From: Stylophora pistillata
Taxonomy: Eukaryota
DNA: 64,000 nt
Assembly (NCBI RefSeq): GCF_002571385.2
Contig: NW_019217851.1
Location: forward strand, 346,971 to 410,970
Direction: 5' to 3'
Shown here: positions 1 through 64,000 of the stretch, piece by piece
How the letters are laid out: each line of letters opens with the position of its first letter
How positions within the stretch are numbered: position 1 is the stretch's first letter
Program-made: the position numbers and the translations under genes
The notes under the pieces: model-generated
Told to the model about the DNA's origin: nothing
What the model saw: the letters and a program-made list of their open reading frames with translations, nothing else
Databases searched by the model: none

Positions 1-150
1 GCACGCGGGAGATTGCTAAGCACTCAAGAAGCTAGATTCGCTCTCGACTATCGCCTCGAGCGACTCTTACGCTTCTGTCGTGCTTAGCAACCTCCCGCGT
101 GCATCCATAACTCAATAGTGTACGCTGTGGTGTTTACCATTTGTTAATTT
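1..150. mobile_element. Fold-back (palindromic) repeat end, truncated by the window edge
   Basis: gcacgcgggagattgctaagcac (1-23) is nearly the reverse complement of gtgcttagcaacctcccgcgtgc (80-102). Confidence 0.6.
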
Positions 151-1421
151 ATATCGAGGGGTAAAAGACTAAAAGGTTTTCCTGAGGAGCTGAAAACAAT
201 CTGAGTGACTTCTAACCAACTATGCAATTAGCGACAACTGGATAAAAACAGATAAAATTCTTGCAAGTTAATGAGTCCGATTTGAAATTGTGAAAACGAA
301 ACGTTCTGCAGATTAAATTATCAGTTGAAAGACACAAGGATAAATTTCAAGAACTAAATTATGCTGATCTCATTTAAAACCTAATTTCAAGACCCTTCTT
401 AACTGATAAAAATCGTCATTATTGCCTTTGATGTGTTAACCATATTACCAGACTTAAACAATGAACAACATGTAAAATCGATATAAGAAAAAATAATTAA
501 CAGATACTTCAAGTCACGAAAAATCCCAGCTTTGCGTATAGCCTGAGATATAAACTACCAAATGAAATCAAAGAAGCAGCTCTTCATATGAGGAAAGTAA
601 GAAAACAATATTACCTCGCTATACACTGTAAAATATTGGGGAAAAAAAATCTAGAAGCTTGTTTTTTGATCATATCCCAATGTTAATTTGCGCAATATAA
701 ATATTAAATTATCCTTTTTGTTCAATTGTCTATTACTTTATAATTTCCAAGGTTTATGATTCTCTTTCACTGGTTTGTTAGTTAGTATCTCGTGCCTATT
801 TAGGATACTTTTCATTGGATTATTGTGTCAGTATCTCGCACACTTTTACAATTCACTATCACTGACTTGTTACGTAAGTATTTCGCACATTTTTAGGATT
901 CCCTTTGATTGGATTGTTACGTTAGCATCTCGCACACTTTAAGGTATCAGTTTCGTCGGATTGTTACGTTAGTATCTCGCGCCCTTTTATGTTTCTCTTC
1001 CATTGGACTGTTACGTTAGAATTGTGCGCACTTTTGGGATTCCCTTTCATAGAATAGTTATGTTAGTATCTCGCGCACTTTTACGGCTCTCTTGCATTGA
1101 ATTGTTACGTTAGTATCTCGCGCACTTTTACGATTCTCTTTCATTGGACTGCTACGTTTGCAGCTCATGCTTTTATGATTCTTTTTCATTAAATTTTGGA
1201 TGAGTATCTCGCATTCTACTTTGATTGGATTGTTACTGTAGTATCTGGCGCACTTTTAGGAGTCTCTCATTGGATTGTTAAGTTTGTATCTCGCACACTG
1301 TTAGAATTTTCTTTCATTAGATAGTTATCACACGCTTTTTTCGATTTTCTCTTTCTATGCCTTGCTTTTCCTGCCTGAGTATAAGTGCGCATGAAATAAA
1401 GCCGGTTAGGTAACAAATAAC

Positions 1422-1480
1422 ACCGACAACAGTCATTCTCAGGACTACACTCGCCCGGACGATCAGACTACACCTTCACA
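1422..1480 (+). mobile_element. 59-bp retroelement-end fragment with 11-bp target-site duplication
   Basis: taacaaataac flanks both sides (1411-1421 and 1481-1491). Confidence 0.7.
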
Positions 1481-1490
1481 TAACAAATAA

Positions 1491-1581
1491 CTTATTAGAC
1501 GTTTTGGTGTGTAGTATTGCTGAATACGGCACAAATTATCAAAAATACTCAGCGATACTACACACTAAAATGTTTAATAAG
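1491..1581. mobile_element. Small fold-back MITE-like element
   Basis: ttattagacgttttggtgtgtagtattgctga pairs imperfectly with tcagcgatactacacactaaaatgtttaataa. Confidence 0.6.
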
Positions 1582-2956
1582 ATATATATCTCACGCTCTC
1601 ATAAGATTTTCCTTGTTTCGATTGTTGCGTTAGTATCACGCACACTTTGAAGATTCTCTTCCATTCGATTATGTTAATAACTCACGATCTTTAAGGATTC
1701 TCTTTCCTTCGATTGGCTTTGATATTTTGTACACTTTTAGGATAAGTTACGTTGGTATTTTGCGCACTTATGGATTTTCTTTCATTTGATTGTTTCGTTA
1801 GTATCTCGTGCACCTGTACGATTCTCTTTCACTAAATTGTTACGTCAGCATCTCGCGCCCTTTTCAGATTCTCTCTCATCTTGTTCAATGATTGTTACGT
1901 TAGTATCGCTTATTTTTAGTATTCTCCAACTCTCCATTGTTACGCCAGTATCCTAGGATTCTCTTTTATTGGATTGTTGCCTTAGTATCTTGCGCACATT
2001 TAAGATTCTCTTTCATTGGACTGTTATGTTAGTATCTCGCGCACTTATAGGATTTTCTTTCATTAGATTGTTACCTAACGTTTTTTTTGTCTCGAGCTTT
2101 AATCTTTAATCGAGATACTCCTAAAACAGTAATAATTATACTAGGAGGACTAATTACAAAGAATAAATTTAAATAATTTATATACAGTTTACGGTTTAAC
2201 AATATAAGATTAAACAAAACTTGGATAAAACAAAGCTTGGATAAAACAAAATAATATAAATAGCGTAAAGATAAAATTAGTACGAGATAAACCGACCTAA
2301 TAAATGAAAGAGCATTTTAAGATTGACTTACATTCGGTTGCTACGTAAGTATCTCGCGTCCTTTTAGGATTCTCTTTCATTCGATTGTTAACTATGTAAT
2401 CTCGTACACTTTAGCGACCTCTTTCATTGGGTTGTTATGTTAGTATCTCGCACACTTTCAGTCTAGTGTGCTCCAGGTATCTCTTTCATTAGGTTGTTAT
2501 GTTAGTATCTCGCACACTTTCAGTCTAGCGTGCTCCAGGTATCTCTTTCATTGGGTCGTTATGTTAGTATCTCGCACACTTTCAGTCTAGTGTGCTCTTT
2601 CATTGGGTTGTTATGTTAGTGTCTCGCACACCTTCAGTCTAGTGTGCTCCAGGTATCTCTTTCATTGGATTGGAGAGATTTAGCACCGTCGGAGAATAAG
2701 CGAATAAAGTGATAGTTTTCTTTCTCCAAAACTTTTAATGTATGAATGACTGCTTAAAACCCACGCGTTTCTTATACAACTCTCGCAAGCGTAAAATATA
2801 CATACAGGTGCTTTTACCCAGCATCGCAGGGATTTGATGAAATATCAACCGGGTCAACGGCGACTAAAAACAAACAAACGAATGAATTGGCTATATTTAC
2901 AGTCACATTGCTATAAGATGTTCTGTCAACACCATAAAAAATAAGTCTTGGATGTA

Positions 2957-5900
2957 CTATTCATTAAGCTGACACAAGAGAGCTGTCCCCTTCTCAATCC
3001 AGAAGTCTGAAGGAAGGTCTGTAGGAAGATATACCGCCACCACAAAATTTGTCGAGTGACCTGCAATAGAAAAGACGTTTTCAATCAATGTCTTAAGTCC
3101 CCTCTTAGTACTTGCTCGCGCAAACGCTTTTTCTTGGTATGTTCCTACCTGTGGTGGAAAGAACACCAGCTCGAGCAGATGTCTTGTACAGCGGAGATGT
3201 ATAACGTGAGGGATCTGGTGTGTAGTTCATGCGAGGTTCCATGTGGAGAATAGGGCACGGCTAAAAAAAAACACAACAGGGAATGTAACCGTAAGTATAT
3301 CAGTCTTCCTTGTTGCACCCCGAGCAGAAAACTTTTGCAACCAGTATTGATAAATACTGGTTTGATAAATATTGTATTGAGTAAATTGATAAATACTGGT
3401 TTGATAAATATTGTATTGAGTAAATTGATAAATACAGTATTGATAAATACTTACAGGGTTCATCTCGCCATCCAACGCGTCTCCTAGCATCATTTTTTCA
3501 TCATCCCAGCGAGCGGCGTCTATGAATAAACCGTGTACCAATACTCCGTCCTCCGGAGATTCTATCTCTTCATCCATCGGTAGCGTGTCATCTGGGCCAA
3601 GTTTAGCGCGCGCCTCACTGACTTCCTCTTGGCTGCGATAGTTAGGGAGAACGTTGTAATGGAATGACAGCTGGTCAATTGGTTGATTGTACTTGCGGGC
3701 GTGGTTTTGAAGTGTTCCGGTCAGGAAACCTGGCAAAATCACCAATATATATTACGAAACTTCTTCAAGCAACACCAGCAAGATTGTCAGCGATTAGAAA
3801 CTAAGCTTAATTATTTATAAGCACATTTTAACTTAATTTATCTGAATCGTCAAATGCCAGGTGAGTGACACTTTGGAGACTTGGAAAATTCCTAATACGT
3901 CACCGCGCGGTTTTAAGCCACTCGACATCATGCTTACTTTCACTTTAAACCGCTTTGTGCATGAATCACAATCGGAGTATCACCGATGGCATTTAGTAAC
4001 GATTTGCCTAAAACATCTCAATAAAGACTCCAGAGAGGAATGAAAATAAGAAATACGCAACGAGTCAAAGCACTCACCCTGAGGATAGAAAAAACCGGAA
4101 ATCCAAAACGATTTGGGTGCTCCTTGTTCGATCCATTGCTAGAAGGATAGAAATAAATCGCCTATCGGTCAAATTGAGAAGAAACTCAACCAGACTTTAG
4201 TATCTAGACAGTTTAGTTGAATTACCTCAAGAAGTAAAAGCAAAAACAAAAAACTAACTCTTAGCAAACAGTTTACCTATCTCGCAGTTCAACTCTAAAA
4301 TGTTGGACTGAAGAAAAAGATTAAATGAAAAATACAGGCACACGTTCTCCTCAAAATAAAAAGATGACTTACTTCAATAAACATGCATCTGAGAAGCAAA
4401 TCCTTCACCCACGAACCAAGAGGTTTCAATGATGGATAAGCAGCATTCGCCCACATTGTTGGAACCTTAAAAACACGAATTGTACTGTTATCTAAAGAAA
4501 GGACATGTGAACAACAGTCATTACATCCTTAGACAGACTGACATCTTTTAAGATGTTAAAACTCGTACGGGGCGTCCTCAGAGTGACTAACAACTACTTT
4601 CTCTATTGCAATACCACCCCTGAATCTTTCATTTAGGTCACAAAATAAAGTAAATTGTCACCAACCAAAGAAGCTCTTAATTGTTAAACATATTCTCCTT
4701 GTCAGTAGATTAGGAAATGTAGAGAGAACAGTACGGAGAATATGCATATTCATATAAGGGTATAAAGGGTTAATAAACAAAAGAGGGGGACGAAAACGGG
4801 AGAAATCCAACCTAAGTTACCTGATTGTTCAAAAAGTTTGTGTAAACTTTGTCCAACTCCAGTGACATCACTACCAAACCTTTAATGGCTTTCTGAAGCT
4901 GTTGTAAAGAAGTCTGAAAACAAAAAAGATATCAAACATTACATTCACACTTTGAAGTTTTACAGCAGAGGGGTACAACACTGAGCTAGCACTTGGATGT
5001 ATCAAATGGTCATTTTTGAAACACTGTCATCTAAATCCACAAAAAGAAACCGAAAAAAACACACTCAGTACCTCTTGGAGTAGCCTGCTCTCAGACAAGC
5101 GCCAGCTACCACACATAATCAATATTGTTTGAGTATAGACTCGGGTAAATAACGAAGGAGTTATTAAGTTACCTTGATAACTTTCAAAAGAGAGTTAAAA
5201 CGATCCACTTCCTGTCCAAGCACAGTGGTGAGTGAATTCACTCGACCTTTTGCATCAGTCTGAAATGTAACAATGAGAAAATTAACAAGGGAAAGACGAC
5301 TAAGAATAAAGACAACTGCAGCATAAATAGCATCGTACCAAAAACAAAAACATCCGGTTTAGTTTTACTTTATTCTTTGTTCCAAGCTCCTTTTCCATGA
5401 CTATATCAATATAAAAAAGCATTAGAAAACAAAATGGCTTTTTGAGCTCCCATATAACGATACAGCAAGGTAAGATTAACATCCGACTGGTTTGAATTCT
5501 TACTTCAAATATGGCTTTATCTGCTTTTTCCATGTCCAACAGAACTGGCAGCTTAGAGAGGATGCTTTCAGCTAGTTCATAAACAATCTCGTCGCTTGTT
5601 TTACCGCTCCCTCCACTGGCCAAACGAGGCTGTACCTCTAATACTGCAGTAATCAGGGCATTGGTCTCTTGAGTCTGTAAAGTAATATGTAATCAGTAAG
5701 TGGTTTCAACGTTTAAGAATTTCTTCCCTCTGTGGAGATTAACACCCCCAGCATGGGAAGCTAGACCAGGATTCCCTAACAGTTTGAAAATTTCATTTTA
5801 TACCGCTCCCTCAGGGTCAAGAGAGGCACTGTGAAAGTAAAATATCTTTTCCAAGAACACAACACAATGATCCAGCCATACATCGAACCCAGGCCTTTTG

Positions 5901-8900
5901 ATATAAAGCGAAGTGCGTTAAACACCAGGCCACCCCGTGTAACTCCCAAGGGGGGAGGGGGAGGGGGAAGGGAAGGGGGAGGGAAAGGGAGAGCAGCAAT
6001 TCTCATGGTCATGCTCCTGCCATCTAAGCCACATCGCTCCTGTCCGGGCTTTTTTCTGTTTTGAACATTAAAAAAATGGAGATTAAGTTCATCGGTTCAA
6101 AGCTACATTAGTCTTACGAGTAAATGAACTGGAGCCGGACAGACGAAACAATCTTTTACCTGGACCACTACGTCTTAAAATGGTCGAGAAAATGCATAAA
6201 GCTAAACCAAAGAAGAATAATTTTGTTCTTACCTGAAAAGCGATATTGGCATTGTTGTGCATTCCAAACACCTCAGGTTCATCAGCGATAGGCAGACTGT
6301 CGATGTAATCTCTGTACTCCGGTAAACTGTCATATCCAGGGGGAAAGTAGATACCTGATGATGTCATACATGACTGGTATTATTAGTCAGACATCACCTA
6401 ACTTATGAGAGAAGCTTAACGAACCAAAGATTTGTTTTGAGATCTTATTATGATGTTATCATAACGGCCTGGGCCGTGTGACTTATTATTCATTAGCAGT
6501 AACTTCTTCGCATCATGATAACATAATTCACGATTGGTGTTACGCTGTCTTGCAGTACCTGATTTAGAAAACTTGTACCCATCTTCCAGTATTGCTGGCG
6601 AAAAGAATCTTCCGAGGATTGTGGTCAAACACCGCTGATCCCAAGCATCGGTGACTCGGCCTCCATAGGTTATCTAGGAATAGATAAAATTTATCTTGTC
6701 AAGTTTTCTTAACTGTTGCCGGGTGGAAAAAGGGAGAGGTATGGTGAAAGTTGGAGTATTTAACTATTCGCACAGTAAATGCGCTCTCTCAATCCATGTT
6801 CTATAGAGATAATATAAACGAAGAGAATAAGCTAATAGCCATACTAAAGAGAAGGCATGTAAGCAAGTGAGTGTCATTTTGGAATCTGGAAAGAAAAGAG
6901 AACGGATTTAAAGAGAAGCGAAAAGAAAATATGTCCTAGACTTCCTCCCCTTCCTCATCCCTGTTCCTCTCCACACCCCTGTTCCTCTCCCCTCCACACC
7001 CCTGTTCCTCTCCCCTCCCCTGTTGCCCTCCATACCCCTTGTTCCTCTCCCCTGTTCCCCTCCACATCCCTGTTCCTCTCCCCTCCCCTGCTCCCCTCCA
7101 CACCCCTGTTCCTCTCCCATCCCCTATTCTCTTCCCCATCCCTGTTCCTCTCCTCACCCCTGTTCCCCTCCACACCCCTGTTCCTCCCCCTCCCCTGTTC
7201 CTCTGCACACCCCAGTTCCTCTCCACTCCCCTGGTTCCCCTCCACACCCCTGTTCCTCTCTCCTCATGTTTTTCTCCACACCCCTGTTCCTCTCCCCTCC
7301 CCCATTCTCCTCCCCATCCCTGTTCCTCTCCTTACTGGTACTTTCCATGCAGATGTGTTCCAATCACCCCAGTCCTCTTTCAGTCCACAAGCTATCTACT
7401 GAGCTAAGCAATGAATAGGTTACCTCTCCTGTGATGAAGGTCAGCGCATCCCATGGAATCTGTCCTTCTGCTAAGAACATCTTTAAATTGTCTAGTGCTG
7501 ATTCGCGATCAGAGTCGTTGAACTCGTACTAATGATGAAAGTGTTGACAGTAAAAGTTAAAGCGGAAATGCAAAACCAGAAGGTATCCAAACTATTTCAC
7601 GACTAAAGGGTCTCTGACGTAGTAACTCTCATAAGGAACCTAAGGTTTTTGCATTAATAACAGGAAAAACTCATCGTAATATTCAAAATTTAGAATCAAG
7701 TCGCTTACTAGTTTAAGGAACGGTTACACCACTCACCTTGATGTTCCAACCGAGTGGACCAAACTTCTTTCTTTCCTGAATGATGGCATGAAAGAAACAA
7801 ATTCCGAACACCAGCTTTCTCCACGTCACACCAAGAACTACAAGTTAAAAGCAGACTTCAAAAACAAAGTCGCACATCACTCAAGAAAAAAAAGACCCGA
7901 GAAAGTCCCATTGAGAAGTAGCTTGAAGTTAAAAAAGAACCTCTGAGTAGTTTGCATCAGTGTGATTTGCGTGAAGTGGAGCGAAAGGGACACAGCAAGG
8001 TTAAACACCCGAATTAAATCTACAGTAACTGGCCAGCGATGACCCATTTATTCTCATCTGCACGAATGCGAAGAATGATAAATGTGGCTGATCACGTAGC
8101 CATAGCAAATGATTGAAGAGCCATACTGATATAACAACTTAGCTGAAGAAATAAAACTTCCGCTGTATCACAGCACTAATGACGAAAGTAAAGGAGGTAG
8201 CTCTTACTATGGTTTTCAAAGGAGTCAGAGCTGAGCTCTCCAAACGCTCTCTTGACATTGGCTCGAAGTCCCTTCGGGGGTTCATTCGTCACTTTGACGC
8301 TGTTCTGTAAAACCGTTACAGGAAAACTTTTTGTTGGCATGGAGCTCAAAAACAACCGGAAGTCCTCGTGTACTTCCGCCTCTGGTGTCGACAAATTCTT
8401 TATAAGGGTTTCCATTGCCAACATCCACGAGGCAGCGAGATGACAATTCTAGAAAAATAAAACGACAAGTATAAGAAGAAACCAATGAAAGCTACACGAC
8501 AAAAAACACTCGAAGGAGAACAATAAGGGAGAAATAGAGGGAGCCTTTCTAGATCTGCTTAAATTGTTCCAAAACCAGACCAAGTCCAACCGATTAAGTC
8601 ACGATAGTGAAAAAAACTTTTACCTGTAGGAAGATCCAGTCTCCTGTCTTTGTTGCGTTAGCGATCATTTTCTCTGCTACAGGCCCTTGTCCTTGACCCA
8701 ACGAAATTGCCTGTACCCTAGATAGAAAGTGCACATATATGTATACCAATATTAGAGGCTAACCTTATAGACCCCTTCAGTTCATCTCTTAGAGGTCATT
8801 CATGACCAATCACCTCTAAACCATTTGAATTGCTAAAGTAATAAAACAAAGAGATGCGATTTTACCTTTCGCTGTAACTCATGTCCCTCGCAAATCTGAG

Positions 8901-11900
8901 GAAGGCGTTCATTGGATCGGAGCCAGTAGAGAGAATGAATATGAGAGGCGTGGTTGGCCCTACATCAGAATACAGAGTATTGAGGTCTATAGACGGACTC
9001 TCCACAAATGTCTTGCCAAGGTTCTCACAAACGAAATCCACAGCAGCAAACACCACCTACGGAATAATTACACAAAACGCCAAAAATTGTCATTAAAATG
9101 AACTCGCCATGGCGCTGCTTATCTTAGCAGCTAAAAAACAATTTGTCGTTAACGCGATACTCAACAAAGGAGGAGAAAGCTACGGACAACGAACATTTTC
9201 ATTTTTTTTCCAAACAGGGTTGGGAATATTTTTTTTGCAGCACACAAAAGAAAGACGTTTACCTTCTCTTCTCTGAATGATTTGATAAATACCAATTTCT
9301 GGAAACTTGAGAGGCGATCAACTAGACTAGACTGTTCCTCTGCCTCTTCAGTGGCTTCTGTGCTTTCGCTTGTCGCTGTTGATCGACCGTCACTGTCCTC
9401 TTTACTCGCCGTTAACAGTGGAGAGTTTGCGCATGCCTGGTGCAAGGGAGAAAAATTGTCTACCCATGAACACGTGATCCATTGGCGGGAAATGTATCAT
9501 ATGTTCAGATTTAAGAAAATATTTTCCTGAACATTTTCAATCCCGGAAGAAGTAATCCGGCAATAGTTTGCTATAGGGATAGTGGCGTGGTAGTTAACGG
9601 CCTGGGCCTAGTTGTATATACGACGGATAAATCGCTAGCCAGTGGATAAGTGATAGCAAAATGCATAGCGTTATCCACCGGATGGAGATTTATCCAGTGC
9701 ATAGCGTTATCCACTGGATGGAGATTTATCCAGTGCATAGCGTTATCCACTGGATGGAGATTTATCCAGTGCATAGCGTTATCCACCGGATGGAGATTTA
9801 TCCAGTGCATAGCGTTATCCACCGGATGGAGATTTATCCAGTGCATAGCGTTATCCACCGGATGGAGATTTATCCAGTGCATAGCTAGCGTTATCCGACC
9901 TTCAAACTACCGGGGCCTGGTTGGTTAAAAAGAAGCAGGAAGGTTAACATCAGGATTTCAAAGGCAATCTTTACCTCAACTGAGCCGATCTTGACTATGA
10001 CAGGCTTGCTGACTATTTCCTGTTTCAAGCCACCAAACGCTGGAAGGGAATCCTAAAAGAAAGCCATTACATAGCAAAAGAAAAAGGTAAGTTAGCACAA
10101 ATAAAAGATCTGGTAACACTGGTCACAGGCTAAAGAAATGTCCCATAAATTTCATTCCAAGTTTACCGTTTCACAAAAGCTTTACATTTTCATCCCTCCC
10201 CGGTATATCACGAACTCGTCTAACTTGGCTTCCTGGCTGAGTTAGTAAAATCGCTACCTCTGTATCCCACAACAACTTGACAACAACTTTGATAGTGTAC
10301 ATAACTCTCACGATCTCATGTTTGTCAGAAACAATTCGTTTTCATCGCGTAAACTGTGATGTTCCTTTGCTTCGTAACATGATTTAGACTGTTTGTTTGG
10401 GTACTTTGAACAAGTTGTAACACTGCTAAAGCCAGGTATAGTTTTGGCCTCTAAAGGTATTTCAAACACACCTCTAAATCACAGCATGTGTTCCAGGTTT
10501 GTTCTGTTAGCCAGGCAATATCGGGCTTTGGTGGACGTTCCTGTGACGGACGATATAAACAATGTCATTTTGATTAAGAACTACTATTGTTACGAGAACT
10601 GTTTGAACATGCAAAATGTACTAGAACTGCACACACGAGTTCCCTGACAAGTGTCTTTGCCTTACCTTGTCCAAGCTTCCACTTCCTCTGAGGAAAAAAT
10701 TCCATTCGTTGTCTGATATGTCTTCTCTTTGACGCATAATCTCACCACATAACATGAACGAGAACACAAGCTTGTCTTTTTCAAACAGACCCCTGAAACA
10801 CAAAGGAACACCGGTAAGACAACCTTAGATATCAGACGTGTTGTGAAATCTATCTCATAGAGAGTTCCTATTTTCATTTTCCACCCCAAGAGCAACTTAG
10901 CAAAGACTAGCGGGTAAAATTACTCAAGGTTGTATTAACGGGTGTAAAAAGCCTTGGGGGTGGGTGCTTTTTCCTCGGTAATCGAAGAAGGAAGATTGAA
11001 AGCCGGTTATGGAAAACCCAAAACACGCAAATTTTCTGCGCAAATGATTCCAAATAAATCAACAGTGTAAGGTCCTTCTTTTAATAAAACCCAGGATTTT
11101 GACAGTAATTAGAAAAGGCTAAAAAGAGAGATTTAGCGTAACTGAGAGAGCGCCGCACTACCACAAAAGGCGAAGGTTGGGGCATTAGCCCCAGTTTAGA
11201 GCAACTGCTTCAATCTTCCTGAAAACCTTACAGGCCTTTTATAAGAAGAAGCACTCTTACCGTGCCACGTTGGTGTAAACAGAACTAGTGCAATTAGCCA
11301 GCAGAATTTGAAGTCTCTTGTCCAAGTCATCTGTCTTCTCGCTGTTCTCGATGCAAGTATTGAACAGCTTTAAGAAAAATAAACAAATAGATACAATTCA
11401 TTTCTTTAATCAAAAATCAAACTAGCAAAACTGACATCTACTAAAATATCTATAGACGCACATATTATACCTGCTTAAAGTATTTGAGGGAGTACTGGTA
11501 CATAGTGTCCACCTCGGCCATGCTCGCCACCACAAAGTACATGACAGAGCCGCGTGTAGCTACTGGGCGGTACTTCTCGCGCGCCGTTGTTATCTTCTCC
11601 TCAGTCATCTCCGCCTCTTTCAGCCGAGTACTAATCACTCCTGAAGTGACCTGGTGAGAAGGCGAAAAGGATGAGATAAATAACCTGACAAAACCGCTGT
11701 CATAAAATGATAACTGGAGCTAAGGTAGTTATGCGCTCTTACCTTGGATTCATTGAGAGTGTTGATAAGCACTTCGTCATCGAGAATATTCCCTTCAGAG
11801 TGAAACAACAATTTAAGGATTCTGTCCTCGATGGCCTTCAGTTGGTTTTTGTCGGAGTTTATTCGCACAATCAGCTGATTTCTCTGATCTTCTAGATCTG

Positions 11901-14900
11901 GTCTTTCCAGACGAACAACATCACTGCAAAGGAATTTAACACTTATTCCATGAACGTTTATCTTCGCTTTAAATTAAGATTAAAAAAAAATCGGTTAAGC
12001 CTTAGTTCTCCATCTTCACGCAAAGGCTCAAATATCCTTAACCTTTAAAGTGCAGGATCGTAATTACAACTGTCTGCCAAGATAGAGAACTCTCAGCCTT
12101 CGTACGGCTTTAAATAAAAAAAATCAACTCGTTAGGAAATAAGAAGAGTTAATTTCAAGAAATTCCAGCAATGACAAGTCACAATACCTGAGCAGCTGAT
12201 CCTCCAGGCCTGACTTGGTGACAGTGAAGTTAATGATGGTCACTTTGATGCATACTTCAGGTAGATAATGAGGATTGGCGAGTTTAGTTGTCATATAAAA
12301 CCTGCCGAGAAAACATGTTGATTGCAGTTAATGGTCGACATTTAACAATTTGTTATCATATTTATCAAACGTTGCTGAGCTTAGTTTTGGGAATGACAAA
12401 GGTAATATTTTAACTCTAGGAGTTATTGTAACGGCAGCCAAAACAAATATTCTCCAAAATTGAAGTTAAATGTAAAGTTATAAATAACAAATAACATACT
12501 TGAAGTTCTTGTCATAGTCGATATCACTATCACCCAGACGGATTAACAGACGTCCACCCTACACAAAAGAAGGAAATTAGCATCACCAAAGAAAACAGGG
12601 AAGCTACATCATTATGCGTACAACACGGCTTGTTGTGGTGATTTCACCAAATTCTCACTTAACCTGTGTAAAAGTCTGTTTCAACAGGATTGGTTCCAGA
12701 GCAGGATCCAGAGTCTCGCCAACTTCCTCTAATAGCACAGGCATACCAATACGGATACAGTTCTCAAGAGTACGCAGGAAGTTCTGGTCAGTAAGCTTGA
12801 CCACTTTAAGACCATTCTTGGCTTCTTTGGCTCGGATCCATCGATTGGCCTAAAACAATATGACAGAAAACAAAAAAGAATGCTTCCTTCAACAAAGTTG
12901 CGACAGGACCTTCAGTAACAGGTATCTTTCTGTTTCCTTTGCTCCTCATGTAAAGTCTCTTTACTAGAATTATCATTTTCTTTATTACACTTTCTATAAT
13001 TTTGCTCTGATGAGGGTCTCTCTATGTGTCTGTCCGACTGACCTCTCTCCGCTAGCTAACTCGTTCAATTGTTTGTGTTTCTGTAGGTCTTATTTAAACT
13101 AACCTGATCCTGGGGATCAATCATTAAAGGCCATCGCCGACCTCTGGTCACCAAAATCGCGTTCTCTATTGACACCTTCAAGAAAAAGTAAAGTAAACGT
13201 GACATGGAACTGGAGAAGTCATGGCTACAAGACGGCTTAGGTAGCAACCTGGGAAATGTGCAGGAATGGCGTGATGAAAGGGAGCGGACTAGACAACTTG
13301 AGAGCTCTACCAAGAAAAATCACTAGTTTTAAGCATTTTGAAAAAAGGACTAAAAAAGTGGGGATCCAAACCACTGACTTCCGTGGTTGAGCTAACAAAT
13401 TAGCAGTTACAAAAAAAAAAAAAGAAACGTTTGTACAACAAAAAAAAGTGTGAAAGTGCGAGTCAAATGTTGCATGCTTCTTTTAAGAATAAAAATGACA
13501 TGGTACGTCCAAAGGATGCAACAGCATTGGAGAGAGGAGAAAATCTGAATTGAGGTATATCTCACGACCTACTTTCGGAACACTATCCCAACTTACCGAA
13601 TCCCTCGGAAGCCCATCAGCATTCCACTGTCTAATTTCAAAAGGATCTGCCAGCACATTGATGAGACTAAAGTCGTCTGACACAGGAATTTCTAATTCTT
13701 TACAGCGTTGAATCCAAGATGAGATAAGCTCCTGGCGGTAATGACTTGTAAATGCCCCAAAGTAAGCCACACAAGCTGCCGCCACGAAAACATTTCCGAC
13801 CACGTTACCAATCTCCAGTTCAAATGCCTGTGATTTGAAAAAGGAAGGAAGCATTAAACCTCACTGGATGATTTTAAGAAAAAACTTCCTTTCCCTCCCC
13901 ATCCCTATTTCAGAGGAGTTCACCTTCTTACGAGTGATTCTCATAACAACAGTCCAGATTCTGAAAGAGACTCCACTTAGATCGATGATAAAATACAACG
14001 GCGTTTGAACTTTGTGATAAAGCGAGCCTTAGCCGTACTACAGGCCACGCGTGAATAAGAACAATCTGATGACGCCTTACCGCTACATTCTCTGTCCAGC
14101 GTCCCTGTTCGTCTCCTAGGGCTGTTGTCAGCTTGGATGCCCTCTTCAGACGAGCCGCGGTTTGTGCGATGTTCTTGGTCAGCGTTTCCTTTTCAGCAAT
14201 ACTATTGTCATAAGCTGCTTGAAGCTCTGCAATCTTTGGTTGGAAAAATGTAAGTATTAATAATAAAATAGTGCATACTCATTCAAAATATCGTCTGACG
14301 GCCTCCCGGTTAGCTCAATTGGTTAGAGCGCCGGATTGTGTTGTGCGGGAGGTCGAGGGTTCGAGCCCCGGCCGGACCGATACTCATGGTCTTAAAATAA
14401 GTGAGGAGAATTTGCCACCTTTCTATAATCAAGAAATGGATAGATATTCTAGTCTTCTCGGATAAGGACGAATAAACCGTAGGCCCCGTCTCCTGCAGGG
14501 TTAGGGGTAGGAGACGTTAATTTCCCACGCACGAGAATACTGTGTTGTGGATGTCCTCCCTTGGGGTGGGATGGGTGGGAATTGGCCCTGAAAAGCCCCC
14601 ATGGGGAGTGGTCANNNNNNNNNNNNNNNNNNNNNNNNNNNNNNNNNNNNNNNNNNNNNNNNNNNNNNNNNNNNNNNNNNNNNNNNNNNNNNNNNNNNNN
14701 NNNNNNNNNNNNNNNNNNNNNNNNNNNNNNNNNNNNNNNNNNNNGTGCACAGTCGGTATCTGAAAGTCGACTGACTCTCAACCATTACATCTAATTTCAG
14801 TGCATATCGTAACAGCTACTTTTTACAGAGTTCGTAGATATTTCCTGCATAGTAAATTCAAGTACAAATTATAATTGTCATTTTAAGCAGTTCTCAAAAC

Positions 14901-17900
14901 CATGAAATTTTTCAAGTTTTGTTCAAGGTAATTAATGTCTATTCGGCTATCTTAGAAGAATCTCACCCAATAAATTTTTTTTCCATCCAGGTACTGAAAT
15001 TTAGTCGGAAAACTTCAACCTCTTTTCAAGACTTAAGAGCCCCACATCAAACTTAAGGGTTTGATATTCGTACTCAAGGGGCATTGACAAAAATGAAAAA
15101 CAAATACTACCTCGACGGTCAACCACAAGTAATCTGTAATACAAAAGAAAATTTTCAACCCCGAAGAGAGGATCTTGGCCTCACATCGTATCGTTTTAAG
15201 TATGATACCTTTTCCTCAACAGCAGCTAAACTATCTTGCTTTTCTTTTAATGTCGCCATAACAGCATCTAATTCCACCTGAGCAGCAGCGAGTCTGAAGA
15301 AAGATAACGAGTGATTAACCTTTTACAGCCTAACATCAGTATGCTTATTCTCCACACTGTTCTCTATACATTTCCTGTGGTGTTGACATGGAGAATTTGT
15401 TAACTATCACGAGCTTCTTAAATTGTTGATTATTTGCTTTATTCTCGTAACCTTAATGTTTGATCCAGAGGTGATATTGTAAGGAGAAATTAGATGCGAG
15501 TCACTCTCGGAGGTTACATGGCTGGGGATGGCTCAAGAGTTGGCGTTAACATGCATCGCAGCATTCATGTTTGTTAACTGTCTGTTGGCAGACAACACTT
15601 CCATCAGCCACGTTCATCATTAACCAAACGTGCCGCAATCACTGACTAGCGTAACATTTGTTGATAATCATATTCAAAGTCAAATAACGTAACTTATGAG
15701 AACACTGAGAATGCTGTTGTTTGACTAAATACAAGATACCTTTTGTTCTTGGGCTCCACCGTGCGGAACACTCGAGCATACAAATCCATAGCGCGAACCC
15801 ACATCACCATGGACCGGCACGCCTAACGAAACAAGGTCCGTTAGACAGTTGATTAGAAAATTAAAGGATCACCGCTACAAGCACCCAGCTATCTAAAATG
15901 ACCTTGACCTATAAATTACTTTAACTCTTCCTACCAACCTCAAAGCTGGCAAAAGTTCCTCCTCCCCCTCTTCCCCCTTCGTGTTTAATGAAACGGCTTT
16001 TCATCTTTATTTTCAATGTCATCATTGGGGGGAGGAAGAGAGATAGCTGAATCAATATTAAAACACCAATACCAAGATCATTCGTAGGAGATATCAAGTG
16101 AGGGTCTTCTCTGTTTGTTTTTAAAAGGTGGCCCAAATAACTCTACCTAGGAGGATTGTAGAGGCGTTGATGTGACAAAAGAAAGCATGAAAAAGTCGTG
16201 GTGAACGTTCCTTGCTGAGGATAGATACCACGGAAAGCAATAAGTCAGTTAATATGTTCTGTTCCACGCTTAATACAAACGGATCTACTAACAAGATTTT
16301 GTTACGGACAGGGAAATAGTAACGAGCGCAAAATGATTCAGCTGCTAAGCACTCGTCAGAACTAATATTCGAGAAAGGAGTTGCTACTTCAAATATTTAA
16401 CAACCAATATCTTCTTCAACAAGGAGCAAATGCATCAATATACAGTTTACGTCTAATAAAGCTGATTAAGGGCTAATTAACCCACCTTCGATACTTTCTC
16501 CACATTTTCTGGCGTGAACTTGGGGTTTTCTATGTACTTTTTCAGTTTCTTCAAAGTAGAATCCGGAATATTGTCCTAGAAACAAGACAAGCAGATGTAT
16601 ATAATGATTAGTATAAATATTTTGTGGCAAAATCAAACTATTGCACAAGCAGAGGAGCAGAACGTCTTGAAAAGAATATCTTAAAAGAATTAAGATTCTG
16701 CAAAGAAGGTAGAGGATGAAATCTTAATTACATGGCAGGCACATACTTCTAGTTACACGACAAGCAAGCAATGGTGCATCACAAATCTTAAATAAGTGAT
16801 GACTTCGCGGTGATTTGTACTGCTTGGAATACCTTATTCAACTAGCTAATACTGTATGTTTGTGAAATAAATACTATCAAGAGCAAGAATTAAAACCACC
16901 TTTTTGGAGAGACTTGTAAAAGACTGCGTAATCATAAGAATCTAATTTCACACGAGTTTAAATATGAAGTATTCAGTACCTTGTTATATTCCATAAGCCT
17001 GGTCAAAAACTTAGCGTCACCAAGCAAAGACTTTGCTGCTGCCCAGTCAGGCCTGAGGAGTACATTAAAATTTAATTAACAAACTAACAAACGACGAAAA
17101 GTAACATTCTTTGAAAGCAGTCACTAAACATTGGCCAAATAATTTCACGAAAATCAACACGTAAGTAGGGAAGAATTCATTAAAGAAGGTCGCAGTTAGT
17201 GGCCAAAAGACTAATCACCTTGTCAGTCAGATTTCTACAAATTATGTCATCGGAGCGTGGAATGAACATTTTTTTGCTTCGATTTCTAAATCAAGCAAAG
17301 AAATTATTCACGCGGGTTTTCTGCAGTTTAAGCAATTGCTGAAAAGAAGCCTGGAAAATGTCAAGGTTGGACAGGATCCGAACCCGTACCTCCTAGATAC
17401 TATGGTTGGACTGTGCTAAAAACTCAGCCACCAAGCCACATTTTGGAAATTGAATAGTTTCGCAAAAACTTTCCTATATAAGGTGACTGATGCTGACATG
17501 AATGAAGCTTGAAAAAATTTGCGAATTTGGCAGAAGGCCCTCGAGAAATAATAGCATCTCCCAAAGCCACCTTCGGTTGTGTTCTCCTAACATGAACATC
17601 TTCCACATACAGAATCAAACTTACTTTGCATTTAACAAAATACAGATGGACTCCATAACCGTCATGACGAGCTCAGGGGGACTGGTGAACACACGTAACT
17701 CGGATATATCGGACTTGTCCAATGAGTCAAGGGCCTATAAGTGACAGAGATAACCAGTTATCTTCAAACTTCACTGAACTTGCGGTTTTTTTTATCAGCA
17801 CAGCCAAGAAAGGAAGCAAGTAGAGGTAAAGAGGCTCAAACTGAAGGACTTCATTGTAGACAATGCGTAGTGTTATATTCTACTTCGCTACCCCGCTCAA

Positions 17901-20900
17901 ACGAATATGATAAAACATTTATCATTCAATAAGCAACCACAATTGAGGTGTGTCAACACGAGTCGTATGCAACCCTCTTTAGTATACCTTCATCAATAAA
18001 ATGGATAGGAATGGTACATCAACAGAATGAAAACTCGGAAATGTAAAATAGAGCAAGAAAAACCACCCTACAAAACAATCTAAACTATGTTCGTATATGC
18101 AAAAACTACTCCTTAGAGAATCTGATGATCCCTAGTCACTGACTATTTAATTTTGAGGGCGTAGGGACGGTCGTAGGACGCGAATGAATATAAATGACAA
18201 CAACTCGAATATATAGCCTACCGCTAATGAAGTAATTGTAACAACATACCATGTAACACCCCAAAGAAAGGGTTACGTAACCCATGATAAATACATGTAC
18301 TTTCAACTGATTGCAATTCAAGTCCATTTTATTACTACCCCCCTCTCCCACCATTTAGGATTTTGTCACGTTTCCCTGACCAATTTATACTCCTTACCGG
18401 AGTGAAGAGAGGCACCGTGGAAACTTAAGGGTCTCTCTAAATAACAAAACGCAATAACCCCCCGCCGAGACTCCAACTAGGGGCTCTCTCGATTCAGCGT
18501 GAAACACACTAACCTACAAACCAGCAATGCAATGCTGTATCATTAATTTTCATTTTCTTCCAAAGCTATAATTCAGCCTAACTTAGAGGCAGTCTAAACA
18601 CATACCTTGTTGGCAGCCTCCAGAGCAGGTAAGGCCTCGTCCAAGTCTTTCTGTGCTTCTGCTGCAATAGCTTGGGTTTCATCTGCCTTTCCTTTGGCTA
18701 CTTCCTCTTCCGCTGAAACGACTTTTCTCACCTGAAGAAATGAGTGGAAAACTCAAATTGTCCAATTGGTTATAATAGAATAAAACCTTACTTGAAAGAG
18801 ACTCCGAGCCATTTAATGGTTAACTTAAAGAAGGGAAATTTTGAACGTATATAGTTAGAACATTATGGAAAGGAAATGAGGCAAAACTATCTATAGATGT
18901 TCTTATACAAAAGTGAAGCGTCTAAAAATTGTACTATCATCACATTCTCAAATCCAAGTGCCAACCATCGTAATAAGCGAGAAGACAGACGAACGCAGCT
19001 AAATAACAAAGGTACAGAATATATGTGTAATTTATCTCACACAGACCTTGTCAGCTTCCTCCTGATCAGTCTGTAGTTTGTCCATGAGCTTTTCTACATC
19101 AAGTGATTTCTGTTTCAACTGTGGTTCTAAAGCCACTAACTCCACCTGCATGTTATCTACTAAGTCGTTAGTTTCTAGAAGCTTCTTCAAGCCATTCTTC
19201 ACGCGGTCACGTGCACCAATCAGCTGTCTGTAAAATATGCGGGTGTTACAGTTAGTTAAAACACAACGGAGTGATAGCTATCCAACCTCTTCGCTGATGT
19301 AAACAAAAAATGAAGGCTACTGAAAGTATGAAGCAAAAATAGGAGTGTTGAAGGGGTAACCAGTCGTACAAATATCTATTATTATCACTTGTCGGGCACT
19401 GTGGCGCATTTTGCGCGCTAAAATGTATTTAACTCCGCTTCACCTACGCGAGATTGTTCAGACTAGTTAGTTGTCCATGTTTTTAAAGTCTTTTGTTTTC
19501 TCAATGATAATAGTGGTAATACAGTTTCTGTTCTTGAGCATAAATATGTTTTTGGGCCCTCTTAGAGTCATTTCAACATAACTCTGAGTAGGGCCCAAAA
19601 TATATTTATCCCCAAGAACAAAAACTCTACTGTTTAAAAGTAAATTATTAATTAGACAGCATCACACAATCAACTTCGACCTTTTCAAAAGAGAAATAGA
19701 GAGCTGTGATTGATGTTCGCTACACTTTGGTGACTCTAAGACAGTAAAAATACTTCACCTTCGTTTGTCGTCTAACATGGACAGATACAGGTTAATAAGC
19801 TCCAGATAACTGGTTGGGGTTGTGTAATATCGGCGACGCAATTCAGCGTAAAACCTGTCCGCCATAGAGCTAACACTCGTGTGGATTTCAACACACATTT
19901 CGGCCACTCTCTCCTACAATAAAATCACGAAGTAAACAGTCTAAAAAAACATTAACAAAGGATTTTGTTGAGCACCCCGGGTTTAAAAAGAAGACCACGA
20001 GCCAGCCACTAGAAACGCCTCAAGAGCCTCTAAGGATGGTTAACCTTGACATCACCAAAATGCTTAGCAATGCTATTTAAATGACAACAAACCCAAACTT
20101 ATAATACCGCTTGAAAATGAAAATGAACAAAATGCAGCTCATTCTAACCTTAACATCTCCTGCACCCAAGTCCACTTCTTCGAAAAAGTTCTTGGAGACA
20201 GACAATAAAGCCTCCCTACCAAAAAACAAGGTGTTTTGAAACGGTCAGCCAGCACAGATACTGTTTGCCAACCAGAAATAGCACAATACAAATAAGTCGC
20301 CTTTTTCAATAACTTTCGAAACAAATCCATGAGGTTTTGGCGATTAGAGATGGCAATAGGAAGTAATCTGCAAGTAGCTGCAAACACGCTTATCCCCAAA
20401 TTGTAAAACACACAGTCTTATTACAAATGATTTGTATCAATAGCAGGCAGATTGAGAGATAATCAGACATGAAAAATTTTTCAGAACAGGCATTTTATTT
20501 GATACATCAGCCTTGCGTCAATTCCCTCCATTCTCTGTTTCTTAGCTGAGCCTGGACAACTTGCTCGCTAAAGATTTTCCCTGATTTTCATTGGCTAACA
20601 TTAGTGAGGAAGTTAAGTTTCATTAACTAGTAGCATTTAATGTCTAAATTTCATTTGCTCTTTCATACAAAACGCTTGTAAATGGAAAATTCACCAGCCA
20701 AATGAAGCAACAAATAAAGGTTGTTAAGAACCAATCAGACTACAGCATTTTTTATGAGACTTAGACAATAACAAGTTGATATCAGCATTAGTGTTGTTTT
20801 GGTGATAGATACTGAAGTTATCCAAAAGTACGCTGACCGGACTTAGAACATGGTTATGATTATGATCCAAGTGTTTCACTAAACTGACCTTGGCCATTCG

Positions 20901-23900
20901 GTGAACCAGTCAATAGTACAACAGTTCACCAGAGAGGGGAACATACGGCAGCGAGTACGGAACGCATCTCCCACAGGACTCATGCAAAGTACTACATGAA
21001 GGTTATTCCGAACACGGCTGATGAAGTGATTGAACACGGCATCCCTGAGATTGAAGAAAATATCGAGAAATTTAAAATCTGTGCAACAACATAACAGAGC
21101 CATAGATGATAATGGACAAATAGAAGAGAGCTGTGAGGTTCAGCGTCAGATCCAATATTCACCTGTCGCCTTCAGGAACACCAGCCTCCTTGGCGTGAGG
21201 TCGGGTTCCAATCAGTACTTGTTCATACTCCTCTGGCTCAAACAGGTTTGGGACCTGATGACAAACAAAGTGCACATTTTTATTTTACCCACGTTGGTTC
21301 ATTAACACATCGTAACATTTTTTAAAAATTCAGCGAAGTAAGGAGTATTTAATAGGACAGTTAAAATTTAATCACAAATCTTCACAAACACTTCAAACAT
21401 TCTCTGTAAATGGACAACAGAGCAATTAAACAATAGTCATATAAACTATTAAAAACATTGATACTGGTTAATATTAACATCCAAATATTATTATCAATAA
21501 TTAATAGTCAATAATATTAAATATTATTAACAATATTGGACAAAAGTCATATAAACAAGTATCATAAACATCACAAATACCTCCCCAGAGTTCAAGATGT
21601 TATTGATGTCTTCCAGGAATTCCTCAACAACGATCTGCACAAAATTGAAATTACATAAATATTTTATAATAATAATATGAGCCTCATTCTGCGAAATTTG
21701 TTGATATAGCTTTATGTTTCTCTCTCAGTGTAATAACACATGTCATTGTGTGGTAGCAAAGTATAAGAAGTGGAGCAATCTCTAGAGCCGATAAAAATCC
21801 ATGATTATGATAGCTTTGCTTTATTTGAAAACTCACGCCAACCTCTGAGCAATTGGATCATGAGAAAAATCATGACTAGGACAGTGCTCTCGTCCAGCAC
21901 TTCAGGCGATTTACTTCTATTTCCTTCACAATCTCATTGGTTCCTTGTGAAAAATTCTTCTTTTTTGAGATTGACCAATGTAATTACTTAGTTTTACAGA
22001 AGTCAGTCAAACCGCACTACAATGTATGACCGTGATATTCAACAGGGGTGCTTACCTGAGTATCAGTGAATAAGAACACTGTGTTTTTTCCTTCCACTCC
22101 AGCTGATGTGTACAATTTTTTAAGATCTTCCCGGAATGAGGAGTAATCGTAGCCACGAGTCAGCTCGATTTGAAAGCACAGGTAACCAGCCATATGACAT
22201 GCCAACCTAAGGAACAACGCCAGAATTGTTTTTTTCAAATAAGCTTAATGCAAGTGTTTCTTCAAAATTGTTTGTGTATGAATGCTCCTTAGAATTCAAA
22301 CAATTTGCCGTTACGACCTAAAAAAGCTATTTTGATAGTGAATCGATCACAACAATTAAAAAATCACTAACTTTAGCAATGAGAATTGTAGAGACGTTGT
22401 AAGAGAATGATCATGCAAGGCAAGTTACCTGGTAAGACTCTGTTTTCCTGTTCCTCCTACACCCACAAGCAGAGCATTCCCACGCGGCTGACGAACCATT
22501 CGGGCAATTCTGCAGAAAAACACACATTCATCAAACCCCAAATTGCTGGGAAGGAGCCATCAAAAAGTCTCACAAACAGTGTATGAACTAACAGCTGACC
22601 TTGAGACATGTTCTATGGCATCCATAAAGAACACAAGCTTCATTTCTTTAGAAGAGTTCATATTGTAGTCATCAAGATACTAAATAGAAAGACATATACA
22701 AATAAGAGTCACATCAGGAGGCGGTTTGGCCGAGTGGTTAGGGCGGGGGACTCCTATCTGGCAGTTCTGGATCTAGTCCTCTACCCCGCTTCTCACTGGA
22801 TTTGTTCTTGGTTAACCCGAGATCAACTCCGTGGCTGTGCTTTGTACATAGCCAACTGGTCTGTCTTCAGCCATTTGGGAATTTTAACATCATGGTCACT
22901 TATAATATTTGTTTCCAATTTGTTTGTATTGGCTTTGAAAAGCCCGATGGGGGAGTGGTCGAATTAATGCTATAATTACTATTACTAATATTATTATAAT
23001 AAGTATTACTACTATTTTTATAACCATAATCAGTTTCCTTAGAAGATTACTTCAAAGAGCTAAGTCAACATAGCTTGAGCCATTTTTATGACGTTTAGGA
23101 CTACCCCTTTAACTTACATGAGAGAACATAACATTACTTTGGTGAGAAAGAAAAACACTCGAGGCACAGATGAATGCTAAGGGCGATGATTCAATGAATG
23201 GCAAATTTAGGATCAAGACGTTGTCGTTTCTTTCATTATACGTGCATGAGATGGAAGTCTTTAAGATTCAACCCTTTTTACCATGATCATTGCTGTCATG
23301 GTTCGTATAACTTCAGACAAACAAAATTCAAGGACTTTTCAAGGACAAAAAATGGTTTTCAAGGACTAAGTTTTATTCATAAATCTAAACCATTTACGAT
23401 TGAATACACATTTGCCTATCGCTCAATTAAATTGAAAACAAAGGGAAATGAAAAAATCATCAACCAAAACATAGCCAAACCACTACATGTTTAAGTTTCC
23501 CCTTAAAACAAAAGCACACGGCGGACTACCACACATCGGAGGCCTTGCGCATGAAATTGAGGCACACATCCAACTTTGATTCATGTACCACTCACGTTTT
23601 ATACCGACCATTTTCGCTTTTTGGTAGTTACTAGTGGACAAATTTTCCATAGCAAAATTGTTTAATTTATCAGAAAAGCGATAAGGCGCACAGAAGTTGC
23701 TAAATTTCACGGACTTTTCATGACCTACTAGAGAAATCAAGTACTTTTCGAGGAATTAACCAAATTCAAGGACTTTTCAAGACGACCATTAAAATTCAAG
23801 ACCTTTTCGAGATTGTACGAACCATGATTGCTATATTGTTAAAGGTTACCTAGAACATTGGAGAAAGATTTAAATGAACTTACATCAGCCAGAAGATTTT

Positions 23901-26900
23901 TCACTTTTGAGATATCAGCCAGCTCTTCGTAGATTCTGTCAGACGGGTCTGCACCCATCTTCATAAAGTCTCCAAACAGAATAGGGGCCGTTTCAAATTT
24001 CTCAGCTTGCACATTCTGATTACAGCATAAAAGGACACACAAACACTATGTTGTTGAAAGTTAAAAAGGCATATACGGTTTACAGTTAATTATTTTTACA
24101 CTGCGGGCAGGACACGATGGCTGAATGGTTTGGGCGCTGGACTCTGAACCAAGAGGTCTTGGTTTTTAGTTCTGGCCAAGCAATAATGCTATGTACTTAG
24201 GGAAGACACTTTACTCTCGCCATGCCTTTCTCCATCGGGTAGTTAAAATGAAACCGTCAAACTGCCAGAGAGACCTAGCGAATTGCGGGGGGGTTGACAG
24301 TAAAGTACCAACATCCATCTTTTTGCTACCACACAAAGACATGTGTTATTACTCAGAAAGAAAAACATAAAACAATATCAACAAATTCACCTTACACTTT
24401 CTCTTTACAGTTCTGAGCTCCACAACTATAATTTTCGGTAAGTACAAGGATGATTATTGTTATAGGTTGCTAAATTTGGTTCGTTGCTGACAACGTTATT
24501 CATACCAAGAACTATACCTGGGAGAAGTGTTTCTGTGCCATTTCAGACAAAATGGCGTTGAAATAACGTTTGTCTTCTTTGTTAATTAGACGATCGTGAA
24601 ATACTCTTTGTGCCTCGTGACAGAACAGGCGAAAAATCTGTCCAGCGTCTCTAATAACTCCAGGATCCGCCTGAAGTACACCTGAGAAGAATGGTAACAG
24701 ATAGGTTAGCAAAAATCTTATTTTAAAAATCTTTGCTATGATAAACAAAGTCACCCACCTTAAAATGTGCAGAAGTGCTCATGAAACTAAAATGGTGAAT
24801 TGATTTTCGAAATGTCAAAACCATTAACTGTATTATAACTGACAGACCAACCTTGAATGCATTTGGACAAATCTCTCAAGTTGAACACATAGTGAGATTT
24901 TGCAGGAGTCGGTAACAGGTCTGTACTCATACGAACATAGATCTCAACACTAAAGAGAGCAAACATGGAAAAAATGAAGAAATAGAATATAATGCCAATG
25001 TAAGTAACGGCATCAACAGGCGGGTCATCAGTTTATGGCTTTATTCTGTAACAGTTATGCTAAAATATTTTGACAAACGTTTCCACAGCACAACATTGAC
25101 TTATGTAAAAAAAAAAAAAAAACCTCGCGATAAAGGTAAAACCAAACAGCAGAAGAAAAAAATAAACTCAGGACCAATAAAGAATATTAGTTCTAAAGGA
25201 TAGACACAAATTACAAATAATAAATTAACCCTTCAGTTGCATTTCCAAGATCCCATAAGTGATTCTCCTTACTGTCTGCCGTACAAGTGTCATGATGTTA
25301 GCTAAGACAATTTGGTCTGTGATCAACTGATGATCCCCTACTTGAAATTTTTCTCTATCATATTCTCTTCACTTGTCTGCTTGATATTGTTTTGATATTG
25401 CTAGGAGAAAAATTCTGTCTAGGTCACCCGTGGAAGTTAGAGGATTAAGAACCTAAACACAGAAACTGGAGATGCCTGTTCATGGATAACCTATATAATT
25501 TTAAAAGGGAAGCCAAAAAAAAAAATTTATACCTCGCCCCAACAATCGCATCTGCGCATCCCCTTACGTCTTGAGGAAAGTCGACTAAAAAGCCGCTAAC
25601 AATGGACTGAAAAAAGAAATGAAATAAATGTTTGTTGATAACTAACTCATAAATGGATATTTGATTAGTCCAAGGATTTGAAATAACATGCTTTCTGTTA
25701 CCTTGAAGATATGTTTCAGAGTGTGCTCGGCAGACGACGGAATACTGAACATACTGAAGTGACGTAAGAAACGAGGCGTGACTGGATTTCTACCACCCCC
25801 TGGGGGAGCACAGGCTGCACAGATAGTCATGTCCTGTCATGAAAATAATGATTAAAATCTCAATCAACTGAATTAAAAAGCTGAGGACAATTGATTGACC
25901 ACGACATAAGGTATGGCGTAGAACGGATGTGGTGCACTTACATGAATTTCCTTCCAGAAGAGTTTTTCTCTATCGTAAAATCCTCGAAAATCCTTCAAAA
26001 GAAAAGAAAATTCACATAATATATTGGTAGTCCTAAGTATTAACGTATACCCCATTCACACCAAAGGTTAAACATGTTTTAAAGCTGTTTTTTTACACAC
26101 GGTTTAATGTTGTTTTCTACATAGAAGCTGCTTAAACCGATGTTTGTCAACGTCAAAATTAGCACATTGGAAATAAAAAGTCAGTGACTACTTGAAACCA
26201 ATGGAAAATTCAATTTTTTTAAGTTTTCTGTTTCTGACTTTCATTCATGTTTTGCTGATCAGAATTGGGTCATAAATATGAAATCTTTTCCAACACAGCA
26301 CAAAAATATTAACATGTTCCACCTCTCCGCAAGAATTAGACTTTATCAAATAAATGTGAGGTTACTTGGTACTGCCTGAGTAACTCAATGGGAGGCTGTG
26401 CGCCATAAGTGTCCAGCTTTGGCATGTTCAAATCATCGACAAAGATAATCATTCTTTTTCCTGCCGGTGCACCTATTAAATGTAAACAAAACGTTGTTTA
26501 AAAAACTCCTTACAGTACTCTTAAAAGAATCAACAAAGAATCGCGTAACTCATGATGACTTCCGATCGATCCTAAGAAACTTTTTTCAAATCAAATCTTC
26601 TTCTGAGTCTGAAGAGTCTGTGACGTTTATTCAGTGATTAGTTTCTTGAATCATAGGGTTCAAATGATATAAACTTTCACCACGTCTAAATATAACAATG
26701 AACACAAACCTAAAATATTCTTCCGTTTCTTTTCCAGTTTGACTTCAATCATTTCCTGAGTTCGTTGGCTGCTTGTCTGAGCAGAGAAGTTCATCATGAT
26801 GGGAACATAGTTCGCCTTATCGCTTATGTCAGTCAGCAGTCCCTTGGCCACCACAGACTGCAAAATGATAAGAGTATAGAGTCTAGTTAGCCCCCTTTTA

Positions 26901-29900
26901 TAGTTGTCATCATCGTTAAAATTATGCCGGTGGTATCAAAATTCCGTCTCGACAATACTGTCATAACCATTTTTCTTCGTGTCAAATATTATGAGAATGA
27001 AAATAAATTTTTTCTGTGACACCAGAAACACGCTCCTTTGTCAAGGACAGAGCGAATAATTGGCAACAGAACCGAAAAGGCAGTAAAATGTGGGAATCTG
27101 ACGAGGGATTTGCCGCTTTCTTTTGATTCCGTTTCCCAGTTATTGGCAGTATCCTTAATCAAGGAGCATGGATCCAGGCTATAAACGAAACGAGTACATG
27201 TCAAATGGAAGTCTACTATCTAACCTTGCCAACGCCTGTCGTTCCAGTAAACATAACGGATCTATTGACAACAACCAGCTTCTCCATCAGGAATCCATAT
27301 CTGACCGTGTCTACAGTAGGCACCAGCAGGTCAAAGTATGGGATCTCTGGGCTGTACTTAAATGATGGAATTATCTTTTCCCATGGTTCAAGACGGCGTG
27401 TGTCAAAATCCACGAAGTAACTGAACAGATCACCTGAACCTGGAAGCTGTGCAAAGAGACAAAGACTAGTTTAGAGCTTGTGCGAGGAAGCTTTGAAAAG
27501 ACTTGAAAGGAATTTCTGTTTTCCTTTTTAACAATGCACTTCATTTATCCCTTACCTAAATTATAGTTACAATTGTCTCAGTATCATAAAATAATGAAAA
27601 TGAAGGGTAACTGACAGCCCGAAAAAACCTTAATTACTTAAAAAATGCTACGTTGCCAGTTATTTACATAATTTCGCAGTTTATGGTCGTTTATTGAAAT
27701 AAAAAGTTTACAATGTAGGTACACGAGTGCACTCAATAAAACCAGGTGAAGGAAATTTAGAAGAATAAAAGACAGTGCAAACTGCTACAAGACAATGAAA
27801 TAATAACTTTTGGTAAGATGGTGTTCTAATTTGCGCTTGCGAGGGCTCATTGAAGTGCAATTCATTTTATTTTTTATTCTTTCACTTACCTTCACGTCCT
27901 GTGTATCTGAGAACAAGTCCCTCGAAAATGTGTCAAAAGCGTCCATAGAAGACTCTACTAAATTGCCACCAATACTCCACAGGAAAGTGAAGAGGAAGGC
28001 GGTGCAAATAAGCGAGTGTAACTTGTTGGCATCCATATTAAAATCTGGGCCTCCTTTCTCTGGAAAAAAAAAGCTTTCTAGAAGGCAGCACATAGTTGTC
28101 ACTTTATTTATGTCGACCTGAAAAAAAGAAGTATTCAGTGTTATAGTTAGGTAAACACTTAAAGTTCTTTTGTCGCTCAAGTTACAAACTTTTAACAAAT
28201 GTATGAACGGTTATAGCCTCAACGCCTTTGTTTTCTTGTCAATAAATCTTCATTGGAAGTTACGAGGCAATGGAAACTTTTCAAAGTTCGCCCTAGAACC
28301 CGTAGCAATTTCCTTTTACCAAATGTAGCCTGTCTACCAGTTACATTTCAACCCAGTTTACCTGTTGCATGGCTTGAACACATTTCTTCCTCGCAAAGTT
28401 GAGTCCGTTATCCACGTAATTCTCAAACAGATTCATCAGATACTCCTGTAAGCAAAAAGTCGTAAGAAAAATTGATGTGGACTTTCGATAATACAGGGCA
28501 ATGACCACGGTACTGTATAACGACCGTATTTATCAGACAGAGTCACTCAAATTTGGCCCAAATAGAAGAAAATGTATCAAAAATGTTTTCGGCCAGGGCC
28601 CCAAAGATGCACAAGTGTTTTGTATTCTTCTACCCTTTTTACTGTGATTAAGACAAGGAATTATTGAATCACCTTTGTGAGCCTTACTTTTAGACTCAAT
28701 GTATCTGTTACAATGTTTCTGAAAGCCGAGAACCAGATAAGGTTGTACAGCTGGCAATTTTAATTCAACATACTAGATAACTTCGTATCGTCAGCCTCTT
28801 CAGCCGTTAGAGAATTGTAAGAAAATCGTGCAGGACTTCGGAAGATGTACCAGAGAGCAGCTTGAAGAAACCTGGATTTTTCTCAGAATCATTTTGCTCT
28901 ACAAGCTTTCCTGCGTAAACTGAGTATCTAACTACAAAGTTCTTACTTGAAATTCCCGGATTTGTGGATTTGTCCCCTTGTTTTTAAACAGAAAACCGAA
29001 TACTGGATGTTGACTTGTTGATACTACTGGATGGCAAATCTACACGTAAAAACCGTGAAATAAATACCTTTGTTTCATCTTTCATCTTTGTACACGTTCT
29101 CTGCATCCAGGACTTGACATATGGCCTCCAGCCTAGTTCATTAGGGTCCATGTACACCATACCACACCTGAAATAAACACACACAAAAATCGAACAACAC
29201 AGCGTGAGGGAGTGGGCACGAAGACACAGGCAACCAAAGATGTCGCGTGCGCCGCATGTATTTCATAGTTTTAACGGATCTATCATTATCGATTATGGTT
29301 GTGTCACCATAACGTTTATCTGATTCCCCTCCTAAGCTCTGTAATATTCTTATGATTCTCCTTCATTGGCAGCTATTGGCAGTCAATTTCCTATACGTAG
29401 TTCTCACTTTTGACTCTGTTGGCAACGAATAATCCCTCCTTCGTTTCCCCTGAAAACCACGTGGTACCCCAAATTTCTCCACCTCACCCCGGGGATAAAT
29501 AATGACTGGTCCCTGACAACAAATTACTTTTTGATGGCGTGTTTTTAATCTAAACATTGGTGAACAGAGTTAGGAGCCATACCTGCTGACTGTAGCTGGG
29601 GAAGCAACAGCAAGATCCTGCACCTCGAACAACATGTGCATGGTGTTGTTGAGTTTGATTCTCTCACTGTTTGCCAAACAGAGCATCTTGTTGTCATCCA
29701 AAACAGTGTTCATGTTTTCGATCCATAGAGCGTCCACAGGACCATCGCAGACAATCCACTTGTGATCTTCAGTAGTGTCCTATTTGATTCCGAAGCAATG
29801 AAACAGTTGTTAGTATGAGAAAAAGATTCAAATGATCAGCTCATCTCAACACACGCAGCATACACGACCACTAGCCACGTCACAGGCCATGACATTGCAT

Positions 29901-32900
29901 CGTACCTGAACACAAACTCTAACAGTGACGGCCATGAGTCCGTCTCTCCATTCCATTGTGAGCTTGTTAATCTCCCCGTACAGCTCTCCCATACTAACAG
30001 CCTGTAATAACAAATAGGAGGAACTGACAAATGTGCTAACAACGCGAATTGACTTCCTTAGAAGAAGCACACCTAACGACAGTAAAATTCGATCATACCT
30101 TGGGATTCAACACGTATGTGCGAACTTTTTGGTAATAAGGATTTTCGTCTCCTTCTTCGTGTAATGTTGTCAGCGTGTCTTTAAGAACCTACAAGTGACA
30201 AAAGTAATGATAGGTATGGCCTACATCTAAAAATTAACGCTTTTTTTTTTTTGGTAAAGAGCAGATTAGAAGTCCACACACAGTTCATCTTACAACCCGT
30301 ATGCAAGGGTTTCAATTAAAGGCGGTTACCGCTGGTGTACCGCCGCCGCCTATAAGACATCTTACCGCTGTCTCTTTACCTCGAAAGCAGACTGTTGAGT
30401 TTAGGTTTCGCCTTCCGGCCCCTTTTCCGGCCACAACCGCCTGTTACAACAACCCCAGCCGCTTATGGAAAAAGTTTATTGAACGCGTTATGTATAGGAT
30501 AATGAAGTGAGTGACAGTGCTAACCTCATAGCTTGTTGTCTTCCCCCCTCCAGTGGGTCCTACAGTCATCACACCATGCCGCACAATCATTGTCTCGTAC
30601 AACTGGATAGTCTTTTTTACCATTGAAGGAACAACCTCAAGGAACAAAATTTGAAATGTTATGTGTGGGATTCCATAACCACTGCAACTGATAAGCTTTA
30701 ATGTGCGAGATGAGCAGCATGTGATGTTCAACAACGAAAAGGCTGCAGCGTAGCACTGTCATCGTCTGTTATCATTCGCCGTTCCCTGATGACAGCGTCA
30801 TCCCACACTTGTATCATTCAATAATGAGTCCTTACGAGGCCGAAACAGCTGTCCAAAAAATAACTTACTGATAAAAATAAAAAATAACTTGCTGATAAAA
30901 ATAACTTACTTTACACGATATTTTTAGTGCACAAGACTTGGTGTCAACATCATGGACACCTTGGTGTGAATTCTGTCGCCAAAACCCGTTCTTACATCCC
31001 CCTTCCCCCCCCACCCCTAATGAATACCAACTCATTCAGATTCCGTTTCACTCCATTGACTGTCAATAAAGAGAGTGCAATACCTGACAACCTTTCTTGA
31101 GCAAGCATTCTTCAATAGTAGCTTGTAGTTTGCCATAATCGTGATCTGGAATCTCCTTACCGGGGAAAAGATCTGATAGGATGGCCTTGAGAAAAAGAAC
31201 ACAGGTACCAATGAGTTAAGAGAAACATTCAAACCGGTAATGACAACAACTCAGTATACAGAACGCGATTCTTTAATCCTTCGACCCTTGAGAGTGACCA
31301 GTATCTAAGTTTTTCTTACAATATCACATTAAGGCCAGGAGAATAAAACAACTGATTACAGAAGCTCTTCAATGTTTATCAAAATCTCCTTGTTAGCACC
31401 TCAGGAAATGCATAGAGAAGAGTAACGAGAACATGCATATTGATGTTGAGGTGTAAAGGGTTAAAATACATAGTATATAAATTACAAATGAGCCCTGAAT
31501 TACTTACTCTGAAGAGCTCAGCGTCCTGTTTAAGAAACTTGGGCAAGTTGCTGTCCCTCAGAGCTCTGATGAGCACGATATCTTCATTCAGATTAGGGTT
31601 TCCTCTCTTAAGCGCTCCAGCCATAACAAGCACAGACTTGACAGCTCTCATACCAAAGTCATAATGATCCTGTTGAGAAAGCTGTTCACTGCACAATCGG
31701 TACATCTGCACCATCTTCCGAGCCAGGTTTTTAGAGGATTCAAAGCCTTCGGAATACAGGATCACTTCCGCAATCAAGGCTGCAAACAGACAAGTAAGGG
31801 CCGGTCGTTTAAACAAAGTTTAGCCGTCGTTTAACAAAACCGCGTTCAAAGCCATCTTCAATTTAGCAGAACCTTCTATCTGAACGTTTACTTAATTAAA
31901 TGAACTCTGTTACAGAAAATCTCTGATCTCGGATCTCTGCTTGCGTACAACTGCGGTTTGGGTTAGACCTCGTGTAAATAACCGGCCCTAAATGTTTAAA
32001 CTCTTCGATCAAAAAAGGTGTTACGCTTTTCAAGAGAGCTTTTTATTTATCAATGAACATTTCTTGAGGTTCAACATTTTTCTGATTTGAAATTTGATAA
32101 AGCATTATGGTTGTCTTTAACCTCAAATCTATTACCACACTCTGAAACAGAAGAAAACAAAAAGTGAACTGGATTGAAACATTTTCAACCACAAAGAGTT
32201 TGAAACATGACACCAACGAGAAATTAATGGTAATGATGACAACTATACATCAATTAATTATGTGTAAAGTTTGGGCTTGATCATAAAACAAAGAAAGAAG
32301 TTACTCGTCTTGTCACGGGTGTAAGAGAAAGAGCGAACTGGGTCCTACTAGAAATTAAACCCCAGACCTTCGGGTTCAGTGTTCCAATGCTCTACCATTG
32401 AGCTAAAGGGAACTCTGTGGTGAGCTGGGCCAATATCAGAAATAAACGTTGTAGGGTTACGGACTGAAGAGAACGCAGTAAACCTCGCACACTTACCATA
32501 GTCTGGTACCATCATAGCCATCGGTCTGAACAAGGCCTTTAAGTTGTCCGGTAATTCTGTCCGACCAGCATAGCCAGGGTTCATTGTGATGAATGCCGCA
32601 CAGCTTGGAATAAGTTTGATCTCACGCCCTTCAAACATGAAACGGGATGCCTACAGCAACAAAACATTCTCTCAACGATTTTTCCTTTAAAACGTAAAAG
32701 TGTCAAGCTAATGAGCCTATAGCAGTTTCAGAACACAATAAAAAATTTTACCTTTGCAACTTTGGCGTTTCTTATGGTGAGAAGCTGCTGAGCAATAACA
32801 GACAATACTTCGATGTCAATTCTGTTGAACTCGTCAAAACAGCACCAGGCTCCTGACTGAGCCAAGCCGGAAAAGAAGCGTCCCATCATCTTGAAGTCCA

Positions 32901-34245
32901 GTCCTTCAGAGCAGTTGAACACCACGCATTGCTTAGCCAGGGCCTTAGCTAAGTCCTACATATAAACCACAGAAGAGATATCGATCTGTGACTTTATTGC
33001 AGTCAGACCTTACATAAGGAGCGAGTTCTATGAAACTTTTCATACAGCATTGTGAAAATCTAAAAAGAGAGAAATCTGGCAGTCTGCGTTTTCGGGGCTT
33101 TTTCACGAAACATGACGAATTCAAAATAAATTCAAGACCAATTTAGGAAACTTTCGCGCGATCAATTGTTCTCTACTCGATTTTCATTCGCAGGTCAAAT
33201 GAAATTTATTTCGTTAAAACTGAATTACTATTTTGTCAGTAGAGAGTCAATGCAAGACGAAGCATCATTATATAAATGAAGCTTTATTGTCTAAGGCTAA
33301 TGGTTTACCTTAGTAGTCTCTGTTTTTCCTGTCCCAGCGGGCCCTGCGGGTGCACCTCCCAAGTCAAGCTGTAGTGCTCCCATCAAACACAAGTAGCACC
33401 GATCCTTTAAACAAAGAGACACCATTTGTTCCGCTATGACAGAGACATGCAAGGTCTCGCATACTCAATTTGTTAAGTTGTGAAATGCTTTTCTTTTAAA
33501 AAGAATTCAATTGAAGGTGATGTTTAGATATTACATCTGTGGCTTGTTACATGTGGTCGTGTGTACAAACTTATCAACAAATTACTGGAATACATCACAC
33601 TGATAATTTTTGTCATACAAAAAGCACCTAGGACGGAATTATGTTGCAATACGTCGCACGAAGTCGATCTGGTTTGAACCTGCGTGACAATCCAAGCTGA
33701 AAACTGATGTCTAAGCAACTGGTTTGGAAGGCAATACACATTGAGCGGTTTACCACAAAGACCGGTTGCACTGATCTGTAGTGATGTATTTAATGAAAAG
33801 CAAAGAGAGTATGCAAACGCAGTAAGAGCACCGAGCTAAACTATATCCACGCTGCAGTGGCACAAAATCCTTTTTTGAAAATACCCATAGGAGCACACAG
33901 ATGATTCATTAAAGACTTGCAATTTAAATATGTCTTACTGTGAGTGGTGTGATGACCAAGCGAGGTGAGGCACCAAGGTACTCGTAACCATATATGTACA
34001 AAGAGTTAGACATGCGCACAACACAGTTGTCCAGGTCAGGATCCCAGTAATAACGTAGCTGTTTCACCCACTCAAAACTGTTCACATTATCAACCTGAAG
34101 TATTCAACAAACAATAAGGTCAATTCTATGTAAGGTTAAAGGTTTGAGGCGTCTCCTAGGGACCTAACTTTAACAAAAAGTTCGCAAAATCAACAACAGT
34201 TGAGCGAAAGACTCGAAGGAAATAAAACTACGGTCTCAATTTATC

Positions 34246-34302
<57 letters not shown>

Positions 34303-37300
34303 ATCTTTATTATTATAGATCAAACTAAACACTTGCAGACATACGTGCAAGTTTAAAACGGATCTCTACAAACATTAAACTAAATGAAATTAAAAAGAGA
34401 CCTATTTATAACACAGCGCTTTGTCCAAGCAGTGTTCGTTTCCATCAAATTTAGGTGCAGTAAAGAGATAAGTCAAGTGGAAGTGGAAGTGTAAATTTTA
34501 AAAAATGCGATAAGCAGTGCAGCTTTATGCAAATTTAATGCACTTTATTACATCTCTCAGTTAGTAGGCACGCCATGATTGGTCCATTTAGCGGGCCATA
34601 TTTCACCGCACGGCCCGCTGGATTCAAAAGTTTGTTTCAACTGAAATCTTCCTCTCTATTTGAACCCAGAGATATCATAAATATCTTACTAACCTGGTTT
34701 CCTCGGTCCGTACTCTGAGTTACGAACCTGATTTTTGCCACTCGGATTTATGACCCACGCGGTTAACTAACATTACAGACTTCGAAGTCGGTTTGTAAAA
34801 GGTATCCTATTGATGACTTTTCGCTCGTTGATGCCAATGTACGTTAACGAAATTCATCGCTACTGATATTTCACTTCATTAAAATGAAACACATAAAGCT
34901 GCTAATCCAATTTTCAGACTGCGTCAAACTTAATTAAAACGACAGCAAGGTAAAATGCAACATCGCCTATTTTATCACCAAGCATCAAGATAAAAATCAA
35001 GACAAGACGAGTTAAGATATGTTAATGCAGCTGTATGCAATAATAAAGTTAATAACCTGATGCTCCACCATTCCTGTGACTATATCCCTTGCATGCACAT
35101 CAATAGTAATTAAAGCACACAGAATGTTCCTGGTCAGTTTTGGAAGCTCTCCACGAACCAGTGCAGCAAGCTTGTTCAAATTCTAGGGGGGAGTTAGAAT
35201 AAAAAAATAGTATCAGCTTAAAATACTATCGTGTCTCAGGAGTTAAAAAATTTACGTCATAATCTGCTCCCCTTTTTGACCCCTTTTTCAGCGATGAAAA
35301 CGAAGTCGTGTTGTGCTGTGCTGTGCTTGATCAAAGATCAAAGTGTCTCAAGCGCAGTTTATGAAAATGTGAACCAATCATAGGAATCAAAAACTAATAA
35401 AAGTTTGTAATGTCTTACAGTGACACAAATCTGTTCGGCTTCCTTCATTGCCTCTAACCTATCACCTTCCTTAACCAAACATTCCGTGATATCACGACAC
35501 CACATGGTCTGAGAAATGGTCAGAACAACCTACAACAACAAACAGTTAAGGAACAAATTAAACATTTTACTTACTTGCCCATGATGCATTCTGTATTTGA
35601 AAAAGCTTAACGATTATGAATGTATAAAAGCTGTTTAAGGAAAAGAGGTTAATAGCACCCTGTTTAAAAGTGTAATTCTTAAACAAATATCGACTGAGAT
35701 GAGATAAGTTAGGAGTGAAACTCCCTAAAAAGCCTTCAAAACATTTTGGCTCTCCAACTATTAAATTACTGTTCTTCTTTATATCGTATCGTTGATCTTT
35801 TATAACCAGGACATATGGCTGAGTAATAAATAACAGAATTCAAATAACACACGGTGTTGACAAGTACAGAAATGTGACAAATATGATTTAGTGGTATATA
35901 CCACACAAGGGAATAGTGCTTTTCGTGCGCGCTGATCGGCTAGTTCGGAAGCAAATAGCGAGATGAGACAAAATCGCGCGTCAGGAGTTTAATTTTGACC
36001 ATTTTTCGGTATATTACAAGAAATAAACTACGCTTTTGGTAGCTGTGTGGTATGCATTAAACAATTATCCACCTTAGTTTTGGTGAAAGTGGTGGAAATT
36101 TACCTCCACTTTGATGAATAATTGTTAATTATAGACACAGTATAGCGTTAGTTTACCTGGCTCGGATGTAGTGTAACCCATTCTTCTCTCGGTTTGCTCT
36201 CATAATCAGTTATAGAAGCCTTGGCTAGTTTTCTGAGTGAAGAAACCATGGACTCCTCAACCTTACCAAGCCAGTCTTCCACATTACCACGAGCCTTCAA
36301 ACCCTTCAACAAATAGTAAAAAAAGGCATAAGTTTGACTAGAACCTCTGGCAAAAACTAGTAGCCCTACATTTATGTTAAAAACAAAAAGGACAGGAAGG
36401 AAATCTGGTTGTTCACCTTTGTAAGTCCAACTCTCTCGCCTTCAGGCGAGATCATTGCAAGGATATCATTAGTCTTTGTTTCAGCTGCCTTACCAGCTGA
36501 GGTGGCTGTAAAAACAGACAATGCAGCAAACGTTAGACAAACCTAAGACAAACGCTAGTCTCTTGAATACAGAGGACATACAACTGCAATGTACATCAGT
36601 CGCAAAGGATGGATATAGCAAGGACTGGAGGGAACTTTCCTATTTTGAAGCTCGCTTGAACTAACCCTACAATCTATTATACTCGTCACAGGAGCATTCT
36701 GTGATCTATTTTTTCCTACTTATGCTTTTCTTTAAAGGACCGAACGCATTGACTTATGATGTGGTTTATCTAACATAAAGCGGAGACTCAAAGAGAGGGT
36801 GACAATGAGTATTGGAATACATAAAGTGGCTTTTTAAACAGTAAATTTTAAGTATGGAAACGATTGCTTCTGCAATTAGACGGGCCAAATCGGACAGTTA
36901 CGTCGCCAACAAATCTCAGCTACCAAGCCAATACTAACCAATCAAAACGATCAATCCAATACTAGCCAATCAAAATGATCAATCCAATACTAGCCAATCA
37001 AACTTATCAATCCAATACTAGCCAATCAAAATTATCAATCCAATACTAGCCAATCAAAATGATGGAAACTTCTCAGGTGAGCAGGTTGAGATGTCCATAC
37101 TGAAAACAAACATGAACGAAATTAACCTGTCCAATGACTTTTATTCGCTATCAAAAAGAAGGGTTTTGCTCTTACATTCAATTTTTCATTTCTGACTTTC
37201 CCGCAGCTCGTTAATGACAATTAATTGGCAATAGGACTGATTGGAGTACAATTCAACGGCAATCATGCTCGTGATTTCACATTACTCTTGCGCTACGCCC

Positions 37301-40300
37301 GTCGCCAATTTGCGATGACTCGTCCGATTTCTCATTGAATTGTTCTCCATTCCGTCTTAGTACTGTTACACAGTAGTACTCACGTCTCTCTCCTGTTGGT
37401 GTGACTGGTTTTTCAGCCGCTGATGGTGTGGGAGGTGGCTGAGAAGCACTACCAAACTCAAGTCTGAGAAAAGTTCAATAAATGGGAAAAACGTGTTGGA
37501 CGGATTTTTCTTTCGAACTTTTATATGGTATATTGATGCTTTAAAGCTGAGAAGTACAAAAACTTACTTTGAAATGGCATCGAAACACTTTTGCAAGTGA
37601 GGCTGAACAGCATGCGGATTGCGCGTCTGTGATAAGATTTCCAACAACTCGTCGTTTGAAAGGAAATAGAACCTAAAATAACAAAGGAGAGTGTCATTCA
37701 CCATAAAACACTTAGTCACCACTTACACTAGAACTGAGCCAACAACAAACGAAGAACCTTAAAGTTTTCATTTCATAATTACCTTGGGAATATTACACAT
37801 TTGGACTCCAGGTACGCCTCAAGACACTTCTGAATTTGATCTAAAAGGGCATTGTTATTTTGAAATATCTCGAGCAGTCCTGAAACAGAAAACAAATAAA
37901 GCATTTCAAATTTCATTTACCACAAAAACTTGGACCACAATTGGGCTAAAACCTATCCTAATTGTAATGAGAAACCCGTACCGATTTCAGTGTAGAAGTT
38001 CCCACTTTTCTATCAATTCACAAAATTCTGAATAGCATTTTCAGTTGGCTGATGATTTACAAACTTTTCTTCTGTCTTTTTTTCCCAGAAGTGGGTCACT
38101 ATGTTGGTGAACCAATAGAAAGCGCTGTCTATTGTTCGAGTAAATAACTAGTGGAAGCGAACATTGAAAAAATCATCAAGTCTTTTCTTCTTCTTTTACT
38201 TTCAAGTGCTTTGATGACTGTGTCTTACTTCAGGCAAAGGAATCACCAGTCCCCTCATGAAATAATGAATACCAGTAATAAACACAGTCACTCTGTCAGG
38301 ATTCAGATGTATTCAATGTGAATGCATTTTAAAATCACCAATGATACTTTATTATTATAAAAGGGTTGAGTTTCTAGAGAAACTGAGGTGGTGTGTCGGC
38401 AGAGCGTATTACAAGACAATTTGTTTTTATAAACTGAGTTGACATTGTAAATTGGCCACCGTATAGAGTTTGTATAGCTAATGTTTGGAGTGTTGGCCTT
38501 TTTCAGAGTACAGCGTCATTAGCTTCGTCAATTGTCTTTTGCTCTGACGAAGGGCTAACGCTCGAAACTTCAGCTTTAGAAAGTAGTCCAAACATTTTAC
38601 GTTGGTCAATTTACATCACGTCAACTCACTTGATAAAACCAAATTACTTTACTTTCATATTTAACTCTTCTTAGTGGGATGTTTAGTCAGGTCAGTTAGT
38701 CAGCCACCTTAGAGGAACCTTCAGTGGCAGCTGGCGGTTATAACACACTCTGGAAAAGATAAAAAATTCCAGGCAGCTCTACAACAACACTCACCTGGTT
38801 GGGTAGCTGCTCTAAGAGCATTGGGAAGCCTGTGGACTTTTCTCATGACTTCCTTCCATGACTTGTCTACTGTCAGAAACATTTTGGCTTCAGCTGGTAG
38901 CTGACGCTGGATATCTGGAGCACTAAAGATGCTCTCGAGGTATAACCAGTTACGCTGGCAAGTCATCCACTCATCCTGATAAAGTAATAACAATATAACT
39001 CTCAAGTGTTTATAATTCTTACTCCTTGATTATGTTTTTTTTCTAAAACCCGGAGATGGAAAAGCACTGGGTGAAAGTGTGCTTTAAGTAGGTTTTACTT
39101 AGCCTATAAATATCGTTGACATACAATTTATCTTAAATAGCTTAACAATTTGGGAAGTATCTCTGAAAAGTATGATTCACTGTAAGCATCACTGAAAAGT
39201 AAATTCTAGCATATAAATAGTATAAAACGGTTGACGTATCTACGATGACCGCAGGTAATAATCATGATCACAACATAGCTTCGCAGGAAAAAAACACGTC
39301 CATTAATTCGACTCCTCCACAAGACTTGTAAGTCAGAAACTTTGAATCTCTTCAGGTCGTGATCGCATCACGGTTTATCCATCCTGTCAGACGAGCGCTT
39401 TATGAGTTTTGTTTTTCTTAGTAAAAACTTCTTGTCCCAAACAAACTAGCAGGTTCCTGATTTAAAAGCATCATATACATGTAAAATAACTTTGGAATGT
39501 AGATGCATGTTAATGAATTCTCACCAGTGTTTCACTGAAGAGATGAAGTTGCCTTTGCCAGTCATCCACTCTTGGTCTGATTGGGCCAACATGTCGAGAA
39601 CCAGCAATAGTGGATATATTAATCTGTAGAGAGAGTGGAGAGAGACAAAGTCATCGACTGATCATTTCCAAACATTGCTGAACAAATTCTAATCACCATG
39701 CTGTCATCAAGGAGAGCCTGGATATCATCAATTCCACCGAGGATGAACACGTCTTTTGAGTCACGATGGGGTAACACGATGAACTCTGTTTGCTTCCAGG
39801 AATCTTCAACCTGTACAGCATCAATAAAACAAACACGTGTATCAGCTTTTTTATGCGATTGCATGAATTGCAGCTCACCTGTTACGACCATGGCACTAAT
39901 TTCGTGCGCCATGATAGGTAAATTTAGCGAGCCTAAATACAAAAGTTTGTTTGCATTGAAATATTCCCCTCTTGTGAACCCAGAGATATCATAGATATCT
40001 TATTAACCTTCAAACACTGCAAGTCCGATACTGTAGGTTATGGGACCTCCTTTTTTCCTCTCAAATTTAACCCCTGTGCCAAATCCAAGTGGAAAAAAAC
40101 TCGGTCAATAACTTAAAGTACGGATCTAAGAGATATCAATTTTGACTTCAGCTTCGTTTTATTTAAGGTACACTACATTACAAATGCACAGTCATGAGCA
40201 GGGTTTTTTGTCCAAACCTTCTTGAGGATTCCTTCAAGAGATGCTTCACTAGACGCCTGCCCAGAGACTTCTTCAATAGCTTCTGTATGTTCAAAGGCAT

Positions 40301-41547
40301 CGATCTTGTTTAGTAATCCCAGAGTGAGTGGTTCTTCTTCAGTAAAGTGGTAACCAAAGATTTGTTGAATGTGCTCCCAGTGGCGAGGTTTCAGAGCTGG
40401 GTTACGCAGGTTCGTTATCACTGGCAACTATATGAAAACAAGTCAATGACGTATGTGGTTAATTAACTATTGTGACTGAATTTTCATACTGTGACCACTA
40501 ACAAGCCCAAACAATTCAGAGTACTTCTCTTAATCATGAAACGACCATGGTCTTTGGGTGCTGTGAAGTATTAATCTGCTTATTAAAACTTCTGACTGAG
40601 ATAAAAGCATTGAGAAAGACCAGCTTTGAGATTATTCGTGTTAAATAGGATTCCTCTAAGTTATTTTCAATTCTCTTCAATTCATATGTCCCTGTGTTCA
40701 TATCTACCTTATGTCTCATTCCTTCCACTTTTTCTTTCAGTATTGGTACCACTGAGTTGGGAGGAAGACCTTTCTCCAACTGCATAACTGTCTTAGCATA
40801 CTTCATCACTTGGTTGCTCAGAGCTTCTGGGTTGAGCTCTTCAAAAGGAAGCTGAAAAATTTTTGCATGCACAGTCAACTTCTTCAAGTTTTGGAAAATA
40901 GACTCACTTTGAAATAGGTTGTCCAGGAATCAAGAGGCTTTATTATCAATAAGCCACAACAAAAAAACAAACAAACAAACAGCTAAAAATTTTGTAAAGT
41001 ACATACATGTAATGAACTGTGCCCACCATGGAGAGACTTGATTAAGTAATCAAATTTGTAACAACTTAGCATGAGAAAAGCAAAAGGGAAAATGACATAT
41101 TAAAAAAAGAATGCAGAAGAGTAACACCCACCTCAAGCCATTCACCAGTAACATCATCCCATTCCACAAGTGAGTTCCACAATGCCTGCTTGAGCTTGAG
41201 CTCTGCATGAACTTCTTCAAGTTCTTCAAACTTGGCCACCTCCACCTATGAGAAGTGCAGAATTGTTAGATTAAACCTCATAATGCATTATACAAATATT
41301 GAGAGCATCAGTACAAGTTTAAGTTTTTGTTACCTCTAGTCTACCATCAAGCAAGGAGAAAGCTTAACTTAATACAAATGCATTTTAAAGGTGGCACAAG
41401 CTCTAGTAGGAAGATTTCCTGTAAATTTGTGTAGCCATTGCTAGAGGTTCAAAGAAAACTATAAACAAAAAGCAGTTAGCTCATAAATATGTCTATACAA
41501 AATAATTATGATTATTAAAAACTAGATCATTGGATAATGCAATTCAC

Positions 41548-41579
<32 letters not shown>

Positions 41580-44500
41580 CAGCCAATATACCATAATCTA
41601 CAAATATGGCAAGCGTACGTGTCAGCTTAAAATTAAAAGGAAGCTAAAAATTTAATAAAATTTAATAATTTAATTTAACGTTTTTAATAAAACAATTATT
41701 CCACTCGCACTTGTTGGATATGAGATGATTATAGCCAACTCGGCGCGCGCTCGTGGAATAATTGTTAAATATCGAGGACTGAAAAAGAATGAACATTTAG
41801 CTTAATTTGTGACCCTACCAGATCCCTCATAACCTGACTGCTGTTGATGAAAAATGCACTTTTAAATACCTTGAAGTTCTTCTGGTGTGATTTGTATGTG
41901 AGTGCTAAGTTGTTAAGGCTATCCATTTTGTCAATGAGAGCTTCAAGGTACTGGATAATGTCATTTGACTGTGAACTGGAGTCCAAAATCTTGGGGTCCT
42001 GTAACAAATGTAAGTCTTGCAGTCATACCATTATTAAAAAAAAGAAATTCTGGTCAGGACACTAAATACTTTGACATCCTTCTTGGTTTATTCCTGTTAA
42101 TAACATAACAATAGAGAGATAGTGACACATATAGTAAACCTTAGCTTAATTACTATGCAAGTGAAACTTTCTTCCAGGAATTTTTAATCTGAGCTCTTGA
42201 AGTTTCCTTCAGAGGCCAGAAACTTCTAGGTCTTCCTAAAGGACAATTTAGCCTTGATTTTGAGACTTGCATTTCTAAATAGTGATCACAAAATGGAAAG
42301 AGATGGGATGACATATCAGACAATAATTTTAAAAGTAGCTGATGGGTACTGACAGTGTCAGAGGGCATTGAAAACTTCAATCTTCACCTCAGAGAAGGAG
42401 AGCTACTACAGTGCCATACTCATGAAGGGTAATTCATTGTTTGCTGAGTAACAGTTTTCAGTCACTTTCAGAATTCAAAATGACAGTATACAGGTATATA
42501 CACAGGTCATAATCCCATTTCATCCCTTGAGTGAGATGTTTATCTTGACTCTCATTACCCTTACCAAAATTAAGTACACTTTTATTATAATTACTTCATT
42601 TGAAATGCAATTGAATGGACCTGTACCTGTACTGTCCAAATATTTTTCACAAGTGTTGAGTGTATTTATACGCTGTTACCTTAATGACCTTTAAGTTAGT
42701 AAAAGATATGTCCTGCACCAACCTGTGCTTTTTGTTTCACCTCTTTCACCTCCTTACCCAGTACCACAATATCTTTGTCAATGTGTGTACACATCTTGTC
42801 AATATTGGCATCCCTCTCAGCTAATGATTTGTCAATCACATTACGGACAGCTGTCACTGTGGGCCTCAGAGTCTGCAAAGATCATGAAATTCATTCAGTT
42901 TTTAACTGTTCAAGGACTTCTTGTGCTTAATATTACCAACATGTAAAATGCCAAATTGGACAAAGTAACCAGCCACTATAAAAAAGATTAGGTTGACAAA
43001 ATCATTTCAAATTTCTGAATACATGTAGTTTTGGTAGATGATGATAATTATCTCACCTTGAGTCCACTGTCACTTTCTGATAGAAAACCAGTTTGATGAT
43101 AACATTATGATAAATGTATGTGCTTTGACACCAAGGCCAAGATATCTGATTTGGACACTCACACTGTATTTCTACTGACAACTTAAAATCTTAACACTGC
43201 TGACAGAACCAATACCTGGTACACAGCAAGATCCTCAGGTGGTGTTGGCACTTTGTATGTCTCAATCAAGTCATACAACTCTTTCACAACAGTAGCATCT
43301 CTTTCAATATCATCAACCTAAGAAAAAATTGATTAATAACTTACACTGCTTTAGTTGGTGGAACAAAAATTCAGTAGTCGATACTGAACATTTTGGGTCT
43401 GATAAGACCTGGCAGAGCTCGCCAGGTCTTATCAGACCAGTAATATCTTATTATATTGTTATGTTTCTCTACAGATTAGATTTAACAGTGTTTTAGAAAA
43501 GTACAGAGCACTTCCTTAGAGATTTGACAGAAATGATACTTGATTACTCAAGTGACTGATGGGCTGTATACCCGAATATGCAGAGTGTAATACTGCTACT
43601 AGACACTACATTAACTGTGTAGTGCTGTAGTTACATCTACAAGTAAACTTCACCATGTGAACAAATTAGCAAAATATCAGCATCTCACAGGTTGCTCTGC
43701 AAGTAGGTAATATCCAAGAAACAAACCCTGATACGAGAAAGAGGATAATCAATTAAATGCTATTTGTAGTACATTGTATGTCAATAGAGATACTACTGAA
43801 AAACACTGTACCTTCTCTTGAATGGTGTCAAGAAAAGTAAGGCTTTCAACATATTCTGAGGTGCTACTAGGCACAGCTTCTAGTTTAAACTGAGCATCTT
43901 GACAGAATCCCATCAGTGTATCTGTTCGCATCTTGGCCAACTTAGGCAATATATCATTTATCACCTACAATAGAGGAAAGCCTGCTTACAATAATATGTA
44001 CATTTTGTTTGTGAAAAAAAATATCAAATGAAGCTTAGTTGAACAAGTCACCTACCACAGAAAAGTTACATGTAATTCAGGTGACTGCATGAACACAGTT
44101 TTTGATACCTATGTTACTTTCACCATTTGCTCTTTCCCTTGATCTCTTGGTCACCAAAACTGGCAGCAAGCAAGTTAACAACACAAACTTTCTTTTTTTG
44201 ATAGTTCAACTTATGTATGTGCCATTGCCATGGTGACATGAATAACTATAAACAGGCCTTTAAAATTAGTATTGTTTATTTGTAGAAAATCTAGTCATTA
44301 GATTTTCTTTATAATTTGCATGCAATGAGCTTGTAATGATACTCACAAGTTAACACCATTTTGCTAACATTTTAACAGAGAGATCTTTAACTATCCCTTG
44401 TTGAAGGTTCACTCAATTATCTAGAATTTCCTTTGTCAAAAATCAGTTTTTTTCAATACTCCAGTTGCTTATTTCCTAAAGTATTTTTGTGCCAAATTTC

Positions 44501-47304
44501 GTGGTTCTCAAGAAATAGGCATATTTCCGAGAAAGCAATTTTCCATTCAATCACAATTTTTTTACTTACTACACATGCACTGCATTTCACTGGATTCTTT
44601 CGGTAAGGATGAAAAGGTAAGAATTGCTAGGTTCTTTGCACTGTTAACTTTTCTGACATATCTTTGTAGCAAAAGATTAAAGCCCTCAATATCAATACAC
44701 TGCGCACACTATAGAGAAAAATAGCACAGATAGTGCGGGTACATGTTGAGTAAATAAAATGCCCGTCTATTGACGGCATGTTTATTATTTGCAATCCCTG
44801 TGCGCTCGCTGAAGTGCATCACCAAAAGTGCGCACGAAAACTGTGTTCAGCCACCTTAAGGACAACTACTTCCATTGAGCACCAAGAAATTGTAGAATGT
44901 AAAATGGAATCAACATCATTTCTCATGAAGATCAATAAGAATTACTTGTCTTGAACCACAAAGAATCTGCAAACCCAGCTGATGACAAATCAATGCCAGA
45001 CAAAAGAACAAATATGGATTACACTGAACCCCAACCTGTCACAAACCTCTAAACATTTCAATGGTGATGGAATGAGAACTTCTTTCAACTTCTTACAATC
45101 AACAAGGATCATGCCAATTGCTCTGCGTTCCAAAATACCAACTGCCTGTTCATGTTCACTGTTGTATTTGTCCAGTGAGTGTGAGAAAAAACCAACATCT
45201 GATTGATTTACAAAGAGAAAAAATTTAGTCCTTTAGATAACTACTTCTTAGGTTGAATTTATCTGTCAAAGCACAATAAATTAATGAACAACCATAAAAA
45301 AGGCATTTGTAATCATATTACCATGCTCTTCTTGTCTAATTCGTTCAAGATCCAAACTCTCATTCTCTTGGTAAAACTGGCGATAAGGTTCAAATGTATT
45401 TGCATACTGCCATGCAGAGTCAAATGCTGATGAAATAGCATCCTATTTGCAGAAAACACACACACATAAATTGCTTTCATTGGTAGTTCACTAGAATGTG
45501 CATGTACATGATAGCAAAATGTTTGAAAAACATGATAAAATTGTTATGAATCATGAATATGCACAGATAAATAAATGAATTGTGAGTTTCCTGTTCTGAC
45601 CAAAAGAAATGATTGAAGTAAAATTTTCTGTCCAGTGCATGCCCTTCTAATGTTTGAAATTGGGTCCTACATAAGTTCAAACTTACCGTAATTTCAAAAT
45701 TTATAAGACTTCTGATAAAATACTTGCAGACTGAATTTTGGGCAGCGGACAGGAATCTGTTTAATCACCTCTGTCATGACATGCTGACCTCACAGCCTTC
45801 AATCTGTAGGTCATGACCTTGCACCAAATATTTTCCTGTCTGGCCCTCCCACTCAGCCAATAGCTATATTATCATTGAGATGAAACCATACACTATTCAT
45901 TTAAAAATATTTGAAGTTTGACAATAACCCCTTTTTTATCTAAACACCATGTGTTAACATCTCTATTTTCCTTCAACCAGTCATAAATATTCAAGCCAAA
46001 TACCTTGATACTTTGTATAATTCCTTGAAGATGTCTATCATCCTCAAACATGGTGGCCAGACTAGGACCATCACCTGCTGTTTTCTCTTCAACTTTACCA
46101 TTGATAAATGGTCTGCGTTGCAAAGAAAAGTAGAAGTCACAATTAAAATTTTCTCCACAAATTTCAGTGAGTCAATTTGTCTTTACTTTTTTCAAGGTTT
46201 TATCGGAGACAAAATTTGATGCAAATGACTGCACTATATATGCTGTAAGTTGTCAATGATTAAGATGATTGAGGACATCATTTTCTTTACAAGATCCTGA
46301 AACTTACTGAGTGAAAGCATCAAAATATGGGTCAGGCACGAGGTTTTGAACACTTAGGACAGCATCTTGAAACTTTTTGATGACTTCTCCAAGTCCATCC
46401 TGAAAGTCATCCAATCCAGGGGAAAACAGCAGCATTTGAGGCTCAAGAAGCACCTCTGTGGTGTACAGTGGATGGAGTTCTCCTTGTTCATCCTGTAACA
46501 CAAAACAAGCACTCTTTAACTCTGCAATCTACCAAGGTCATGTGAACACAATTATGGTACACTTGCATCGCATTCCTTTTCAGGACAATAGATACTGAAT
46601 GAAATAACTCACACCACTTGCTGTGAATTTCTAGTTCAATGGGTGACCCAGTGATACAATTCAAGAATGAAGTTAGTTCAGTAAAGGCTGCTAGGTATTT
46701 TTTTCAGGTCTGATTTTCTCTATTGCATAAATAGCGCTCTCTACTGCGAGGATCGTACATCATATGTATCTATAACTGCAGTGCAAAATATATGAACTTC
46801 ATATATTCATCAAGAACAGTATTATTAACTTTGTCATCTTAAAACATCTTAATTGTGTTGGTGTCACTAACAAGGAAGATGTACAGAAGTTTAAAGAAAG
46901 ACTCTACCCTATATACTAAACAAACCAACTTTGTGACAAATTTAAATTAAACATTAAATTTAAAGTAACAATGGATGTTAAAAAAAAAGAAAAGACTCAA
47001 AGCTTGATGATAGAGGAATTAAAAATCTTGGAGTGAACAAGAAATGAGTAACAACTGTTTAGATTCACCATAAAGCTGTAAAATTATGTACTGCAGTCAG
47101 AGAAAACAGTTGTGTAACTATGAATGTTAGCACGTAACACTTTCATACATCTGCACATTTGGCTCAAGCATAAGTGTTAGTCAAGAGCTAATTGCTACCA
47201 TGTCAAATTTAATATCATACCCTGTAAATTAAAGCAATACCTTCTGTTCAATAGCCTCCCCTTCTGCTTTCTCTTCCTCTGGTTCCATTTCTTCACTTGT
47301 TCCC

Positions 47305-47339
<35 letters not shown>

Positions 47340-47698
47340 TTCCTCCAAATAGTTAAGTAGAGTAGCAACAGAGTTTGCTGCTAGAACATGCATAGTATTC
47401 ACAATGAGATAGTCAGCAAGCCGGATAAAGCTGAAGATAAATGTATTTAGCAGCATTAATAAATGAAATAAATATTATTGAGTTTTGAGGCTGATACGTT
47501 TTCAAATAAAACAAACCATGTTACAAGGGGTTGCAAGAGTACATACCCTCCTTACCCATTATTTTGTTGAGAGCTTTAATTTTTAAAGGAGGGACATCAA
47601 CGTGTACAGTGTTGAAAAAGCATACTAGAACCTACTTGTAGGTAGCATTCTTTGGTTACCTTGGTCCCAAAAAAAGTTCCTTGAAATAAGTTCAATTG

Positions 47699-47749
<51 letters not shown>

Positions 47750-50700
47750 GTTCATTTATACAGCACACACATCCACTACTTGTTCAAGGCACTTTACAAA
47801 ATTAATCCTAAAACGGTAAATTTACTCTAAAAAACTTAGAAAATAAAAAATTAGCGCACACTTGAAATATTTTATTTTAGATCTTGTACATTTTAATGTC
47901 ACAATGATGATAAGCATGTCATTATTAGCTAAGCTGCTTCATATACAGAGTACATTGTAATTAGACATGAAAGAAAATGTGTAATTATGCTAGCATCTTA
48001 GAATATGTTCCTGTAGATTCATCTTAAAATAACATAAATTCATCCCATTTTTTCTTTTTTGGAAAAATTGTCAGTCTTGATCCATTTATACAGCAACTCT
48101 TACACAACTGTTGTTTACCTTGTGAGTCTTCTGCAGTGGCTTCTCTTGTTAGCCTGCTCTGTATAAGTCATTTTGTCTGGTGCATCACCATACATATCCA
48201 TCTCATACCCACTTGGCATTAAATAGGATGACATTGAATGTGCAGGGCCTCCATATTCATCTGTCAAAGAATCAAACAACAATTTACAATAAATGACTGA
48301 TGAATATGTACAGTGTTGGCATGTAAACCACAGTGCATTAAGAGTGAACATATATACGATAACCCTCTACTGGCAATTAGGAATTAATCATGTTGCAGAA
48401 AAAAATACATGTTCATATAAAATGACCTGTTGCTAGTGACTTAAATTTACTTTGGGGTGAAATACTTTGTGTTAGAATCTTTCCATATTTCAAAGAATTA
48501 AAAAACAAAAAAAAAAAAACAACAATGCTTGCATTGTCATATAGATGCAGGAACTGTAACTGTTTATTTTGACTGAACACTTTTTTCATTTTCAATTTTG
48601 AAATATGTCACACATACTTAAAATTCAAGCACTGGCAACACCATAAATGAGACATCAATAATTGCTATATACTAACCTGCATACATCCCCATAGGACTGT
48701 CCATATCCATAAAATAATCGTCAGGTGTGAACCCTGCCTCAAGAAGAGCTGTTCGACATGCACTTCTCACAACTTCTTTGACAAGGTCACGAAACTCTGC
48801 TAATCTTCCAGCAACCTACCAATGCAAAAATTTACACAACAACTGAAAACATAATTTTGGCTTCATTTGTTCCTTTATAAACTTGATGAAATAATTTTTT
48901 TTAATGGAAGACAAATAGGAAAGCCAAGTGAAACACCAAGGAGAGTGAGGGACATGATGTATTCAGGCATAAAAGTCACTGTGAGGCATGAGTATGGTCA
49001 AACATGACAACACAGCTTAATCTAATGTCTCACATTCACAATACAATTAAAAAGGAAAACAAGACCCAAAATAAGTACCACGACCAAGGATGCAACCTAG
49101 AAAATACCTTCAATCTCTACCTACCATTTAAATGATCATTATATATAGAAAAGTTCAGTACACTAATGAACAATTTACATTTTTTTGGATAGTCTTGGTC
49201 CTGTCCTCTACTTTGTCACACCTGCTCTTCCCTCAGGAGGTATGAGTTAAAGATTTAAAATAATGAAAATTGAATTTCTTCTTCATTTTGTCAAAAAAAG
49301 AGAAAAGGTTGGAAAACTACTGACACAAAAATATTTCCAGAATGTGATTAAAAAAAGGAAAATATGCCAATCAGTTGTGAGAAATCTCAATTGTACCCAG
49401 TAACAACAGTTGGTCTTTTAGATTTACATGTATAAGTGGTCTGCTTACACTCCTAATTGCTTACATGTCCTGTTCTCTCAACTTGGTGTTCAAAAAACAA
49501 GGTTCATTCCAAATATATTTCAGGTGTTCAGGGTTTGAGGAGTTTGGGAGTGTTGTCCAAGTCATCCTTTGTGTAACAATAATGAGATGGCCATGGGTGA
49601 CATCATTTTTTACATGTGCATGTTCATGTATTTAGCTCACAGATGTAAAAATCACATGGAGACTGACGAGAAGAGATCTAATGTATCATAGATTAACTAG
49701 TAGTAACTCTACAGCATACCTCTTCAAGCTGTTCAAATTGAGCATTCCTGAACTCATCCAAAGTGTAAGTGTGCCCTTTCTCCACTCTGCACAGGCCCAT
49801 GTCACTGATGCGGTAACACATTTCTCGCACATTCAACAAAGCTGGGCGTAATGACTAACAAAAGAAAGATTTTAAGATTCTTTGGTTTGGACTCTAGATC
49901 AAAATATGTAAGAAAAAACTCAAAAAAATGTCCTTATCAAGAAACAGCATTAAATGTACTTACAGGATTTACAATGAAGAGATTCTCTTGTAGTTGATTT
50001 TTACACTGTGTCACTTTCCTGTATTTGTGAGAAACAGGAAATACATTATTACTTAAGTCCTTTCAGTAAAAAAAAGTAAACATTTAATAATTATAAAACT
50101 TGTCAAAGTCTACTTCTTTCTGGTTGATAAAACAGTGCATAGCAGATCTTAACAACTACAGGGTGTAGTTCTGTCAGTTAAGAGCTTGATAGATATAATA
50201 TTGAAGTCAGACTGAAAACAACAATTTATTATTCAACAAATCATGATATAACTGGATTACAACAAAAATTGAGTTGTCATTTCTTGGTATTCATGTGTTA
50301 GTACTCTATGTCTATATGTTTTCTAGTTGATCATAGCATTGTGCAGTATAGTTATCACAACATCTATTAACAACGTTAGTAAAATAAATATATAAGTATA
50401 TGTACATGTCTCTGCACTTGTGGATCAAATTCTAGCAAACAAATGATCGTTCCAGGTGGGCTTCAGTTTTTAAGTAACTGCAGAAAAGAAGCCTGGAAAA
50501 AGACTTCGGGCTTCAAAGGGATTTGAGCCTTAGCCTCTCAGTAGAAACATGTACTGTGCAAGTTGGGGGCTACCACCAATTGAGCAACTATTCAATACAT
50601 TAGGAGCATGGCAAGTTCTAGTAAGTTATTACTTCCCATAGAGGAGTGTGATAACAATTTCAATTAAATAAATCACAAAAAACCCACAAACTTTGCCTTA

Positions 50701-53700
50701 TTCCCAACTTGTGGCTTGGTAGCCCAGTCCACTAATTTCTGGGAGGCATGTGTTCAAAACTTGTTTCAGAATTTTCTTCAAGCTTCTTTACAACATTTTT
50801 TTGGTATAAGACCACCAGTAAGAATCATTTATTAACTTGAATATCCTAACTTCACCAAGTTATGAGGGGATGCACATTACATGACAAGATCTGCCTGCCT
50901 AAACACTCACACATATGATGCACATCTACTAGTTTCCTAACTCTACAGATTTTTTTGATGCCTTACTTTATCTTGACATTCTTCCTCCAGACAACAAATG
51001 CCTTCCACATCCTAAAGCTAGCAAATGTTGGAATTTTCACAAGTCTTGTGTAGTCCTTGTACTCCTTTTCCCATCGTTCAAGGGGTGTAAACTCTGCTTC
51101 ATCGTCACAGACATGAGTTACTCCTTCAGCACTTATGGTGTAGTAATCTGAATGGTCAATTGCTGAATGCTTTACAATTCTGTCAATTGAGGTAAACATA
51201 AATTTTCAGTTAATAAATGTAAAAATCTTTCACCTGAATGTCAAATTTTGACTGTCATTCCTTTACAATTAAGTACTGCAAATGGTCAAGAGAAAAAATA
51301 TGTGCACTGCAGTATGAGATAAGTAAAACAAATAAGGTTATACCAACTGATGTACTTTTGTAAGTGATGCTCTTTTTTTGCCACAAAAAAAATATATTTT
51401 TCCCTGTAATGGTGTTAATATTTGTGATGAAATATGTAAAAAGGTATGAGTCCCCATGTCAGGAACTAAGATAAAAGACCCTCAGATTATTTCAAATGCT
51501 CTACCTTTGACAAGGTTGTAGCAATTACACTGCCAGCTTAAATTTCAAGTGAGGTGGCTCAAAAGTTGGTGAATGATAGTAAGTGTGTAACCTTGTAACC
51601 ATCTCTTTACCAAATAAATAAAGGCTGATAATTTCTAAAGAAACTGTTTGGGGCTGTCTTGGTGGGGGTAACGAAATAATTTCAATATATCAACAAAGTT
51701 GAAATGGTAAATTGNTATATTAAATTATTTCTTTACCAAATAGTAAGTGTGTAACCTTGTAACCATCTCTTTACCAAGAGATGGCTAGCCAAAAATCCAG
51801 CCTGCCATCCCCCCTTTTTCATCCGGGAACTTTTGCCAGAAGCAGTTGCTTAGTGACAACCCCAATCTGAGAAACAGAGATTGTTATGGCAGGCAAGCCC
51901 ATTACTTAGCTCATGCGTGACATGCATTCTGCTTACTGCTAGGATCAGCAATTTTGATAGTGTAATGGAAATGGATATAATTCAACATGTGGTAACAGTT
52001 ACATAGAGTTGTCAAATGGGATATTTCTTATCAATTGTTTTTCTTACAAGGAAAAAAGTGAGAAAACAACTTTCTGAAAAGTACCAGTAAGTTAATTTTG
52101 CTTACTCTTGACCAAAAGATTTGACTGTTTTCTCCATCTCACAATGTACTGTAAATTTATTATTTAATTTTGTGATAATCCTCTAACCACATTCCCTCGG
52201 CAAAAGATTTATGTGAACACCATAACAACAAGTGAAGCTGCAAAGAATGTTATAGCAACAGAGGGTTTATTCATAAGTAACTAACACATCATGTGTCATA
52301 AGAGAACTACACCTTGCAACATTCCCAAAAGAATATCATTGATTACATTGTAGATACACTGTTTTACTTACTTGAGGTTGTAAGGATTGTAATCTATTGA
52401 TGACCTATCAACAGCAGGGGTCATGTAAAGAAACCCTAGTTTAGAATTCTCCTTGATCAAACTTATAATCTGAAGTGGATCTCTCAGACCCTCAGGTATA
52501 ACATCTGTCTTCTCCACTAATACACTTCCATTGGCAAAGGCATGCGCATGACCATTAGTTTTCTGCTTTGAAGAATTCTGCCTTTGTGGAGCCCTAGTAT
52601 TAACTTGAGCTGCAGAGTCAATTTTTTCTTGTTTATTCTTTAAATCATCTGGTAGACTTGGTAACGGAGATGTTACTCGCTCAAGAGGTTCTACAACATC
52701 TCTTCGGCGTGCCTTCTTCTTGTCTGGCTCAGATGAGGAGGGTGGTGTTGGGGTTTTTGTCTTCCCTGCAGGAGAAGTGTAAGGAAGACTTTTTTGCCTT
52801 TCTTGATATCTGGCAAGGTTTGGCTGAAATGAAAAAAGAGAAAAATTCCCTTATTGTTCGTCTTTTTTATTTACAACCAGTAATAAATCTACTGCAAAGT
52901 CAGGGCTCAGTTAATACTTAATTCAACCAAAGCAAATGAATATTTTCCCTTCAAAAAGAGAAGCATTTTGTAAAGTTTAGGAACGCAGTAAATTTAGTGA
53001 CTAGTTAGTGACCTTTATCTGGCTAGGCACAAATTTTTTAAGGGTAGTTAAAGCTAACCAGCAACAGATAAAACACTTACCATCCACCAGATAAGTGTGA
53101 ACCAAAAAAATATATAATTATATTGCACTATCAACCAGACAGAAATTTATTCCGTGGATAAGTGTTATCCACCCTATAAACAATCACTGATAATTCTACA
53201 TCATCCCTTAACTCTCCTAGGTCACAAGGGGATCCTCCTTGGTACTTGAGAGATTACAGCTACATTTCATCTCAATTGGTTTTTCAACTTACCAAAGGCT
53301 CTAGTCTGGGTGCTGTTGGTATATTCTGAAGAATAACAACAGGAAATAAATCATAGCATACGGCAAAATTGGCGAGTATAAGATTGCACTGTAAGTCAGT
53401 TATCAATCAAAGCTGCCAAACATTTTTGACAGTCAGTTACAACTGTCTATATACATGTGTATATATTAAGGAATCACCCGCAGCACTTAAGTTCGCATGA
53501 TTTCCAAAAAAGTTGCACAAATGACGAACGTACAGTAATAAATAAGCCTGAAGTACCATATTGTCATACAAAACTTGAAAGGCATGTCACAGGTCATTAA
53601 ATTATGGCTCACGCATAACGTTTCTTGTAGTTGTGTTGGCATTCATCTTCTTTTCTTAATTCGACAAATGAGAGTCGAGAAGAGGTAAATATAGATTAAC

Positions 53701-54094
53701 AAAATGGTTTCAAGTGTCGGCGATGAAATTCACTTTCTGGAGATAATGGTTATTTTTCATAAATTTTGAAGACAATATTTAAAAGCTGGGTAAGCTTTAC
53801 TGACTAAATGTTCGTGTTTAAACTTCTCTGTATAATTACAATTCTCCGCTTGCACGTCCATAATTAAGAAAGAATACCTACATGAATTAGGCTTGAGCTT
53901 ACCTTTTTGAGCTGCACCGGGGTCGGACCACTGAATCTAAGAGCCTTTGGATTTGGTTTTAGTTGTGGTTTTGCATAAATACGAGCACGAAGCTCGTTTT
54001 CGTCAATTCCTGGCAAAGAAAATGCATCAGACCTTGGGTTGTTAGCGGGTTTCCTACCGCCATTGGCGAAAGTACTTGCACCGTTTTGGGCCAT
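2957..54094 (-). CDS. DNAH6: Axonemal dynein heavy chain 6 (single-headed inner-arm dynein), complete 95-exon gene, about 4,188 aa
   Basis: Hand-traced exons in transcript order (GT-AG, phases consistent, sum 12,567 nt): 53903-54094, 53293-53325, 52372-52823, 50967-51179, 49964-50018, 49720-49854, 48677-48815, 48119-48260, 47241-47430, 46308-46492, 46004-46112, 45322-45442, 45047-45198, 43812-43964, 43216-43317, 42723-42872, 41870-41998, 41132-41245, 40708-40851, 40218-40427, 39697-39810, 39525-39623, 38795-38975, 37783-37879, 37568-37672, 37384-37463, 36417-36505, 36157-36303, 35419-35529, 35057-35182, 33939-34094, 33309-33404, 32752-32955, 32497-32650, 31508-31779, 31084-31185, 30525-30635, 30099-30188, 29906-30001, 29583-29779, 29068-29167, 28362-28445, 27890-28117, 27225-27446, 26710-26857, 26366-26472, 25942-25992, 25702-25833, 25533-25606, 24852-24949, 24518-24681, 23884-24015, 22600-22679, 22429-22509, 22056-22206, 21581-21634, 21163-21254, 20889-21044, 20149-20215, 19759-19913, 19047-19227, 18606-18731, 17625-17734, 16980-17052, 16486-16575, 15740-15822, 15209-15293, 14081-14233, 13597-13827, 13104-13175, 12664-12849, 12500-12558, 12188-12301, 11743-11923, 11471-11650, 11261-11367, 10666-10792, 10472-10540, 9975-10052, 9263-9436, 8866-9056, 8624-8717, 8208-8448, 7737-7837, 7424-7528, 6559-6673, 6233-6354, 5504-5674, 5173-5259, 4821-4913, 4373-4465, 4078-4138, 3455-3729, 3149-3260, 2957-3060. 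Dynein motifs: GPAGTGKT (AAA1), [31 protein letters not shown] (AAA2), GTTGVGKS (AAA3), GVGGTGKQ (AAA4), C-terminal [22 protein letters not shown]. The DNAH6 call rests on recalled similarity to vertebrate DNAH6 (e.g. [38 protein letters not shown]-terminal LEPLP-x4-YQ, overall length). Confidence 0.93.
3348..3450. repeat. 39-bp tandem repeat (about 2.6 copies) in a DNAH6 intron next to the donor site
   Basis: Unit tgataaatactggtttgataaatattgtattgagtaaat. Confidence 0.85.
5790..5940 (-). mobile_element. Degenerate tRNA-headed CORE-type SINE
   Basis: Reverse complement reads tRNA-like head, then tgtgttcttggaaaagatattttactttcacagtgcctctct, a CORE/MIR-like block also seen at about 18360-18510 (-) and 24105-24300 (+). 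Confidence 0.6.
6940..7332. repeat. C/T-rich minisatellite (cctgttcctctcccctccacacc-like units of about 18-23 bp)
   Basis: The ccctgttcc core recurs throughout the interval and explains the low-complexity ORFs at 6908-7418. Confidence 0.9.
9600..9920. mobile_element. TIR MITE with an internal 36-bp tandem expansion (6 full copies plus a partial, 9663-9884)
   Basis: Ends cctgggcctagttgt and aactaccggggcctgg are imperfect inverted repeats; unit gcatagcgttatccacYggatggagatttatccagt. Confidence 0.75.
14300..14613 (+). mobile_element. tRNA-derived SINE, young-looking, running into the assembly gap
   Basis: A box TAGCTCAATTGG and B box GGTTCGAGCCC, followed by a non-tRNA body and tail ttggccctgaaaagcccccatggggagtggtca. 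Confidence 0.8.
14614..14744. other. Assembly gap (N run) within DNAH6 intron 67
   Basis: Run of Ns; the flanking exons 15209-15293 and 14081-14233 join in frame. Confidence 0.97.
15315..15515. mobile_element. TTAACCCT-ended MITE family (piggyBac-like, non-autonomous)
   Basis: Starts ttaaccttttacagcc. Related copies at about 4615-4773, 25226-25449, 31275-31463 and 57225-57390; the better-preserved ends read ttaaccct / agggttaa (TTAA target plus CCC termini). Confidence 0.6.
19530..19620. mobile_element. Fold-back element
   Basis: gttcttgagcataaatatgtttttgggccctcttagagt pairs with actctgagtagggcccaaaatatatttatccccaagaac. Confidence 0.6.
22716..22967 (+). mobile_element. tRNA-derived SINE, second family
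   Basis: A-box-like TGGCCGAGTGG head, distinct body, tail ttggctttgaaaagcccgatgggggagtggtcgaattaa followed by a (tta)-rich run. Confidence 0.75.
23297..23826. mobile_element. hAT-like non-autonomous DNA transposon (530 bp)
   Basis: TIRs CATGGTTCGTA and TACGAACCATG; 8-bp TSD attgctgt (23289-23296) / attgctat (23827-23834); subterminal repeats aattcaaggacttttcaag at both ends. Confidence 0.8.
24105..24300 (+). mobile_element. tRNA-headed CORE-type SINE
   Basis: tggctgaatggtttgggcgctggac head followed by tgtacttagggaagacactttactctcgccatgcctttctcca. Confidence 0.65.
30821..30853 (+). ncRNA. Degenerate hammerhead ribozyme relic
   Basis: ataatga (two mismatches to CUGAUGA), stem II gtcct-tacg-aggcc, GAAA, then C-AGCT-GTC (short stem III with a palindromic loop and a GUC triplet). 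Confidence 0.5.
32310..32432 (-). mobile_element. tRNA-like repeat fragment
   Basis: Reverse complement contains tagctcaatggtagagcattggaacactgaacccgaaggtctggggtttaattt; a more degraded relative lies near 51445-51510. Confidence 0.55.
33309..33404 (-). other. DNAH6: Dynein exon encoding the AAA1 Walker A P-loop (principal ATPase site)
   Basis: Translates [32 protein letters not shown]; the next exon (32752-32955) carries Walker [11 protein letters not shown]. Confidence 0.97.
34248..34300. repeat. (GAT)n microsatellite
   Basis: About 17 perfect copies. Confidence 0.97.
34565..34805. mobile_element. Interspersed repeat, second copy at about 39905-40130
   Basis: Shared blocks cgccatgat...atttagcg, caaaagtttgttt and gaacccagagatatcata...atatctta. 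Confidence 0.65.
36928..37063. repeat. 28-bp tandem repeat, about 5 copies
   Basis: Unit ccaatactagccaatcaaaatgatcaat. Confidence 0.9.
38369..38650. mobile_element. Inverted-repeat Penelope-like relic carrying a minimal hammerhead motif (38541-38574)
   Basis: The right arm contains gct-CTGACGA-a-gggc-taac-gctc-GAAAC-ttc-agc. The left arm (about 38425-38508) is a more degraded reverse complement of the right arm. Confidence 0.65.
41510..41770. mobile_element. Interspersed repeat with a 3' stem-loop ending ataattgttaaata; similar end at about 35880-36130
   Basis: aacaattattccac...gtggaataattgtt inverted repeat; retains CpGs inside an otherwise CpG-poor region. Confidence 0.6.
47698..47800 (-). 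mobile_element. L2/CR1-type LINE (or SINE) 3' terminus with (TTA)n tail
   Basis: Reverse complement ttgtaaagtgccttgaacaagtagtggatgtgtgtgctgtataaat followed by about 17 TTA repeats, the shape of an L2-type 3' end. Confidence 0.6.
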
Positions 54095-54140
54095 TTTGCA
54101 CCAAGAGGAGTTTTTCTTTGACGTTTACACAAACGAAAAT

Positions 54141-54268
54141 CTGTTTTGTTTGTTAGTAAACAACACAAAACAGCCTGAATGTACTAATTCATCGAGGGAA
54201 ACCTCCATACTTCAGTTTGTTTTCCAAACTTTCCGCCATTTTGTTTCTGGAGAAAGTTGCTACGTAAC
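54141..54268 (-). promoter_or_regulatory. Putative DNAH6 proximal promoter and 5'UTR: X-box (RFX)-like site and a 70-nt 5'UTR intron
   Basis: GTTGCTACGTAAC at 54256-54268 resembles the RFX X-box palindrome typical of ciliary genes. On the minus strand there is a GTATGG donor at 54210, a perfect TACTAAC branch point (54152-54158) and an AG acceptor at 54141. Confidence 0.55.
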
Positions 54269-56873
54269 GAGATTGTCAACTGCCAACTGCGAAACTGTGG
54301 GAACCTCGGTATCGCGGACGGACTGGGACCCAAAATAGCTCTTATCAAACATGTTTGGTCCTCATGTTGACGTTTTTAGATAAATACTTGATAATTTTTA
54401 AATTTAAGAGGGCGGATTACCAATCGATCTGTAACACAGAAACTATATTAAAAATAAAATGAAAAACAGTTTAAAAAAATCTGGGTGGGAGAGGGCATTC
54501 ACGAAGTTTGGAGGGACTACCAAAACCCTGACCCTGTTCAGTTAAAACAAAATCCGGTCAGATATTCCATCCTTGATGGGAATAATACACTTGTAAATTG
54601 GAGCATGCCAACCAAAACAAATAGATGGCAAAGCTGGCAGTACAAGAAGAGGCCCATGCCAATATTCAAGATATAACTGTGAAGTCCGATGACGGTGGTC
54701 GAGGTAAAAGTATAATAGTGCTCCAGTTTTCTCTCTCCGATTTCGTCGTTGACATCCGAAAAAATTATCCGAGAATTTTCAAACCTTTCCCGTGAGATAT
54801 TTTAACACAACCCACTCTGTAACATAGAGAGCTTAATGCCACACTTTTCGATATATATTTGTAACGTCCTGTGAGACTAATCATACTAGTGAATATAACG
54901 GAGACCGTACCGCAACCTGTCACAAGAAAAATGCTTCAATTTTTTTAAAGAACTTGTTCTCGGCCCAATCCCTTGAGTTCCCCCAAAAGGTGGATTCGGT
55001 GCTCAATCAACTTGCTTATGCGGCCGGCGATTTTAGTGCGAAAAACACAGGAATTTGACCCCTTGTTCAGAAATTTATTCCAAATCAGTCGAAAGTTAAA
55101 AGTTTTTTTAATTCTTCCTCCGAGATCCATATTAAAATAATCAGGATATCCTGGGATCCGGACGAACGTCTTTGTTAATCGTTGATTTTGTTTTGTTTGT
55201 GTTTTCATCAGCCAGTGGTCTTCTAAATGACCTGCAAATATCTGCCTCATTTCAAACACTCATCTGCTCATGCGTTATATTGTTTGGTTGAGATTTTCTC
55301 GTAAATGATAATCTCATCAAGTTAGAGGTTAATGGTGTCCCTGCACTTCTGCGAAAATGGCGGTTCCCTTCCCTAAACCATCGGAGACTATTTCCCGAAA
55401 ATTCTAATCAACATGAAAATCTGATCAACAAAAACTTTCAACGTGGTTATCGCAGGTTGTCAGTTTCTGGTCTTGTCAAATGACTGATCTGCTCTTCATT
55501 GACGAATAACCACAGCCTGCTCCTGGCTAATTGTTTCAGAAATACTGCGCATCTGTCGCATGGATGCACTGATGTCGAAGGACACGGATTCAAATTAGAA
55601 ATCACGGGAAGTTCAAGATATCTAGGTTTCCTAACAAACGACGCCACTTTAATATCATTTTCAATGAAATGAACTAACAGAATACTTCAAAGAAAACTGG
55701 AGTGATCCGCAAACCGGAATCTTCCTTTGTATTGTGCTAAATTTTGCCGTTTTCTCTGGTCCAGTACTCGATTTTCCTCTATGAAGAGGGAGCGCGGGCT
55801 CATTTCCCGAAGAGTGACTGGTAAACGAGCCTTCTGATTACCAGGCTTCAGTGACCGTTCAGTTTGGTGATTTCACGCCTGAACGCAGATGGAGTTAAGT
55901 GCTGAATATTTTATGACCTTTCTTCGAATTCAAAACAATCCCTTTTCATTTTGCCCGCGGAATGAAAGTAATCGTCTGCAAATCTTCCATCTTTCTGATG
56001 AAACTGTTTTCCCAAATGTTGAACATCGTTCAATTTTCTATTTAATCAAGTATCAGTTCTTTTGACCTTAGAAAACCTCACCGATTGGCTTTGCATGATT
56101 TGTCGATACCATTAAAATGACTGTGATAACCTGAGAGATGTGGTAAATAGTTGTTATCATCTTTTGAAACGAAATCCGAAAAATGATTGAGAATGATAAA
56201 GGATTAACCGGTTCTTGGCCCCCCTACTGACAAAACTTTGGGAAACTGAAAAATGTTCTTTATTTTATTAACTAGTCACTCTTACCTTTCCGTCATAATT
56301 CACGTTATCTCATCGGAGAAAACCGAAAAATGCAACACACTTCACTGAGTTCATGATTTTGGCGCTTAAAGGGCGGAATGCCCTGGAACCTTTTGCGTAA
56401 GAATTGACAGTGCTTCAGTCAGGCAAATCGATCCATCAACAAGATTCAATTGTTTGGCCAAAGATTAGTAAATTCTTGTTTGGCTACATAACTACTAAAA
56501 TTCACAGAAGGGAGTTCGATTTTCAAACTAGGTAACGTTTATATTTTGTTTTGTTGAGCAGGAAGTATATTTGAATCCTCATATTGTGAAGCTTTCTGCT
56601 GGACCGAGATCCGTTGCAGTCAGATGTGAGCAGCGCAAGTAAAGTAATCTCTCGGGGTGAAGTGACAGTTTCAAGAAATACGACATGCTGTGAATTGGAT
56701 TATCTGTTGACTCATATGATTGACTCTTGGACTGTTTTCCCCTCGAGTGAACTGAAATAATAACTAGAGGAGTTCTTGGAGAACTACTTAATACTCGATT
56801 CTTTAATATTTTGAATAGAGATATAATAGTTAAGTACGGAACAGATGTGTACTGACACGTTTTGACGAGAGAT

Positions 56874-58501
56874 ATGGATCAGGGGAAACAGGTCAAAACA
56901 GAAACTCTCCTCGACTCGCTTGTGCGGCAGTTGTCGGTGTATGCAGTCGCCGCCATGGGTTTATTTCTCATAGCAAAAGAATACTTCAGCGGTAAGTGCA
57001 CTTCGATGCCTTTCAACTTACCAAGTAGCTTGAAATCTGGTGTTTTCGTCAGATATATAATTATAGTATTCAGTTACCTTGCGAAGTTTACTTTTAGATT
57101 TTAGTCATACAGTCCTCGATTTTCTCGTAATGAAAAAGTATTTTATTCCGTCAGAGTTTATTATTTGTTATTCAAAAAACTTTTCTCGTGTAGATGGAAC
57201 CTTTCAATTAGTATTATTCCCATTAAACCCTTAACTCCTGGAAGTTATTAACCTGAACTTCTACCCATAAAATCCATAAATCACCCTGCAAACAGGTAAC
57301 GACAATACTCAAATTCATCAGGAATTTGTTGTCTTGATCCAACACTAGAGGAGCTAGAGGAGAGAATTAAAAATCAGATCTTGGGATTGTCTTGAGAACT
57401 TAAAAGAAAAAACATAATCGAACAGCATTTGTGAAATGTAGCGTTAATATCTTATTAGACAGAAAATTTTTTGATAAACATTGTTTGACATTGTTTCTTT
57501 CGGTTGAAGGTTCGCTCATTGTCTGCCAACCAATCAACAGGGGTGTTAAAACGAACCTGTCTTACAGCCAATCACAGGCAGACTACGATAAAGCTTACTG
57601 TTTGATGTCAATGATAGATTTCCGGGAAAACCTGATCATTGCATCAGGAAGTGAACCTAACACAATCCCTGGGGTCACCATAATGGGAATCAAGTCAGAG
57701 GAAGAAAAGATCATTTATCAGAATTATCTTCCATTTGCTTTAGTCATTCAAGCCGCTCTATGCTGCATTCCAATCATTTTATGGCACATTTGGGCTTCCG
57801 ATATTCTTCGTACCTGCATAAGATTTGTGGTTGATAGCTCAAGTAAAATTTTCCCCGGAGTGGTCGATTCAAGCCATTCCTCGGTCAAAAAAGACCAAAG
57901 TTTTGAATTACGCATGGAGTATCTGGGCGCTCAAGTTGAACTTTGGGAAGGACGGAAATTCCTTCTTAGAGTTTACACTACAAAGCTTATGCTAAGCCTT
58001 GGCATCTTCATCTTTATAGTGACCTTTTATGTAGCATATCCTCAACTGAATTATGCTAACTTCCAAGGGTATTTTGTTTGTCACGTGCACAAGCAAACTT
58101 TGGTTACGTGTGTGTTTCCTGATATTGACCTCTTCAAGTTGGCGTGGATTGTTAATATCGTTCTTGTCGACATATCTATTGTGATCGTAGTTCTCCAACT
58201 GTTAAACGTTGCGTTCTGTCTGCAACGAAAGAAAACGTTTTTTTCCTATTTCATGGGAATAGAAGAGAGAAAAATATCCCTAATACCAAACGATTTACAT
58301 TTGATCTCTCACTTTTGTTATGAAAACGCCGGAGTAATGTGTCCAAGTATGATGCACAGCTCTTTTAATCTCAGAAAGACAATGCAAACCCCACTTATTT
58401 CACTTGGAAGTTCGGAGGAAGAGCTGCACTCCCCGAACTCAAGTTCATCTCTTTCATATAGCACAGCACCTCAGCTTTTCAGACGACAAACTGCGGACTA
58501 A
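56874..58501 (+). CDS. Pannexin/innexin-family large-pore channel, pannexin-like, 2 exons (56874-56991, 57510-58501), about 369 aa
   Basis: ATG at 56874 with an in-frame stop upstream at 56853; phase-1 intron with GTAAGT donor and AG acceptor; 1,110 nt in total. Four hydrophobic segments. Extracellular Cys pairs in loop 1 (IVC...AYC) and loop 2 (FVC...VTC). TM2 signature YQNYLPFALVIQAALCCIPIILW (Pro kink, P-x3-W). C-terminal NDLHLISHFCYEN. Confidence 0.85.
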
Positions 58502-58934
58502 GAACTGAGGATTCTATATTTCCCTGAGTAGCAAACAAACAAATATGGTCTCAGACTACACCTTCACAAATATGGTCTCAGTCGTTTTAGGGGTTAATAA
58601 CAATAAATCACCGGTTTTACAACATAAACAGTAGCCTCTATGAGCAAAAAAAGTATTTCCCTTCTTCTGTAACAACCCCAAAACGTTCTCTCTTCTAGAG
58701 TTAGATTTTAAAAGAAGACTTATCGTAGTGAACATAATGTTTGAAAATTGGGAAATATCACTTGGGTGATATCTTCGGATACCCCCCAGTTTCAGCTGGA
58801 TGATATAGGGTCACATGATACGTTTAAACCAATCGTGCGCGAGTAATAAAATATTTGATAGATCATAAAGATAGTTATTGATTTGTCTTATGAAAAAGAA
58901 ATTAAAGATGTACCTATGCGTCAGATATTCAAGA

Positions 58935-59165
58935 TTTATCCGTCCAATTACTAATGATCTATCCATTCATGTAATGGCTAATGCTTTTACCCGTCGGAGA
59001 GCTGGTGGTTCACCCGTCGGATACTTAATGAATAAACTGTCCCATAAATAGCGATTAATCAGTCGGATATATACTAGTTGATCCGTCCAATAGCTAATTA
59101 TTTATTCCTGGGATAGCTGATAGTATTTCTTCCGGATAGTTGGTAATTTATCCGTCGCATAGCTA
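58935..59165. repeat. Degenerate ~23-bp tandem array (tttatccgtcggatagctaat-like)
   Basis: About 10 diverged copies; the core resembles the ggatag/ttatcc motif of the MITE at 9600. Confidence 0.6.
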
Positions 59166-59606
59166 AAAGAGATATTAAAAGAAAATACTAAAAGTCCTAA
59201 TTCACCACAAGATAACGAAACATATCTTACGCTAAAAAAGCTTAGAAAAAGGGATTCCCGGATTCTAAAATATAGAATTTACAAACCTAACTCGTGGAAA
59301 AAAATAAATAAGTATAATTAGATCACAAATGTGCCGGTGTTTTTTAACCGCCAGATTGAACAGGTGCAGTCAACTACCCTTTTCACAGCACATAGCCATA
59401 TGCCAATTAAACAGTGCATGAACGAAGACCCTTGAGGAAGGAAGAGAAAAAGAAGAAGGAAAAGGAAGGGGAAAGAGTGAGATATAGACTATGGTTCTGA
59501 TGGGCGTTTCTCTGCCCGAGTCAGGATTGGGCTCTTGTATAAATATTCAGAATATTAATTTTAGAAGATTCTAGATAGCTAGTTGATTTCCCCAGTGTAT
59601 ATATAT

Positions 59607-60220
59607 CGAGGGGGACTAAAAGGGTTGTGAACATCGCAATACCGCAAGAAGATTTGGCAACTGATACCGCAATATTGCAAAAAAATTGACAAATACCGCA
59701 ATACTTCAATACCGAGTCGAAACGCGATGTCATCAAAACTAATACTAATACTATGTATGTTACGTCTAGAGCAAATGACAAGGAAACAGCAATTAAGAAT
59801 TTTTTGATGAATATTAAGTCAGGTGGTTTCCGATTTAAACAAAACGAACAAAATAAGAAACATCCATTGGCGTGTTGTTTGAGTCTTGTTTTGGCCTGTT
59901 TCCGAAACAATTGGAAATTGGAAAAGGCTCAGAAAACTGGAGGACTTGGAGGATAATTTTTCATACCATCACGGTCCAAAATCCTAAAACACCACATCAT
60001 ACAAGAGAAATGTTGTATTTTAGGATAATCACACTAAGAAAACAACAACAACCACATGGTGTGTTCTCTCTCCTTTATTCACAATGCATCATGGTTATGA
60101 TGACGTATAAATATATTACAGCAGGTACGGAGAATACCACAATACCACAATTCGAGGTTAAATTACCCAAATACCGCAAGAAAAATTTTCCAATTCCGTA
60201 AACCCCAATATTCCCCTCTA
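59607..60220. mobile_element. MITE with short TIRs and AATACCGC subterminal repeats
   Basis: Ends gagggggac and ttcccctcta; clusters of aataccgc(a) near both ends. Confidence 0.6.
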
Positions 60221-61217
60221 CAAAAGATTTGTCCGTCGGGCAGAGTTATCGAATCTATAAACAACTGATACCACAACGCCGTGTCAAGCGGTTATTACAG
60301 CTGAATGGCTTCAAGTCTCTTCCAAAGTTTAAAGGATCAACGCGCCTTAATGATGAAAAAAATTAATTAACGCATTGAACACTCCTGTCGGCTCGATGTT
60401 CACCCTTACAGTGCTGAGAACACTGTTGTCCCATCACTTGTACTGAGGCCCTCGCTGAGTGAAGCTACGGCCAGGCTACCCGGACTGAGCTCGTTGTTGT
60501 GTTCTGTTAGCGACCAAAGAACCTCGTGGTCGATTGAAGAATAAAGCCTGTGTTCATTGAGTTATCAGTAATGCCGGCCGGTGTCGTCTGTGTCGTCTGA
60601 CAATACAATTGAAATTCACATGAAACAAGTGTAAAGCGTCATAGTAATAAGTTCCTACCTCAAAAAAATGTCCTTACGTAATGAATTTGATATCAAGACT
60701 TGTTCACCTCAGAGATTTTTTTGTCTTTTGGTTTTATTTTCTATTTTTATGCAGCACATTTCCTCTCATATGTAATTTCTTGAAGACGATAATTTAGTTA
60801 CGTGAACAGAATAATCCTAATGACGAGCTAATAAATATGAGCCTTGGGCTGAATGTGGCAACCCTTAGGCCTTAAGAGACAATTAAAGATGTAAATGCTT
60901 CTGGCATTGACGATATTTTCCAATCCAAGGTAAAGAGGAAACGGCCGTAATAACAAAGCGTAATAGTACTAATGACAAACTAAACTCAGTGGCAGTTAAA
61001 CAATGACGCCATCATGATTCTAAGAATTTTCCTAGAGCGTCGAATCGCATCATTGAATAAAATCTCCCATTCTGATTGGTTAACGAAGCGAGGTCTTTAG
61101 CGTGGAATTGCGACTTGAAAATAAGGCTAACTGATATTGTTTCACATCTATGTATACATAACAACTCTAACTAAAGCTGGTTTTTTGTTGTTGTTTTTAT
61201 TCAGTTACGCGACTTAA

Positions 61218-61362
61218 GGAAAGTCCATAACTTGACTAATGAATTCCGCATTAAATTGCACTTGAAAACCGATATCGCACGAATCGTGAAGTGATGAATG
61301 CGATATCGGTTTTCAAGTGCAATTTAAGGCGGAATTCCCTCGTGAAGTAAGGAATTTTCCTA
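61218..61362. repeat. Long inverted repeat (39-bp stem, 1 mismatch)
   Basis: Arms 61241-61279 and 61299-61337, with weaker pairing extending outwards. Confidence 0.85.
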
Positions 61363-62697
61363 TAAAACATCGTAGCAACATGACAACGAAAGAGTTCTTC
61401 CATTCAAAAGATAGTCAAACATGAAAACCTCACAACAGGAGTATACAATCAATTACTTCTCCAGTTGCTGTTAACTTTCAGATCTAGAGCTTTATCTCAC
61501 AACTGCTCGGATTATGTATTTAGCTCCTTGAAACCATACCGAGATCATTAACATTTTTTTACGTACTTTTCCCAAGAACTTCACGTAACAAAGGAAGAAA
61601 CTGAATAAATCACCACAAGCATAAACCAAGAGATATGGAGCTACATTTTTACAACTCTCTCTCGCCAGGGGTTGATTCAAAACACAATTTCGTCACAGTT
61701 GATTGCCATTTTCATCACTTGGCGTCGAATAGCGTGAGTCGTTTTCAATTTCTTTTTTTTTTTTTTTCACTGAGCTGAAAAGCTGAGTTAATTGAATAAA
61801 TGTGTGAATTTACCGGCAAACTTACTTTTATTCCATTGAAAATTGAAAACCCCGGTTTAACGTACTAAAATATAAATAAACATTAGGCGGTTCCCTTAGT
61901 AATATGTCTTCAATACCATGAACGCCAAACAATTACCTATTTTCAACTAACAAATTTGCACTGTTGAGTTGGGTCGAGATAAAGGACGAGTCAGGCATCG
62001 GAGGCAAAAGCAGAGTTTTAATAGGTAACCATTTCTTTAAATTTCATTCACACTAATCCCTCCCTTTCCAAAGCACAATTGGAGCCTCTTTATTCGAGTA
62101 TACCAAAACGGGTTTCTCGGATTACAAGATATAAGTAACGTGACTTCTCTCTCACCCACAAAAAAGAAACCTTAGATGCGTTGACAGGAGAAAACTGGCT
62201 TGAATCTCTCCAAATAAACACTACAGTCAGTTTTAACGAATGAAATTTAAAATAATACACCTTGTTTATTTCGGTAAGTGATCTGAAACGTCCATTTCAA
62301 GAAATTTCTTACAGAGACTTCAACTCCTTAACTCTGACTGAAATTTCTGTTATGAAATAAAGGAGAAAATTCGTATCGCTCACCTGACCCATTGCAGAAG
62401 TTCTAAGAAATAACAATTATTTGAATCAACAGAAATTACCTAACAGAGTCCGCGATCAGTGCTTCATTTTACTTGATGTTCAGAAATAAGTGTTTCATTA
62501 TCAATTTTATCTTGTTATCTTTTATGGTAATGTTTTGTAACTTTTCGGGTTGTATGGGTTTCACTAGAACGATTATTTCATCTCACAAATAGGAAAGTTT
62601 CATTTCAGAAACAGCTTTTGTCCTAAAAACGATATAAAGGAAAACCCAATTTACAAATATATAGACACATAAAATTATTTCGTACAAGCGAGGAATT

Positions 62698-63146
62698 ATG
62701 CACCGACCAATTTGAAGCTTCAAAATCCCCCAGGCAACCCACGGCCATCTGCCCGTCGTCCATGCCCGGTGGGTGAGAAATTTGAATCTTGCTAAGGTGG
62801 GGTGGGGCATTTGAAGCGGAGATGTGAAGTCTTTTCAGCGCAATAGACGTGTTTTAGTGAAAGGTAAAGAGTCTGCTTTTATGAGCGAATAGTTTAGAAA
62901 GACAATTTTCACATCGTATAATGATGCTTACAAGCCAAATACCCAAAAGCAGCACCAAAAACTAAAACGTGACTTTGTGCAGTAAATTCTAAAACATTCG
63001 TCGTTGATCAATGAACAAATAATCGTTCAATATTGGATGGGGCATTGGAACGCAATTTTGGCCCGGACGTGGGGAGGCGGGGAGCCACAGTCTCCAAAAG
63101 TTCAAATGCCCGGGGGGATGTTGAAGCTTCGAATTGATCGACGCAT
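62698..63146. mobile_element. MITE with ~34-bp imperfect TIRs
   Basis: atgcaccgaccaatttgaagcttcaaaatccccc versus reverse-complemented right end atgcgtcgatcaattcgaagcttcaacatcccccc. Confidence 0.75.
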
Positions 63147-63374
63147 TTTAAGATGTTGTTTTGTGGTAATGGTTGGCCAGTTTTTTAATGTTATCAAAAG
63201 GTTCTGTATCAATAAACAATTCACAAGCATCAACTTCTTGTGACAGCAAGTAAAATATCTTTATCTCATCAAGATACATCATGGCAAAAAAGACCTTTTT
63301 TGTTTTGTTTCGTATGAGTACATCAGTAAACTGGTTGTCATAATAATCATTTCCGGGAGAAGCAGGCAGTGAGG

Positions 63375-63513
63375 ATGCCCAGTTCCAAAGCCGTGCGCGG
63401 AGTTCTTCTGGGTACAGTCATTGGCTTGGCATTAGCAGGACTTTTTATTGTGTGGAGCGGAAAAGACACTTACATAAAGTATGAATCAGGACATTTGGGG
63501 AGCTACGTCAATG
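63375..63513 (+). CDS. Probable first coding exon of a type II membrane protein; gene would continue beyond the window
   Basis: MPSSKAVRGVLLGTVIGLALAGLFIVWSGKDTYIKYESGHLGSYVN: short basic N-tail, then one TM helix, then a GTATGG donor at 63514. This architecture is typical of Golgi glycosyl- or sulfotransferases, but the family cannot be identified from this exon. Confidence 0.55.
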
Positions 63514-64000
63514 GTATGGAAGATAGAATCACTGTTCCAATGATTATCGCCAGATATTTTACCTGCTTTCTGTGCTTTTAAGTTCTTAATTTAGCAATTC
63601 AATACATGTACATCGTCTCTATTGTCTAAAAAAATAGAAATAGAGGCTGAGTACAAGTTGAATTTTGCCATGTACCTTTTAATCAGCGTAATTTCGTTTG
63701 TGGAAAGTTTTTTCCGTATTAACTTGACATATTCAAATGTCAGGCATATGTCAGAAATGTACCACATGCAGTCGCTGTACAGTGTAACTTTCTCAGTCTA
63801 TATACATCTCTCTGGGTAGGTAGATAGCCTAACACCATCATGTTAACTGCTATGATGCTGTTATAATAATGTGGCCGTGTTATCAACTAACTTGATGGGT
63901 TATTTTTTTCTGTGGTAGACCTAATGTCACTGACTGTCACTAACACTGTCACCCGGCCCCAGATCCCCTTTCTGTTTCCTTTCCCTGCTGATCGCCCTGT

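What the first reader, a model, noticed from the sequence alone, without database searches (positions are those of the whole stretch)
56874..58501. Chordate-style pannexin in an apparently cnidarian (coral) genome
Seen: a 4-TM, 4-Cys large-pore channel. Compared with human PANX1 from memory, three motifs align without gaps: KTETLLDSLV vs RLELAVDKMV; SYSQSQADYDKAYC vs SFSWRQAAFVDSYC; NDLHLISHFCYEN vs NDLSLYNLFLEEN. The innexin hallmark YYQW is absent (IYQNY). Established: pannexins proper are regarded as chordate, and innexins are patchy in anthozoans (from memory, reported missing in several stony corals). Inference: this may be an overlooked pannexin-like lineage that predates the cnidarian-bilaterian split and could provide ATP-release or non-junctional signalling. 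Caveat: some cnidarian innexins are already known to look pannexin-like.
Basis: partly seen in the sequence, partly recalled or inferred. Interest (0 to 1): 0.85.

Follow-up and report, generated by a model that had tools for sequence, protein, structure and literature searches.

The report
Coral's single pannexin-like channel gene
This is a real, expressed Stylophora pistillata gene for a membrane channel that resembles vertebrate pannexins far more than insect-type innexins, but its sea-anemone and Pocillopora counterparts were already described that way, so it mainly corrects a published claim that this coral lacks such a gene.

Summary
Window 56874-56991 plus 57510-58501 (+ strand) is a two-exon gene encoding the 369-aa RefSeq protein LOC111325131 of Stylophora pistillata. 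PolyA RNA contigs confirm the splice. It passes the Pfam Innexin threshold weakly (42 bits, first half of the model), as vertebrate pannexins do (32-47 bits); arthropod innexins score about 400. An anthozoan family profile hits solved PANX2, PANX1 and PANX3 (1e-15, 5e-10, 3e-6) but C. elegans INX-6 only at 0.017. The predicted fold agrees: PANX2 Z 21.5, INX-6 Z 13.1. It is the only such locus found in this genome.

"Overlooked" does not hold. It is the orthologue of the single Nematostella "innexin" A7SWW1, already reported as pannexin-like in 2013-2016. The Pocillopora orthologue, with its extracellular glycosylation site, is in a 2022 data set.

New here:
- The gene exists in S. pistillata, contrary to a 2016 statement.
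- The anthozoan sequences form one clade, which argues against the proposed chordate-to-Nematostella transfer.
- The N-x-S site in extracellular loop 1 is present in every sequence covering it.

Most likely function, inferred only: a glycosylated, non-junctional large-pore channel. My tree lacks Hydra, ctenophore, nematode and mollusc innexins and does not resolve the deep branching.

The parts
56459..56873 (+). Probable 5' untranslated region; the transcript start is not determined
   Evidence: PolyA RNA contigs lie on 56459-56697, 56689-56839 and 56719-56991 (table 8). Contigs cannot show a start.
56874..56991 (+). Coding exon 1: residues 1-39 plus the first base of codon 40 (cytoplasmic N-terminus and TM1)
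   Evidence: ATG at 56874 and GTAAGT donor after 56991. Equals the N-terminus of P0001. RNA joint.
56992..57509 (+). Single intron, 518 nt, GT..AG, phase 1, between TM1 and the first extracellular cysteine
   Evidence: Joint 'skips 518, GT..AG' in contigs of X3, X6 and X7.
57352..57386 (.). Short dispersed repeat inside the intron; not part of the gene's function
   Evidence: RNA contigs of very high depth match only these 35 bases and run on into unlike sequence (tables 2, 7, 8).
57510..58501 (+). Coding exon 2: residues 40-369 and the TAA stop (EL1, TM2, cytoplasmic loop, TM3, EL2, TM4, C-terminal domain and tail)
   Evidence: Open frame. Pfam Innexin hit. 100% identical to P0001.
57524..57601 (+). 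EL1 core from Cys45 to Cys70, holding the N55-L-S57 sequon (57554-57562) and the SYSQSQADYDKAYC motif
   Evidence: C70 is invariant and C45 nearly so in 42 sequences. N55 and S57 are invariant in 16 anthozoan sequences. The sequon is in every anthozoan-type sequence that covers the site. Alignment to PANX1, PANX2 and PANX3.
57713..57784 (+). Pre-TM2 and TM2 motif IYQNYLPFALVIQAALCCIPIILW. It keeps Y-Q, P-F, Q-A, P127 and W131 but lacks the innexin YYQW
   Evidence: P127 and W131 are nearly invariant.
58079..58111 (+). EL2 beta-hairpin with Cys230 and Cys240
   Evidence: Both are invariant in 42 sequences. Strands 227-232 and 236-241 in the model.
58289..58327 (+). Post-TM4 cytoplasmic motif NDLHLISHFCYEN, shared with pannexins (PANX2 CDINILAMFCNEN)
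   Evidence: HMMER alignment to PANX2. MAFFT alignment. N312 is nearly invariant.
58391..58498 (+). Low-confidence, probably disordered C-terminal tail with the conserved PLISLGSSEEEL and SLSYxTAPQ motifs
   Evidence: pLDDT is under 50 for residues 331-351. L335, I336, S337 and T358 are invariant in 16 anthozoan sequences.
58502..58865 (+). 3' untranslated region; the end is approximate
   Evidence: RNA contigs run continuously from the coding sequence to 58858-58865 (table 8).

Best explanation
The locus is the only innexin/pannexin-superfamily gene found in Stylophora pistillata. It is the orthologue of Nematostella A7SWW1 and Pocillopora A0A3M6UTQ1. It encodes a 369-aa subunit with four transmembrane helices, two conserved cysteines in each extracellular loop, and a cytoplasmic C-terminal helical domain followed by a disordered, motif-bearing tail.

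By sequence and predicted fold it is of the pannexin type. The most likely mechanism is therefore as follows. Subunits assemble into a ring, heptameric if it follows the pannexins. The protein is N-glycosylated at the invariant N55-L-S site in extracellular loop 1. It then works as an undocked, large-pore plasma-membrane channel that lets ATP and other small molecules or ions out of the cell, and not as half of a gap junction. This fits the classical absence of gap junctions in anthozoans.

Shown here: gene structure, expression, family membership, pannexin-like sequence and fold, single copy, and conservation across anthozoan-type sequences. Inferred only: oligomeric state, glycosylation, cellular location and permeants.
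For: Gene and splice.

Family membership: Pfam PF00876 at 41.8 bits against a cut-off of 25.

Pannexin-type rather than canonical:
- The Pfam match covers only model positions 4-157, as in PANX1, PANX2 and PANX3 (32-47 bits). Arthropod innexins score 394-409 bits over the whole model.
- Profile against solved structures: PANX2 1.4e-15, PANX1 5e-10, PANX3 3e-6, INX-6 0.017, no LRRC8.
- Only 47 hits in 1.84 billion representatives. The nearest identified proteins outside the anthozoan-type set are amphioxus proteins and vertebrate pannexins.
- The ESM Atlas neighbours shown are all chordate pannexin clusters.
- AF2 model with pLDDT 84 and pTM 0.78. It matches PANX2 at Z 21.5, PANX1 at 19-20, LRRC8A at 15.7 and INX-6 at 13.1. 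The Foldseek top 50 holds only pannexins and LRRC8.

Single copy.

Orthology: one anthozoan clade with support 98/90 that contains Nematostella.

Sequon: N55 and S57 are invariant. In the alignment the site lies two columns from the N-F-T sequon of PANX2 and PANX3.

Literature: extracellular glycosylation prevents pannexin docking (PMC8769644, citing Ruan 2020). Anthozoans lack gap junctions (PMC3882753).
Against: No functional data exist for any anthozoan member. Welzel and Schuster (PMC8769644) list seven innexins with extracellular sequons that still form gap junctions, so a sequon alone does not exclude docking. PMC4685580 cites Popova et al. 2012, which I did not read, for a suggestion that the Nematostella gene may be involved in electrical coupling between embryo blastomeres.

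The residues aligned with the PANX1 pore constriction W74/R75 are Q60/S61, so selectivity and gating need not resemble PANX1. PANX2 and PANX3 also act in intracellular membranes, so a plasma-membrane location is not assured. The AF2 alignment contained pannexins, which may pull the model towards them.
Confidence: 0.65

Rival explanations
1. It is a gap-junction protein after all. The anthozoan singleton would dock between cells, for example in embryos, giving electrical or dye coupling despite the extracellular sequon.
For: PMC4685580 cites Popova et al. 2012 for a suggestion that the Nematostella gene may be involved in electrical coupling between blastomeres. Some sequon-bearing innexins form gap junctions (PMC8769644). 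The TM2 motif keeps innexin-like Y-Q, P-F and Q-A residues.
Against: Ultrastructural gap junctions are reported absent from anthozoans (PMC3882753). The sequon is invariant in every sequence covering it. Sequence and fold are clearly nearer to the non-junctional pannexins.
Confidence: 0.15
2. It is mainly an intracellular-membrane channel, for example an ER calcium-leak or Golgi channel as proposed for PANX3 and PANX2, and not a surface ATP-release channel.
For: The best sequence and fold matches are to PANX2. The FC-x-EN motif is shared with PANX2. That PANX2 and PANX3 have intracellular roles is from my general knowledge and was not checked here.
Against: Nothing in the sequence points to retention in an inner membrane. 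An invariant luminal or extracellular sequon is compatible with either location.
Confidence: 0.15
3. The anthozoan gene was acquired by horizontal transfer from a chordate. Abascal and Zardoya 2013 suggested this for Nematostella, as reported in PMC4685580.
For: It resembles chordate pannexins more than canonical innexins. [quoted passage not shown]
Against: The gene is present in Stylophora, Oculina, Pocillopora, Nematostella and many unnamed coral-type and anemone-type sequences that form one clade (98/90). The stony-coral sequences group apart from the Nematostella group within it. The clade is not nested inside vertebrates (100/97 monophyletic) or the main amphioxus group. Pannexin-like relatives also exist in a crinoid, a flatworm, an annelid, a scallop and a brachiopod. 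The gene has a spliceosomal intron and the G+C content of its surroundings.
Confidence: 0.04
4. The pannexin resemblance is only retained ancestral character in slowly evolving lineages, and the gene's true closest relatives are the hydrozoan innexins. In that case there is no separate 'pannexin-type' lineage.
For: Relations among the pannexin-like groups are unresolved (55/55). Anthozoans, amphioxus, Owenia and Lingula are regarded as slowly evolving lineages (general knowledge). The TM2 motif is intermediate between the innexin and pannexin forms. No hydrozoan innexin could be brought into my tree.
Against: None of the proteins I could name among the 47 hits at E<=0.001 was hydrozoan, while vertebrate pannexins did appear; several hits remained unnamed. 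The papers read here report that Nematostella stands apart from innexins (PMC3882753) and clusters with chordates (PMC4685580).
Confidence: 0.2

Closest known systems
Nematostella vectensis A7SWW1 ('Innexin', LOC5502737) and Pocillopora damicornis A0A3M6UTQ1
   Same: Orthologues. They share the anthozoan clade (98/90). P0033 is 36-37% identical over about 350 residues. The Pocillopora sequence printed in the PMC8769644 supplement has the same motifs, tail and EL1 sequon. All have the same EL1 N-L-S site, listed there as N62 and N57.
   Different: Only the species differs. For S. pistillata the literature states that no PANX/INX gene was detected (PMC4685580), which this locus contradicts. None of the three has been tested functionally.
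Vertebrate pannexins PANX1, PANX2 and PANX3 (solved heptameric channels such as 8gyq, 6vd7, 7xl6)
   Same: These are the best sequence-profile and fold matches. Shared features are the four-TM plan, two cysteines per loop, the EL1 motif S-x-S-x-x-Q-A-x-[YF]-x-D-x-Y-C, the TM2 P..LW motif and the post-TM4 ND..L....F..EN motif. An extracellular sequon lies in EL1 as in PANX2 and PANX3.
   Different: Identity is only 17-20%. The sequon sits two alignment columns upstream. Q60/S61 stand in place of PANX1 W74/R75. The protein is shorter, with an unrelated tail. Monophyly with chordate pannexins is unresolved. Oligomeric state and ATP permeation are untested.
Canonical innexins (arthropod Inx2 and Inx3; C. 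elegans INX-6, 5h1q)
   Same: Same Pfam family PF00876, same topology and same cysteine pattern. The Y-Q, P-F, Q-A and P...W residues of the TM2 motif are partly retained.
   Different: No YYQW. The Pfam score is 42 bits against about 400 bits, and only half the model is matched. INX-6 is hit at E=0.017 over 43 residues and at fold Z 13.1 against 21.5 for PANX2. A branch of about 2.3 substitutions per site separates it from the arthropod innexins.
LRRC8 (VRAC) pore domain
   Same: Related fold: LRRC8A Z 15.7, with Foldseek hits.
   Different: No sequence hit at E<=10 among solved chains. No PF12534 hit. No leucine-rich repeat domain; the protein ends at residue 369.
Anthozoan connexin-like (CxL) proteins (bioRxiv 10.64898/2026.06.13.731801)
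   Same: A four-TM large-pore-type channel family of the same genome. One member (L007) is weakly matched by the pannexin-like profile over TM3-EL2-TM4 (E=2.8e-6).
   Different: L007 is a Pfam Connexin (41 bits). The protein studied here has no Connexin hit. The preprint reports 4-100 CxL copies per coral genome against 0-1 innexins.

Membership tests
Innexin/pannexin superfamily (Pfam PF00876) | Profile match above the curated gathering score | tested here: met
   41.8 bits against a cut-off of 25 for the full protein; 36.1 bits for exon 2 alone.
Innexin/pannexin superfamily (Pfam PF00876) | Four transmembrane helices with both termini on the same (cytoplasmic) side | tested here: met
   AF2 model with pLDDT 84 has helices 12-39, 110-153, 190-215 and 245-279. 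It superposes on PANX2 over 296 residues. This is a prediction, not an experiment.
Innexin/pannexin superfamily (Pfam PF00876) | Two conserved cysteines in each extracellular loop | tested here: met
   C45 and C70 in EL1, C230 and C240 in EL2, invariant or nearly so in 42 sequences.
Canonical (gap-junction) innexins | YYQW motif at the start of TM2 | tested here: not met
   The sequence is IYQNY. 119 of 120 arthropod innexins have Y[YF]QW.
Canonical (gap-junction) innexins | Full-length, high-scoring match to the Innexin profile | tested here: not met
   Only model positions 4-157 of 333 are matched, at 42 bits, against 394-409 bits over positions 1-332 for arthropod innexins.
Canonical (gap-junction) innexins | Docking of two hemichannels into an intercellular channel | not testable with these tools
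   This needs paired-cell electrophysiology or a structure.
Pannexins (chordate PANX1-3) | Closer in sequence to PANX1-3 than to innexins | tested here: met
   PANX2 1.4e-15, PANX1 5e-10 and PANX3 3e-6 against INX-6 0.017. Ranking. ESM Atlas neighbours.
Pannexins (chordate PANX1-3) | Pannexin-type protomer fold, including the cytoplasmic C-terminal helices | tested here: met
   Z 21.5 (PANX2) and 19-20 (PANX1) against 13.1 (INX-6). Caveat: this is a predicted model and pannexins were in its alignment.
Pannexins (chordate PANX1-3) | Conserved N-glycosylation sequon in an extracellular loop | tested here: met
   N55-L-S57 is invariant and lies two columns from the PANX2 and PANX3 N-F-T site. Actual glycosylation was not tested.
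Pannexins (chordate PANX1-3) | Forms one clade with chordate pannexins, excluding other innexin-family groups | tested here: inconclusive
   The node joining vertebrate, amphioxus, crinoid and anthozoan groups has 55/55 support. Hydrozoan, ctenophore, nematode and mollusc innexins are missing from the tree.
Pannexins (chordate PANX1-3) | Heptameric assembly; ATP or large-solute permeation without docking | not tested
Function needs experiments.
Pannexins (chordate PANX1-3) | PANX1-type W74/R75 extracellular constriction | tested here: not met
   The aligned residues are Q60/S61. PANX2 and PANX3 also differ from PANX1 at this position.
LRRC8 / VRAC | Pannexin_like (PF12534) N-terminal domain plus a C-terminal leucine-rich repeat domain | tested here: not met
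   No PF12534 or LRR hit. No LRRC8 chain at E<=10. The protein is 369 aa long.
Connexins / anthozoan connexin-like proteins | Connexin (PF00029) profile match | tested here: not met
   No hit for P0001 at E<=0.01 or for the two exons at E<=1. By contrast L007 scores 41 bits.

The most novel reading that the evidence does not exclude
The anthozoan singleton, vertebrate PANX1-3, at least two amphioxus lineages, a crinoid protein and two lophotrochozoan groups (Owenia; Argopecten and Lingula) would be survivors of one ancient, glycosylated, non-junctional 'pannexin-type' subfamily. That subfamily would have separated from the gap-junction-forming canonical innexins before cnidarians and bilaterians diverged. 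Anthozoans would have kept only this type, which would explain at the gene level why they have no gap junctions while hydrozoans, with dozens of canonical innexins, do.
Probability: 0.3. Interest if true: 0.6.

Novelty: new member of a known kind. Interest (0 to 1): 0.3.

Why it matters
It corrects the record for a major coral model: PMC4685580 states that no PANX/INX gene was detected in Stylophora pistillata. It also shows that the pannexin-like "innexin" of Nematostella is a conserved anthozoan gene and not an oddity or a horizontally transferred gene.

If the inferred function holds, corals have exactly one pannexin-type large-pore channel. That makes it a clean target for studying ATP or purinergic signalling, wound and stress responses, or host-symbiont exchange in a phylum without gap junctions. 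It also bears on whether non-junctional signalling or cell-cell coupling was the ancestral role of the family.

The conceptual point, a pannexin-like protein in an anthozoan, has been in print since 2013-2016, so a specialist would be only mildly surprised.

Tried and rejected
1. The first AF2 run, with the 16-sequence anthozoan alignment, gave pLDDT 45. I discarded it and used the 42-sequence alignment instead.

2. I could not bring in hydrozoan, ctenophore, nematode or mollusc innexins.
- The one representative search returned only pannexin-like proteins plus two concatenated innexin models.
- A search seeded with a single-exon ostracod innexin (L002:26692-27699) listed only its best 120 hits, all arthropod.
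The tree therefore has arthropod innexins as its only canonical representatives.

3. The third word-index search, with alignment A3, added no named taxa.

4. The organisms behind P0034-37, P0042, P0049 and most of groups B and C could not be named. I call P0002-P0037 'anthozoan-type' because of their clade, not because of a record.

5. LRRC8 and connexin membership were rejected (see the membership table). Horizontal transfer from a chordate was rejected as unlikely. Pseudogene or mis-annotation was rejected: the frame is open, the RNA is spliced and the gene is conserved.

Searches used exon 2 by reference (window:57509-58498) and exon 1 by reference. The full-length protein was taken as database record P0001, which a search returned.

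7. No complex prediction was sent, because a heptamer exceeds its limits and a dimer would not have changed my odds. No AU test was run, because the nodes in question are already unsupported.

8. I met no N stretches and no human-like contigs.
Full report
**What is there**

The longest open frame in this part of the window is 57431-58501 on the + strand. Reading the DNA gives an ATG at 56874 and a GTAAGT donor after 56991. An AG acceptor precedes 57510, and a TAA stop lies at 58499-58501.

Exon 2, searched by reference, returned a 369-aa database protein, P0001. It is 100% identical over exon 2, and its first 39 residues equal the exon 1 translation. The source names it 'uncharacterized protein LOC111325131 [Stylophora pistillata]'.

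PolyA RNA-seq contigs from three runs carry a joint that skips exactly these 518 bases with GT..AG ends. Two of the runs give identical figures and may be one data set. The contigs also cover the coding sequence and about 360 bases of 3' UTR. The gene is real, spliced and expressed.

**Family**

Pfam gives Innexin (PF00876) at 41.8 bits against a cut-off of 25, matching only model positions 4-157 of 333. Vertebrate PANX1, PANX2 and PANX3 score 47, 42 and 32 bits in the same part of the model. Arthropod innexins score 394-409 bits over the whole model.

Across 42 relatives C70, C230 and C240 are invariant, and C45, P127, W131 and N312 nearly so. That gives two cysteines per extracellular loop and the TM2 proline. 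The innexin hallmark YYQW is replaced by IYQNY, while 119 of 120 arthropod innexins have Y[YF]QW. The neighbouring Y-Q, P-F and Q-A residues are kept, so this motif is intermediate between the innexin and pannexin forms.

**Pannexin-like or innexin-like?**

Four lines of evidence agree; they are not fully independent of one another.
- A profile of 16 anthozoan-type sequences was searched against all solved chains. It hits PANX2 at 1.4e-15, PANX1 at 5e-10 to 1e-5 and PANX3 at 3e-6, each over TM2 to the post-TM4 motif. C. elegans INX-6 is hit only at 0.017 over 43 residues, and LRRC8 not at all.
- The same profile against 1.84 billion representatives finds only 47 proteins at E<=0.001. After the anthozoan-type set come amphioxus proteins, an unnamed ENA protein (P0042), a Macrostomum 'innexin' and vertebrate PANX2. 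Further down come PANX3, PANX1, a crinoid protein and two lophotrochozoan groups (Owenia; Argopecten and Lingula). The only canonical innexins are two concatenated gene models, which score through repeated copies.
- The language-model neighbours shown are all chordate pannexin clusters at 0.91-0.95.
- An AF2 model from the 42-sequence alignment (pLDDT 84, pTM 0.78) superposes on PANX2 at Z 21.5 and on PANX1 at 19-20. LRRC8A gives 15.7, connexin-50 gives 14.2 and INX-6 gives 13.1. The Foldseek top 50 holds only pannexins and LRRC8. Caveat: pannexins were in the alignment, although no templates were used.

**Copy number and relatives**

Six-frame searches of the whole S. pistillata assembly were run with PF00876 and with the broad pannexin-like profile. 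They find this locus alone as a family member. The next hit is a connexin-like gene (see below).

The anthozoan-type sequences fall into about 30 clusters at 90% identity. Named members are Oculina patagonica and Nematostella vectensis.

A careful IQ-TREE analysis (50 rows, 363 columns, LG+C20 PMSF) gives these results:
- The anthozoan-type sequences form one clade with support 98/90. The stony-coral set (100/99) stands apart from the Nematostella group (100/98).
- Vertebrate pannexins are monophyletic (100/97).
- Arthropod innexins lie across a branch of about 2.3 substitutions per site (100/100).
- The order of the pannexin-like groups is unresolved (55/55 and 85/66).
- Hydrozoan, ctenophore, nematode and mollusc innexins could not be obtained. 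The tree therefore cannot say whether the pannexin-like assemblage is a clade or a grade.

**What was already known**

- The Nematostella orthologue P0033 is A7SWW1. Takaku et al. [quoted passage not shown] They noted that Abascal and Zardoya 2013 saw the same and suggested horizontal transfer from a chordate. They also wrote that no PANX/INX genes were detected in Aiptasia, A. digitifera and Stylophora pistillata (PMC4685580).
- The source data of Welzel and Schuster 2022 list A7SWW1 (EL1 site N62) and Pocillopora damicornis A0A3M6UTQ1 (371 aa, site N57). The printed Pocillopora sequence is plainly the orthologue of this gene (PMC8769644).
- A 2026 preprint counts 0-1 innexins per anthozoan genome.

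The added points are these. The gene does exist in S. pistillata. It is conserved across anthozoan-type sequences in a way that fits vertical descent and argues against the transfer hypothesis. Pannexin-like relatives also occur in several non-chordate bilaterians.

**Mechanism**

The sequon N55-L-S57 in extracellular loop 1 is invariant in the 16-sequence alignment. A sequon (N-L-S, N-I-S or, in one divergent member, N-T-S) is present in every anthozoan-type sequence that covers the site. In the alignment it lies two columns upstream of the N-F-T sequon of PANX2, PANX3 and several Owenia-group proteins.

Extracellular glycosylation keeps pannexins from docking (PMC8769644, citing Ruan 2020). 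Anthozoans are reported to lack gap junctions (PMC3882753). The best-supported reading is therefore a glycosylated, undocked, large-pore channel, ring-shaped like the pannexins, that releases ATP or other small solutes.

Several points limit this reading:
- The residues aligned with the PANX1 constriction W74/R75 are Q60/S61, so permeation and gating may differ.
- The tail (residues 331-369) is predicted to be disordered but carries conserved PLISLGSSEEEL and SLSY.TAPQ motifs. These suggest regulation or sorting, but I cannot say which.
- All of this is inference. Some sequon-bearing innexins do form junctions, and a role in coupling between Nematostella blastomeres has been suggested.

**Verdict**

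The finding is a sound annotation of a known kind of gene. It has modest corrective value and leaves an open, testable evolutionary question.

Noticed in passing
L007:1408-2358 (-) = G000:C440, about 117.7-118.6 kb: The broad pannexin-like profile A2 hits this 317-aa single-ORF protein at E=2.8e-6 over TM3-EL2-TM4. Pfam calls it Connexin (41 bits), so it is one of the anthozoan connexin-like proteins of the 2026 preprint. The precomputed Pfam list for anthozoan-type P0035 also carries both Innexin and Connexin. This may be a faint sequence bridge between the two supposedly unrelated families, or a shared compositional bias of four-TM proteins.
   Followed up: partly
L008 (G000:C666:144796-145137, -) and L009:1084-2019 (-): These are further weak hits of the same profile. 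L008 lies in a 1325-aa open frame (E=0.017), possibly a connexin-like domain fused to an NLR. L009 is a 312-aa four-TM-looking ORF with paired loop cysteines and no Pfam family above its cut-off.
   Followed up: no
window 57352-57386: A 35-base stretch inside the intron is matched by many RNA contigs of very high depth that continue into unrelated sequence. It is a short dispersed repeat carried by many transcripts.
   Followed up: no
P0041/P0077 versus P0043, P0046, P0050, P0054 (Branchiostoma): Amphioxus has at least two very divergent pannexin-like lineages, only about 25% identical. P0077 does not group with the main amphioxus cluster in the tree. PMC8769644 describes lancelets as having a single innexin.
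   Followed up: partly
P0072 (Anneissia japonica); P0069 and P0076 (Owenia); P0059 (Argopecten); P0070 (Lingula); P0045 (Macrostomum): A crinoid, an annelid, a scallop, a brachiopod and a flatworm each have proteins that match the anthozoan profile. Against Pfam Innexin they score from no hit up to 69 bits (canonical innexins score about 400). They are pannexin-like members, mostly unannotated, in animals generally described as having only innexins.
   Followed up: partly
L004:6001-7344 and L005:3001-4917 (ENA assembly ERZ25069853): Two intronless pannexin-like genes (P0042, 447 aa; P0049, 638 aa) come from one unnamed assembly. P0042 is sister to the anthozoan clade (95/90) and shares the YDKAYC motif but lacks the EL1 sequon at that place. 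The organism is unknown.
   Followed up: partly
window 58675-58821: RNA contigs in all four runs show a joint in the 3' UTR that skips 142-145 bases, without GT..AG ends and with only 22 letters on one side. It may be an allele-level deletion, a repeat collapse or an assembly artefact.
   Followed up: no
runs X6 and X7: The two runs, filed under different studies, give identical contig coordinates and depths. They look like one data set filed twice, so the splice is supported by two independent sources, not three.
   Followed up: no
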